Notes: generated from the letters alone by a model not told the origin. Counted from the stretch's first letter, positions 1-64,000 are shown. The stretch is 64,000 nt of DNA from Diplonema japonicum (GCA_964019335.1 OZ025751.1:186001-250000); one strand, 5' to 3'. Translations and numbers: made by a program.

Positions 1-281
1 TTTGCCACACTGGGCTTCCTAACCAGCTTAGTGACGTGCACCAAATGCGTGTACCGCTTGACGTCCCCGTTCTTCTTGTTCACCATGATCAGTCTCTTGT
101 AGCTCAGGATTATTAACCTGGCCTGTCTCGAGTCCCTGCTGCTCACTTTGTCCACATCACTAATAAAATACACCCCTGAGTTGTCAGCAGCTGTTGCCTG
201 TAGGTAGTTGGCATACGAGGGGTACTGACTAGATGTCGCGAAGGGCATCCCTGTTACAGGACACACGCTGGGGTCACCCAT
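1..281 (-). CDS. 5' part of a hypothetical protein, possibly with a PH/myosin-TH1-like domain (runs off the window)
   Basis: ATG at 281 opens MGDPSVCPVTGMPF...YFISDVDKVSSRDSRQARLIILSYKRLIMV..., open to the window edge. The 'SDVDKV..RLIILS' pattern resembles TH1/PH-type folds. Confidence 0.6.
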   Translation of the reverse strand, partial: MGDPSVCPVTGMPFATSSQYPSYANYLQATAADNSGVYFISDVDKVSSRDSRQARLIILSYKRLIMVNKKNGDVKRYTHLVHVTKLVRKPSVA

Positions 282-377
282 ATTATTTTACAACCCCCCC
301 CTCCACACCGCCCCTCGCCTCCGCTTTGCAATGTTTTTTGTTTAGTGGGGAAAAAAAAAAAAGAAGAAAAAGGAATT

Positions 378-1805
378 TTATGTAGGTTGTTTGTGCTTCC
401 TTCTCGAGACTCCTTCAGGGAAAAGGTTTGGATACGCCAGCTTCGCCAGCCTGGGATCCACCTTGGTGAGGAATTCAGCTTCTTTCAATCGCTCTTCTGT
501 GTAACGCGACAGGTATTTCTCTTCTTGTTCACGGGGGGGCAGCCTCCACGAGGCCAGCTCTTCTTGTTGGGTAAGGTACGCCAGCTGCAGCAAATGAGAG
601 AGCTGTGAAAAGGGAGCCATCCTTGGGACAGGCCCTGGGTTGGCCGATAATTTGTAATCGGAAAGCACGCTCGACAGAGCACGCTTGATCTGAAACATCT
701 TGCAGGAAAATAAAAGGTACCCCGCGCCGAGTGAGCTGTCAAGCTTCTTCCTCGTCTCGACCTCCATTTTGTTGAGGAACATGAGGGAAAGCGCCTTGAA
801 ACTTCGGAACCTGTACAGGGATTTCATAATGAACTTCTTGCAGATTGCACTACGGCGGGCAAACTGCCTGACTCGGAGGATTATGTTCGTCCTCATGCCG
901 TGCAGCGCGTGCTTCACAACGAAAATAATTTCGTTCAACTGAGAATCAGACATGAACAGCGCGGGAAAGGTGGCAGGATTCCGTTTAATAGGTGCCGTGA
1001 ATTTTTGTCTACATTTTGACAGAACGACTGCCTGCCGCATATGTCGTCTGACAGCGTTGGCCATAACGGTTCCCATCGTGTATTCCAATACCTTCTTAAA
1101 GGTCTCGAGGGCTCTGTGGTGCACCAGCGTGGTGCGCCATTTTTCAGACACCTCTTGTTGTACCTCGATTTGTTTCGCCTTTTCCAACTCCACCGCAATG
1201 CGTTTTGCCCTGTCTGCTAAAAGCTCCGTTCTTTCTGCGTGGTTTCGGTCCAAAAGCTGCTTCTGCGTCGCAACACGGTTCAGCCGCTCGGCTGGGGACT
1301 GTTGTTGTTGTTGTTGTTTGCGTTCCTTGGGCAGCCTCCTCGGTATTTTTGGTACGATTTTGTTCTGGATTCGGGTTGTTGTTGTTGTGTCCATTAGGTA
1401 TTTCAGCTTGGTGTTGACAACTGCCTTTGCGAGGGTTGCTCTTGTCATGCCAGGTGCGAATTTGTACACTGCATCGCCTAAGCCGAAGTAGGTGAAACGG
1501 TCGTTTTTTGTTTTTCTCAGTTTTTTCGGTTTCGTGAGTTTGATGTTCTCCTGTAATCGTTTGTGGATCTCTTTCACGCAGGTCATGCGGTTGTCGATGT
1601 AGTCCCACCCTTCCACGATGCCGAGGTGGTCCTTGAGGTCTTCTCGGCGGGGCAGATCGTTTTCTGTGACATCGTTGTGCATCATCGCCTTCACTTCTTC
1701 GTTCCTGCATTGTGTCAGCCTGCTCAACCCTCGCGCGGGTTTTTCTTCGAGCCCCCAATCCACAGAGAAGTCCAACGAGATGTCACCGCATGTCACCGAT
1801 GACAT
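378..1805 (-). CDS. hypothetical protein (475 aa, basic, central coiled coil)
   Basis: Long intact ORF with coding-like composition, co-oriented with neighbours; no recognised domain. Confidence 0.8.
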   Translation of the reverse strand: MSSVTCGDISLDFSVDWGLEEKPARGLSRLTQCRNEEVKAMMHNDVTENDLPRREDLKDHLGIVEGWDYIDNRMTCVKEIHKRLQENIKLTKPKKLRKTKNDRFTYFGLGDAVYKFAPGMTRATLAKAVVNTKLKYLMDTTTTTRIQNKIVPKIPRRLPKERKQQQQQQSPAERLNRVATQKQLLDRNHAERTELLADRAKRIAVELEKAKQIEVQQEVSEKWRTTLVHHRALETFKKVLEYTMGTVMANAVRRHMRQAVVLSKCRQKFTAPIKRNPATFPALFMSDSQLNEIIFVVKHALHGMRTNIILRVRQFARRSAICKKFIMKSLYRFRSFKALSLMFLNKMEVETRKKLDSSLGAGYLLFSCKMFQIKRALSSVLSDYKLSANPGPVPRMAPFSQLSHLLQLAYLTQQEELASWRLPPREQEEKYLSRYTEERLKEAEFLTKVDPRLAKLAYPNLFPEGVSRRKHKQPT

Positions 1806-1976
1806 TTCACACCAGCTTCTCTCCTCCTTTTGTTTTTTTTTTTGTTAATATTTTTTGTTCTTTAACTAGAAACGAAGGGTGGGTTGGGGTGGGGGGGGGG
1901 GGGGGGGGAAAGCAGGGAGGGGGGGAAAAAAAAGGGAGGAAAAAGGGTGGAAATCCTGTCCCCTTTTTTTCTTTTT

Positions 1977-1982
<6 letters not shown>

Positions 1983-2035
<53 letters not shown>
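1983..2035. repeat. (CT)n/(AG)n microsatellite
   Basis: Directly visible dinucleotide run. Confidence 0.95.
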
Positions 2036-2037
<2 letters not shown>

Positions 2038-2477
2038 CGCGCGTCGTTTGTAACTATTTCTTTTCTTCGTTTTTCTTTTTTCTTCTTTTTCGTTCCGATG
2101 TAAATATACTGCATTCGAGTCAGCCGGTAAATCCGCATTGTCACTTCTTCTTCTTCTTCAGCAGTAGGAACTGATTGGTGGTAAGTAGGTGGTGGAGGTG
2201 TGCCGTACTGAGCCGTAGTCGTTGGGGTACAGAAAAATTTAAACCCATACCTATCAGGGAATTTTTTTTTGGGGGGGAGGGGGGGATGAGGGGAGAGGAC
2301 TGAAAAGAAAAACGGCGACGGTTTACATTTTTTTTTCCCTCACCCCATCCACCCCTCCTATTTTGTTCATGTGAAAGTTAATGACAAAATGAAAAAAAAA
2401 GAGGGGGTGAATAGATTATACACCAAGTGCACACTTAGTTTTAAAAAACTAGAAGGAAGAAGAAAAAAAAAACACAC

Positions 2478-2525
2478 TTATTCGCTCGCTACTTCGGCTT
2501 GAGCTTCTTCTTCATCCACAAACTG

Positions 2526-2558
<33 letters not shown>

Positions 2559-2997
2559 AGAAGACATAAAAATAATGTTCCATACCCTTTCCTCTGTGCT
2601 GAAGGTACTATAGTTCAAAGGATGTGTTTTGGTGTACAACCCGTTCAGGGTGGTGAGATCGAGCGCGTCGCCATAGGTTCGTTGCTTGTCTAAGCAAAGC
2701 AACTGCTGAGCAAGCTGTGTTTTTTTTTTTTTTTTTTTTTTTTAAATCGATTTTAATTCGAAGAAAAACTACATACCCACTCCCTGGACAAATTGTTATT
2801 TGTGCTGGTGAGGCCTCTTGGTCTATCGAAGTACTGGAAAGTGTCGTATAAAGACTGCACTCTGAAACCCCGTTTTTTCTTCTCCGGCTCCTTCTTGGCA
2901 TCTGCAGCCTCGTTTGCCATGAGACGGGCTACTTCAGCCTTCTCTTGGGCTTCCAGCGCTTTAAGCGCAGCTTGACGTTCAGCATCGCTCTGTGTGT

Positions 2998-3036
<39 letters not shown>

Positions 3037-4606
3037 CCCTCTCAAACCTCTTTTTTATCTTCGTCGGTCTTGCCAACGTCCTCCGCTTCCCAGACTTTTT
3101 TCAACTCCTCTATCTTAATTGCTTTCCGTTTCCTGCAGCTTTCTTCCTCCTCTTCTCGCTTCCGTTTGCGGCTGGATTCTTCTTCCTGGGGGAGGGAGAG
3201 AATTTAAAAAAAAAAAAATGACTATTTACTAAATAAAAATCAGATTACCTGATTTTTACGAGGGATTTTTTTTTTTTTCACGAGTAGTTGAAAAATTGCT
3301 CAGCGTAAAAATCAGATTTTACTTTACATTTATGGTCCACTATATTTTTACACGTGAACGGTAAAGTGATTTCTGATTTTTATGGCTCTTTAGAAATTTC
3401 CTCTTGTAACTTTACAAAATTAAGTAAAAATACAAAAAAACTCAAATTAACATGCAAACTCCCAGAGCGAAAGCCGCAAAAAAAAAAAAACTCCACACCT
3501 GTCTCCTCTTAGTCTCTTCCAACTTCCTTCTCGCCTCCGCCTGCTTTGCATGGAGCGTGTCTGCAAGTTTTGTCGCGAACTCGCGTTTCAACCATTCATC
3601 GAAAATATCAACAGCGGTGCAGAGCTCAATGGTTTCGGTGCTTGTGTTCCCCGCAAGGTTGTACTCGTGTAGGGTTGCTGCGGGTATTTTTTTTTTTTTT
3701 TTTTCTTCACACACCCATTGCGATTTTTGTAGGGACGATGGAGCTGACTTGTTTTTCCGACGTTCTCGTAACGGTTTTTGTAACGGTTTTCGTTTCGGGG
3801 ACTTCTTCGGTGGTCTGGTCAGCGCCTTCCGTGCTGTCTTCTGCTTTTCTACTGTTCACGATTTCTGTTCGTTCCTCCTCGCTGAGCGGAATCTGTTCTG
3901 TCTCTTCCTCTTCAAGCTGTTCCACAACGGTCTTGACCTGCGGGTTTATCTGCAGATCAGGGACACCCCAAAGATGCGGGAAAAACACAACCGTGTCAGG
4001 CTTGCCGTCGTACTGAATCTCCCCGAGTTTTGTCCATTTTGAAACCAGCGACAAATCGAGGCCGGATTGGGTTTTTACAATATCGATCAGGTTGGAGATG
4101 AGGGCGGAGTCGGCAGCGTTTTCCATAATCCCCCCGTATAGGGTGAGCATGCGGGATTCGGATGGGATCGACGCGCCGATGATGTCAAGCCGTCTGAGGA
4201 CGTGCTTTAGGTCTCTCTGAGGGGACTGGGCGGTGATGCCTGTTGTGAGGAAAACCCGGACGTTCACCAGATTGTCCTCTGAGGTTGGTTTTGAGATTTC
4301 TTTGAAGGCGACGCCTTCATCGTTGACAGTCAGCTCTGCGGCCTCGTGTACCCTGCACTCTAGTGTGCCGTCTTCTGCGTTTACCCATTCTGCCGAGACG
4401 CCGATCATATCTTCGTTGAAGTACTTTCTGTGGGGGTTTCTCGCCTTGTGTTCCTGGATGGACCGGTACTTTGTGCTGAAGGGCAGCAGCGGCACCAACA
4501 GATCCGACTGCCGCAGCGCCGGGGCCCCGCTGCCTGTGCGGTTGCCCCCTTTTGAACCCGTCCCTGATTTTCCCCCGCTTCCTTTACTCGGGCCATTTCG
4601 GTAGGA

Positions 4607-4609
<3 letters not shown>
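2478..4609 (-). CDS. CCAR1/DBC1-family protein, 6 exons
   Basis: Spliced through 5 GT-AG introns (about 3678-3715, 3187-3498, 2990-3047, 2715-2776, 2524-2586). Motifs SGLDLSLVSKWTKLGEIQY..DTVVFFPHLW (DBC1 domain), DIFDEWLKREF and YDTFQYFDR match the conserved CCAR1 blocks in order. Confidence 0.75.
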
Positions 4610-4639
<30 letters not shown>

Positions 4640-5508
4640 CAGACCACCATCTAAGAGTTGGGAGGGGGTGTGAATTCATTGTGGAATTTCTTTTTTTCTC
4701 AAAATAAAAAAAATGTGGAATCAAAGGGAAAAAAAAAAGAAGAAACACTTTAAAAATAAAAATTTGGGGGGGGGACGAAAAATCCGTGGAGAAAAGAAGA
4801 GGGCGGGGTAAAAAAAAAAAAATATCTGGGGACATTCCCCCATCTTGATAAGAAAGACGAATTCAAAGAAGAAGATATGGTGCTCAGGGAAGGAAAAAAA
4901 AAAAAAAAAACCAATAGAGAGAAAGGAAAACAGGGCTCCGGTACAACAAAAAAAAATTAACTTCCTTCGTTTTTTTTTTTTTCCCCTCTTCTTTTTCGTA
5001 TTCCCCCACACTAATGGCAGTCTCTTGCAAGACTTTTAAAAAAGAATAAAGGATGAAAAAAAAGAAGTGGGGGGGGGGGGGGGGAAATGACAAAAAAAAT
5101 GGTAGGAAAGTCACATCGTGGTAGTTTATGAAGAATAAAAAAATAAAGGAGAGATAGGGATTAAATCAGAAAAAGAAAAAAAAGTAAAGAAAAATAAAAA
5201 ATAAAAATAAAAAGGAAATTCATTTCCTTTCTTTTTGTTTTTTTATTTCCTTGTTTTCTGACTCTTCCCCCCCCCTTTCTCCTTTAACGGGGTTATTATA
5301 AATATTTCCCTCCCTTCTCACCACCCCACCCTCTTCAAGGTGAAAAAAAAAGCCCAAAGAAAAAAATGAGAAAGAAAAAAAAAACCGGGGGGGGAAAAAA
5401 TACAAGTAAAACAAAAAAAACAAAAAAAAGCCCTGTATCTCTCTATGTCCCTGTTTCCGCTATTTTTTAATTTTCTTTTTTTTTTTTTATTCTCGTCAAT
5501 TTTTTTTT

Positions 5509-5784
5509 CTAGTACAGCATCACCTCCACACCACGGTCGAGCCATTCCTCAATGAGCTCCTCGACCTTTTTTTTTTTTCAAGAAAAAATTTTTTTTAATT
5601 CGATACCTCCTCGTACAACAATGGCTGGCGGAAACGGGGGTGGTCGGGCCAGTTCCTCGGGCAGTCAGGGTCAAGCACAACATCTTCAACACACTTTGCG
5701 TAGAAGTGCTGCCCACAGTCAGAGCACATCATAGTCGTGTTGCCCCAGATACGGAAGTAGCGAGCACACTTACCCATGTTGGCT

Positions 5785-5815
<31 letters not shown>

Positions 5816-6153
5816 CTTTTTTTTCCATACGTGAGCAGTCACCAGAGCATGCGAAGTAGTGCTCATCATCCTCACTCCCAGAGAAGTAAAGCACAACGGG
5901 GTTGTGCTTCGTGCCGTTGAGCTCCTCATACAGGTGGCCCACACCAACGTACGGCCTGTATAATAAAAACATGATGTGGTTGGGGGAATATCAACATACA
6001 GCTGGTTGTACTCTTCTTGTTCGTGCTCGTTGGGGAGCCACACGTTACCTTTGGTGTCCCACCTCCAAGCCTCTGCGGGCCTCTCAACCTCAAGCCTCTT
6101 CCTTCTGTTTGATTTAAGAGCGTCCGTCCAAGGGTACTGGGTGTGCACTGTGT

Positions 6154-6197
<44 letters not shown>

Positions 6198-6314
6198 ACT
6201 CCAGGGAAACAGAGACCACGGCCTCCAGAAAGCCTTGTCCGCCCTCTGCTTGAAGTTCGGGGACCTCAGAGGGTAGTGGTGCATGAGGGCTACGCCCGTC
6301 CTCTTCATTGCCAT
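5509..6314 (-). CDS. COX5B: cytochrome c oxidase subunit Vb (COX5B/yeast Cox4-like, Zn-binding), 5 exons
   Basis: 4 GT-AG introns (about 6148-6199, 5957-6000, 5783-5830, 5566-5606) give one continuous ORF. GTKHNPV...FACSG...CSDCGQHF fits the COX5B Zn-ligand pattern, and the N-terminus is basic and presequence-like. Confidence 0.65.
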
Positions 6315-6461
6315 TTTCCTACCTTCTTCCCTGAAGAGCGAGATGGTGGATATGCAAAAAAAAATCGGGGGTATTGCGGAAAAAAAAATAGACAGCAGGG
6401 CGCGGGGGGGATAAGGGAAGATTGGGTCGAACAGAGAGACTAACTCACAGGGGGGGGGGGG

Positions 6462-6784
6462 GGGAAGGGAGGGGAAGGGAGGGGAAGGGAGGGGAAGGGA
6501 GGGGAAGGGAGGGGAAGGGAGGGGAAGGGAGGGGAAGGGAGGGGAAGGGAGGGGAAGGGAGGGGAAGGGAGGGGAAGGGAGGGGAAGGGAGGGGAAGGGA
6601 GGGGAAGGGAGGGGAAGGGAGGGGAAGGGAGGGGAAGGGAGGGGAAGGGAGGGGAAGGGAGGGGAAGGGAGGGGAAGGGAGGGGAAGGGAGGGGAAGGGA
6701 GGGGAAGGGAGGGGAAGGGAGGGGAAGGGAGGGGAAGGGAGGGGAAGGGAGGGGAAGGGAGGGGAAGGGAGGGGAAGGGAGGGG
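6462..6784. repeat. tandem 10-bp repeat (GGGGAAGGGA)n, about 32 copies
   Basis: Directly visible perfect purine-only array, ending about 150 bp upstream of the COX5B ATG. Confidence 0.95.
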
Positions 6785-7092
6785 TATATAAAAAAGAATA
6801 CCCATCACAACGACATAAAAAGGGAAAGATAAAAAAAAGAAAGAAAAGAAGGTTCTTTTTTGGAGGATATGGGGGAATGGGTCGTTATCCCCTTCTTTTT
6901 TTTCTGTTTTTTTTTTCTTCCCGGCTCCTGTTGCGTCATAAGTAATCAACATAACTTTTTTTCTAATAGTTTTTTTGTTGTATTAAGCTAGTCTGGGGGG
7001 AGGGGGGTAAAACTGGATAACGTGAACACACACAGTTTTGTGCTTTTTTATGGAGAACAAAAAGAACAGAAATACTGGGGGAGGGGACGAAA

Positions 7093-7138
<46 letters not shown>

Positions 7139-7380
7139 ACTCTTCCCCCCTCGAGAGGGGAGGGCATTCTTTTTTTAAATTGCTGTGAGCTCTCATTTTT
7201 TTTTTTTTTTGGTTCCTTTTCACGCATCCCTTTTCTTTGCCCCGAATTATTGTTTTTTTTTTATATTTCCCCCTCTCCCTCTTCTCTCTTTTTTTTTTTA
7301 TTATCTGTTTCTATTTTTTTTTTAATCAAATTCTATTATTTTTTTTTAAAATGTCACAAAAAAAAGGGGGATGGTAAGCA

Positions 7381-8525
7381 TTATCCCAATACAGCGATCC
7401 CAACAACTAGCCCTATAACCACCAGAATGACTAAGCATATGAACAGGTAGCACATGCGCCTGTGGAGTAAAAAAATAAAAAAAAGGAAGAAAAAAAAATG
7501 GGTGTAATAAAAGGAAGGAGAATTATTATTATTATTATTTTTATTTGAAAAGCCCAAAAAAGCCCCTGTTTATTTTATTTTATTTTTTTATCCATACTTT
7601 CGCGCTTTTTTTTGGTGCTCCCGTGCTTTCTTGACCTGTACACGGCCTTCAAAAACGTAATTTGTTGCTCTGTGCGGGGGGGAAAAAAAAAATAATTTTA
7701 CTTTCTCCCCATCTATTCCATACTTTCCAACATTATCGCTGATATTATTCAGCAATTCGCCTTGTTCCGCCACAAGCACCGCCATGTCCATGAAAATTTG
7801 GTGTAAATTCTTGAGCGCAACTTCAATATCGTGGATATCACGTCGCATTTCTACCACTTCTTCAAGGGTATTGGTGGCCATCTTTTTTTCAAGTTTTTTT
7901 TTTTTTTTTCCCATACCGCCATTTTTGCACCTGAAAAGACGCTGCTCTCGGTGCCTTGTTCAATGACCTGCTGCGCCATTTTTTCCACCTGTTCGTCGGG
8001 GAGGTGTTGGTGCGAGAATTTTGTTTTTATCCGTCTTTTGAGCGTGTCTTTGTACTTGTCCTTGTTGTGTTGTTCTACTTGTTGCAGGTTTGTCAGTGCA
8101 GACACGAACTCCTGTCGCAATAACATATGTTGGTTTTCCTGAATTCGAATTTCAGCCGGGTGCTCCGCGGCCTTTTCCTTTCGCTTGTTTGTGATATTCT
8201 GCATATCGTCTAGATGTTGCTTTATAGATGTGCTTTCTGATCCTATTTTTTCGTGGAGTGCTTGGGACTCTTCTCGGAGTGATTTCTTGCTTTGGTCATC
8301 TGTTGCACAGTGCAGCTCATTGTGGATCGCGTTCAGATCTTCCGTCCATTTTTTCATATTTTGCAGCTCTTGGTTCACCTTTACTACATATTCGTAGAAT
8401 TCATCCAGACCACCCCCTTCGGCGTCGCCGTCACCCGCCGGTCTCTCCGGTGGCAGGTCAACTGCAACATCACCCGGGCTTATCCCAGCAGATTCCCTGA
8501 AGTTCGGCAATAGATCTGCCGACAT
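7381..8525 (-). CDS. syntaxin (Qa-SNARE), 4 exons
   Basis: Habc-like N-terminus, SNARE motif RRDIHDIEVALKNLHQIFMDMAVLVAEQGELLNNISDNV and C-terminal TM (CYLFICLVILVVIGLVVGIAVLG*) after 3 GT-AG introns (e.g. 7882-7916). Confidence 0.9.
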
Positions 8526-8835
8526 TTGGGTTTTTTTTATTTTTTTTTTGTGTAAAAGGGGAAACGGTCTGGGAAAAAGAAAAAATTGAAAAAAAAAATG
8601 GAATCATCTTGGGGGAGGGGGGATAAAAAATTGACAACATAAAATAAAAAAAAAGGAAAAGAAAAAATAAATAAGGAGAGTAAAAAAAAAAAAAAATGAT
8701 TTTTTCTTCTTTTTCTCCTCTCCCCACACTTTTTTTTTTGATGCTGTATTTTTTTTTTTTTTTTTCCAGCCACCCTATTCTCCTAACATATAAAAAAAAA
8801 AAGATAAAAGTAAAAATAAAATAAAGGGGACCATC

Positions 8836-9315
8836 TTAGACCTTGTAGGCCTTGAGGGGGTCGAAGAATTCAGGCCTGAGGTCCACGATGGTCTTGGTCT
8901 TCTTCACGATGCTAGCGGTCCTGGGGACACCGGCGGGGGTACGCTTCACCCTCTTCTTGCCGGCCTTCTGGAGGGCGATGTTGTTGGCAACACGGGCCTT
9001 AAGGTCATCCTGGCACTTCGACTTGCGAACGTGCTCCACACGCACGTTGATCCTCTTGCGGATGATACGGGGACCCACCCTCTTGTTCACGATCACACCG
9101 AGGGCACGTGGAGTCACGTTCCACACAATACCAGTCTTACCGTGGTACACCTTGTGGGGCAGCGACTTCTGGATGGCCGGATCACCCACAACGTCAACGT
9201 AGTCACCAGCCTTGAAGTTGGTCAGGTACCTGGTCAGGTTGGGCATTCCCCTCTTCTTGTACTTCTTGGAGAAGAGGTCCCTAGTACCAGCACGGTAACC
9301 ATAGGAGTGCACCAT
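8836..9315 (-). CDS. RPL21: 60S ribosomal protein L21 (eL21), copy 1
   Basis: MVHSYGYRAGTRDLF...PHKVYHGKTGIVWNVT...KRINVRVEHV is the eL21 signature. Confidence 0.97.
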   Translation of the reverse strand: MVHSYGYRAGTRDLFSKKYKKRGMPNLTRYLTNFKAGDYVDVVGDPAIQKSLPHKVYHGKTGIVWNVTPRALGVIVNKRVGPRIIRKRINVRVEHVRKSKCQDDLKARVANNIALQKAGKKRVKRTPAGVPRTASIVKKTKTIVDLRPEFFDPLKAYKV

Positions 9316-9442
9316 TTTTTCGTGTGTGGGTGGTTGTTAACTGTTTCAACGCTGGTGAATTCATTTTTTAAAGAGGGGAGCAATATGGGGGGGGGGGGAA
9401 TAAATGACGATCACAACCAGTAAAATGACTAAAAATGGATAC

Positions 9443-9922
9443 TTAGACCTTGTAGGCCTTGAGGGGGTCGAAGAATTCAGGCCTGAGGTCCACGATGGTC
9501 TTGGTCTTCTTCACGATGCTGGCGGTCCTGGGGACACCGGCGGGGGTACGCTTCACCCTCTTCTTGCCGGCCTTCTGGAGGGCGATGTTGTTGGCAACAC
9601 GGGCCTTAAGGTCATCCTGGCACTTCGACTTGCGAACGTGCTCCACACGCACGTTGATCCTCTTGCGGATGATACGGGGACCCACCCTCTTGTTCACGAT
9701 CACACCGAGGGCACGTGGAGTCACGTTCCACACAATACCAGTCTTACCGTGGTACACCTTGTGGGGCAGCGACTTCTGGATGGCCGGATCACCCACAACG
9801 TCAACGTAGTCACCAGCCTTGAAGTTGGTCAGGTACCTGGTCAGGTTGGGCATTCCCCTCTTCTTGTACTTCTTGGAGAAGAGGTCCCTAGTACCAGCAC
9901 GGTAACCATAGGAGTGCACCAT
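9443..9922 (-). CDS. RPL21: 60S ribosomal protein L21 (eL21), copy 2
   Basis: Protein identical to copy 1; tandem duplicate. Confidence 0.97.
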   Translation of the reverse strand: MVHSYGYRAGTRDLFSKKYKKRGMPNLTRYLTNFKAGDYVDVVGDPAIQKSLPHKVYHGKTGIVWNVTPRALGVIVNKRVGPRIIRKRINVRVEHVRKSKCQDDLKARVANNIALQKAGKKRVKRTPAGVPRTASIVKKTKTIVDLRPEFFDPLKAYKV

Positions 9923-10088
9923 TTTTTTTTCTTTTTTGCTTTACTAGTCTGTGTGGTAATTTTTTTTTTTTTGGATCGCACTTGTCCACGAGAAGAAGAA
10001 TACAAAAAAAAAAAAAATAGAAGGGGGTGGAATAGGATTTAAAAAAAAAAAACTACAGATTCGTACATTCCCCCCTCTCCTCTGGGGC

Positions 10089-11261
10089 CTAAAAATAACA
10101 CGTCTCGGATTCGACTATGGACGGGACAGCAGAGGGCACGTCGCCGCCACTGCTGAGGTCCTCGTGAAACATCCTGTTGAGGTACAGTTCCTTGGCGGTC
10201 CGCTTGGCCAGTTCTGCGTTGAGCGTAAGGACGGACACCTGCTGGACCGCGTCACGGGTGATGAAGGGCTCGGGTGGGGTGCGGGCAGGCTGCACCGCAT
10301 CAAGAGCCCCTGCAAGCGACTGCCTTTTCGCCAAGTGTGTCAATAACATCCTAGAGTACTCCTCCTGTGTCTCGGTGTATTTCCGAAGGCTCTCGTTGTC
10401 CTTCTTTCGCAACGCTCGTACCCTGAGGTTCCTCGACGATGGATCAAGCTCCTCTGCTGGCATGTTCTTTACTAGAACATCTGATCCAGGTCCTGCTCCT
10501 CGTTGTTGAATTGTTTTTCCTTGCCAGTAAGCCTCCAATCTTGCTTCGTGGGTGGCTAATCGTTTTTGTAAACGAGTGTCAACGTACTCCTCAGCCGCCT
10601 CGAACGCTTCGTCTCCTTCGGGAACCATTTCTTCAGCTGCGGTGAGGCTGTCGTCGCCGGTGAAGAATGTCAACGGGCTTGATGACACTTCGCTACGTGT
10701 GTCATGGGTTTGGTTCTCATAATCTGGATGGTCTGGGATGTTGTTCGCCACCCCGCACCATGCGAAGAGCCCCTTGAGTTTTGCAAGATGGACATTGGTG
10801 TTGTTGATGGGCAGGATTATGTTTCGAAACTCGTTAGAACAGTCACACCTCAGCCGTGTGCGGTTTGGTGCGTCTTTGATAACCTGGCATGAGAAGAAGG
10901 TGGGCCGGAGGATAGTGTCGTTCAAGGTGTACCTGCAGCCAGCGTTCCGAATCCCGCCCTTTGCAGGGAAAAACTCCAGGGTGTCGCCGTCATCATCCAG
11001 TATCGCAACAGGATGGTTGTGCCCTGTTTGTTTTCCGGGTGTTTGTTTCTTCTTGACGGTCAGTGTGACTTTGCACCTGTTTGCGCTTCCCAAGGATGAT
11101 GACGGGCTTTTCTCTCTCGGGCTCTGGATCGGCTCCGGTTGCTTCTTCTTTGCTGCGTTGCAGCTTTTACACCTCTTGCATATTCTCCTTGGCCATTCAC
11201 TCTTTGGATCGATACTTCTTGCCGCAGTAAGCGGTGGGCCAGGGGACAGGCCTCTGTACAT
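10089..11261 (-). CDS. hypothetical protein (390 aa)
   Basis: Intact ORF on the cluster strand with an N-terminal CKRCKSC motif; no family recognised. Confidence 0.75.
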   Translation of the reverse strand: MYRGLSPGPPLTAARSIDPKSEWPRRICKRCKSCNAAKKKQPEPIQSPREKSPSSSLGSANRCKVTLTVKKKQTPGKQTGHNHPVAILDDDGDTLEFFPAKGGIRNAGCRYTLNDTILRPTFFSCQVIKDAPNRTRLRCDCSNEFRNIILPINNTNVHLAKLKGLFAWCGVANNIPDHPDYENQTHDTRSEVSSSPLTFFTGDDSLTAAEEMVPEGDEAFEAAEEYVDTRLQKRLATHEARLEAYWQGKTIQQRGAGPGSDVLVKNMPAEELDPSSRNLRVRALRKKDNESLRKYTETQEEYSRMLLTHLAKRQSLAGALDAVQPARTPPEPFITRDAVQQVSVLTLNAELAKRTAKELYLNRMFHEDLSSGGDVPSAVPSIVESETCYF

Positions 11262-11516
11262 GATCCTTCCTTCCCCCTTGTTTTGTGTGTTGCATTTGAA
11301 TAGGTGGGGGGGGGGGGGGGGGGGGATGAACCAGCGTTCGAGAAAAAAAAGGGGGGAGGGTTTGTTAAAAAAAAGAGGGAAGGGGGTTACTTATGTGTCT
11401 TACGGCTTTTTTTTATTCACATCAACTAAAACAAAAAAGTGGGGGGGGGAGAAAGGGTGTAAGGAGAGAAAGAATGAATATTACTATCCCTCCGTCTTTC
11501 TTTTTTTTTTTTGGTT

Positions 11517-13820
11517 TCACTCTTCAGGTTTTTTCTCCTCTTCTCCGCCTTGTTTTTCACTGTCCTCTTTTTCAGGCTGTTTCTCCCCATCAGACGCGGC
11601 GGGGGGGGTGTCTTCTGCTTCTTTTGGCTTTTCTTCTTCTTCTTTGGTGGTCTCCTCTGCTTCTTTTTTCTCCTCCGGTTTGGCCTCGCTTGGTGGTGTT
11701 TCCTCTTCTTTTGGTTTTTCCGGTTCTTCCTCCTTCTTCTCTTCTTTTTCGGGTTCCTTCTCCTCCTTGTCGGGTGCCTCTTCTTTTTCTTCTGCTTTCT
11801 TCTCCTCTGCAGGTTTGGCCTCCTCTTCTTTCTTTTCTTCAGCTTCGGGTTCCTGTGTCTTTTCACCCTCTTGTTCCTCAGGTTTTTTTTCTTCTTCTTT
11901 GGGTGGGCTCTCCTCTTCCTTGGCGCCTTCTTCCTTAGCTCCCTCTTCAGCAGGTTTTTCGGACTTCTCCTATTTTTTTGGGTTTTAAAAAAAGGGGGGG
12001 GGGTGATAATTATAAACATACCTCCCCTTCCTCATCTGCTTTTCCCTCAGTGCCATCGTCGTAGTCTTCACTCATAGTGGTGTTGAGACCTTCCTCCTTG
12101 GGTGTTTCGTCTTTTTTACCTTCTTGTGGTTCTTCAGGTTTGTCTGCAGGGGGTGCCTCACCCTCTCCCTCTCCCTCTCCCTCACCTTCCTTCTTCTCCT
12201 CTTCGGGCTTTTCGGCATCCCCTTCGACAGGTTCCTTTGTCTCCTCCGAGTCTGGCTTTGGTTGCTCCGCAGTCTCCTCCACAGGCTCCACGCAGAAAGA
12301 TTTGTCCTCAAATGCTTTTTCAACACTGTCCTTGCTCACTTCGGGAAGCACCGTGAGACCAGCAATCTGTTTTTTTTTTTTTTTTTTTGAGGGGGGGAAA
12401 AAAAAAAAAACAATACCCTGCCCAGGAATGCTGTTGCTGCTTCGGCTTTGTAATTGGCTGCGCCCAGCAAGGCCTTGCTGTCTTCTGAAACGCTGTTTTC
12501 GACACCTTCGCCGAAGGTCATTGTAGAGGCCTCGGCTCCTCCCACATAAAGCACTGCTGTTTTGGACTCGGAGTCGTATGAGCAAGCGACATGTGACCAT
12601 TCCTGCTCGGGTAATGCCGTCTCTGTAGTGAGGTGCTCCTCGCCGTTGAAGGAGAGGAAAGGTTTCAGCTCGCGGAGGGAGACGAACAGGTAGCCGTTCT
12701 CTTTGTCGGTTTCGCCAGCTCCGAGGATTGCAAGATCGTTATTCGTCCTACCCTCGGCGTATGCAGCACCTTCCGCAGGGTTGACCCACACAGACAAGGT
12801 GAATGATTTGGTTAAGTTCATCTCCTGAGCGGACCCGAGGAGGATACCACCGGTGTCAGATTGTTCTGTGAAGCTGCATGTTTTCTTCGCCACGTTTTCG
12901 TGAGTTACGCTCTCCTCTTCTTTCTTTGGTTCTTCAGGTGCTGGTTCGGGTTCTGCCGGGGTCTCGGCGGGTTTTGCTTCCTCTGGTTTCTCCCCTGCAG
13001 GGGGTCCGTTCTTCTCCTCTTCCTCCTTTCTGATTCTCTCCTGAGCGATTCTTTCTTCATATTGCGGGAGGGCCTTGTGGAACACTGTCTCGAACTTGTC
13101 CTCTCCAACCCAGTCTTGTATACCTTTCGCTGTCACCATTGGAACAGAGCCTTTTTCGACTTTTAAAGCTTGCATGAGAATCTTTGTTTCTTCATCGTTG
13201 AATGCGGGGGCATCGGGGGGGAACAGGCACCACACGTTCACCGCCCTGCAGAATTTCAGCCAGCTTGTTTCGGGTTCCGCAGCTCCGATCTGGTCTGACC
13301 AGGCTTCGAGGAGTCCGGGGTTTGTTATGAAATCAGACGCGGGTTTCTTCTCCTTAATCAATGTCTTCACCGTCCGTTTGATGTGAGGTGTGTTGACGCC
13401 TTCGATAGAGCTTACGTATTGGCAGTCCTTGTAGAACATGAACATTGGTTTGGCTTTGCCGATCTGACCCTCGAACTTCTCCTTCCAGGTGTCGGGGAGG
13501 ATGTCACGCTGCAACTCGACGGACCTTGCACTGGATCTTGGGGTGAGGATGGGGTCCGAAGCTGATTTGTTTTCCAGCTCACTGAGAATCTCAGATGCGT
13601 TGACTTGTAAAAATTTCAGCGAGACGGCCTGATCGTCCACGTCTTGGATGGTAATATCCCTGAAGGTGCTTTTCAGCGCGTTGCACGCACCCCAGGTGGA
13701 GCAGAACACATCAAGAACTGTGACACAGGCCCTCCCCGTCGATTCCTTCTCGTAAGCACTGATATGCTCCATTAGTTCGGAGAGGCAGTTCACCGGGATT
13801 GTGATCTCTTGCTTGTTCAT
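11517..13820 (-). CDS. thioredoxin-like domain + ConA/LamG-like domain + E/K/P-rich tail, 3 exons
   Basis: VLDVFCSTWGACNALK...KPMFMFYK..IEGVNTP resembles the Trx domains of dynein LC/NME8. SFTLSVWVNP...EWSHVACSYD..AVLYVGG is LamG-like. Introns at about 12361-12414 and 11971-12021. Confidence 0.75.
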
Positions 13821-15117
13821 TTTATTTTTTCTTTTTTTTTTTTTTGCGAGCCCCCCTCGCCTTTTTTTTTTGTTTCGAGATGAATTGAAGGAGATTTATA
13901 AAGAGGGGGAATAAAGGAAATATAAAAAAAAAAAAAAAAAAAAACGTGGATTTCTTTTTTTTCCGCCAGAAGGGTGTCAAAACAACATTTAAATAAATAA
14001 AAAACGATTTTTTCACTATATGATGGGGGGGGGGGGGGATGTGTTTTTGGCAAAAAAAAATGGGCCCTCAAAAAAAAATACCCTTTTTCTTGTCCGTTCC
14101 GTGCTTTTTTTTTTCCTAGTAAAAAAAATAAAAAATAAAAAATTGTGATTGAGCGTGCGTTCATTTTAATTCGTTTTTTTTTTTCTGTAAATTTTAAAAA
14201 AAAATAAAAATGAGGGGGGGTGATGCTGGTCGTAACAAGGGGAGCAGCATTGATGGAATCAAGAACAACGGAGGGGCATCATACCCATCCGACACAATTT
14301 TTTTAACCAATTGTTTTTTTGTTTTTTTTTTTCCTTCACTTTCGCCGTTTCCCCCCCTACCCCAATTTCGTTTGCTCTGTAGGCGACAGTCGCAATGCTG
14401 GGCAGATGGGGAAAAACAAAGGGGGGGGAGAACTAAACATAAATCCATAAAAAGCATTAAAATCCACTCACTGAAAAAGACTATGAAATCGCTAACAAAT
14501 AAATAACTTAAAAAAAATAGGACACACAGGATGACCGGGTGTCTAAAAAATGGAAAAAAAATTTCTTTTCTTCTCTTTTTCCGATTTTACCCTCATTTTT
14601 TTTTTCCTTCCTTTTTTTATGGCTTCTTGGTGTTGCCATAATAATTTTTTTTGCTCCTTGTTTCTCTTTTATTCAAACCGGGGAGGGTCTATAAAAAAAA
14701 AAGATATCCACTGCTAACCACTTCGAATCTTCGGCCAAGGGCTCAATCTGAACATTTTTTTTCCCCTCAGGTATTTTTTTTTTTTTTTCCAGGCCGGACA
14801 GCGGTGAATAGATATTACTTTTTTTTTCCACTCTCGGTTTGCTCTCTCTTTCCTTTTTTGCTTTATGTTTCTTTCTCTTTTTTTTTTCTTACCGCGAAGA
14901 ACGGAAAGAGCTAGCCAAAGAGGGGGGGGGGGGGGGGGAGTTTGAGAAAAAGATATTCCAGTGTACAAGTACTTACTCATCGAGAGTAGGAACGGACTGT
15001 TGAAAACATGCAAAGCTAAGAGGGGGGGGGGGGGGGGGGTATTAACCATCTCCATCACCACCATGGGCAAGCAAAACCAAGTAAGAAGAAAAGGGGGGAA
15101 ATACCTCCACCTCCACC

Positions 15118-16143
15118 TCACATGACCGAACACCCCGAAGAGCAGAAGGCACAGCCACTCTCGGAATTTGCAGTCAGATTCTTAAGGTTCTCGGGCTTCT
15201 TCTTCCATGCGTGCTCCACGGAAACATCGATTGTCTGGGATTTTTTTTTATTTAATTATTTCCATACTTCCTCCTTATCCTTAGGTGCACAGCATGAGCT
15301 TTCCGGTCCACATCCATCCTTCGGCTCCTCTTCAACCTTCTTCTTGGACCCGCAGCAGCCGCCAGCTTTCTTAGGCTCTTCCACTTCCACCTTCTTCTTC
15401 GACCCACAGCATCCGCCGGCCTTCTTGGGCTCCTCTACAACAGGTTCAACTTCTTCCTTTTTCTTGGACCCACAGCACCCGCCAGACTTTTTAGGTTCCT
15501 CCACAATTTCAGTTTCTTCTTTTTTCTTTGATCCACAGCACCCGCCAGCCTTCTTGGGCTCCTCCTCAACAACTTCTTCCTTTTTCTTCGACCCACAGCA
15601 TCCGGTTTTCTTCGGCTCCTCAGACACAACAGGGGGTTCCTCTTTCACAGGTTCCTCCGGCTTGACCTCAGCGGGCGCAACGGTTTCTGGCTCAGATGGC
15701 TCAACAGCGGCAGCCACCTCGGGCTTGACCTTCTTGTTTTTGTTCTTCGCCATAGGTAATTCCCTGATGGGGCTGTGAGCTTCTTTTGTGAAGAACAGGA
15801 CGCAGTTGGAATGGTACAACCCTTGGTTGTTCAGGCTCAGTTCAAGGCAGAGCCTCTTGAGCTTCACGATGGTGTCTAGATCAGCGACCGTGGCGAAGTC
15901 CTGGGGGGGAGGGATGGAAAACAAAGAAATACAAGAAACTATTAAATTCAACCCACCCCTTGTGTAAACAGGAGGGGGGATGCCTACCTCGGTTTCTTCA
16001 ATGGACCAAATGGCATACTCTTCCATATCCACGTACAGTACGTCTTCGATGTCATCGAGTAAGTGTCCCAACGGGCGGTCTAGAGGAATGTCCAGCTCAA
16101 GGCCTTCATCGGGGTACCACGCGTCCCCCACAAGCCGCACCAT
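15118..16143 (-). CDS. CaaX-terminated protein with repeated KK.GGCCGSKKK motifs, 3 exons
   Basis: Probable ATG at 16143; introns 15901-15987 and 15235-15267; last exon ends ...SGCAFCSSGCSVM*. Confidence 0.7.
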
Positions 16144-16254
16144 CTCATCCTGTGGACAGTGGCACGGGGGTATCAAAAACAATTTCAATTTTAAACAAGA
16201 GAATATAAATATAATGTGTAGTATTCTTTTTTTTTTCTTTCCTTCCCTCCTTAT

Positions 16255-17361
16255 TCACCCTTCGCTTGTCTTAATACTTTGTCGCAGGGTTCGGCTCGAC
16301 AGGCGGCGGAACTCACGAGACGAAAGCCTCCGGCCCAGCCCGGACCCCCATGAGTCAGGGGACTGCCCGACCATCTGGTTCTGGAAGTCCATGTTGAAGG
16401 AGTACACTGTGAGAGACCAGAAAACAGCAGCGTTGTACTCAAATATAGCGCAAGGGATGCCCGAGGTGAGCATGAAGATGACGGCAGACAGCATGGTCAC
16501 GTGGGAGTAGACCAGCCTCTTCTGACGAAGGCTGACCTGCTCGGATGAACTTGACTCGGCCGTACACGGGTATGCCGCAGCAACCAAGCCACTCTCCACG
16601 GCTAGCTCCGAGTGGACTTCCAACGTGTAAAGTGTACAGCCACCACTTACCGCAGCCGCGATAATGTGTGGAATGTTCGTCCAGTAAGGCCCGCTGCTGA
16701 AGATGCCAACACAGATCATCATAACCCCTCCGAAATATCCAAGATCCACCACTCTTGAGACCTTATCCTTGATGTACTTAGGCTGCCCCACATATCCGTT
16801 CAAGAAGCCCCGTGCGAGTCCCACCAAGGCGAGGCCTGTCATGCTGCCACCAATCGTCCAAACAATGTTTTCGGGGAACCGTTCGCCAGTGCTCGATATT
16901 ATTGGGAGAAGGACTATCCTGTGGTGGTAGATGAGCACCGACAGGGTGTAGGTGGTCAGAAACGTTCCCCAGCACGACAGAAGAACTAGCTTTGGGAAGT
17001 TCTTGTACAACGCAGATCCTTTGCAATCGTCGATTTGGTGTATGATGACGCTGCACGGCACTACTATGAGCTCTGTGATACCCGTCACCTGCAATACGTA
17101 TTTCACCGGGACGTGTGCTAGCCAGTGCACTCCGCATCCTATTGCCAAGGGGGCTACCACTAGAACCTTAGCGCCGAACTTGAAAGCCCTCTCCAGGTCT
17201 ATCCACCCTTCGTCATCTTCTTCTTCTTCTCGATCGTCTTCGTCATCTTCCGCTGGTTGCTGGTGATCTCGCCAGTGTTCATACTTTTGCAATAGACAAT
17301 CGAGCAGCCCTCCTCCAGTGGCTGCTGCAATGCTTGCTTTCAACACGACGGCAGTTTCCAT
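16255..17361 (-). CDS. multi-pass membrane protein with a Frag1/DRAM/TMEM150-like domain and an Mpv17/PMP22-like N-terminus
   Basis: LLPIISSTGERFPENIVW resembles the DRAM motif LPYISDTG.PPES, followed by a later TM His (IPHIIAA). N-terminal LLDCLLQ...IDLERAFKF resembles PMP22. Confidence 0.6.
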   Translation of the reverse strand: METAVVLKASIAAATGGGLLDCLLQKYEHWRDHQQPAEDDEDDREEEEDDEGWIDLERAFKFGAKVLVVAPLAIGCGVHWLAHVPVKYVLQVTGITELIVVPCSVIIHQIDDCKGSALYKNFPKLVLLSCWGTFLTTYTLSVLIYHHRIVLLPIISSTGERFPENIVWTIGGSMTGLALVGLARGFLNGYVGQPKYIKDKVSRVVDLGYFGGVMMICVGIFSSGPYWTNIPHIIAAAVSGGCTLYTLEVHSELAVESGLVAAAYPCTAESSSSEQVSLRQKRLVYSHVTMLSAVIFMLTSGIPCAIFEYNAAVFWSLTVYSFNMDFQNQMVGQSPDSWGSGLGRRLSSREFRRLSSRTLRQSIKTSEG

Positions 17362-17613
17362 CGCATCATTTAGGTGTGTGTAAAGAAAAAAGAGAAGAAA
17401 AAAATCTTAGGATAGCGGTGGAGGGATATAAATTGTTAAAATACCAAAGTAATACCAAATCAAAAGAGTGGATAGGCTTCTGAAGGCCGATAAGAAGGGG
17501 GGGGGGGGGGGGGAGAACTTAGAAAAAAATGGACACTTTTTTTTCTCTCTTTTCTTTTGTATGTGCGCTCTCTTACCCTCCCTTTTTCTTGCCCCCTATT
17601 CCCACTTCGGTGT

Positions 17614-18333
17614 TTATCGGATGGACACAGCAAGCATCCATCCAAGAAAGAAGTAGAACAATGCAATGGGGTAAACTGCTAACATCCGCCGTTTAGGGGG
17701 GATGGTTCCCGCTATAAATCCAAGAGAAGCTGTAATGGGGGGTTTCTTTTACTTTTTATTATTCCCAAGTAGCATACCCCAGCAAGCCCAGTACCAACAC
17801 AGACCCACGAGAAGGACTTTGATCTGCCAAATCTCTCTTATAGGGACAGGGGAGATTAAAATCGCCCCGCAAACATTCAACGGAAACAGACAATATCCAA
17901 GGGTGCAAAGACACTGGAAGAACGAAATTTTACCACCGAGGAACTTTGCGTTAAATGTGACGACAACAGAGCCTACAGCAATAATCATACACACGGCCGC
18001 AAAGAGGACGGAGGAATCAGTGCTCAGGTTGTCACTGTGGAAGGTCAAGATTCTGTGTAAAAAAGCTTCTTTTTTTTTTTCCCTTCCATTGACCCTCATA
18101 CATTGCCAACACCACACACAGAAGTAACGGCCCCCAAAGATCCCAGTCTTTCAATTCATTAACATCTGGAGCAGGCCCAACACACGGCATGGCGACCATC
18201 TTTATCTTTCTGCCTATCGATCTTGCATCTCGCATCTGTTTTTTTTTTCTTTTTTTTTTTTTTTTTTTCCCTCAACACATACAACAGTATCCCATATTGG
18301 TTCGTCTATTGTTGAAGAAGCTGGTGTGGACAT
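17614..18333 (-). CDS. YIPF6: Yip1-domain Golgi protein (YIPF6-like), 4 exons
   Basis: STIDEPIWDTVMRD..., ELKDWDLWGPLLLC, LGGKISFFQCLCTLGYCLFPL and RRMLAVYPIALFYF after 3 GT-AG introns. Confidence 0.9.
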
Positions 18334-18457
18334 TTTAAATTACTTTTCTTTCTCCACTCCCCCCCTCCCCCCTCTGAAGTAGTATGCTGTGCAGTACACA
18401 GTAGTATGATAACATGAGTATGTGAACCCTTATGCAGCTTGGGGGGGGGGGGGGGGA

Positions 18458-19024
18458 TTATTCAGTAAGGTTAAAACCTTGTTTTCTTGAAGCCTTGGGG
18501 TCTGTGTTCTCTACTGACCCATGCCATTGCTTTTTGATTCTGAGTGGCATCTTACCAAGACCCATGTTGCTCCAGTAGTAAATACCATCAGACACAAGAC
18601 CATGCTCATCTGAGGCCTCATGAGTGAAGTGGCCCATAGGGGAGGGTTTTTTAGATTGCTCCTTTCGTGAACGTTTCTTTGCTTCATGGATCTGTTGGTT
18701 GCGATGGGCCATCTGTGAGTAGTATGCTTTTCGCTTTTCTTTCAGCTCCTCTTCTGCTTTCTTCTCTGCTTCAGTCTTCACCTGCTGTTCGTTCCCTTCA
18801 TCATCTGATTCACGTGTTATTTCTTGACATATCACTTCTTCCTCCCCACCAACAACCACTGGCTTATTTATCACAGCAAATGGCAACACTGTCTCACTTT
18901 CTCCCTCACTCTGGCTCTCCACTTCTAACTTCCTCTTTTTTGCACTCTTCTTTTTGGATTTTTTTTTGCTAACTGGCTTTTCCTCTTCCTCCTCTCCAAT
19001 GTAGTTGCCTTCTGTGTCATACAT
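18458..19024 (-). CDS. hypothetical charged protein (188 aa) at the edge of the repeat island, possibly TE-derived
   Basis: Open ORF, but in CpG-poor DNA contiguous with the TE island. Confidence 0.45.
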   Translation of the reverse strand: MYDTEGNYIGEEEEEKPVSKKKSKKKSAKKRKLEVESQSEGESETVLPFAVINKPVVVGGEEEVICQEITRESDDEGNEQQVKTEAEKKAEEELKEKRKAYYSQMAHRNQQIHEAKKRSRKEQSKKPSPMGHFTHEASDEHGLVSDGIYYWSNMGLGKMPLRIKKQWHGSVENTDPKASRKQGFNLTE

Positions 19025-20249
19025 TTTCTTTTATAAAAGGGGTCTCTTACTATTTTGGGTTTTTGTTTTCAAAAAGGCAAGAAATAACAAAATAATAATA
19101 AATGTGTTAAGTGGAATTTGGTAGAGTTGCTCACCCCTAGTGGTGGGGCAAAGGGAAGACAAATTCAAGTCAAGAAAAGAACAGCACAGCTAATCATGCT
19201 AGTTTACTTTCTCATGTGTGAAATAAGAAGAGCACCATGTTCTTCCTACGTTTTACCAACAACCCCACCCAGAAAAAAAAGAAAGGACCTGCAAATGTGT
19301 GGCAGCAGTGATGGGTGAATCCTAATTAGGACTAGACTGGACTGGACCGGACCAGACCAGATCCAGTGTGAATTTCGACCCAATTATGCCAGACTGACCG
19401 GACTGACCAGACTGGACCAGACCAGACCAGACCGGACTGAACCAGACCAGACAAGATACAACCACAACACCACATCCCCCCTTTTTTTTGCTGCAGAGTT
19501 CAAACGTATAAACAGATGTCTACAAGAAAAGATGTTACACAGGTACTGAGAGACGACAACAACAACAACAACAACAAGAAACAAAAAAAAAAAAAAAAAA
19601 AGACTGGACCAGACTGGACTGGATCCAGTGTGAATTCCAACCCAATTATGCTGGACTGACCAGACTGACCAGACTGACCAGACTGGACCAGACTGGACCA
19701 GACTGGACTGGACTGGACCAGACCAGACTGGACTGAACCAGACTGGACAAGATACAACCACAACACCACATCCCCCCTTTTTTTTAAGATCACTGGATGC
19801 GATTCCATAGCCCTGCTGGAAGAAAAAAGAGGGAAGAGAAAGCAAAGGCAAGTGCAGAAGCACGGGAAAAGAAGATGCAGGCTAAGAAAAAGAAATGGAT
19901 AAACCCAAGGTGTCACAGCCACAGTCGCAATTGCAGTCACAGTCACAATCACAGTCACAGGTTCAGAGTTCACCATCTTCAGCTAAAGCCAAGGTAAAAG
20001 AAGAAGACGAAGTGGGGGGAAAAAAAAAAAGAAAAACAAACACTAGGTAAGCAATGTTATCAATGAAATGAGAGAACTTCCTGTTCTTGACAGGGTTTGC
20101 TTTTTGATCAGTCTGCATTGCCTACCTCTCATCCTGTGTGAAAGGAATTTTTTTCATAGCCTGTTTTCCCCTGGTAGCCTTGTGGGGATAGACAGGAAGA
20201 AAGTGCAGAGCTGCATTCTGGAATTGGGAGAGAGTGTCTTCCATTCCAT

Positions 20250-21590
20250 TTTGGAAGGCTTGTTGGCTGAGAATGTGTTCTTGATGGTTGATGGTGCTAC
20301 CTTCAACCATCGAACCATTCTTGGCTTCAGCCTTTCAGACAGTGAGCACAGCTATTTTTGCAAGGTCTGTTTTTTCAAAGTACAGAGTGTTAACAATATT
20401 ATTATCAGGTAAAATAAGTGCACAAACAGACAAAGTGCTGAACTAGTTTTCTTTTCCAACTGAGGGCAGTTTTCTAGGAGTGGGAAATCATCTGAAGGAC
20501 AAACACAACACAGATAATTGATCTCTCAAAGGTGAGAGCAACTGCTGCAGAGATCACAAAGTACATCACAGAGACAATCAATGAGCTTCAAACAGTTTGG
20601 GGGAGAAAGGGAAAGAAGGGGATAAAAAGGGAAGAAGCAGGAAAAAAAAAGAAAAAAAAGAGGGGAATCCTTGTTTTTTCTGTCTGTGCAGACAACACCA
20701 GTGCCATGCAGTGTGCACTTGAGAAGATCGCCAAGCAGTTTTGCTTGACCCAGACACTGTGGACACTGACACTGCAGCCACCAACACTGACACTGACACT
20801 GATTCAGGTATTCTTTGTGTTTTTTGTGGCCAGGAACAGACTCTCCATGTAGAGTTTGTTTTCATGTTATATTGATCTTTTTTTTTTTAAAAAGACACCC
20901 AGTCTACAACCGGGTTGATCTATTCATTTTCCAAGACTGAAAGCACTGTATTAGATTCTGCACTTGACAGTGCTGCTGAAGAGCTGCAGTTGAGTGGAGT
21001 GTTGGCCTACTGTTGTGGCCCACTCACTGCAGCTCTCACTGGGGGATGTTTTCAAAGTTCCTCGCTTTGAAAAGGTGCTATGCAAGGTGAAGGTATAAAA
21101 CGAAAAAAGGGAGGGGGAAAAGAAATAATATATATTGTTAAACTTGTCGTTTTGGTTTTTCACAAAAAGAAACAAAAAAAAAAAGAACTTGGTGAGGAAA
21201 TGGACAACACAAAGTGGTACCCTTGGACTGAGAAACATCCAGGAGGTTAATGGTGTTAGATCAAACGAAATCCACTTCATCAAGGCTTATGCAGAGACAA
21301 GATGGAATTCAATTGTTGAAACTATGATTTCCATTTCGTCCCTGTACCAATTCCTTGGTGAAGATGACATGGGTTTCCTGGCTGAATTGAACTTCACAAT
21401 CCATGTCTGTGCCCCTTTTGCAGACACCACATCTAGTGCTGATTCTGTCCTCAGCACCAGTTTAGCTTCTGAAGCCCCAACAGAGCACCATTTCAAAGTG
21501 GTTGCTAAAACTCTGCACAAATCAAGATGTAGACTTGATACAAAGGTTGTTAATGCTTGCCTGCAAATTGCAGTGAATTACCACTTTGTG
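20250..21590 (+). pseudogene. hAT transposase remnants
   Basis: Fragments LMVDGAT, SVCADNTSAM, AYAETRWNS and SEAPTEHHF...RCRLDTKVVN correspond to the hAT catalytic D, the D-N-A motif, TRWNS and the C-terminal dimerisation motif. Broken by stops and frameshifts. Confidence 0.75.
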
Positions 21591-21899
21591 AAGCCCCTGT
21601 TTTTTGAAGGGGAGCAAAAAGAGAAGCATAGCCATGCAAAACAGGCAGAGCATCATAGAGTTGAGGAAAGTGAGAGAGATCTGTTTACACAGACTTAGCT
21701 TCCTTTACACTACTTTTCCCATCACTCACATTTCCCCTAGTTGTGACTGTAAAATATAGCTATTTACTGCCAACAAGTAATGACTTTACCATTACTGGTA
21801 GGTAAGTGACTTCACCATGAGGGGCACAATGGGGTGACAAGGGGTAGCATGAAGTAATGAGATTTAGCATAAAGTAATGGGCCCCATGACATATTTTAC

Positions 21900-22260
21900 A
21901 CCATATTTCATAAACTGGATTGCAGAGTTCCTGAAGGATTGAGAGGCAGCTGTAGAATAGGTGGGGAACAGGTGACTTCTATGAAAAAGAAGAAGGAGTT
22001 CCACAAGGGACAGTCCTCTCCCCACTGCTTTTTATCTGCTATGTGGATGACATAGCAACAAGATTGCACAAAGTGGGTGTGGACACTGGACTGATTACAT
22101 CACTGTTTGCAGATAACATGGCTGTGGAGGCAAGGCACAAGTGCTGGACATGGTGTGTGGGTGGCCAGAGACATCACAATGCTGGAAGTAGCACACAACA
22201 CAGCAGCATGCATCATAACAGGCCTTCCTACAACACCCATCCTAAGACCTCCTGAAAATT
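21900..22260 (+). mobile_element. non-LTR retrotransposon (LINE, possibly ingi/I-like) reverse-transcriptase remnant
   Basis: WIAEFLKD*, GVPQGTVLSPLLFICYVDD (from 21995), SLFADN (decayed FADD) and HNTAACIITG (decayed AARIITG). Confidence 0.85.
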
Positions 22261-23015
22261 GCAAGGCTGAGGAACCTGGCTGAGCTGACCAGGCCTGGAG
22301 ATGGTACTCAAGCACTGCAAGACAACAGTGAAACCAGGGGCTAACATCCCCACCAGCTCACTTTTGGCCTTGCAAAAACTGAAACAAGGGCCAACAAGGC
22401 AGAGAGGACACAATGGTGGGAATCTGGACACAGCTGGGTGGCTAACAAAATAAAAGACCTAATATAAGGGTGTCTTTCATTCCTCCCTTTCCCCCCCTCC
22501 CTCATGCCTTTCTCCCCCCCCAAAAAAAGGGAGGTTAAAACCCAACTCACAGCCTTCACATGGCACCTCCTGTAAGTAAGCTTTTTTTTTTTTTTTTTTA
22601 AATACTGTAAAACAAATAATGTTGGACAGAAAAACTCCTGGACACCAAAAAAACCCAGACATTTTTCTGTCTGGGAGTTTTTCTGAAGAAGTTTTTTACT
22701 TAAGGGGGGGTAACAGCTCCCACCACATTTGCCTAGAAGGGCTTTATTCCTTGTGCAGAGCCAAAATGTTTACCCTGCGTGGCAGTTTGAATTTTTCTTC
22801 CCTTTTCAATGCACCAACAAACAGCACCCATGGGATCTTTAACTTCTCATAAACCCATACTTCTTTCATCAAATTAACCAGTTCAACTACCCAAGGCATG
22901 TTGCACAGCTGGCTTGTAAGCTGACACCAGTGATGGGTGAATCCTAATTAGGACTAGACTGGACTGGACCAGACCAGACTGGATCCAGTGTGAATTTCGA
23001 CCCAATTATGCTGGA

Positions 23016-23775
23016 TAGTGTCCAAAAAAAATTTTTTTCCACCAAAAAAAGTTGTCAAAGACACCCAAAAATTGATTTTTTTTCCAAAAAAAAATTTTTT
23101 TTCTCAAAAGTACCTATCCTAGGCCTTAATAGAGGCTTTTAGTGAAGTGGGGTGAAAGTGAGAAGTTTGGGGTCAAAAAAAGGTGCCCAAAAAAAAATAT
23201 TTTTCACATGAACAAGTGGTCAAAAACACCTGAAAAGTGGTTTTTTACCTCAGAAAAATTGATTTTTTTCTAAAAGGGTACCTATATCAGGCCTAATAGT
23301 GGTCTATCTGTTGGTTTTCTCTCCTTTATGACTTACCCTTCTCATTCTTTGTATTTACCCCCCTTTTTTTTACTGTACTTTATTGGGTGCATGGGGTGCT
23401 AGAAAAAAAAATAGTGTCCAAAAAATTGTTTTTCCTCCCAAAAAATGTGGCCAAAAACACCCTTAAATTGATTTTTTCTCAAAAAAAATTTTTTTTTCCC
23501 TCAAAAATACCTATTCTAGACCTCAATGAGGCTAATAGTGAAAGTGAGATGGTCATGGGTCAAAAAAAAAGGGCCTAAAGAATTTTTTTCCTCACAAAAA
23601 AAATTGTCAAAAACACCTGAATAGTGATATTTTACCTCAGAAAAAAAGATTTTTTTCACAAAGGGCACCTGTACTTGGCCTAGTAATGGTCCATCTGTCA
23701 TTTTTCTTTCCTTTATAACTTACCTTTCTCATTCTTTGTATTTCCCCCCCCTGTTTTTACTGTACTTTATTGGCA
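23016..23775. repeat. two tandem copies of a ~396-bp AT-rich unit
   Basis: TAGTGTCCAAAAAA starts at 23016 and 23412 with colinear downstream sequence; another fragment lies near 27000-27050. Confidence 0.85.
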
Positions 23776-25033
23776 GGTTGTTTTAAAAAATAACCTAACC
23801 CAACAAGAAACCCTAATAGAACCAGCAAATCTGTCAGAAAAGACTACCTGATAGCCTACCTTGGGTGGAAAGGGGGCATGGCTGGCAATATTGGGGTTGA
23901 AAGGTCCCAGGATTGAGGTGAAGAAGGTGCCACCACTGACACTTTGCTATTGTTGGCAAGCACTGGAGGTGAAGGAGATTGCAGCCAAGAGGAAAGACCA
24001 ACTGCTATTGCTGGGCAAGGAACCAAAAGAATGAAATAAATTCCACAAAAAAAATCAAGTAAGGGTAAAAGGTTTGAATACATAGGTTAAATGGGCTATT
24101 AAATTCTTTTTTGATTAAGTAACCACAGCTGGGTACTTTAATTTTCAACCCATTTTGGCAACACTGGGACTAAAAAGTTTTGAATAGGAGGATTTACTCT
24201 TTCTTTATTAGGTTTAAAAATTAAATAGGTTCAGAAAAAAACTAAAGAATAAATTCAAATGTGTGAAATTGTGTGTTTCCTGAAAAGTGAGTTATAAGGT
24301 GGTAGAATGATATAAATCTTAAATTTTCGGAAGAAAGTTGATTCCTTGAAGAAAAAAAAATTTGATTAGGTAACCACAGCTGGGAAACCTACTTCAAGGA
24401 GCATTTTGCTTATCATCACCCAAAATTAGGCCAAAATTCCAAAAATACCATTCTAAAATGAAGCTTGATTTTGTGATTTTCAGGTGGCCATTTAGACCCT
24501 AAGGAAAATTCCTAAAGTGATTTTTAAAAGATTTTTTTCAGTCCAAGTGGGGTCAAAACTTTCCATTGGCTGTTCAAAATTCCATTTTCAGGACCAAATT
24601 GGGTGTTCAAAAAAAAAAAAATTTTTTTTTTTACCCTCCCAGTGTTGTTATGAGAATGAGTTGCCCCCCTGAAATTTTTGGATTTTTACTTACTTTTTAC
24701 TTCAGAATATAGTTTAGAGATGTGTATTCCACCTAAACACCTTTCTGAACTTTTTGGTTTGCAGAAATGGGTTTTTAAGGTGTTTTAAATATAAATTTCA
24801 TGATTTCTGGCTTTTTCCAGAAAAAAAATTTTGGGGTCAAAAATGGCCAAAGTGACTCCAAGTTTGGGGTCCCCTGGGGAAAAAAAAAACATTTTTTGGC
24901 CAAAAATTTCCAAAAAAGTCTGTTTTGAGGGTGCTAAATGAGTGAGGGTCCCTAGAAAAAAAAATTTTTTTTTTGCCCCCCTGCCCCCCCAGCCCCCCCC
25001 CTGGGTTTTTTCCCGTAACAACACTGTTCCAAA

Positions 25034-26997
25034 GGTGGTGGGGATAGCATGAAAAAACATCAGATGTGTTGTTCACTGTTGACCTCCTCATTGGTCATCA
25101 ACGGTAGCTCCCGAGTGGAAGATCATAATGCAGATGCTCAGGGTGACAAACAGGCAGCAAACTGCACAAGCACCGAATCTTGGTTACCTGGGACACTCTG
25201 GCTGGGGTTGAGCTGTACACCACACACATTAAAGACATGACACAGAATGCAGAAGAAGCTACAACTCAGTTGCAGTGTGCCCCCTGTAATCAAGTAGACA
25301 GTTCTTGTGCAGGGTGCCACCAACACCGGCTTCTTTTAACTCATATATATATCATTCAGGTGGTGGAGATAACATGGAAATATAAGAAGTACATCAGATG
25401 TGTTGTTTGCTGTTGACCTCCATGTCAGTCATCACCAGTAGCACCCAAGTGGGAGAACATAATGCAGATGCTCAGGGTGATGAATTGGCAGCAAACTGCA
25501 TGAGCACAGAATGTTGGTTGCCCTGGGTTGTGTTGCTCTGGCTGGGGTTAAGCTGCACACTGCACACATTAAGGACACAATGCAGAACACAGAAGAAGCT
25601 ACAACTTGGCTGCAGTGCCCCCCTGTATCAAGTTAACAGTTCTTGTGTGGGTGCCACCAACATGATGAACAGGCATTTTCCTCCATCCACTTGGCCGGTC
25701 ATCACCTGTAGCACCCTGAGTGGAAGAACAAATTGCAGATGCTCAGGGTGAGTAAACTACTTAGGGCACCAGCTGGGGTTGAGCTGCACACCGCATGCAT
25801 TAAGGACACGACACGGAACGCAGAAGCGGCCAAGGTGCACCCCCTGTCACTGGTCTCCTTTACCTCTTTCATGTTATTTGGTGGTGGGGATTACAGAAAT
25901 ATGGAAATATAAGAAGTACATCAGATGTGTTGTTCACTGTTGACCTCCACGTCGGTCATCACTGGTAGCGCCTGAGTGGAGGAACGTATTGCAGATGCTC
26001 TGGTGTTGAGCTGCACACATTAAGGACACGACACGGAATATTGTGCTGTCAGTGTTGTGGTGATATAGTCACCACTTTCAACCTTGATGATGCAAAGAGG
26101 AAAAAAAAAAAAAAAAAAAAAGGTAAGGAATTCCCTGTTCCGCCAAGTTCTGGTTCCACTGGTTCCGCCGTTCCACCAAGCTCCGACTTTTCAGTTTGGC
26201 AGAAGGGAACGGAACGACCCACCCCTGCATGAGCAGAATCTGGTTACCCGGGACGCCCCGGCTGGGGTTGAGCTGAACACCGCACACATTAAGGACACGA
26301 CACGGAACGCAGAAGAAGCTGTGGTGTACCCCCTGTAATCAAGTAGTCTTGTGCAGGTCCTTTAACTCATATATCTCTCACCACGGCCGGGTTGTAGCTT
26401 CTTCTGCGTTCCACGTCGATCACCACAGCCGGGTTACATCCAAATACAACATTTCCGGACATATGTACATACCTGCAGCTGCAGTGCACTGGAGTAGATA
26501 GGTGCAAATGGCTTGATGGAGCTGTGCATGTCTGTGGTACAAAGAAGAAGAAGAAGAAAAGAAAAAAGGAAAAAAAAAAGGAAAAAAAATCATTGTCCAA
26601 AAATATTTGAAAAAAAAGTGTTTGCAGGTGTGTCAAAAATTGCAGAAAATTTTCGAGTCTGGTCAGTCCAGTTAGTCCGGCCGATCTGGTCAGTCTGGTC
26701 AGTCCAGTAAATTGGGTACACTGGACTGGACTGGATTCACCTATCACTGCCAGTAGTGCCCAAGTGGGAGAACATAATGCAGATGCTCAGGGTGATGAAT
26801 TGGCAGCAAACTGCATGAGCACAGAATGTTGGTTGGCTGCAGTGCCCCCCTGTATCAAGTTAACAGTTCTTGTGCAGGTGCCACGAACACGACGAATAGG
26901 CATTTTCCTCCATCCACTTGGCCAGTCATCACCTGTAGCACCCTGAGTGGAAGAACAAATTGCAGATGCTCAGGGTGAGTAAACTACTTAGGGCACA
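25034..26997 (-). mobile_element. cluster of decayed copies of a ~270-350 bp retroposon-like repeat
   Basis: Copies begin GGTGGTGG(G/A)GAT at about 25034, 25359 and 25880, with partial copies near 26230 and 26750; homologous to 61070-61338. Confidence 0.8.
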
Positions 26998-27654
26998 AAT
27001 TTTTTTTTCTCCAAAGTACCTATTCTAGGCCTTAATAGAGGCTTTTAGTGATAGCTTCTTGTATGGGTGCGAAAAACTAGAAACCATCGACTTGAATGTG
27101 ATGACCAATCTTTCTTCCATTGGCCAAACAAAACTGGAACACAGAACAAATTCCCCATGGGTTTGGACAAAACACAGAACAACATGGAACAAGGGGACAA
27201 GAAGGGGAACAGGACGGGAAGGAACAAGAGGGGCCAACAGGGGACAAGGTTGCTACTATAGTACTATGCACAAAATGCTGGCTGGGGCTTGCATTTTTTT
27301 GGTATTTTTGTTTCCCCCGGTCGTGAGAGGCCTATGGGTGCGGCACACCATGTCTGAAACGTTTAGCTCCCTTGAAGCTCAAACCAGTGTGCGAGTTTAG
27401 CCCATTTTATTTTGGCACGTTGGCGATGGCGGTAGTCGTTGCAAGAGCACCTATAGGAAGTATTGGAAGATAACAGTTAACGGTTTTTTTTTCTTTTTTG
27501 TGGTCGTGAAAAGTACTCTACAACCTGCTGGGGGGTGTCAAGCGCTGCTTTTTTGTTTTGTTTTGTTCTGTTTATACCTTCTTATTTCTTTCCTGATCAA
27601 AAAACTTCAAACACATTACCACAGCTTGAAAAAAAGAAAAGAAACCAAAACGAA

Positions 27655-29310
27655 ATGTTGACTCGAGTCCTGTTGTTTGTTGTGGTTGTTAGTGCGACTG
27701 AAGAGCTAGCACGGATCGGCAGCGTGGGCCCGCTGGAGGGGAAGACCTCTGCAGACCTGGCGAGGTCAGGGGACCACACATTCAGCGTGATGACGGATGA
27801 CACAGTGAGGATCACGAACGTGGCGGACAAGGCGAACCCTGTGGAGGTAGGGATTCTAAAGCACAGGAGCGGTCCGGCAGCCTCTGTGCTGACGGACGGG
27901 AACCTGCTATACGTGGCATACCTGCATGCGCTGGTTGTCTACAATCTGTACCCCAACCCCACTGCCCCAAGGGTCTTGCACACCTTCCTTCCCCCTCCCG
28001 ACGCCGACCTGAACTTCTGGCGTGGGATGACCCAGTCTGCCAACCACCTCTACGTGTCATACTTCCACAGCCCCACCACCACAGAGTCCCTGTACGTGCT
28101 TGCGAAGAAGAACCTGGTGCAGGTAGGGGTTTCAGTGTTGTCGACGACAGGCTCCTTCGTGCTGGACATGACCTACGCGGACAGGAAGGTGTACGCGACC
28201 ACAGAGCACCTCGCCCCCAAGGGGAGCGTCTCTGTGCTGGATGTGTCGGACCCCACGAACCCCCACGAGGAGTCTTCCTTCGCAACGCCGGACATCGACT
28301 TCAATAGGGTTGCCTTCCACGAGGGCTTCCTGTACATCAGCAGGGTCGACACCAACACAGACATGCCGCTGAAGGTGGACCCGTCGACAGGGGTCCCTGT
28401 GGCGATGACGATGCCTGCCTTCGTGCATGACTGTGGGGACATCCACTTCTACAACTCGAGGGTGTACCTTGCCTGCACTGACAACGGCCTCGTTGTGTTG
28501 GAGGAGACGGCGCCCAACAGCTTCACCCTCCTTGCAAGGGACGAGGCGAGGTTCCCCTTCACCATCCTGCCCAGCGGCGGCTACCTTTTTGTGAGCGACG
28601 CGACGGACAGGCTTGCGATCTACGACATCCCGGATGCGGCTGTGGAGCTCGTGGGAGGCATTGCACCTTTTGCGAAGCAGGCTGTGGAGGGAGACTCCTC
28701 TTCTGCTGTGGAGGACAAGGTGAGCGGGCAGTGCTGGGAGAGGATCCCCGAGTGGCTTGCAGGATCGACAGCGTACATGGGGGTTCACGGGGGCAAAGGG
28801 ATGTCCCTGAGATTGGCGTGTCCCGCGACCGACGACCACCAGCAGAGGGACAACAACAACCACTACAACGACCCCTGCACCTTCTACGTGACGCTGCACA
28901 ACTGCCTCCCGTGCAGTTCCTCTACCAACGGGGGCCTCCCGAAAGAGATGCTGGAGGCTGGCTTCGAGGCTGCGGGCTGTGGGCCGAGGTACGTCCCCAT
29001 CTTCCCCGGTGCTCCCGTCGAGGTCCGTAACCACCCGACCGCAATCTTCAAACTGCAGGTGGAGGCAGGTATGGAACCCATTGAGCTGCCCGTTTCCAGG
29101 GAGCTCCTCCACGTCGCGGTGTTCGTGCACTCCACTGGACAGCAGTGCTCCTTGAAGAACGCGAAAGAGTGCGCCGCAGCCTCCCTGGTGTGTGAATACG
29201 ACACGAAGAAGAGGGAATGCATGGACAAGCCGATGTGCCCCACGAGGACAGGCCCTCAACCCGGGCCACAGGGGCACAGGTGCATGTGCTTCGCCCTCCC
29301 GCTGTTCTGA
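27655..29310 (+). CDS. secreted LVIVD-repeat (beta-propeller-like) protein with a Cys-rich C-terminal domain
   Basis: Signal peptide MLTRVLLFVVVVSA; repeats RITNVADKANPVEVG, VVYNLYPNPTAP and SVLDVSDPTNP; intronless. Confidence 0.75.
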   Translation: MLTRVLLFVVVVSATEELARIGSVGPLEGKTSADLARSGDHTFSVMTDDTVRITNVADKANPVEVGILKHRSGPAASVLTDGNLLYVAYLHALVVYNLYPNPTAPRVLHTFLPPPDADLNFWRGMTQSANHLYVSYFHSPTTTESLYVLAKKNLVQVGVSVLSTTGSFVLDMTYADRKVYATTEHLAPKGSVSVLDVSDPTNPHEESSFATPDIDFNRVAFHEGFLYISRVDTNTDMPLKVDPSTGVPVAMTMPAFVHDCGDIHFYNSRVYLACTDNGLVVLEETAPNSFTLLARDEARFPFTILPSGGYLFVSDATDRLAIYDIPDAAVELVGGIAPFAKQAVEGDSSSAVEDKVSGQCWERIPEWLAGSTAYMGVHGGKGMSLRLACPATDDHQQRDNNNHYNDPCTFYVTLHNCLPCSSSTNGGLPKEMLEAGFEAAGCGPRYVPIFPGAPVEVRNHPTAIFKLQVEAGMEPIELPVSRELLHVAVFVHSTGQQCSLKNAKECAAASLVCEYDTKKRECMDKPMCPTRTGPQPGPQGHRCMCFALPLF

Positions 29311-29799
29311 ATATGGTGTATAAATAAAATAATAAGAAAAAGGGGTCTTGTTGACTATCTTCATTTACACACTCTCTACTCCCTTTCTTTTTCTTCCTCT
29401 TCTTTTTTCTACCCCCCTTTCCTTCTTGTCGTTCAACACACAAAGAAGGAAAGGTCGAAAGAAAGAAACAAAGCATGACTTAATGCTTTGGGAGCGTCTC
29501 CCAGCCTTCTACGGTGGAGCTGCGGCGATGCGATGCAACGGCGGTTGTTGCTTTTTTAGTCTGAGAACCTTTTCTTTTCTTCTTCCCTCCACCCCTCCCG
29601 TCACTACTGGAACGGGCTATTCATACCGTATCTAATACTGCTGACACTCAGTATATTTTCCTCTCCGCTAAATCTTTTGCTGCCCTCAGGGTAGTTCAGA
29701 AGAGCATCTTTCTATCTTTCTTCAGTTTTCTTGTGTTCGTTGCCTCCCTTATCCATGCAATTCAGGTAAACCGAATACTCTTATCTCATCACCCACAAG

Positions 29800-32484
29800 A
29801 TGGCGTCCCCGAACAACCTAATAATCATGTGTACGTTGTGCGAGAAGGAAGTCGCTTGCAGGAATTGGGAAGCGCACAAAAAGTGCAAGGCGCACAAGAA
29901 TTCAGCAGAGGAAAAGGGGGTGACGGATGAGGCAGCACTTCAGGTGCTCCACAAGGAGGCGGAGGACAAAGCTGGATACGTACCGAGAGCTCCAAAGGTC
30001 AGCAAGCCGGCAGCAAAGCCTGCTCCCAAATCTGCCAAATATGGGAGCCCTCTCCAGCCTATCAACTTCACCATTGAAGTGAAGCGAGGCAAGTCCTCCC
30101 CACCCTTTGGGGCAACCTTCTCCCTGGTCGGCTCTCGCGTACGTGTCTCCTCTGTCGAGGCTGGCAGCCCTGCCTCCGTGGTGGGACTCATACCCAGCCT
30201 TGTTGTGCAGCAGGTGAATAATAAGAACGTGAAGACGGTTGCAGTGGTCAAGAAAACAGTCTCCGAGGGTGTCAACTTTACACTGTTGGTGGTCGCTGAC
30301 AGCAGCGGTCTGCTCCCTGGCGGGGTCACTTCGTGGAACAAGGAGCGTGGGTTCGGCTTCATCTGCCCTTCCCGCCCGCTGTTCACGCAGGAAAAAATGC
30401 TGGGTGACACGACGGGTGTGTACTTCGGGGACATCAGATGCAACAGCTACTCGCTGGGCCGGGACAAACTGACCAGCTTGGCGGAGGGGCAGGAGGTGGA
30501 GTTCGAGGTGCACTACGACGGGCGGTACTTTGGGATCAAGAGCGTGCAAGGAGTGGCAGGGGGGAAGATGGTGGAGGCAGCGAAGAAGCCAGATGTCGGA
30601 CCGGTCGGGCGCGCTGGTGCAGATATTTCCTCACTTGTGAAGACGAAGGAGGCAGTGTGCATGCCTTACACAGCAGGACGCTGCACCGACCCGTCGTCAA
30701 CATCGTGCAGCATGGGCGTCCACATCAAGAAACCCGGCAGCAAGGGCAAGACATCTGTAGACGAGGTGATGGTGAAGGTGAGCTCGTCGAAACTGGAGTT
30801 GCTGCAGCAGAAATGGACGGAAATTGAAGGTCCCGGTCGTTTGGTGAATGGGTGGCAGCTCAGGAACGACGACCTGGAGTTCCGGTTCCGGGCGACAGAG
30901 TACAACATGACACGGACGAGGGGCAGGGCACCCGACATGATCGACGGCTTCCACGGGACGGCGGAGGACAACGTGCTGAGCATCGCACAGAACGGGTTCG
31001 ACCCCTTCAGGAGGTCGGGGCAGGTGCATGGAGCTGGTGAGTACTTCGCGAAGGACCCGAAAGTCTCTGTCGGCTACTGCAGGGGTGGGTGCTTCATGTT
31101 CCTGTGCAGGCTGATCTTGGGAGAAGCGGAGGACCACAAGTGGGTCCCCTCAATGAAATACTACATCATGAAGCAGAATGGGGGGAACATACAGGCCCTT
31201 CCCATGTACCTCCTGCAGTTCAAAAAAACATCCTCACCCCTTGCGCTGAGGATGTCGAAGGTGAGCAACGACGAGAAAGAGGCTGCTGCGACCCTGCTCA
31301 AGATGGGGGCAAAACAAAAGGGAGGATTGAAGGCAGAGAAGGGGCGAACAAACACAGCGATGGTGGCACAGAACACGAGGCACCTGTGGCTGGGGTGGCT
31401 GAACCCTGCAGTGGGGAGGGACGACGGGGAGCTTGCAAAGGATGTGAAGGAGTTCCTGAAGGGACATCAGGTGAAAATGTTGAAACCAGAACGGAACGCA
31501 GCACGGGTGGGGGCCTTCGTGGAGCTTGAGACTCCCGTCAACCAGCTGCAGATGGCGGAACTGAACTGCCGACTGTACCACGGAGAGCACATCATCACAG
31601 TGGACAACGCACAGCCTGACAACCCGTACATGAGAAGCAAGCCGTGTCCACGCCTGAATGGGCCCGGCAAGTACTGCAGAGGGTGGAACATCAAAGGCCA
31701 CTGCGACTGGACGGAGACGTGCTCCTTCAAGCATGATGCGTCCAACTTCGTCAACTACGGGGCCAACCTGGAGTACAAAGAGGTGGGCTCGGCGAAGTAC
31801 GAGGAGCTTGCAACAGAGATGCGGAATAGCGGATTCATAAAAATCAAAAGAATCCGCAGGGTGGTGAACAAGTCGCAGGAACGCGCGTACGAGTCAAGGC
31901 GATCGTTCAGCCACGAAAAGCACGGCTGTGTAGTGGAGAAGGAGCTGTGGCACGGCACAGCGTGCTCTGTTCTGGACAAGATCTTGGCATCGGGGTTGCA
32001 ATGCCCATCAGACAGTCAGGCGAGTGAAGCATGCCCCGTGTCAGGTGGGAGGGGGCTGGCCACCACACTGTGCGGAACGGACTGCAAGCACTGCACTGAA
32101 AAACACGAATGGAAACGCTGCCACATGTTCGGGCTGGGAATCTACTTCGCAGACCAGGCGAAGAAGTCACACAGGTACGTGACGCCTGAGAAGGGTGTGT
32201 ACTCCCTCGTGAAGTGCAGGGTGAACTTGGGGAACCCCTACCTCATCGAGGCCAACCTGAAGGCGAGCAACGGCTTGCATGACGTCGTGCGGTGTGTCGA
32301 TCCCTCTGCCTTCATAAAGCCTCTGAAGAAGGTGGAATGGGATCTCATCAAGGGCCACGATTCCTACTACGTGAAGGGTCTTGGGAGCAACGCGAAGACG
32401 GGTTTCGGTGTCATTAACTCCGAGTACATCATCTTCCAGCCTGCACAGGTCCTGCCTTTGTACGTGGTGGACTATGAGGTCTAA
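29800..32484 (+). CDS. multidomain double-PARP protein A (ZnF-PDZ-CSD-CCCH-ART-RRM-CCCH-ART)
   Basis: CTLC..H..H; PDZ-like (VRVSSVEAGSPA); CSD (SWNKERGFGFI..GQEVEFEV); ART1 GFHGT/GAGEYFA; RRM-like HLWLGWL..AFVEL; ART2 LWHGT/MFGLGIYFAD/SEYIIFQPAQVLPLYVVDY. Confidence 0.9.
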   Translation: MASPNNLIIMCTLCEKEVACRNWEAHKKCKAHKNSAEEKGVTDEAALQVLHKEAEDKAGYVPRAPKVSKPAAKPAPKSAKYGSPLQPINFTIEVKRGKSSPPFGATFSLVGSRVRVSSVEAGSPASVVGLIPSLVVQQVNNKNVKTVAVVKKTVSEGVNFTLLVVADSSGLLPGGVTSWNKERGFGFICPSRPLFTQEKMLGDTTGVYFGDIRCNSYSLGRDKLTSLAEGQEVEFEVHYDGRYFGIKSVQGVAGGKMVEAAKKPDVGPVGRAGADISSLVKTKEAVCMPYTAGRCTDPSSTSCSMGVHIKKPGSKGKTSVDEVMVKVSSSKLELLQQKWTEIEGPGRLVNGWQLRNDDLEFRFRATEYNMTRTRGRAPDMIDGFHGTAEDNVLSIAQNGFDPFRRSGQVHGAGEYFAKDPKVSVGYCRGGCFMFLCRLILGEAEDHKWVPSMKYYIMKQNGGNIQALPMYLLQFKKTSSPLALRMSKVSNDEKEAAATLLKMGAKQKGGLKAEKGRTNTAMVAQNTRHLWLGWLNPAVGRDDGELAKDVKEFLKGHQVKMLKPERNAARVGAFVELETPVNQLQMAELNCRLYHGEHIITVDNAQPDNPYMRSKPCPRLNGPGKYCRGWNIKGHCDWTETCSFKHDASNFVNYGANLEYKEVGSAKYEELATEMRNSGFIKIKRIRRVVNKSQERAYESRRSFSHEKHGCVVEKELWHGTACSVLDKILASGLQCPSDSQASEACPVSGGRGLATTLCGTDCKHCTEKHEWKRCHMFGLGIYFADQAKKSHRYVTPEKGVYSLVKCRVNLGNPYLIEANLKASNGLHDVVRCVDPSAFIKPLKKVEWDLIKGHDSYYVKGLGSNAKTGFGVINSEYIIFQPAQVLPLYVVDYEV

Positions 32485-33290
32485 GTTGTTCCCCCCCCCT
32501 TCGTGTCCGACATATGAATTTTTTAGAAAAAGAAATTCAGTGAACCTTTGAGCATTTTTGCCTTTTTTTCGAGGCTTTTCCCTTAAAAACCCCTATGACC
32601 ACTTTGGACATAGGCCTGGTCACTTAGCGGATATGAAGCGTTAAAAATGGTGTTTTGCTATGCTTTGTCCAAAGCGATCAGCAAAGAAAACCTTTCTCCT
32701 TTCTTGTCTGCCTCTTTTCTTTTTTTTTAGTAGCTCTCTTTTCTCCGACCTTTGTTTCTTCACACTTTCCAAGATAAAAAGAAAAAAAAAGAGGGGAAAA
32801 CAAAAACTATCGTGAATTTCTCTTGATTTCTTTTATCCCCTTTTTATTGCATTGACGGTCTTTTTATGGCCTTCTACCCTAACCCTCCCAAGTGTCTCCT
32901 AGGCTGACCTTTTTTTTTTCCTGTCGGGGACAACGGGGACTAAGCTCAGCTCGGCCGGTGCGCTAAAAAACGCATACCTTCAAAGAATAGTTTCTGTTAC
33001 ATATTTCTTAGTTTTTCAAAAAAAAAAAAATGCATTTATAACTATATGCAACTTGTGCCGCCGCAAAAAGCTTTCACAGTTTTTTTAAAACCCTTTTTTG
33101 CTCGTGCGAACAACAAAACATATAGTCATAAAGAATTTATTTTTGTTAAATTTTATTCTCAGCCCCCCCCCAAAAAAAAAGGGGGTGGTAACACACATTT
33201 TTCCGCTCGTTTTTTTCCATATTCTTCTTCATATATTCACGTAGCAGGACAGGGAGGGAGGATGGAGGCTGCGGAAGTAAAAGAAAAAAA

Positions 33291-33495
33291 ATGGACATAC
33301 CACTGGTGGTAAAACAAGCATGGCACTGGTTTGCAATCTACTTCGCTGTCATCACAGACAACACGTCACACTTCTAGACGAGCTCTGCCGGGTGTGCGAA
33401 TACGACACGAAGAAGAGGGAGTGCATGGACAAGCCGATGTGCCCCACGAGGACAGGCCCTCAACCTGGGTACAAGTGTATGTGCTTCGCGAATAG
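33291..33495 (+). pseudogene. chimeric junction pseudogene: decayed ankyrin 5' end fused to the LVIVD-gene 3' end
   Basis: 33230-33388 matches the ankyrin gene 5' region (37420-37790, with a deletion). From 33391 it matches 29187 onward (VCEYDTKKRECMDKPMCPTRTGPQPG). Confidence 0.85.
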
Positions 33496-33949
33496 TAAGA
33501 AAAAGGTCTTGTTGACAATCTTCATTTACACACTCTCAACTCCCTTTCTTTTTCTTCCTCTTCTTTTTTTTCTACCCTCCTTTCCTTCTTGTCGTTCAAC
33601 ACACAAAGAAGGAAAGGTCGCCAAAAAAAAAAAAGAAAAATAAACAAAGAATGACTTAATGCTTTGGGGGCGTCTCCCGGCCTGGAGCTGCGGCGATGCG
33701 GTTGTTGCTTTTTTAGTCTGAGAACCTTTTCTTTTCTTCTTCCCTCCATCCCTCCCATCACTGAGGCCTCGCCTACTGGAACGGGCTATTCATACCGTAT
33801 CTAATACTGCTGACACTCCGTAGTTATATTTTCCTCTCCGCTAAATCTTTTGCTGCCCTCAGGGTAGTTCAGAAGAGCATCTTTCTATCATTACTTTTGC
33901 CTCCCTTATCCATGCAATTCAGGTAAACCTGGACTTTCACCCACACAAG

Positions 33950-36718
33950 ATGGCGTCCCCGAACAACCCAATGGTCATGTGTACGCTGTGCGAGAAGGAA
34001 GTCGCTTGGAAGGATTGGGAAGCGCACAAAAAGGGCAAGGCGCACAAGAAGTCAGCGGAGGAAAAGGGGGTGACGGATGAGGCAGCACTTCAGGTGCTCC
34101 ACAAGGAGGCGGAGGACAAAGCTGGATACGTACCGAGAGCTCCAAAGGTCAGCAAGCCGGCACCAAAGCCTGCTCCCAAACCTGCTTCCAAACCTGCCCC
34201 CAAACCCGCTGCAGCCAATCCTCGCACACAGCCCAACAGGAATAACAGGGGGAACCAGAACTCCCGACTTGGGATCCCCCTCCGGCCTATCAACTTCACC
34301 ATTGAAGTGAAGCGAGGCAAGTCCTCCCCACCCTTTGGGGCAACCTTCTCCCTGGTCGGCTCTCGCGTACGTGTCTCCTCTGTCGAGGCTGGCAGCCCTG
34401 CCTCCGTGGTGGGACTCATACCCAGCCTTGTTGTGCAGCAGGTGAATAATAAGAACGTGAAGACGGTTGCAGTGGTCAAGAAAACAGTCTCCGAGGGTGT
34501 CAACTTTACACTGTTGGTGGTCGCTGACAGCAGCGGTCTGCTCCCTGGCGGGGTCACTTCGTGGAACAAGGAGCGTGGGTTCGGCTTCATCTGCCCTTCC
34601 CGCCCGCTGTTCACGCAGGAAAAAATGCTGGGTGACACGACGGGTGTGTACTTCGGGGACATCAGATGCAACAGCTACTCGCTGGGCCGGGACAAACTGA
34701 CCAGCTTGGCGGAGGGGCAGGAGGTGGAGTTCGAGGTGCACTACGACGGGCGGTACTTTGGGATCAAGAGCGTGCAAGGAGTGGCAGGGGGGAAGATGGT
34801 GGAGGCAGCGAAGAAGCCAGATGTCGGACCGGTCGGGCGCGCTGGTGCAGATATTTCCTCACTTGTGAAGACGAAGGAGGCAGTGTGCATGCCTTACACA
34901 GCAGGACGCTGCACCGACCCGTCGTCAACATCGTGCAGCATGGGCGTCCACATCAAGAAACCCGGCAGCAAGGGCAAGACATCTGTAGACGAGGTGATGG
35001 TGAAGGTGAGCTCGTCGAAACTGGAGTTGCTGCAGCAGAAATGGACGGAAATTGAAGGTCCCGGTCGTTTGGTGAATGGGTGGCAGCTCAGGAACGACGA
35101 CCTGGAGTTCCGGTTCCGGGCGACAGAGTACAACATGACACGGACGAGGGGCAGGGCACCCGACATGATCGACGGCTTCCACGGGACGGCGGAGGACAAC
35201 GTGCTGAGCATCGCACAGAACGGGTTCGACCCCTTCAGGAGGTCGGGGCAGGTGCATGGAGCTGGTGAGTACTTCGCGAAGGACCCGAAAGTCTCTGTCG
35301 GCTACTGCAGGGGTGGGTGCTTCATGTTCCTGTGCAGGCTGATCTTGGGAGAAGCGGAGGACCACAAGTGGGTCCCCTCAATGAAATACTACATCATGAA
35401 GCAGAATGGGGGGAACATACAGGCCCTTCCCATGTACCTCCTGCAGTTCAAAAAAACATCCTCACCCCTTGCGCTGAGGATGTCGAAGGTGAGCAACGAC
35501 GAGAAAGAGGCTGCTGCGACTCTGCTCAAGATGGGGGCAAAACAAAGGGGAGGATTGAAGGCAGAGAAGGGGCGAATAGACACAGCGATGGTGGCACAGA
35601 ACACGAGGCACCTGTGGCTGGGGTGGCTAAACCCTGCAGTGGGGAGGGACGACGAGGAGCTTGCAAAGGATGTGAAGGAGTTCCTGAAGGGACATCAGGT
35701 GAAAATGCTGAAACCAGAACGGAACGCAGCACGGGTGGGGGCCTTCGTGGAGCTTGAGACTCCCGTCAACCAGCTGCAGATGGCGGAACTGAACTGCCGA
35801 CTGTACCACGGAGAGCACATCATCACAGTGGACAACGCACAGCCTGACAACCCGTACATGAGAAGCAAGCCGTGTCCACGCCTCAATGGGCCCAGCAGGT
35901 ACTGCAGAGGGTGGAACATCAAAGGCCACTGCGACTGGACGGAGACGTGCTCCTTCAAGCATGATGCGTCCAACTTCATAAACTACGGGGCCAACCTGGA
36001 GTACACAGAGGTGTCGGAAGGTTCGGCGAAGTACGAGGAGCTTGCAACAGAGATGCGGAAGGGCGGGCTGACGAAAATCAAAAGAATCCGCAGGGTGGTG
36101 AACAAGTCGCAGGAACGCGCGTACGAGTCAAGGCGATCGTTCAGCCACGAAAAGCACGGCTGTGTAGTGGAGAAGGAGCTGTGGCACGGCACAGCGTGCT
36201 CTGTTCTGGACAAGATCTTGGCATCGGGGTTGCAATGCCCATCAGACAGTCAGGCGAGTGAAGCATGCCCCGTGTCGGGTGGGAAGGGGCTGGCCACCAC
36301 ACTGTGCGGAACGGACTGCAAGCACTGCACTGAAAAACACGAATGGAAACGCTGCCACATGTTCGGGCTGGGAATCTACCTCGCAGACCAGGCGGAGAAG
36401 TCACACAGGTACGTGACGCCTGAGAAGGGTGTGTACTCCCTCGTGAAGTGCAGGGTGAACTTGGGGAACCCCTACCTCATCGAGGCCAACCTGAAGGCGA
36501 GCAACGGCTTGCATGACGTCGTGCGGTGTGTCGATCCCTCTGCCTTCATAAAGCCTCTGAAGAAGGTGGAATGGGATCTCATCAAGGGCCACGATTCCTA
36601 CTACGTGAAGGGTCTTGGGAGCAACGCGAAGACGGGTTTCGGTGTCATTAACTCCGAGTACATCATCTTCCAGCCTGCACAGGTCCTGCCTTTGTACGTG
36701 GTGGACTATGAGGTCTAA
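33950..36718 (+). CDS. multidomain double-PARP protein B (tandem paralogue)
   Basis: Same architecture as 29800-32484, with a longer Pro/Asn-rich linker and scattered substitutions. Confidence 0.9.
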   Translation: MASPNNPMVMCTLCEKEVAWKDWEAHKKGKAHKKSAEEKGVTDEAALQVLHKEAEDKAGYVPRAPKVSKPAPKPAPKPASKPAPKPAAANPRTQPNRNNRGNQNSRLGIPLRPINFTIEVKRGKSSPPFGATFSLVGSRVRVSSVEAGSPASVVGLIPSLVVQQVNNKNVKTVAVVKKTVSEGVNFTLLVVADSSGLLPGGVTSWNKERGFGFICPSRPLFTQEKMLGDTTGVYFGDIRCNSYSLGRDKLTSLAEGQEVEFEVHYDGRYFGIKSVQGVAGGKMVEAAKKPDVGPVGRAGADISSLVKTKEAVCMPYTAGRCTDPSSTSCSMGVHIKKPGSKGKTSVDEVMVKVSSSKLELLQQKWTEIEGPGRLVNGWQLRNDDLEFRFRATEYNMTRTRGRAPDMIDGFHGTAEDNVLSIAQNGFDPFRRSGQVHGAGEYFAKDPKVSVGYCRGGCFMFLCRLILGEAEDHKWVPSMKYYIMKQNGGNIQALPMYLLQFKKTSSPLALRMSKVSNDEKEAAATLLKMGAKQRGGLKAEKGRIDTAMVAQNTRHLWLGWLNPAVGRDDEELAKDVKEFLKGHQVKMLKPERNAARVGAFVELETPVNQLQMAELNCRLYHGEHIITVDNAQPDNPYMRSKPCPRLNGPSRYCRGWNIKGHCDWTETCSFKHDASNFINYGANLEYTEVSEGSAKYEELATEMRKGGLTKIKRIRRVVNKSQERAYESRRSFSHEKHGCVVEKELWHGTACSVLDKILASGLQCPSDSQASEACPVSGGKGLATTLCGTDCKHCTEKHEWKRCHMFGLGIYLADQAEKSHRYVTPEKGVYSLVKCRVNLGNPYLIEANLKASNGLHDVVRCVDPSAFIKPLKKVEWDLIKGHDSYYVKGLGSNAKTGFGVINSEYIIFQPAQVLPLYVVDYEV

Positions 36719-37493
36719 GTTGTTCCCCCCCTTTTTTTTTGTCCGAAGCACCCTTATAAAAAAAATGGTGCCTTGCTATGCTTGTCCAGAGCGATCAGCA
36801 ATGAAAACCTTTTTGATTTCCTTTGACCTTTGCTTCCTTTCTGATCGGTTTTTTTTTTCCCCTCTTTCTATTTATTATGCTCTCTTGACCTTTGTTTCCT
36901 CTCTTTCTCTTGACCTTTGTTTCCTCACACTTTCCAAAGAATAAAATAACATAAAATTTGAAAGAAAAAGAAAAATGATCTTGAATTTCTCTTGATTTCT
37001 TTTATCCTTTTGTATCGAATTGACTTGATGGTCCGTTCTACCCTAACCATACCAGGAGTCTCCTTTAGCTGACCCATTTCTTTTCCAAGGACCAGCGCGG
37101 CCGGTGAGCGCAAAAACGCATACCTTAAAAGAATAGTTTTCCCTCTGTTTACACAATTTTCTAGTCGAGTTTTTTTAAAAAAAAAAGATTTTTATTACCT
37201 TTATAAATCTTTGTATCTCGTGCAGCCCTTATATTTTTTTTTTCTCTTGCGACGACAAAAAAAAAAGAAAAAAAAAAAAAGAAAAGGTGGCGAACAAAAG
37301 ACCAGAGTCATAAAAAATAATCAATTTTTTTTTTTTACTAAGACACCTTTATTGTGTTAAAACTTTTAAACTAAGCCGCCCTCTCTCTCGTTTTTTTTCC
37401 CCCCTATATTCTTCTTTTATGTATATACTCGTAGCAAGACAGGGAGGGAGGGTGGAGGGGAGGCTGCGGAAGCAAAAAAAAGAAAGAAAAAAA

Positions 37494-38573
37494 ATGGACA
37501 TACCATCCCTCCCACGCTGCAAAGCCGACGACGAAGACATGGAGAAACTGCACAGCGCCGCGCGGAAGGGAAACGTGGAGGTTGTGTCCCGTCTCATCAA
37601 CGGGGGCATCCATCATTCCATCCCGAACAAGTTTGGCTGCACGGCCCTGCACCTCGCGTGCAAGCACAACCACGTTAGTATAATACAAGAACTGGGCGAA
37701 AAGCAAGTTGCTTTAGGCGCATGGCACGGCTGGTTTGCAATCCACCTCGCCGTCATCACAGGCAACGTGTCACTTCTAGACGAGCTCTGCTACGCCGTCG
37801 AGCGGCACAGCGGGAACGATTTCAACTCCTTTATAAACCAAGCCGCCGAGCAGGAAATAACAGACATACAAGGGAAGGTGCTGGATGAAACAACCTCTCT
37901 GTTGGCACCGCTGCATCTTTCCGTAATTTTGAATAATATTAACGTGACGAAAAAACTTTTGGAAAAGGGCGCTGCGGTCACTCTGCGTGACAAGCTGGGC
38001 AAATCACCCCTAATGTACGCGCTGCATTATGCGGACGAAGCCATGGTGAAGGTTTTGCTAGCACAACACACAACAGTTCATGTGCAGGACAAGAAGGGTG
38101 CAAACGTGCTTCACCACGCCTTGCGGTCCGACAGGGATGATATGTGTGCGTTACTGTTGCAAGCTGTTCGAACAGAGAGCTCCGAGAGCATCAACTCCTT
38201 CCTCGTCGCGGAGGACGACGGGAAAGTGTCGCCTGTGATGTTGATGATAGAAACAGGGAAGGTGTCCCTCCTCGCGTCCTGTGTTGAGTTCCTTGACTCC
38301 TTCTCCTTCCAACAGATGAAATTCCATGACGCTCGCACGGTGCACCCGGAGCGTATCCACTGGTGTCTCCCCCACAACCCTTCTCAGTTTGATCCTGATG
38401 TGCACCTCACTTCTGAAGGGCGGAAGGACGCTGTGATTCGAATCCTGCAGAGCAGGCTGGACGAGGTCAACACCGACGCTTTCGAGAGGAAACCCAAACG
38501 GCAGCCCATCACCCTTGCCCCTTCTTCGCCTGGAAACCGCACCCGTGGGATGTCCACCGATATTAGGAAGTGA
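37494..38573 (+). CDS. ankyrin-repeat protein
   Basis: LHSAARKG, GCTALHLAC, APLHLSV, GKSPLMYA and GANVLHHA repeats. From memory it resembles a conserved trypanosomatid ankyrin protein (unverified). Confidence 0.9.
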   Translation: MDIPSLPRCKADDEDMEKLHSAARKGNVEVVSRLINGGIHHSIPNKFGCTALHLACKHNHVSIIQELGEKQVALGAWHGWFAIHLAVITGNVSLLDELCYAVERHSGNDFNSFINQAAEQEITDIQGKVLDETTSLLAPLHLSVILNNINVTKKLLEKGAAVTLRDKLGKSPLMYALHYADEAMVKVLLAQHTTVHVQDKKGANVLHHALRSDRDDMCALLLQAVRTESSESINSFLVAEDDGKVSPVMLMIETGKVSLLASCVEFLDSFSFQQMKFHDARTVHPERIHWCLPHNPSQFDPDVHLTSEGRKDAVIRILQSRLDEVNTDAFERKPKRQPITLAPSSPGNRTRGMSTDIRK

Positions 38574-38850
38574 GTTGGTTTTTTTTTTAAATATTTTTTG
38601 TTCTTGTTTTAATGGCGTAAACAGACAGAGTCTCCGCATAGGAGAGCCCTACCCCCCCCGATTGCGATTGACACGACTGTTATTTATTTTTTTCTTTTTT
38701 TTTAAAACCCCCTATGTTTACCCCCCTCACCCCCTACCCCCGACTTTTGTTATTTGTTTTGTGTATTTTTCTTTGTTTCAAAGTTTTGTCTTTTTCATGC
38801 TTTTTTTTTTTTTTACAGTCTGTTTCTTCTTTACACCGGAAACAACCAGA

Positions 38851-39597
38851 ATGTCGGCGCAAACAGAGCACGGGTACCACGGTCTGCAAGCCGGTGCTGA
38901 GCCGCAAGCATGGAAGTCGATGGAGGCAGATATCGATGAGACACACGTGTACATCGACGGGCACCCTGTGATGGAGGGGTGGGAGAAGCCTTACCAGGAT
39001 GCGATCGCGAAGATCGCCTGCGAGAACGGCGGGAAGGTGCTGGAGGTAGGGTTTGGGATGGCGCTGTCCGCCTCTGCGATACAGAGGAACGACATCGGGG
39101 AGCACGTGATCATCGAAGCGTCTGAGGCGGTCTTCAAGAGGCTGGAGAGCTGGGCCGCACAGCAGAAGCACAAGGTGACCCCCATGTTCGGCCTGTGGCA
39201 GGATGTGGTGAAGACCCTCCCCAGCAACAGCTTCGACGGGATCTACTACGACACCTACCCGAACAACAAGGAGTCGCAGCACACCCACCAGTTCGAGTTC
39301 TTGAAGGAAGCCCGTCGCATCCTGAAGCCCGGTGGCATCCTCACTTACTGCAACCTCACCTCGCTCGGTGTTCTTCGTCCTGAGTTTTCCTCTGAGGGCA
39401 CCACTGATAAGGAGGCTTGGGAGAGGCTTTTCTTGGAGACTCAGAAGCCGCACATCTTGAAAGCAGGCTGGGAAGAGAGCGAGATTAAACAGAATGAGAT
39501 CTTCGGGCCCCTCTCCCCACCCAAGGAGTGTGAGTACTACCAGCACAGCAGCCTGCTCATGCCACGCCTTGTGAAGACTGCGACATCTGCGCCATGA
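38851..39597 (+). CDS. GAMT: guanidinoacetate N-methyltransferase, copy 1
   Basis: PVMEGWEKPY, GGKVLEVGFGMA, FDGIYYDTYP, HTHQFEF and LKPGGILTYCNLTS closely follow animal GAMT. Confidence 0.9.
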   Translation: MSAQTEHGYHGLQAGAEPQAWKSMEADIDETHVYIDGHPVMEGWEKPYQDAIAKIACENGGKVLEVGFGMALSASAIQRNDIGEHVIIEASEAVFKRLESWAAQQKHKVTPMFGLWQDVVKTLPSNSFDGIYYDTYPNNKESQHTHQFEFLKEARRILKPGGILTYCNLTSLGVLRPEFSSEGTTDKEAWERLFLETQKPHILKAGWEESEIKQNEIFGPLSPPKECEYYQHSSLLMPRLVKTATSAP

Positions 39598-40423
39598 ATA
39601 TGATGATTCCTTTTTTTTGAAGATGGAAGAATAAAAGTGAAAGAATAGTTATGGGCAATGGCGGGAAGGGGGAAAAAAAAAAGTTCCTACATCATATATA
39701 AAGAAAAACCCGCTTTTTAGTGGGGAAAAAAAAGTTATGGATGTCGTACTTGTCGGTTTCCCCCCTTTTTTTTTCTTAAGAGAAGTGGGTGCGATCGATT
39801 TTTTTTGTATTTTTTTTTACACGTAAACGTAAGAGGGAAGTTACAACGACAAAAAAAAAAAAATATTAAGGAAGAAGAGGAATGAGTGAATGCGACTCGA
39901 TTATGTTTTCTTTTTTTTTTTTTTGTGTGTGCCAGACTTGTACTGTGAATTCTACTTTTACCTTTCTTCTTTTTTTCTATTCCCCTCCCCCATTCTACTT
40001 TTTACACCTTTGTGGTTTTCTCTCTTTTTTCCCTTCGGTGCGATCGTTAACGATGCCTGTAGCCGTGACTGTATGAGATGCCAAGGCGGCTGCTTACCAC
40101 CTACCCTTGGAGTTCTACCAAAAACAGAAATGACGACATGAAATGCCACCGAAAATAATTTTCTTTTTTGAACAATTACACGATTCTTTTTTTTAACATA
40201 CCATCTATGCCTGCTTCTATGCTAGCAAAAAAAAAAAACTCCCACCCTGCCCCCCATTAAAAAAAAAGCGGGGGAGGAAGTCTTTCGTTTCCCCCCCTAT
40301 TTTTTAAAAAAAATAATTCTCGGTTCTTCCAAAAAGAAGTAAGAAAAAAAAGAAAAAAAAATAACATCACACACCAGGCTGCTTCCTTAACCTTTTTACA
40401 CTTCAAGAAAAGAAAAAATAATA

Positions 40424-41170
40424 ATGTCGGCGCAAACAGAGCATGGGTACCACGGTCTGCAAGCCGGTGCTGAGCCGCAAGCATGGAAGTCGATGGAGGC
40501 AGACATCGATGAGACACACGTGTACATCGACGGGCACCCTGTGATGGAGGGGTGGGAGAAGCCCTACCAGGATGCGATCGCGAAGATCGCCTGCGAGAAC
40601 GGCGGGAAGGTGCTGGAGGTAGGGTTTGGGATGGCGCTGTCCGCCTCTGCGATACAGAGGAACGACATCGGGGAGCACGTGATCATCGAAGCGTCTGAGG
40701 CGGTCTTCAAGAGGCTGGAGAGCTGGGCCGCACAGCAGAAGCACAAGGTGACCCCCATGTTCGGCCTGTGGCAGGATGTGGTGAAGACCCTCCCCAGCAA
40801 CAGCTTCGACGGGATCTACTACGACACCTACCCGAACAACAAGGAGTCGCAGCACACCCACCAGTTCGAGTTCTTGAAGGAAGCCCGTCGCATCCTGAAG
40901 CCCGGTGGCATCCTCACTTACTGCAACCTCACCTCGCTCGGTGTTCTTCGTCCTGAGTTTTCCTCTGAGGGCACCACTGATAAGGAGGCTTGGGAGAGGC
41001 TTTTCTTGGAGACTCAGAAGCCGCACATCTTGAAAGCAGGCTGGGAAGAGAGCGAGATTAAACAGAATGAGATCTTCGGGCCCCTCTCCCCACCCAAGGA
41101 GTGTGAGTACTACCAGCACAGCAGCCTGCTCATGCCACGCCTTGTGAAGACTGCGACATCTGCACCATGA
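40424..41170 (+). CDS. GAMT: guanidinoacetate N-methyltransferase, copy 2
   Basis: Protein identical to copy 1. Confidence 0.9.
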   Translation: MSAQTEHGYHGLQAGAEPQAWKSMEADIDETHVYIDGHPVMEGWEKPYQDAIAKIACENGGKVLEVGFGMALSASAIQRNDIGEHVIIEASEAVFKRLESWAAQQKHKVTPMFGLWQDVVKTLPSNSFDGIYYDTYPNNKESQHTHQFEFLKEARRILKPGGILTYCNLTSLGVLRPEFSSEGTTDKEAWERLFLETQKPHILKAGWEESEIKQNEIFGPLSPPKECEYYQHSSLLMPRLVKTATSAP

Positions 41171-41699
41171 ATATAATAGGCGATCGGTTTTTTTCTTGTA
41201 TGTTACACGATTTTCTTCTTCTCTCTTTTTTCTTTCTTTTTTTTTTTTTAAACTGCTGCTATTCTTTTTTTTATGTTTTTCTTACACATTCTTGCTACAC
41301 TCTATTTCTTTTTATTATGTGGGTCGTTGGTAACATGGGGTCCGCATGGTCGTCTCTTCCCCCCTTTTTTGTTCCCCTCCCTTCGGGGAGGGGGGGGGGA
41401 AGAAAAAATATCGAACAAGACAAATTAAATATAATACCATATATCACTGCCCGTTCGTGATTTCCCCCTTCTAATTCCCTTCCCACTTTTCGTTCCCAGC
41501 TTCCTCTTTGCTTCTTCTTTTTTCTTTCTTTTTTTTTTTACAAACAGGAAAAGAAGGAGGAAAAAGAGAGAGGGGGTATAACAAAAAGCTGTTTTTTTTC
41601 AATTCATCAATTTCTTTCCTCGACACCCACCAACTATCGCAAACAGGACAGATTTGGGAAAAGAAAAAAGGAAAAAAAAAAAAAAAAACCCCGGGGGAA

Positions 41700-44600
41700 A
41701 TGATGAAGTTCACAGCCCTTGTAGTGCTGTGTTTGTCTGTTGTTCTAAACGGGCAGACCTGTGGAAGCGGAGATAAGGTGGTGGACAGCTCATGCTGCAA
41801 CTGTGAACCAGGCTTTGCGCCCCCCGACTGCAAGAAGTGCATAGCAGGGTATTTGCTCGGCATAGACCCCACAACAGGGAAGGACAAGTGCTACAACGGA
41901 GTCACCGACTGCCATAACCTTCTCCCAGCACCATGGGGATGTGGCGGCAAAGGGAAGTGTGTGGCGTGCGCACCCGGCGTCGACCCCTGCTACCCCAAGT
42001 GCGAGTGCAACCCTGGCGTCACGGGCGACAAATGCGAAGGCCAAGCAACTTCGCAGTGTCTTCCAGAAAGCGTCCACATGTACACCGTCTACCCTCAAGA
42101 GCCTGTCTCGGACGAACTCTTCAACGTTATGCTGTGGGGCTGCAGTATCGATGGCTCCTCGCAGTACCAAGTGCTCCCAGAGGACGCGCCATGCGGCACC
42201 ACAGTTGACCCCCTCTGCACAGTGAAGGCAGGCGACATGCTTGAGATACGCCATGAAGATGCTGCGAGCCCCGCCGCTGTGGAGTGCAACACCTGTGGTG
42301 AATGTTCTTCCTCCGTAGCCTGGGAGCTCGTTGCATCGGACTCTTCCTGCAGCAACGGGACGACCGCCACCACACTCACCGCCGCCAGTCTCGCAGACTG
42401 CATGGCGCAATGTGAGACTTCTGCCACGTGCAGCTCCGTCAACTATGTTTGCAAGACTGGTGTCTGCATGCTATACGCTGCGGCATGCGCTCCTGTAGCC
42501 AGCACCACCGGGTCCGCTATGTGGAAGATCAAGGCCCTCCCCACCGCTGTCGCCACTGACGCTTCGAAGGGCTGCACTGTGTGCAATACCAACGCTGCTG
42601 GGTCGTCGGAGTGCCTCCAGACATACAACACGTATTGGAGGCCCATCTCCGTCGTCGCAGCTTGCGACGGGAAGGGAGGTGCCCTCCTCAGCACGGAACG
42701 CGACACGAAAGACTTGAACGCCTGCTTCGAACTGTGCGAATCGACTTCTGAGTGTCTTTCCGTGGACTGGTTCTGCCAGACAAAGAGCTGCATGCTGTAC
42801 GCGGCCCCGTGCGGTGCCCCGGGCACGGTGCACCACGGTTCCTCTTCTTACGAGCTGATGCCCACCCAGGCCACTGGGTCCTTGGAATGCTCGCAGTGCG
42901 GCGAATGCCCTGCTCAGCTGAAGCCCGGGCAGTCCGCTACCGCCATCAGTGTCACCGCTGCCTGCGACGGCAACGACGAGGGCGTCGGTTCGTACAAGGA
43001 ACCGAAGGTTGCAAGCCTCAGTGAGTGCATTACCGCTTGCAGCGCTGATGCCGAGTGCAAGGCTGTGGACTGGTTCTGCCAGGTGAGGACCTGCAAGCTT
43101 TACAAGAAAGCGTGCAACACCCCCAAGGCGACCTTCCATGGTGCCTCTTCGTTCACGGTATGCTACATTGCCACAGAGCAACACAACACAACACAACACA
43201 ACACAACACAACACAACACAACACAACACAACACAACACAACACAACACAACACAACACAACACAACACAACACAACACAGGTGTCAGGAAGCACCACCT
43301 CCCGAAGTGGTGTGGCGTTGGCCGGTGTGACAGACGCTGTGACACCGGGTGTCACATGCCACTCCAAGTCGAAGGCAACGGGGAACTGCTTCGACACGTT
43401 GAAGACCTTCGACGAGGCCAAGAACACCTGCGCCAGTGAGGGCCCGGGGTGGAGGTTGTGCTACATAGCAGAACTGCAGAGCGGTGTCTGCTGCAGCACA
43501 GGCTGCAACCAAAACACAAAGGTGGTGTGGACGTTGGACACGTACGGCGGCTCGACGGGGTATGCTACTGGGCTGGAGAACGCAAACGAAAAAAAAAAAA
43601 AAAAACCCCTACCACAGACGTTCGTGCCCCGCAATGGGCCAGTCGCACAAGGGATGCCCGACTACCGAGCAGAAGGGCAAGCCGTCATGCGGTGCTGTGT
43701 CCCACACGAAGGCTGTGGCCTGCTGCGACAAAACAGCAGCGATGTGCTACACCAGCAAGTCTGTGGGCGGGAAGGACGAATGCTTCGAGAAGTACGCAAC
43801 GCTGCAGGAGGCTACGAAGATCTGCACTGACGACGGGAAGCGTCTGTGCACCATGCAGGAGCTGGACAACGGGCTCTGCTGCGGCAGGGGCTGCAACATC
43901 GGATCCTCAGAAGTGTGGACCAGCCAGGACGCCCAACAGGCCTGCACCTCAGACGAACTGCAAGGCAAGTTCGCGAACCCCGCTGGGATGTACGACGGTT
44001 GCCAACAGACCAACGCTGCAAACGGTGTCAAAGAGCACCCTGAGCAGTGCAGAGAGGCGAAGAACGCTGCGGTATAAATAAATAACAAAAAAAAAAAAAA
44101 AACCCCTACCACCACACCATCAGGGCTCTGTGAGGTGTTGTTACGAGCCGCAGGCGGGCGACCCGACACCCGAACCGACACCAGCACCGAACAGCTGCAC
44201 GGGGACCACAGGACAGGTCGAGGGGTCTATTGTGAAAAACTCCCAAAAGGGGTGCTTCGTGATCTCATCGCGTAAAGACGACAGCTACTGGACGATGCAG
44301 GGAGGGAAGGTACTCGCGGGGAGCAAGCAAGGCGCAGGCACCGTCCGCTTCGTCACACCATTCACAAAGGGGACCGAGTCCTGCAGCGTGCTGCCAAAGT
44401 ACACAGTGCAGTCGCACCCGAACTACGCTATCGACACAGAGCCGTGCAGCGCAAGGACAGGTGCGACACCTTGCCCCACGTGCACTGCTTCTGTTGAGTC
44501 GTGTGACCAGCCTGGGTATGCTAACCCGCACCCAGAACATAACAAAAAAAATCCCCCCAACCACTACAGTTTGTTCCTGAAGCTTGACGAAGGGAAGGTG

Positions 44601-45225
44601 TCTTTCGAGGCGGCGCCCTTCGACGCTTGCAATGCGTACAACGAAACAGCCTGCACGCTGTCCGCATGCAGGTGGCAGAACAAGAAGTGCGCCACCATTG
44701 CTTTGGAAAAATTCGCAGAGGTGGCCACCTTCAAGATCTTCCTTCACCAGGACTACACCAACTACACGGGCTTCGAGTCGCTGGGCGGGCAGAACATCGT
44801 TCCTGATGGTGGGAACGTGGTAGGGAGGGACAGTGTTGCAGCAGGCCCAGATGGGAAGGCATGGATGATGACAGAGATACCGGGTGCGAAGACGAGCTCA
44901 GAGGCTGTCCTCCCTGGGATTATGGTGAAAAGTGTTCCAGCGGGAGGTGCTAAGTACAAAATCTGCCAGAAGAAAAATGGAGCTTGGTCTGCGCTGCAGA
45001 CGCATGACCAGGATGGTTACAGGACTTGGACATTCCAGGTTTTGGATCTTGCCACTGCTCTGCGAGGTGCACCATCTGGTGGTGGGGAAGAGGACTGCTG
45101 CAACGGGATTGAACTTTTCGATATTTGTATCCCGTGGTGGGTGTTCCTTCTTCTTTGGATTCTCCTCATGGCATGTGCTGGGGGGATGAAGATGAGGCAG
45201 AACAAGCAAGAGGTATGAGTGAAGG

Positions 45226-45261
<36 letters not shown>

Positions 45262-45365
45262 CTGATGCTGTTAAAAACAACAAAAAATACGATGAGTTTG
45301 AACTCGATGAAAAAGTGGAAGAAACCGGTAAAGGCACCGCTGGTGATGACGACGATGACGTGTAG
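41700..45365 (+). CDS. type I membrane protein with EGF-like, 3x PAN/Apple-like and other Cys-rich modules, 6 exons
   Basis: Signal peptide; CECNPGVTGDKCE; three C..C...C.(S/A)V(D/N)(W/Y)..C.LY repeats; two RLC..EL..G.CC..GC repeats; TM WWVFLLLWILLMACAGGM. Introns at 43158-43281, 43560-43617, 44072-44123, 44516-44569 and 45213-45260. Confidence 0.8.
43179..43280. repeat. (CAACA)n microsatellite inside an intron
   Basis: Directly visible; runs right up to the AG acceptor at 43281. Confidence 0.95.
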
Positions 45366-48092
45366 GTAGTGCGTCTTTTTCTCTCTCTCTCTTTTTTTTC
45401 TTTTTTTTTTGTCCCTGTTGTTATTTTCCGGTATTTTTTTTTTCTCCCCTTTTGTTCCGCACCGATTTGAGTAGTTAAAAAACAAAAACAAAAAAATGGG
45501 AGAGGGGGTGAGGGTAATTTTAAAAAAAAAAAAAAACCCTGAATGCTATTAAGGAAGAATAGAAAAAAAAAAAAACTGGCAAAACACAAGAAAGTCGGTG
45601 AAAAAAACCCTTCACCCACATTTCCCTTTCCCATTTTTTTTCCCCCCACCACTTCCCCCTTCCCTTTCCCACCCGATTTCTGACACAGTACCTCAGAGGG
45701 CTTAAGTGATTTCCCTCTTGTTGTTCCCCAAATTTTCTTTTTTTTTTATCCCCCCATTTTTTTTTTTTTGTTTTCCCTTTCTCCCCCCCTCAAAGGAGGA
45801 AAAAAAAAAAGAACGATGAATTTTTTAAAAAAAAGAAAATACAAAAAAAAGGGGTTCTTGTGGTGTGTGAAAAAAAAGGGGGGGGCATGTTTACCCTCTT
45901 TTTTTTTCCCCTAAGTTCAAGGTTTCCTTCGTCAATGAATTGAGAAAATAGGAGACGGCAACCTAGGCTTGTTGGTTAGGATGAAGGAGCAGGGGGACAC
46001 TGCCTATGTGGGCACTGGCCACGATGAGTTTGATTATTTTTTAAAAAAAAGGGGGGGTGGTGAATGATATTTTTTTTTTAAAAGAAAATTTGAGTATTAT
46101 AAAAAAAAATGAATTGAATAAAAAAAAAAAGAGAAAAGAATCAGAAAAAACCGGGAAAATAAAGTCTATCCTTCAAAAAAAAAGCAAAGGTGTCATGCGG
46201 CAAGTGTTGATATTTTTTTTACTGCGAAATGCTTCTTGATTTTTTTTGCCTACCCAGAAAAAAAGGGGGGGGTAAAGAAAATTCAAGAGGTTTATCCACC
46301 CCCCCTTTTTTTTAAATAGCTATCAAAAATAATAATGGGTTTCATTTTCTTTTTTTCTTTTTTTTTTGGCGGTAAAGAAAGTAGTTTTAATTACACCTTC
46401 TTTTTGTTTTTTTCTCGTTTTTTTTTGTTCGCCACGAAAAAAAAAAAGAAAAAAAAAACCAAGATGTGTGAAACTAGCAGTTTTTTATATGTAGTCACGG
46501 AAGTGTGCATGTGTAGAAAAAAAACCAAAAAGTTGTCCCCCCCCCATATTTTACTTATTGTTGTTATTTTCGTTTTTTCTTATTCTCTTTTTTTTCCCCC
46601 CTCCCCCTTCACCCTTTTGTTCATTTAGCATTGCCCCTTTTCTTGATACTTTGACCTGCTTTAGGTTGTATTGACCCCTTTTCCTTTTTTTTTTTTTGGT
46701 GGTGGGATACTATGTAGGCATAAGAAAGTACACCCTGTCGGTAAGAAGCTACGGCCGAGGTGCCCCCCCCCCCCCCCCCCCCCCCCCGCCTAGCGATTTT
46801 TTCCCCCCTTTCTGTCTATCCACTCCCCCCCAAAAAAAAATTCATCTGAAAATACAACAACTTGATCCATCACCAAAGGGCAGCACAATTGATGCCGCAA
46901 AAATGTGTGAAATACGGGGTATGGAATGAAGAGGACTGACCCAAGGTCAAAGCCATAGGGGGGGGGGGGAAACAATTTTTTTCTTTTTTTTAGCAATAGG
47001 ATGGTGACAGGGCAGTTTAAATTTTTTTCAAAAAATGTGTGCTTCCAGGATCAGGACCTGCGGTGTCGGGTTCCATAATTCTTTTTTTTGAAACTTGCCT
47101 GGTAGAGAAAACGGCACTTTTTTTTTTCCAGCACATTTCTTTCAAAAAAAAAAAAGTCTGAAATTTAAGCCAAAAAAAAAAGGAAGTGTTAGGTTACACA
47201 GAAAAAAAAATTCGGCTTGAACCCGGGAACGTCAGGACACTTCTTCTTTTCTTTTTCTTTTTTATTTTTTCAGTTTTGTCTAAAAATTCGTTGGGGTTTT
47301 AATATTTTATCTACACAAAGAACCAATAATTGGGAGTGCTCCTCATTTGTGGCTTCACCTGCTTAACAAGCAGTGCTTTTTTTTTTTTTTATATTCTTAT
47401 TTTTTTTATTTATTTCTTCAATACCTGAGCAACACCAACCTGAGCTGTAGGCAGGGGAAGGACAACTTTTTTTTTCCCGGCGGGGAAATAACGAAAGGAA
47501 TGAGATGGAGAAGAAAGTAATATCCTTTTTTTTATTTTTTTTTTATTCACTAAGGACCGCTTAACTGCGTTCTTAAAAAAAAAATCTTATTTTTATAAGT
47601 CGATTGTGGTGTGTTGTGTTTCTTTTTTTTTTTGTGAAAATGCCCCTCTTTTCTTTTTTTTTTTGCCCCTTTTATTTTTTTTTCTCTTCCCTTTTCCCCT
47701 CAATTCCCAAAAAAAAAAGGAGAAAGCCAATAAAAAAAAGATGAGGAAAAAAAAAAACGAGAAGAATTACCTCGAAAAAAAAAAGTACATTAAAAAAAAC
47801 GATGAAGCAATCGATATGCACAATTGGTGAGCGGGAATTAAAAAAAAAATAAAAAGGCGGGAGGAAAAAAAAATAGGGAGGAATGAAACCCCCCCCACCC
47901 TTGCGCCCCCCCCCCCCCCCCTCTAAGATTTCTTCTCTATTTCGTTATCTCGCTTTTTTTATTTTTTTTTTATCGTCTCTCTGTTTTTTTTTCTCTTTTT
48001 TTTTTCTTCCAATCTTTTTAATTTGATTTATTTCTGGTTTTTTTTTTTTACAACAAAAAAAAACAAAAAAAAAGGGGGGGAGAAAAAAAAAT

Positions 48093-50041
48093 ATGTCGGG
48101 CAGCGGTGCAGAAGAAGATGACAAACCCCCAAAAGAAGAGGACAAGGGCGTCCTAGACGGTCTAGGCGTCTCCATGGCAGCCCTGGGAAATATCGAAAGC
48201 GATTTCCACAACGCGATGGTTAATTTAAGCGCAGAGGACAACTTAGAAAGATTCCGTCTTGAGTACGAAAAACTTCACCGTGCATTGAAAAAAAGCCACG
48301 AAAGCGAGAAACGCTTGATTAAAAAATGCACCGATTTAAATGCAGAAATCGTGGCGAACGCGACAAAAGTTCAAACCGCTTTGAAACTCAGCCAAGAGGA
48401 CCAGAACACAATCGTGGCTTTGAAAAAAGAAATCGAAAAGGCGTGGAAAATGGTCGACGCGGCGCACGAAAAAGAAACAAGAGCAAAGGAAACCATCCAA
48501 CAGCTCAAAAAAGAAATCTCCAACCTCGCACTACTAGTGGAACAAGGCGCAGGCATAACAGTAGGTCAGGAAAACACTGTTCGCGACCTTATCCGGATCA
48601 AGGACGAACTCGCAAAAGACAGAGATCTCCTTCAAAACCAAAACCTCTCGCTTAAAAACGAACTCGGCAACAAGCTCGAGGACATCCGAAAACTTCAAAC
48701 AGACTTCTCCTCGAAAGATGAGTCGCACACTGTACTCAGCGAAAAGTACACATTAATGAAACGAGATCTTGAAACAGAAATCCGCAAAAGAGAGCGAAAC
48801 GACAAGGAGTTAAAAGAGCTTAATCTAGTTCTTCAAAACCGTCTCGCCGACATCCGGCAAAAAACGCTTCTCATCGGTCAGGGCTTGGACAACATCCAAC
48901 GTTTGGAGCACAATCTCAAAGAAGAAAAAGCACGAACGGACAGAATCGCAAAGGAATTCGACACGCTTAACAACCAGTTAGAAGCCAACAAAAAATCTCT
49001 CGAGGAGGAGATCGCATTGAACTCCACGTTAACCGGTCAAAACACGCAGGCTAAGGCGGAGATAAACCTCAAGGACTACGAAACAGTTCAACTAAAATCG
49101 CAGGTTCAAAAGCTTGTCAAGGTGAAAGACAACCAACAGAAAAGCATCAAGAAGCTTGAAAACGAAAAACAAGAAATCGAAAGGTCGAAAGACCAACTTC
49201 GCAACACAATCGCTTCCCTTGACCGTACCATTGGAACAATGAAACGCCAAGAGGACAGCGATCGCAAGGCTACCGAAGAACTTCAACGTGAACGAGACAT
49301 TCTCAATATGCACTACATAAAAACACAAGGTGACAAGCAACACGTCGAATCCGACCTAAAGGTCATGGACAACAAGCGAAAAAACCTTGAACAAGAGTTG
49401 GCTGGACACCGTCAAGAAGCAAACACACAACGCAAGCTGATCTACTCCCTCGAGCAAGAGATCGAAAAATACTCTTCTAAAGCTTCAGAAGCAACCACAA
49501 AGTACCACCAAGCCATGGAAGAGGTCAAAATCGGTCAAATGAAAGTAGTTGATTTCCAAAAGCAAATCGACGAGGCGAACAACAAGCTCAAAGTTCAGCA
49601 GAATCTCTACGAACAGGTTCGCTCAGACAGAAACCTGTACTCCAAGAACCTCATTGAAGCGCAGGATGAAATCAACGAGATGAAACGAAAATTCAAGATC
49701 ATGTCTCATCAAATAGACCAACTCAAAGAAGAGATCGGCCAGAAGGAGAAGGCCCTCGTCAACGAACATTACGCGCAGAAAAAAATGGAAAAACAGCTGG
49801 AACAGCTGAAAAACAGAATACAAGGCCTGGAAACGGCAAAGGAAGGACAGGTATAATTTTTTTTTTTTTTTTTTTTTTTTAAACAAAAAAAAAAAAAGTC
49901 TCGACGAATCTTGGGTCTCGACCAAGAAATCCACCAGCTGGGGCAAATCATCACCGACTGCGACGCAGAACGAGCGAAACAACGGAAAAAGCTGAACCAT
50001 GTTATGAACGAACGAGATATTCTTGGGACACAATTGATTCG

Positions 50042-50075
<34 letters not shown>

Positions 50076-50906
50076 CCCTTCAATTTTTTAACCCCCCCAC
50101 ACACACAGAAACGACGAACTCGCCCTCCTCTACGAAAAAATACGAATCCAACAATCCACACTGAACAAGGGGGAGATCCAGTACCGCGACAGGCTCGTCG
50201 ATATTAGGATGCTCCGGCTGAAGATACAAGAGCTAAAAAGAAACCTGCACATCACCCAAGCCCGTGTGAGAAACGTAGAAGAGCTCAAGAAACAAATCAA
50301 CACTCTGCAAAGACAGCTAATGCACGAACGGAACAAGGTGAAGGCCCTCAGCGAGGAATTGGAAAACCCGATGAACGTACACAGGTGGAGGAAGCTCGAA
50401 GGATCGGACCCGAAAGAGCACGAGATGATACAAAAGATACAAACTCTTCAGAAAAGGCTCATTGCAAAAACAGAAGAATGCGTAGAGAAGGACCTGTTGA
50501 TACAGGAAAAAGAAAAACTTTACGTGGAGCTGAAGAATATTCTGTCAAGGCAACCAGGTCCTGAAGTGGCGGAACAGCTGAACATTTATCACGAGAATCT
50601 TCGCAAGCGTAATGTGCAGATGAAGCACATGGCTGCCGAGCTTAACATGGCGTCCACGCAGACAAGCAACTACAAGTACGAGATCGAGAGGCTAACCCGC
50701 GAGCTGCACGAGACGAAGAAAAAATTCTTCGAGCAAAAATCTCGAAACCACCTCCTCAACCAAGAGCGGTCACTTGTCGAACAATCTAACAAGGATTCGA
50801 CATCGTTCCCTCTGCAGCATCCTCCAGGGCAGGTATGGGAAAAAAAAATAAATAAATAAAAAAATAGGCAAGATACGCCGGTGGTGGTTACTCGCTTGCA
50901 ACGTGA
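48093..50906 (+). CDS. CFAP58: cilia- and flagella-associated protein 58 (CCDC147), 4 exons
   Basis: FRLEYEKLHRALKKSHESEKRL, LYEQVRSDRNLYSKNLIEAQDEI, ELENPMNVHRWRKLEGSDP and C-terminal RYAGGGY; 3 GT-AG introns. Confidence 0.95.
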
Positions 50907-50939
50907 TCGGGGGGATGGGGAGGAGGGGAATGTATCTTT

Positions 50940-50973
<34 letters not shown>

Positions 50974-51269
50974 AGGTGAAAACTTTTATATTTTTTAGTA
51001 AATAGCAACACGGAAAAAAAAAATGAGGGGGGGTAAAATGTTGTTGTTTTTTTTTCTTTCTTGTATTTCTAGTGATTTGCAAAAAAATGACAACATTTTT
51101 TTTTTTTCCTCTTGTTTCCCTTCCCCTCCATTTACTCTTTTGTTCAAAAAAAAAAAATCCCCCCTTTTTTTTTTGTCATTGTGTTATATTTTTTTCATCA
51201 GAAACAAAACACATACAAAAAAAAATTTTTATCCACAATCAGGAAGAGGCGAGGGAAAAAAAAAAAAAA

Positions 51270-51792
51270 ATGATAGCTTCGCGAACGCAGCGAACGGCCC
51301 TAGCCAAGCAAAGAAGAGGGTTCCTGCATTTGTTTTTCCTGAAACAAAAAGCAATTACGCCGGGGATGGCAAACCCGTGGATGCCGGTACCTGAGTGGCA
51401 AAAATATTTAAGAGATAAGGCGATGCAGGACCCAAAATATCACCAGCATTTTTTTGACGAGATTAACCCCGAAGCGAACAGGAAGGGTAGAAAGGCAGAG
51501 GTTTTTTTCCTCACCATCGTGGTTGTTGTACTAAACCTGTACTTATGGGTTTTGTCTATCCGGACTCGATCGCTGCAAATCGAGTGCCTGAAAATAGAAG
51601 AGACCCAATCAAAATTCGTGTCAAAATTGATAATTTCTGACGAGGGCCTACTCAAGGAGATTGTAGCAGCCGTGGACAGGGTGGGAGCTGAAAAAAATAT
51701 AAAGTATGAAAACAGTGGGGGAAAAAAAATAAAAAAATCCCCACAGAAAACGAAAAGCTGTGTATGAGCAAGAGTTCCAAGGACTTTTGTGA
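51270..51792 (+). CDS. small single-TM protein, possibly mitochondrial, 2 exons
   Basis: Presequence-like MIASRTQRTALAKQRRG and one TM; the intron at about 51704-51746 gives the end ...KRKAVYEQEFQGLL*. Confidence 0.6.
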
Positions 51793-51883
51793 TATATATA
51801 TATATATTTTCCCCCCCCCCCCAAACGTACATTTTAAAAAAAAAATAATAATAACAACAACAAGGAGGGAAAAAGAGGGGTAT

Positions 51884-54139
51884 ATGGACCCGCTCATACC
51901 TGCTGCGGAGCTGTCTCATATTTCGGGGGAAACCTACCTCGATTATGCTGGAGCAGGCCTGTACTGTCAAAGCCAGGTTGAAGCGTTGTATAAGGATTTA
52001 AAAGAAGGCGGTTATGGAAACCCACACAGCAAGAACAGCAAGGGAAAGAGATCAAGAGATACAGCGGAACAGTTGAAGCGACAGATTCTCACCGAACTCA
52101 ACACCGATAGCGACAGATACGAGGTGGTCATCACGTCGGGAGCAACGGGAGGGTTAAAGATAGTGGGACAGAGCTTTCCATTCACAGAAGATTCTGTTTA
52201 TGGTGTTCACCAGCACAACCACAACTCTGTTCTGGGAATACGGCGGTGTTGCTTGTCAAAAAACGGAAAGTACAAATGTTTTCCGAAAGAAGAATTTCCC
52301 CCGGTAGAATCCTCTACAACGAAACCGTCTCTCCTCGCCGCCCCGCTTCTCTGCAACTTCTCCGGGCTTATAACAGATCTAACATGGTGCGGCATGGCAA
52401 GACAACAAGGATGGTACACTCTCGTCGATGCCGCCGCCGCATTCTGCAAAATGAAAATCGATCTTTCAAGCCCCTCCTGCCAGCCGGACTTCATGGTTCT
52501 ATCTTTCTACAAAGCATTTGGAATGCCCACTGGAATGGGTGTTCTTATCATACGCAAACCAGCTTTACAAATTCTTCGTAAAAACTACTTCGGTGGAGGG
52601 ACGTTAAGCGCGTGTACCGCTGATGTACCATGGGAGGTTTTCCGGCAAGGGTCAGACGGGTATGAAGACGGCACTCCATCGTTCCTCGACGCGGGAACAG
52701 CGCTTTTTGGAATGAAGATGATGGAGAAGCTGTCGGTGGAGGTTGTTGAGTCTCGCATGAGAATACTGACGAAGACTCTGTTGCAAACGATACGCGGGGC
52801 AACACACAGCAACGGAACCCCGTTGGCCGTGGTGTACGGTCACACCCCTGACACAAGAAAATACAGCTGCGTGGTAGCCTTCAATCTCATCGACGAATCC
52901 CGTTCGCCTATCGGGTACGCCGCCGTTGTGGAAGCAGCCGACATCCACGACATTCAATTAAGAGGAGGGTGTTTCTGCAACCCTGGTGCGTGTCACTCGT
53001 ACCTCAATATCAGTCCAGAAGAAGCGAAAAATCATGAAACAGAAGGCCATGTCTGCGGTGACGCCAAGGACATCATCAATGGCAAGCCTACCGGCGCCGT
53101 CCGTGCCAGCATCGGGCCCTACACAACCGAGGACGATATTTCAAAACTGGGTTTGTTTTTGCAAACCTGTTTTCTTCATGATGATGGGGATCAAGGCAGG
53201 CTTCACCCTGCAGAACATAGCAAACCGTGTGTTGTCACAGACCTCTACCTCTACCCTGTGAAGGGCGCAAGAGCCGTTCAAATAACAAACACATGGCCGG
53301 TGACGCCGACGGGGCTTTTATTCGACAGGGTGTGGTGTGTTTGTAGGTCGTCTTCACCGATTGCAGCCACCCGGAAGACCATCCCTGGGCTCAGCGAGAT
53401 ACAGCCTTTTATCGATGTGTCCCGTGGCGTGTTGATTCTGGGGCATCTTCCGAGCAAACAGTATATTGAATGCCCGCTTTCCCCGCCGGACAACAAACAA
53501 CAAGAACTTGGATTAAGCCGAGACGTGAATGTGCGGGGCACGAAGGGCTCCGTGTTGCTGTGTTCTGATGATGTCAACACATGGTTGAGCGAAAAGCTCG
53601 GTGAGCCAGGCTTGACGTTATGCTACAAGGAACAAGGAAATTTATCGAACACAGGTGCCTTTCTTGTTGTGAATGATGAATCTGTCGAGAGGTTAAGAGA
53701 GACATCCCCGCAAGGGTGTGCCGTGCAGAAAGAGGTCTTCCGCCCGAATATTGTCCTGCAGACGGGGTCGGCATGGGCAGAGGATGAGTGGAGGGAGCTT
53801 CGGTTCAAGGGATTCACATTGACAGATTTTGAACCGTGTGTAAGGTGCTCTCAGATTAACATCCCGACGGAGCCCCCTTACACGCCTTCGCGGGATCAAG
53901 AGCCGCTCCGGACCTTGCTTCGAACTCGGAAGGTTAAGGGCAAGCCCATTTTCGGCGCCACCGCCTCCATCGCTGGCCCTTCCTTTTCGTCATCGATGAC
54001 AACTAACCTGTCCCCTCTCCCATCCCACCCCCCTGTCTCCCCGGCGGTGTACTTCACAGGCACCCAAACACCCCTCATCATGAAGGGGTGTCCGCACATC
54101 AGCGTCGGCGACGAATTCACCACCATCGGAAGGGGGTGA
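51884..54139 (+). CDS. MOCOS: molybdenum cofactor sulfurase (NifS-like + MOSC)
   Basis: YLDYAGAGLY, YGNPHS, SFYKAFGMPTG, LRGGCFCNPGAC, LYLYPVKG, FRPNIV and PCVRC. Confidence 0.95.
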   Translation: MDPLIPAAELSHISGETYLDYAGAGLYCQSQVEALYKDLKEGGYGNPHSKNSKGKRSRDTAEQLKRQILTELNTDSDRYEVVITSGATGGLKIVGQSFPFTEDSVYGVHQHNHNSVLGIRRCCLSKNGKYKCFPKEEFPPVESSTTKPSLLAAPLLCNFSGLITDLTWCGMARQQGWYTLVDAAAAFCKMKIDLSSPSCQPDFMVLSFYKAFGMPTGMGVLIIRKPALQILRKNYFGGGTLSACTADVPWEVFRQGSDGYEDGTPSFLDAGTALFGMKMMEKLSVEVVESRMRILTKTLLQTIRGATHSNGTPLAVVYGHTPDTRKYSCVVAFNLIDESRSPIGYAAVVEAADIHDIQLRGGCFCNPGACHSYLNISPEEAKNHETEGHVCGDAKDIINGKPTGAVRASIGPYTTEDDISKLGLFLQTCFLHDDGDQGRLHPAEHSKPCVVTDLYLYPVKGARAVQITNTWPVTPTGLLFDRVWCVCRSSSPIAATRKTIPGLSEIQPFIDVSRGVLILGHLPSKQYIECPLSPPDNKQQELGLSRDVNVRGTKGSVLLCSDDVNTWLSEKLGEPGLTLCYKEQGNLSNTGAFLVVNDESVERLRETSPQGCAVQKEVFRPNIVLQTGSAWAEDEWRELRFKGFTLTDFEPCVRCSQINIPTEPPYTPSRDQEPLRTLLRTRKVKGKPIFGATASIAGPSFSSSMTTNLSPLPSHPPVSPAVYFTGTQTPLIMKGCPHISVGDEFTTIGRG

Positions 54140-54372
54140 GGGGGGAGGAGAAAATTACGCGTGTTTTTTTTTTCTTTTTTTTTTTACTCCTTTTTTTGGG
54201 GGTCACCCCCCCCTTTTTTTTTGCTTCTTCTCCTTCGAGATCAAAAACGAAGAGAGAAAAAAAAAAGAAAAGAAAAAAAACCTCTCTCATGGTTTACGTG
54301 TTTTTTTTTTTTTTTTTTCCCACACACTTTCCATCATGTTGCCAACCCTACAACAGGACCGCCCCGGGGGGA

Positions 54373-55179
54373 ATGGCTGATCCGGAAATGGAGAGCCTTG
54401 CGGCCTCGGAAAGAACACTTGATGAAGTCGACCGGCAGATTGTGGAGAAGAGGGAAGCTGTGAGGGTGCTAATGACCGAGATCACCATGTTAGAGGGCGA
54501 GAGGGACGGGCTCGCGTTGAGGGTGAGGGAACAGCGGGTGGCGGTGAACGATAAACTGGTGCTGCTGGCCGCACAGTGCCAGATGGGTATCGCGGCACAA
54601 CAACAAAACACGCAAGCTGCCGTGCAACAGACCATCTTAGAAGAGAAGGTACGGATGTTGGAGAGCGATCTCATGACCGCAAGACAAAACTCAGAAGGCC
54701 TGGTCTCAAGCCTCACCGACAAGCTCCACAAAGCCGATGAAGCCACTGAAGAAGCCCGTGCTTTGAAAGGTCTCCTCCTCCAAAAGCGTTGCTTCCAATG
54801 CCATAACCAGATGACATGTCAGTGCGAAGGGTTTGCCGTCCTCGGCATCGAGGTGGCCGATGCATCAAAGTTCAATCTGGACGGTGTCTGGGTTATCTCC
54901 ACTGTTGACCACGGCCCTTGCAACCTTGCAGGCATCCTCCCTGGAGACGTACTTTACGAGTTTGAAGGCATCTCCATATCGAACAGGAAGGATCTTCGGA
55001 GCTGTCTCTCTAGTTGCAAGCCGCAGCAACAGGTGATCCTCACCGTAACCCGCGACCCCGGGAACGCCGCCCCCGTGCAGACCCGTGTCTCCGTCAGCCT
55101 CGGGTCCTCGCACACAAAACAGCAAAACGTCCGCAAAGTTCGAATGAGAAGCGCCTCGCCTTCTCCCACCCGGTTGTAA
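54373..55179 (+). CDS. coiled-coil + PDZ domain protein
   Basis: N-terminal heptads; LGIEV...GVWVISTVDHGPCNLAGILPGDVLYEFEG is PDZ-like. Confidence 0.75.
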   Translation: MADPEMESLAASERTLDEVDRQIVEKREAVRVLMTEITMLEGERDGLALRVREQRVAVNDKLVLLAAQCQMGIAAQQQNTQAAVQQTILEEKVRMLESDLMTARQNSEGLVSSLTDKLHKADEATEEARALKGLLLQKRCFQCHNQMTCQCEGFAVLGIEVADASKFNLDGVWVISTVDHGPCNLAGILPGDVLYEFEGISISNRKDLRSCLSSCKPQQQVILTVTRDPGNAAPVQTRVSVSLGSSHTKQQNVRKVRMRSASPSPTRL

Positions 55180-55326
55180 AAAAAAAATCTTTTTTTTTTG
55201 TAGTTATTGTTGTTGTTGTACCCTTAGTATTGTAGTTTTTTTTTTTTTTTTTTTTTTTTGTTTTGTCTGCAAATCGAGCTGGGAGGAAACAAACAAAGAA
55301 AAGGCAGCGGCGGAGGGCGTTGCAGT

Positions 55327-55372
<46 letters not shown>

Positions 55373-55373
55373 T

Positions 55374-56634
55374 ATGAACGTCCGGGGGAGTTTCAAGGAT
55401 GCCAGGCGCATCATGATAAAGGTGGGGAGCAACGTTTTGACGAACGAACAGGGCCGGTTGTCCATCGGGAGGATAGGGCACATCGTCGAACAAATTGCAA
55501 AACTAGTCCTTCAGGACGGGAAGGAGGTCATCCTAGTGAGCAGCGGGGCCGTGGCGGTGGGGAGGAGAAGGCTCGAGTTCCAACGAAGACTGAGCAGAAG
55601 CATCCTGCACACCGACAAGGTCACCGTTCCCACAAACCGCGCAGCCGCATCCGCCGGCCAAGCAGCCTTCATGGCTTTGTACGAGCAGATGTTCGCCCAG
55701 TTCGACCTGATGGTGGGAAATGTACTACTCACCCATTCAGACCTTAGTTCACCCCAACACATAAGCACCTTTGCAAACACAATCGACGAACTTTTGAAAT
55801 GCTCGATCATCCCAGTGCTTAACGAGAACGACGTGACGAACCAGCTCATCGCGAACGCCCCAGCATGGTTTGCCGACAACGATTCCCTCTCAGCCAAGCT
55901 TGCCACAGATCTCGACGCGCAACTGTTGCTTCTCCTGACAGACATCGATGGTGTCTACACAAAGCCGCCTGGCGAGAAGGGTGGGTACCTCCTCGATTAC
56001 TACTCACCAGCCATCGACACCATTAAGTTCGGTGAGGTGTCGAGCAGAGGCCGTGGTGGGATGGAGTCGAAGATCCGCGCTGCAACCCTCGCCTCCCAGA
56101 GAGGCGTTGATGTTGTCGTTGCGTCTGGCTACGAACGCAATGTCATAGACCGCCTGTTCGCAGGCGAGGTCATGGGTACTGTCTTCACAGAGAAGTGGGA
56201 AATGCAAGCTTTGACACCAAGACAGACCTGTGCAAAGGCGAACCAATGTAAATCGGAGCTGCACACGATGTCAGGGTCAACACGATCCGATCTTTTGCGT
56301 GGTATCTCTGAAGCCATGATACGGGATGCGCCTGCGATACTCGAGGCGAACAATGCTGACATCTCCGCTGCTCCTGAGATGCGGTCGAAGCTTGAGCTGG
56401 ACCTTGACGCCATTAAGGCCATCGCGAAGAGTACCTCGATGCTCGCCAACTCCCCCGACCCTGTCGGTGCCATCCTTGAGCAGCGTGAACTTACAGACGG
56501 GCTCACACTGAACAGAACCACCTCCCCACTTGGGGTGGTGCTTGCCCTTGGTGATGCTCCGGAAGTGTTCCCTCAGGCTGTGTCTCTCGCGATGCGGACG
56601 GGCAATGCATTGATATTCTACGATGGTGTGAGTA

Positions 56635-56669
<35 letters not shown>

Positions 56670-57765
56670 TAACCCTTCCCACAGTAAGCGGTCATGCAAG
56701 GAATACCTACGAGGCGTTCTGCACCACCATCAGGACAGTGACACATGGAAGATATCCAGCAGACGCAGTATGGATTTTTTTTTTTTTTTTTTTTTTTTTA
56801 ATGCCCATTTTCAAAAAAAAAAAAAAAAAAAAACCAAAAAAAAAAAAAAAACAGATCCAACTGCTAGGAAGGGAAGTCGACCTCACCCGCCTCGTGACAC
56901 AGAAGGAAGACCTCATCGACGTGATACTGATACGAGGGTAATGCGGGAAAAAAGAAAAAGAAAAAAAAAGAAAAAGAAAAAAATAATATAAAGGTCTCGA
57001 GAGCTAGCTAGGAAGATAACAGACCAAACAAGAGTACCTGTACTAGGCGCGGGGAATGGATGTGTGTCTCATGTGTATATTGACGAAGCTGCGGATGTGG
57101 AGAAAGCAGTGGCCATCGTGCTGGACAGCAAGGCGACAAAGGGAAGGCCTGGGTGTAACATAGGTCCCACGAACCTGGTGTACAACGCAATGGATGTCTT
57201 GCTGATACACGAGAGCTTCCCATCGGAGTCCAGATCCAAGCTTGTGAGGGCACTGAGTGAGGCTAAGGTACGATTGTATGGCGGTCCAAACGCTGCTGTA
57301 AACCTTGGGCTCAGCGAGGCGCCAAGTCTTGAAACAGAGTGGGGAGCACAACTTGCTGCCACAATTGAAATTGTAGGATCAACGCAAGAAGCTGTGAAAA
57401 TCATAAATTCAAACGGTGCTGGTACAGCCGATGTTATTGTAACAGAAAATCCTCAATCCGCAGAGATTTTTCTCAATGAGGTGGATTCTGCTTGTATTTT
57501 CCAGAATGCTTCCACACGTTTTGCTGATGGATACCGTCTTGGGATAGGTGCTGAGACAGGCGTCTCGACCAGAAGGATCCACACAAGAGGCCCTGCAGGG
57601 ATAAAGGGTCTCCTCACGTCACGATGGGTTGTGAAGTCAGATTCGTGCCACACAATCCAACAAGAGATGGAAGGAAAGTGGGCTTATGTCCACAGGGAAC
57701 TCCCTTCTTCATATGATGATGTTGATGCTGATAGTGATGGTTGTGGAAAAGTTTCTGATGCTTGA
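55374..57765 (+). CDS. P5CS: delta-1-pyrroline-5-carboxylate synthase (ProB-ProA fusion), 4 exons
   Basis: IKVGSNVL, VSSGAVAVG, PVLNEND, DNDSL and GRGGMESK (glutamate 5-kinase); NASTRFADGYRLGIGAE and IHTRGP (gamma-glutamyl phosphate reductase); 3 introns within 56626-56993. Confidence 0.92.
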
Positions 57766-58823
57766 AAAAAAAACTTTTTTTTTTCCCTCTGCTGTCTACC
57801 ACCGCCTCCTGCATTTTTTTTTTCCCTCTTTGGAAAAAAAAATGTGGTTTTTTTTTTTTTTTTTTTTTTTTTTGCGAGAAAAAAAAAGAGAGCGTGGTGA
57901 TATGCTGGAATGGGGGGTGTGTTTTTTTTTTTGTTTCATTTTTTTTTAAATTTCTTCTCTTTCTTTTTCTTTTTTCCTTCCCCCCCCCCCGCAGCGCATT
58001 TTTATTCCAAATTTATGTCGCTTTTTTATATTTATTATTTGTGTGTTTTTTTAAATTTTTAAATACTCGTTTTTTTTTCTTTTTTTCTTTCTTCTCCTGA
58101 AACGCTCCGGTCCGCCTTTCTGTGTGCACCGATCCTTTGTTCGAATACACCGTCCTCCCCCCCCCCCCCCCCCTCTAGAACGTGTAGTTACCCTTTTTTA
58201 AAAAAGATTTTTCTTTGCATAAAAAAAAAAGAAAAAGAGAAAAAAAAAAACATGGAAAGAAAAGAAAAAAAGTGAATCGGAGAGTCAAAAGACAAATTAA
58301 AAAAAAAACCCCTTTCTTGTGAAAATAGGGTCATCGTGACCCTCACCTTTAAAAAAAAAAAATCGGGGCGAAATTCTTTGTGGTAGGTGTCGATTGCCCC
58401 TGGAAAAAAAAACCCCCCGCATTTTAACTTTTTTTTTGTTCTAATCTTTTTTTTATTTCTTGCGTGTGGAATTTTTTTGTTCAACGTTCATGTCTCTGAA
58501 GAACCTCAAGCACACTGTGCCTCCAGCTCAGATGAGGCACTTTCGACTTTAAGCATTGTGCTCCTGGACAGCTTTAGAGACACGTGGTACAATCGGGGTA
58601 AAAAAAAAAACTTTTTTTATTTTGTTTCTTCCTTTCCTTCACCTTTCCCTTTTCCTTTCATCCCCCCTTTTTTTTGATATTGGGGAAAAAAAAAAGGAAA
58701 ATGACACTCGTTCGCTCCTAAAGAGAAAAAAACAAAAAAAATAACTATAACACCTGCCTATATCCCCCCCCCCTCGCGCTGTTCACCCGAGTAGTACGTA
58801 AAAGGAAAAAAAAAAAAAAAAAA

Positions 58824-59708
58824 ATGACGGGCAGGCCTCAAAGGTTGCCTGGGTACTCCATGAAGGGAGATGAGGAGATGTGGGATGCGCATCTAAAAAG
58901 GGTGCTGGGCCAACTTCAAATGATCTACCACAAGGTGATCCTTCCAGTCGAGGAAAAGTTCAAATTCGACACCTTCAGACCAAGCTGGTTCGCGGAGACA
59001 CTAGTACAGACAAAGCCCTTCGTGACGTTCATGGGTCCGTTTTCTTCCGGAAAATCCACGTTTATCAACCACCTTCTTGAAAGCAATTATCTATGGACAG
59101 GTCCACAGCCCACAACAGACAAGTTCACGGTTGTACTACACGGCGACCAACCGCAACAAATCGGAGGAAGGGTGTTAGCAAACCAACAGGACTTACCATT
59201 TAGAGGTTTAAACGCTTTTGGCGACCAGTTTCTAGAACACCTTGACGGGTACCAGATTGACCACGAACTCCTCCGATCGGTAACCCTAGTAGACACACCT
59301 GGTGTTTTAGAGGCTGCTGGTGACATTCACAGCCGGCGGTATGATTATATTAAAGTGTGCAGATGGTTTGTGGAACGATCAGACCTTGTCTTTGTGTTGT
59401 TCGACCCTACTAAGCTGGATGCTGGTATTGAACTGAAGATGCTTTTCAAGCACGCGCTTAAGGGGAACGAGTCGAAAATTAGGATTATTCTCAACAAGGC
59501 GGATTCTATCGGGTCGCAGGAGCTCATGCGGGTGTACGGGTCGCTGTTTTGGAACCTTTCTAACATGATTAATGCCACGGAGCCGCCGCGTGTGTTTGTT
59601 GGGTCCTTCTGGGACAAGCCTTACCGTCCAAATACCAACCACGCTCTGTTCACGGAGGAGAAATCAGATCTTTTATATGATTTGACAGAGGTTTGCTTTG
59701 CAGGGAGG

Positions 59709-59739
<31 letters not shown>

Positions 59740-60427
59740 AGACGGTTCCCCTTCAGAGTCTTGACAAACGTGTGACGTCTGTTCTCAGGCGAGCAAAGGA
59801 GGTACTTGTTCACGCGTTGGTTTGCAGCATGCTGAAACAAGGGATGCCCAAGTTCTTCGGGAAGGACAAGGCGAAGAAAGAGGCCATTAACAATATTAAA
59901 AAGGTATGGATGGGTAAGCCCCCCCCCCCCCCCCCCCCCCTGATTCAAAAAAAAACACAGATCTACCAAGATGTGCAGCTTAAGTTCAAGTTTGTTACAA
60001 GCAACGACTTTGCGGACGAACAAGAGTACTTTGTATGAGACAGGGAAAAAGAAAATATTTTCTTTTACAAACACACAAGGCTTTCTTCGAAAAAGTTGAC
60101 CTTCTTGAACTGCCACGTTTTGAGAGGATGGAGAAGGAGGGGCAGATCGCTGCGATGAAGAAGGTAAAAGAAAAAAAAATTTTTTTATGAAAAAAAAAAA
60201 AAAAAACAGATCATCGAAAAGGACCTCCCCGAGCTTTTGCAGCCTATTAAATCGGCGAGCACAGTGGACCCCAGGGACAGGTAATGGCTTCCTCCCCCTC
60301 TCAAAAAAATAAGAAACCCTCCTCCCTACAGGAAACAAGCAAGAGATGTACAGGACAGGTACCATGACACAATGGCTAAGCAACTGGCAGGGAAACAGGG
60401 CCAGCAAGGAGCTATTGGTAATTTTGG

Positions 60428-60458
<31 letters not shown>

Positions 60459-60893
60459 TCAGGCGAGATGGGTCCTTCAGCATGGAGAAAGGGTGTCAAC
60501 GACACCGCCATGGGGAAAGAAATTGGGTACAATCCAACTACTGCCAATATCGGGCAAGGAGCGACAGCTCCCTCCGCTCCGCAGCAGGAATTTGAGGCAC
60601 CGGCAGCACCGGCACCGGTAGCTCAGGTTGCTACGGCACCTCCACAGCCAGCGGCAACACCTGCACCTGCAGCTGGGATGGACATGGGGCAAATGCAGCA
60701 AATGATGCAGATGATGCAAATGATGCAGCAGATGCAGCCCGGTGGTGCTGCTCCTGCTGCCGCAGCTCCAGGTGGAATGGACCCTATGATGCAGCAGATG
60801 ATGATGGCACAAATGGCGGGTGGTGCAGCAGCTCCTGCAGCCGCAGCCCCAGCCCCCGCTCCTACACAAACTACCCCCCCTCCTGAAGAATAA
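58824..60893 (+). CDS. EHD/RME-1-like dynamin-family ATPase, 7 exons, with a Q/M/A/P-rich tail
   Basis: GPFSSGKSTFINHL, GPQPTTDKF, VDTPG, LFDPTKLD, LNKAD and LMRVYGSLFWNL; 6 GT-AG introns from 59691. Confidence 0.9.
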
Positions 60894-61069
60894 AATCGAT
60901 TTCAACAAACGTGTTTTTTTTTTTAAAATTTTTTTTTGATCGGCAACTAAAAAGTGTTTTTTTTTATTGTGGTTCTTGCGCTTGAAAAGAAAAAAAGAAC
61001 AAAAGAAAAAAATATATATATATAAAAAGATTATCGTCGGGATGTGTATTTTTCTTCTTTTTTTTTATA

Positions 61070-61338
61070 GGTGGTGGGGATAACATGGAAATATAAGAAG
61101 TACATCAGATGTGTTGTTCGCTGTTGACCTCCTCGTCGGTCATCACCGGTAGCGCCCGAGTGGAAGAACGTAACGCAGATGCTCAGGGTGACGAACAGGC
61201 AGCAAACTGCACGAGCGCAGAATCTTGGTTACCCGGGACGCCCCGGCTAGGGTTGAGCACACCGCATGCTTAAGGACACGACGCGGAACGCAGAAGAAGC
61301 TACTGCTCGGCCGTGGAGCGCCCCCTGTAATCAAGTAG
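61070..61338 (-). mobile_element. CpG-intact copy of the retroposon-like repeat
   Basis: Homologous to the 25-27 kb copies; on the minus strand it ends in an A-rich tail; possible AAATAC TSD. Confidence 0.75.
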
Positions 61339-61825
61339 GTATTTCGTGCTTCGTTGCACGCTTAACGCCACCTAGTGTTGCAATCAAAGCCCCATTTTTT
61401 TTCTTTTTGTATTTCCCCCGTATATAAAAAAAAGGACAAAGTAGGGTGTGGTTTCAAGAAAAAGAAAAAAAGAAGAAAAAAAGGCAGCTCCTTTTTTTAA
61501 ACAGTAATTCGCCCACAGTTTCCTTGTGGTTTTTTTTTTTTTTTTGCCCCCTCCTTTCTCCTTTTTTTTTTGCTATGGTTCTGTCTTTTTTTTTTCCCTT
61601 CTTTCTTTCCTGTTGTCTTTCCGTGTTTTCTTTTTTTTTTTTTTGTTTTTTGCCCCTGTTTTCTTTTTGTTTCATTCTATTCCACACGCCAAAAAAAAAA
61701 TAAAAAAAAGACTGTTTCTTCTCTTTGATATTTATTTCCCTCCCCCCCCCCCCTCTCCCCCTTGAAAAAAAAAATTAAGGAGGGGAAGAAGAAAAAAAAA
61801 AGAAGAAACCCCATACAAAAAAAAA

Positions 61826-62929
61826 ATGTATAATAATATTACCCGTGGTTTCCGTGCTGCCGTAACACACGGAAGGCTCCCATGGACCAAACAGATGAGA
61901 GGAACGAGCACCGCAGAAAACAAAGATGCAGATGCTCTGAAAACGCTGCTCATAAAACTGGACAAGATGAAAGAGACAGCTGAGGTGGGGTCCAAAGAGT
62001 ATCACTCAGTGGCGGTTTGCCTCGGCCAGGTTGGTCTTGCCTACATGAATCAAGGCGACCACAAAACCGCTGCAAAATATCTCGAAGAAGGCCTTGAAAT
62101 GGACAAAATCGTTCAAGGCGGTGTACACATTTCGATGGCAGTCAAGATAAACACACTTGCTTGCACCTGCTTCGCAGCAGGAAACATCGACCGAGCGATA
62201 CAACTCTTCACACAGGTCATCGAATTGCAAAAACCCGCTGGAGATTCCGATCAGCTTATAAAAACGTTAAACAACCTAGGAAGAGCATACTCTGCAATGG
62301 GTGACAAGGACACAGCTATGAAAACCCTTCAAGAAGGCTATTCAATGGCGAAACGGCTGCACCCCAACGGGTCTAGATCCACCGCAGCGATCCTCAGCAC
62401 CCTAGCTGGAACCTACCACAGAAGCGGCGACGTGGAACAATGTCTTAAAACCTTCTACGAGGAACTCAATCTTCGGGAAAAAACACTGCCTCATGAAATC
62501 GACCCCCTTGCAGCCTGTCTCCACAACATAGCCTGCATTCATGCTGTTCAGCAGGATCATGACACTTCCCTGCATTACCTCCGTAAGGGGTTGGACCTCA
62601 AGCAGAAGAAATACCCCGAAGGACACCTAGACACTGCAATGGCCTTTCACCACATAGGCTGCGCGTATGACGCCAAGTCTGAGTCAGCCAAGGCCGTCCC
62701 TTACCACCGCAGTGCTCTTAACATGGCGCAACGCCTTCTTCCTGACACCGATCATCCCTGCACGGCAGACTTTCTGTATGGGGTAGGATTCTCCCTCCGT
62801 GCCTCTAATGAGGAGAGCAGCAAAGCCGAGGCGGAATCCACCATTGCCAAAGCAACAGAAATGGTAAACAGGCTCAAAGCAAAGGGGGTAGCTTATCCCA
62901 CAAGAGAGAGGACCAACATTTATATGTGA
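61826..62929 (+). CDS. TPR-repeat protein (kinesin-light-chain-type repeats), possible mitochondrial presequence
   Basis: Repeated A..L..L(G/A)..Y...G motifs about 42 aa apart. Confidence 0.85.
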   Translation: MYNNITRGFRAAVTHGRLPWTKQMRGTSTAENKDADALKTLLIKLDKMKETAEVGSKEYHSVAVCLGQVGLAYMNQGDHKTAAKYLEEGLEMDKIVQGGVHISMAVKINTLACTCFAAGNIDRAIQLFTQVIELQKPAGDSDQLIKTLNNLGRAYSAMGDKDTAMKTLQEGYSMAKRLHPNGSRSTAAILSTLAGTYHRSGDVEQCLKTFYEELNLREKTLPHEIDPLAACLHNIACIHAVQQDHDTSLHYLRKGLDLKQKKYPEGHLDTAMAFHHIGCAYDAKSESAKAVPYHRSALNMAQRLLPDTDHPCTADFLYGVGFSLRASNEESSKAEAESTIAKATEMVNRLKAKGVAYPTRERTNIYM

Positions 62930-62984
62930 GCTCTCATTTGGAAAGAAAAAAAAAAAGTGTGAAATTTTCTTCGCTGCCCCAAAA

Positions 62985-64000
62985 ATGGGTAATTATATAT
63001 CGAAAAACCCAATTAGGGTTATGAGAAGGATGGCGAAGCGATCCCTGGAAGCACTAGTATTCGATAACACAGCGTTGAAGGGCCTGCCTGTGGATGAGAG
63101 CAAGGTGATGAGCCAGCGGGAGGTGCGCGGGGCGTGCTTCTCCTTGGTAGAACTAACACCTTTGACAAACCCCCGCACGGTGGCGGTGAGCAAAGAAGCA
63201 CTGGCGCTTCTAGACATAGATGAAACCGACAATTCCATCGCAGCAAGCCTCAGCGGGAGCAAACTGATACCAGGATCACAACCTGCTGCACACTGTTACT
63301 GCGGGCATCAATTTGGAAATTTTGCAGGGCAGTTGGGTGACGGGGCGACTATGTACCTAGGAGAAATCACGAATGCCTCGGGGGCGAAATGGGAACTTCA
63401 AATCAAGGGCGGTGGGAAGACACCTTACTCGCGGCAAGGCGACGGCCGGAAGGTCCTCAGATCCTCCTTGCGAGAGTTTCTATGCAGCGAAGCTATGTAC
63501 TACCTCAATGTACCCACCACAAGATCAGCTTCGCTGATAGCTTCTGACGACAAAGTGGTGCGAGATATCCAATACGACGGGAATGCGAAGATGGAGACAT
63601 GTTCGGTCATCACACGTATTGCACCGACGTTCCTTAGATTCGGGTCTTTCGAGATCTGCAAAAAGCGGGACCCTGAAACGATGAAGGCCGGGCCTTCCGT
63701 GGAGCAACCCGAGATTTTGTCCAAGCTCATCGAATTTGCACGGGAGTCATTCTTCACATCGTGCTCCGTGCTGCAAATGTACGAGAAAATCGTTCAATCA
63801 ACGGCATACCTTGTCGCAAGATGGCAGTGTGTCGGGTGGTGCCATGGAGTACTCAACACCGACAACATGTCCATCCTCGGCATCACCATTGACTATGGTC
63901 CGTACGGCTTCCTCGAAGGCTACGACGAGGGGTACATTTGCAACGCCTCCGACACGTCAGGACGGTACACATATGGGGAACAGCCGAAAAAATGCAAATG
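62985..64000 (+). CDS. SELENOO: protein adenylyltransferase SelO (YdiU/UPF0061), 5' part
   Basis: Not in the ORF track because it runs off the window. Motifs YCGHQFGNFAGQLGDG, KGGGKTPYSRQGDGRKVLRSSLREFLCSEAM and HGVLNTDNMSILGITIDYGPYGF. Alternative starts at 63021 and 63030. Confidence 0.92.
   Translation, partial: MGNYISKNPIRVMRRMAKRSLEALVFDNTALKGLPVDESKVMSQREVRGACFSLVELTPLTNPRTVAVSKEALALLDIDETDNSIAASLSGSKLIPGSQPAAHCYCGHQFGNFAGQLGDGATMYLGEITNASGAKWELQIKGGGKTPYSRQGDGRKVLRSSLREFLCSEAMYYLNVPTTRSASLIASDDKVVRDIQYDGNAKMETCSVITRIAPTFLRFGSFEICKKRDPETMKAGPSVEQPEILSKLIEFARESFFTSCSVLQMYEKIVQSTAYLVARWQCVGWCHGVLNTDNMSILGITIDYGPYGFLEGYDEGYICNASDTSGRYTYGEQPKKCK

What the first reader, a model, noticed from the sequence alone, without database searches (positions are those of the whole stretch)
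18370..27100. CpG-decayed transposon island with an unmutated internal control: evidence for targeted CpG methylation
Seen: the repeat at 61070-61338 is CpG-rich, while its copies at 25-27 kb differ largely by CG->TG/CA (CCTCGTCGGT vs CCTCATTGGT; ACACGACGCGGAACGCAG vs ACATGACACAGAATGCAG; CCCGGGACGCCCCGG vs CCTGGGACACTCTGG). The hAT subterminal pentamer occurs as GACCG, GACTG and GACCA. LINE motifs are broken by the same change (FLKDR to TGA stop, AARIITG to AACIITG). I can spot only a couple of CpGs in 23.0-25.0 kb, whereas flanking genes are CpG-rich. Established: this is the signature of 5mC deamination (or a RIP-like process), and trypanosomatids are not known for TE-silencing CpG methylation. 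Inference: a region-specific methylation/mutation genome-defence system in this lineage.
Basis: partly seen in the sequence, partly recalled or inferred. Interest (0 to 1): 0.8.

Follow-up and report, generated by a model that had tools for sequence, protein, structure and literature searches.

The report
CpG-erased transposon block in a diplonemid
In a marine flagellate (a diplonemid, not a trypanosome), a pile of old transposons between two outward-facing gene clusters, and the gene beside it, has lost about nine-tenths of its CG pairs to TG/CA changes while a copy of the same repeat among genes kept them, likely the scar of DNA methylation on that stretch, which the papers searched had only predicted for this group from its genes.

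Summary
From 18.0 to 25.8 kb there are 40 CpG against 336 expected (core 21.3-25.0 kb: 3 against 141). GpC, TpA and CNG are normal. Against the 61-kb copy, all 22 CpG sites are hit in at least one island copy, 17 of them as both TG and CA. Contigs from two other studies carry the CpG-poor sequence, so it is no assembly artefact.

All three diplonemids in a published table encode DNMT5, a CG methyltransferase elsewhere; the kinetoplastids listed do not.

Added here: the block lies in a divergent strand switch. Decay follows position, not sequence: it spills onto a single-copy 188-aa gene that lost its synonymous CpGs but kept Arg CGN codons. Classical RIP fails three tests. CpG-decayed repeat variants are about tenfold rarer in spliced-RNA-like runs (a hint only).

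Best reading: deamination of 5mC in a silent domain, likely DNMT5-maintained. 5mC itself and the enzyme in this genome were not testable. A known mechanism in a lineage where my searches found no methylation data.

The parts
18018..25792 (.). CpG-depleted domain (40 CpG vs 336 expected, o/e 0.12); core 21340-25010 has 3 vs 141
   Evidence: change-point fit; counts
18458..19024 (-). 188-aa K/E-rich ORF, first gene of the leftward cluster, inside the domain; synonymous CpGs lost, 5 Arg CGN codons kept; no homologue found
   Evidence: codon phase; single-copy-level depth, X6 contig 18545-19050; that contig starts at the G of an AG; no hits
19306..19322 (+). left terminal inverted repeat of a hAT-like element, followed by GACYG/GACCA arrays (19320-19460, 19600-19760)
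20053..21698 (+). decayed, apparently intron-interrupted hAT-like transposase with an internal deletion; EHHF where relatives have ERQF/ERHF; 0 of 8 Arg codons are CGN in 21186-21698
21902..22301 (+). LINE reverse-transcriptase fragment with stops and frameshifts
   Evidence: Pfam RVT_1 E 8e-8, 32.7 bits vs cut-off 29.6
22928..22944 (+). second copy of the left terminal inverted repeat
23015..25010 (.). AT-rich (33-36% GC) multi-copy repeats, ~390-bp duplication 23015-23386 / 23411-23773, nearly CpG-free; a second 11-nt inverted pair at 24640 and 25016-25026
25030..25665 (+). two long copies of the ~270-bp interspersed repeat; 19 of 22 and 20 of 21 CpG dinucleotides turned to TG or CA
25690..26360 (+). 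three partial copies at the right edge, less decayed (7 of 15, 6 of 11, 3 of 10)
26733..26749 (-). right terminal inverted repeat (16 of 17 match); no 8-bp target duplication with either left end
26750..27051 (+). recent 94-98% duplicates of 25435-25520, 25606-25769 and 23091-23145
27655..29310 (+). first gene of the rightward cluster, CpG-normal; marks the right side of the divergent strand switch
61069..61338 (+). control copy of the ~270-bp repeat inside the gene cluster, 22 CpG (o/e 1.04)

Best explanation
The 18.0-25.8 kb stretch is a nested transposon block in a divergent strand switch of a diplonemid genome whose CpGs have been replaced by TpG and CpA on both strands, likely because the stretch was kept CG-methylated as a silent domain, probably by a DNMT5 enzyme, and the 5-methylcytosines deaminated to thymine. 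Steps: (1) shown: hAT-like, LINE and short repeats piled up between the two outward-reading gene clusters. (2) Inferred: the block was methylated symmetrically at CpG. (3) Inferred from the gene content of other diplonemids: the maintainer is DNMT5; who writes the mark de novo is open. (4) Established chemistry: 5mC deaminates to T, giving TG or CA. (5) Shown: the loss depends on position. The same repeat keeps CpG 35 kb away among genes, decay fades towards the edges, and it reaches about 1.3 kb past the first transposon end into a single-copy gene, where selection kept only the CpGs that cannot change silently. (6) Hint only: decayed copies are under-represented in RNA-like runs.
For: CpG-only loss, with no CNG, TpA or 5'-base preference (TCG 8/28, GCG 17/46, ACG 17/40, CCG 14/44). 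22 of 22 CpG sites hit, 17 of 22 in both directions in different copies, which needs recurrent independent events on both strands. Estimated load 1.3 changes per CpG base against 4-7% at other C/G in the two long copies, 20- to 35-fold, bounds 8-128 (the 4% figure is hand-curated). ORF 19024-18458: CG share at codon positions 1-2 is 0.21 (11 control genes 0.22), at positions 2-3 0.00 (0.28) and at 3-1 0.03 (0.33); Fisher p 0.004. In 19817-21583, 8 of 9 listed A>G/T>C differences to the paralogue contigs restore a CpG (background 27%). Genome-wide, 11 of 15 listed C>T/G>A variants of the 270-bp family are at CpG (29% expected), mostly at 1-17% of depth in DNA runs (three are common, 35-66%), so heavy decay is the exception in this family. 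CpG-loss variants are rarer in RNA-like X11 than in same-sample X4 (median log2 -3.5, 11 rows, vs +0.15, 22 rows; p 0.002) and in X6 than X1 (-3.7 vs -0.7; p 0.02). DNMT5 in Sulcionema (2), Rhynchopus (2) and Hemistasia (1), DNMT1 in none, DNMT5 in 0 of 5 kinetoplastids. DNMT5 maintains CG methylation on TEs in Phaeodactylum and on centromeric repeats in Cryptococcus.
Against: No 5mC was measured. No genome was held, so no methyltransferase was sought in this species, and the published table has no Diplonema row. One island in one window. The paralogue test rests on 40 rows shown of 476; over 19.8-25.9 kb it is 9 of 13, none of 3 in the AT-rich part, and 3 of 5 rows in the flanking gene also 'restore' a CpG. 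Some families are CpG-poor in most copies, so not all loss happened in place. The edge gene is decayed yet covered by an RNA-like contig, so decay does not equal silence. 4 of the 11 CpG-loss rows show no RNA deficit in X11/X4 and 2 of the 22 other rows do; contig depth is a poor measure of expression, and X6 and X11 are RNA only by intron skipping. DNMT5 has no de novo activity in Cryptococcus. The mark may be past rather than present.
Confidence: 0.72

Rival explanations
1. An active, RIP-like mutator (a methyltransferase or deaminase turning CpG into TpG faster than spontaneous deamination) is aimed at this repeat block as genome defence.
For: The CpG excess may be 20- to 35-fold or more (bounds 8-128), above the ~10-fold I recall for mammals. 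hAT paralogues only ~2% diverged differ mostly at CpG. CpG-biased mutation of TEs is reported in basidiomycetes (PMC4352252).
Against: No CpA>TpA gain (TpA o/e unchanged) and no TpCpG preference. Linked duplicates are untouched: PARP pair (2456 aligned, 98.9%) CpG changes 2/294 and 4/296, GAMT 2/94 and 0/90, RPL21 0/54, though these may be young, converted or selected. DNMT4/RID absent in 3 of 3 diplonemids. A single-copy gene is hit. The lower bound of the ratio fits plain deamination.
Confidence: 0.1
2. Relic or inherited loss: the elements were CpG-poor before they arrived, or methylation ended long ago, so there is no present methylated domain.
For: Multi-copy contigs over the hAT body and the AT-rich repeat are nearly as CpG-poor as the window. 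The 26.75-27.05 kb pieces are copies of decayed sequence.
Against: A single-copy gene cannot inherit loss from an element. Island copies decayed independently at the same sites. The window's hAT copy has lost further CpGs against 2%-diverged paralogues. After a recent duplication the inner copy lacks 2 CpGs and carries a third CA change that the outer copy does not, against 1 the other way (25606/26833); the inner terminal array lacks 4 of 4 CpGs of the outer one. These counts are small.
Confidence: 0.12
3. Not methylation: base composition, selection against CpG, foreign DNA from a methylated host, or a sequencing/assembly artefact.
For: The 23-25 kb part is AT-rich (33-36% GC). No listed contig spans the whole stretch.
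Against: GpC normal, and AT-rich intergenic DNA keeps CpG. Contigs of studies P2 and P3 match CpG-poor window sequence: X4 18427-19332 with 0 differences, X6 18545-19050 with 0, X6 19756-20307 with 1 and one gap, X4 23606-23870 with 3; X2 bridges 18280-19326 across the first transposon end, but its study P1 may be the source. The repeat family is native: a CpG-rich copy lies among host genes.
Confidence: 0.04

Closest known systems
DNMT5-maintained CG methylation of transposons (Phaeodactylum tricornutum DNMT5a, PMC9998398; Cryptococcus neoformans centromeric repeats, via review PMC9246332; passages read)
   Same: CG-only, TE-centred, genes mostly spared; relatives of this organism have DNMT5 and no DNMT1.
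   Different: There 5mC and the enzyme's role were measured; here only the mutational scar is seen. Here the block sits between co-directional gene clusters of a trans-splicing organism, and decay spreads onto a cluster-head gene.
Repressive 5mC in other discobans: Naegleria gruberi (PMC12344493 section 7, read whole) and Euglena gracilis viral inserts (10.1101/2025.04.23.650285, passages)
   Same: Methylation concentrated on repeats or foreign DNA in the same supergroup.
   Different: Naegleria uses DNMT1 and methylates all four dinucleotides alike; here the loss is CpG-specific. Euglena has DNMT1 plus DNMT5 and appears broadly methylated.
CpG-biased C-to-T decay of fungal TEs and RIP (PMC4352252, passages)
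   Same: Same substitution type in TE copies; the authors ascribe the CpG form to methylation followed by deamination.
   Different: No CpA or TpCpG target, no RID in the diplonemids listed, gene duplicates spared.
Trypanosoma cruzi centromeric strand-switch domains (PMC1868937, abstract and passages)
   Same: 8-16 kb of degenerate elements between gene clusters that read outwards.
   Different: Those are GC-rich and retroelement-dominated, in a lineage without DNMT5 (no 5mC found in Leishmania, PMC7463849); this block is about 40% GC, CpG-stripped and includes DNA transposons. Centromere function is untested here.
5mC pathway predicted for Diplonema papillatum (PMC10161547, passages and supplement rows)
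   Same: Same family; gene clusters separated by TE-rich repeats; DNA methyltransferase homologues noted.
   Different: The main text has no CpG analysis ('CpG' 0 occurrences) and no methylation measurement. Its Additional file 1, section 8 (5mC and J) could not be read and may say more.

Membership tests
DNMT5-type CG methylation of TE domains | CpG-specific and symmetric on both strands | tested here: met
   C-N-G o/e 1.0, TpA unchanged; 17 of 22 sites show both TG and CA
DNMT5-type CG methylation of TE domains | 5mC present on the DNA | not testable with these tools
   only contigs were served
DNMT5-type CG methylation of TE domains | intact DNMT5 (MTase plus SNF2) in this genome | not testable with these tools
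   no genome held; present in 3 of 3 other diplonemids by a published table
DNMT5-type CG methylation of TE domains | confined to TE-rich regions, genes largely spared | tested here: met
   11 of 11 control genes keep synonymous CpG; one edge gene is affected; one window only
DNMT5-type CG methylation of TE domains | marked copies are transcriptionally silent | tested here: inconclusive
   decayed variants ~10-fold rarer in RNA-like contigs, but depth is a poor measure and the edge gene is covered by an RNA-like contig
DNMT5-type CG methylation of TE domains | overlap with H3K9me/H3K27me heterochromatin | not testable with these tools
   no chromatin data
Periodic nucleosome-linker methylation by DNMT5 (algal type) | genome-wide periodic pattern restricted to linkers | tested here: not met
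   loss is local and near-complete (o/e 0.02 over 3.7 kb); a crude spectrum gave no consistent 170-200 bp peak
RIP (Neurospora/ascomycete type) | CpA>TpA bias | tested here: not met
   TpA o/e 0.51 vs 0.48-0.51; CpA raised, not lowered
RIP (Neurospora/ascomycete type) | acts on linked duplications whatever their sequence | tested here: not met
   PARP, GAMT and RPL21 duplicates show no CpG or CpA excess; youth or selection could hide it
RIP (Neurospora/ascomycete type) | RID/DNMT4 gene | not testable with these tools
   absent in 3 of 3 other diplonemids; this genome not searched
Microbotryum-type TpCpG hypermutation | preference for TCG | tested here: not met
   TCG 8/28, GCG 17/46, ACG 17/40, CCG 14/44
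hAT DNA transposon | transposase with DDE, CxxH and RWNS motifs and C-terminal dimerisation domain | tested here: inconclusive
   window fragments align to P0123/P0124 (E 7e-13 to 1e-4); those hit Dimer_Tnp_hAT (E 0.005) and DUF659 below the Pfam cut-offs; motif names are recalled; window fragments alone give no hAT hit
hAT DNA transposon | terminal inverted repeats | tested here: met
   17-nt repeat at 19306 and 22928, inverted at 26733-26749
hAT DNA transposon | 8-bp target-site duplication | tested here: not met
   flanks of neither left end match the right flank; the block is rearranged
LINE (non-LTR) retrotransposon | reverse-transcriptase domain | tested here: met
   RVT_1 E 8e-8; clade not tested
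Trypanosome-type centromeric strand-switch domain | degenerate elements between divergent gene clusters | tested here: met
   9 annotated ORFs on - to the left, 17 on + to the right
Trypanosome-type centromeric strand-switch domain | GC-rich (T. cruzi type) | tested here: not met
   40-42% GC vs 47-49% in the flanks
Trypanosome-type centromeric strand-switch domain | mitotic stability, Topo-II cleavage, kinetochore binding | not testable with these tools
   needs experiments

The most novel reading that the evidence does not exclude
The block is a diplonemid centromere: a DNMT5-methylated, transposon-filled divergent strand switch that joins the trypanosome centromere position to the Cryptococcus centromeric 5mC mark. 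The deepest CpG trough on each chromosome would then map diplonemid centromeres from sequence alone.
Probability: 0.13. Interest if true: 0.8.

Novelty: new member of a known kind. Interest (0 to 1): 0.5.

Why it matters
[quoted passage not shown] They transcribe genes in long clusters like trypanosomes, which show no 5mC in Leishmania (PMC7463849). A positional CpG scar says this sister lineage likely kept working CG methylation with DNMT5 and without DNMT1, and aimed it at the DNA between clusters. That can be tested at once with one methylome, and CpG troughs become a free map of silent domains and centromere candidates. The edge gene shows the cost: methylation spreading onto a working gene.

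Tried and rejected
No genome was held, so there was no DNMT search and no genome-wide CpG scan. Trypanosomatid origin rejected. CHG, CpA, TpA-loss and TCG-specific processes rejected. Homologue searches for the 188-aa ORF found nothing (0 of 549 candidates at E<=1; no usable Atlas hit; Pfam only a sub-cut-off EFTUD2 N-terminal match), so its status as a gene rests on codon phase and an RNA-like contig. A word-indexed search with the transposase fragment found nothing among longer proteins; the HMMER search found 2. The 270-bp repeat has no Rfam match at gathering score and only chance matches at E<=1; the window has no tRNA; its identity is open. No target-site duplication found. Low X6 depth over 19.8-20.6 and 23.8-24.6 kb is not used as evidence. 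Periodicity test uninformative beyond excluding a clear linker pattern. Literature: ten searches found no diplonemid methylome or CpG analysis. The library lacks most subscription papers, Additional file 1 of PMC10161547 was unreadable, and preprint supplements were not seen. The notes index had nothing on CpG or methyltransferases in this genome.


Full report
1. The observation. CpG o/e per kb falls to 0.00-0.28 between 18 and 26 kb, against 0.75 and 0.82 in the flanks. Change points lie at 18,018 (18,000-18,354) and 25,792, with a deeper step at 21,340. The domain has 40 CpG against 336 expected, and the core 21,340-25,010 has 3 against 141. GpC (0.89), TpA (0.51) and C-N-G (1.0) are normal, TpG and CpA are raised (1.29, 1.23), and 8 of 8 AT-rich intergenic controls keep 0.56-1.04.

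2. The spectrum. With the 61-kb copy as reference, 7 island copies show C>T/G>A at 67 of 188 CpG bases and 21 of 438 other C/G bases; reverse TpG>CpG changes are 6 of 148. Every one of 22 CpG sites is hit in some copy, and 17 show TG in one copy and CA in another, so the events are recurrent and on both strands. The two long copies lost 19 of 22 and 20 of 21 CpGs; three partial copies further out lost 7 of 15, 6 of 11 and 3 of 10. No 5' base is preferred. The excess over other C>T changes is 20- to 35-fold with wide bounds (8-128). The control is not pristine: it has itself lost the CpG at 61,267.

3. It is real DNA. Of 16 listed runs I laid 5, all contigs. Study P1 may be the source of the assembly, so I count P2 and P3: X4 matches 18,427-19,332 and X6 matches 18,545-19,050 with no difference, X6 19,756-20,307 with one, X4 23,606-23,870 with three. 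No listed contig spans the whole block. Paralogue contigs often carry CpG where the window has TG/CA: 8 of 9 listed A>G/T>C rows in 19,817-21,583, 9 of 13 over 19.8-25.9 kb, against 27% background. Only 40 of 476 rows were shown, 0 of 3 rows in the AT-rich part fit, and 3 of 5 rows in the flanking gene fit too. The hAT body and AT-rich repeat are CpG-poor in most copies as well, so part of the loss is inherited.

4. The organism. The GAMT gene is 78% identical to Diplonema ambulator, 73% to Rhynchopus euleeides and 69% to D. papillatum, and groups with D. ambulator and one unnamed protein at 96/95 support in a one-gene tree of 21 chosen rows out of 120 listed hits. Genes have GT-AG introns that single contigs of X6 and X11 skip. 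This is a diplonemid, as unreviewed notes on other pieces of this genome also say.

5. Anatomy. Nine annotated ORFs left of the block read leftwards and 17 to the right read rightwards, so the 8.6 kb between 19,024 and 27,655 is a divergent strand switch. It holds a hAT-like element (17-nt inverted ends at 19,306, 22,928 and 26,733-26,749, no target duplication; transposase remnants aligning to two unnamed proteins with sub-cut-off hAT Pfam hits), a LINE RT fragment, AT-rich repeats and at least seven pieces of a ~270-bp high-copy repeat of unknown kind. D. papillatum likewise has gene clusters separated by TE-rich regions (PMC10161547, passages).

6. Position, not sequence. Depletion starts about 1.3 kb left of the first transposon end and covers the 188-aa ORF at 19,024-18,458. 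This ORF has single-copy-level depth in DNA runs and an X6 contig that begins at the G of an AG with 24 unlaid letters, as the X6 contig of a downstream gene does with 20. That pattern fits a spliced leader, but I did not see the letters. Five of its 6 CpGs are Arg CGN codons. The CG share at codon positions 1-2 equals that of 11 control genes (0.21 vs 0.22), while positions where a silent change is possible fell to 0.00 and 0.03 (controls 0.28, 0.33). The dead transposase kept no CGN (0 of 8 Arg). This is what purifying selection under local CpG hypermutation gives. No homologue of the ORF was found, which limits the claim.

7. A hint of silence. For the 270-bp family, all 33 variant rows listed at 8% or more were used. 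Eleven are CpG losses, and their share is about tenfold lower in RNA-like X11 than in X4, DNA of the same sample (median log2 -3.5 vs +0.15 for the other 22; p 0.002); X6 against X1 agrees (p 0.02). Four of the 11 show no deficit in X11/X4, two of the 22 do, and contig depth is a poor measure of expression. Nor does it tell cause from effect: untranscribed DNA may attract the mark.

8. Mechanism and writer. Symmetric, context-free CpG loss is the expected result of 5mC deamination (established; PMC9246332, passages). Supplementary Table 1 of PMC12344493 lists DNMT5 in Sulcionema (2), Rhynchopus (2) and Hemistasia (1), DNMT1 and DNMT4 in none of them, DNMT3 only in Hemistasia, and no DNMT5 in five kinetoplastids; no Diplonema is listed. 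DNMT5 maintains CG methylation on TEs in a diatom (PMC9998398, passages) and on centromeric repeats in Cryptococcus. DNMT6 and DNMT2, expanded in diplonemids (PMC10161547 supplement rows), are held to be RNA enzymes; DNMT6 gives no 5mC in Leishmania (PMC7463849, passages). So DNMT5 is the likely maintainer; I could not check this genome. RIP fails on dinucleotide, on the spared gene duplicates and on the missing RID in relatives, but an accelerated CpG mutator is not excluded by the rate estimate.

9. Known and new. TE-directed 5mC and its CpG scar are well known, also in Naegleria (section 7 read whole), Euglena (passages) and fungi (PMC4352252, passages). A further preprint (10.1101/2023.01.30.526367, passages) does not mention diplonemids. 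For diplonemids, ten searches found only the gene-based prediction; that paper's Additional file 1, section 8 could not be read and may hold more. What this window adds is sequence evidence that the pathway has acted, that it is CG-specific and positional, that it sits at a divergent strand switch, and that it spreads onto a gene. T. cruzi centromeres lie in similar but GC-rich strand switches (PMC1868937, abstract and passages). That makes a centromere worth testing but unlikely for any one switch, since those authors expect only one such domain per chromosome; that diplonemid centromeres are unmapped is my recall plus one empty search.

10. Verdict. Observation confirmed with corrected borders; interpretation partly supported; new member of a known kind; interest 0.5.

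Noticed in passing
window:17600-18333 (-): Intron-containing gene that looks like a Yip1/YIPF6 family member by recalled motifs; it straddles the left border of the CpG domain. Pfam gave no hit on one 44-aa exon, and the other two frames scanned were probably wrong.
   Followed up: partly
window:61069-61410 and 25030-26990: A ~270-bp repeat with summed DNA depth thousands of times the single-copy level, also abundant in RNA-like runs; possibly a SINE- or SIDER-like element in UTRs. No Rfam or tRNA match.
   Followed up: partly
window:27048-27123 and 27310-27400: Another very deep repeat at the right edge; many contigs join 27123 back to 27054-27056, which suggests tandem arrays elsewhere in the genome.
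   Followed up: no
window:29800-36718 (+): Tandem pair (98.6% alike) of 894/922-aa proteins with two PARP-catalytic-domain matches and a weak cold-shock-domain match.
   Followed up: no
window:38797-41170 (+): Tandem guanidinoacetate N-methyltransferase genes (creatine synthesis, a diplonemid gain in PMC10161547); relatives also in Perkinsus and Amoebophrya.
   Followed up: partly
window:20053-21698 (+): The hAT-like transposase appears to carry spliceosomal introns and an in-frame deletion of ~130 aa shared with about six near-identical copies, i.e. an amplified non-autonomous derivative.
   Followed up: partly
window:58824-60893 (+): One EHD-family gene spread over several poly-A-rich introns; single contigs of X6 and X11 join its exons.
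   Followed up: partly
window:6444-6790 and 43172-43285: Long simple repeats (a 10-nt purine unit; a 5-nt unit inside a PAN-domain gene).
   Followed up: no
other pieces of this genome (note e1-10630253): An unreviewed note describes an AlkB-carrying retrotransposon; if this host methylates TEs, that domain could be a counter-measure. Untested.
   Followed up: no
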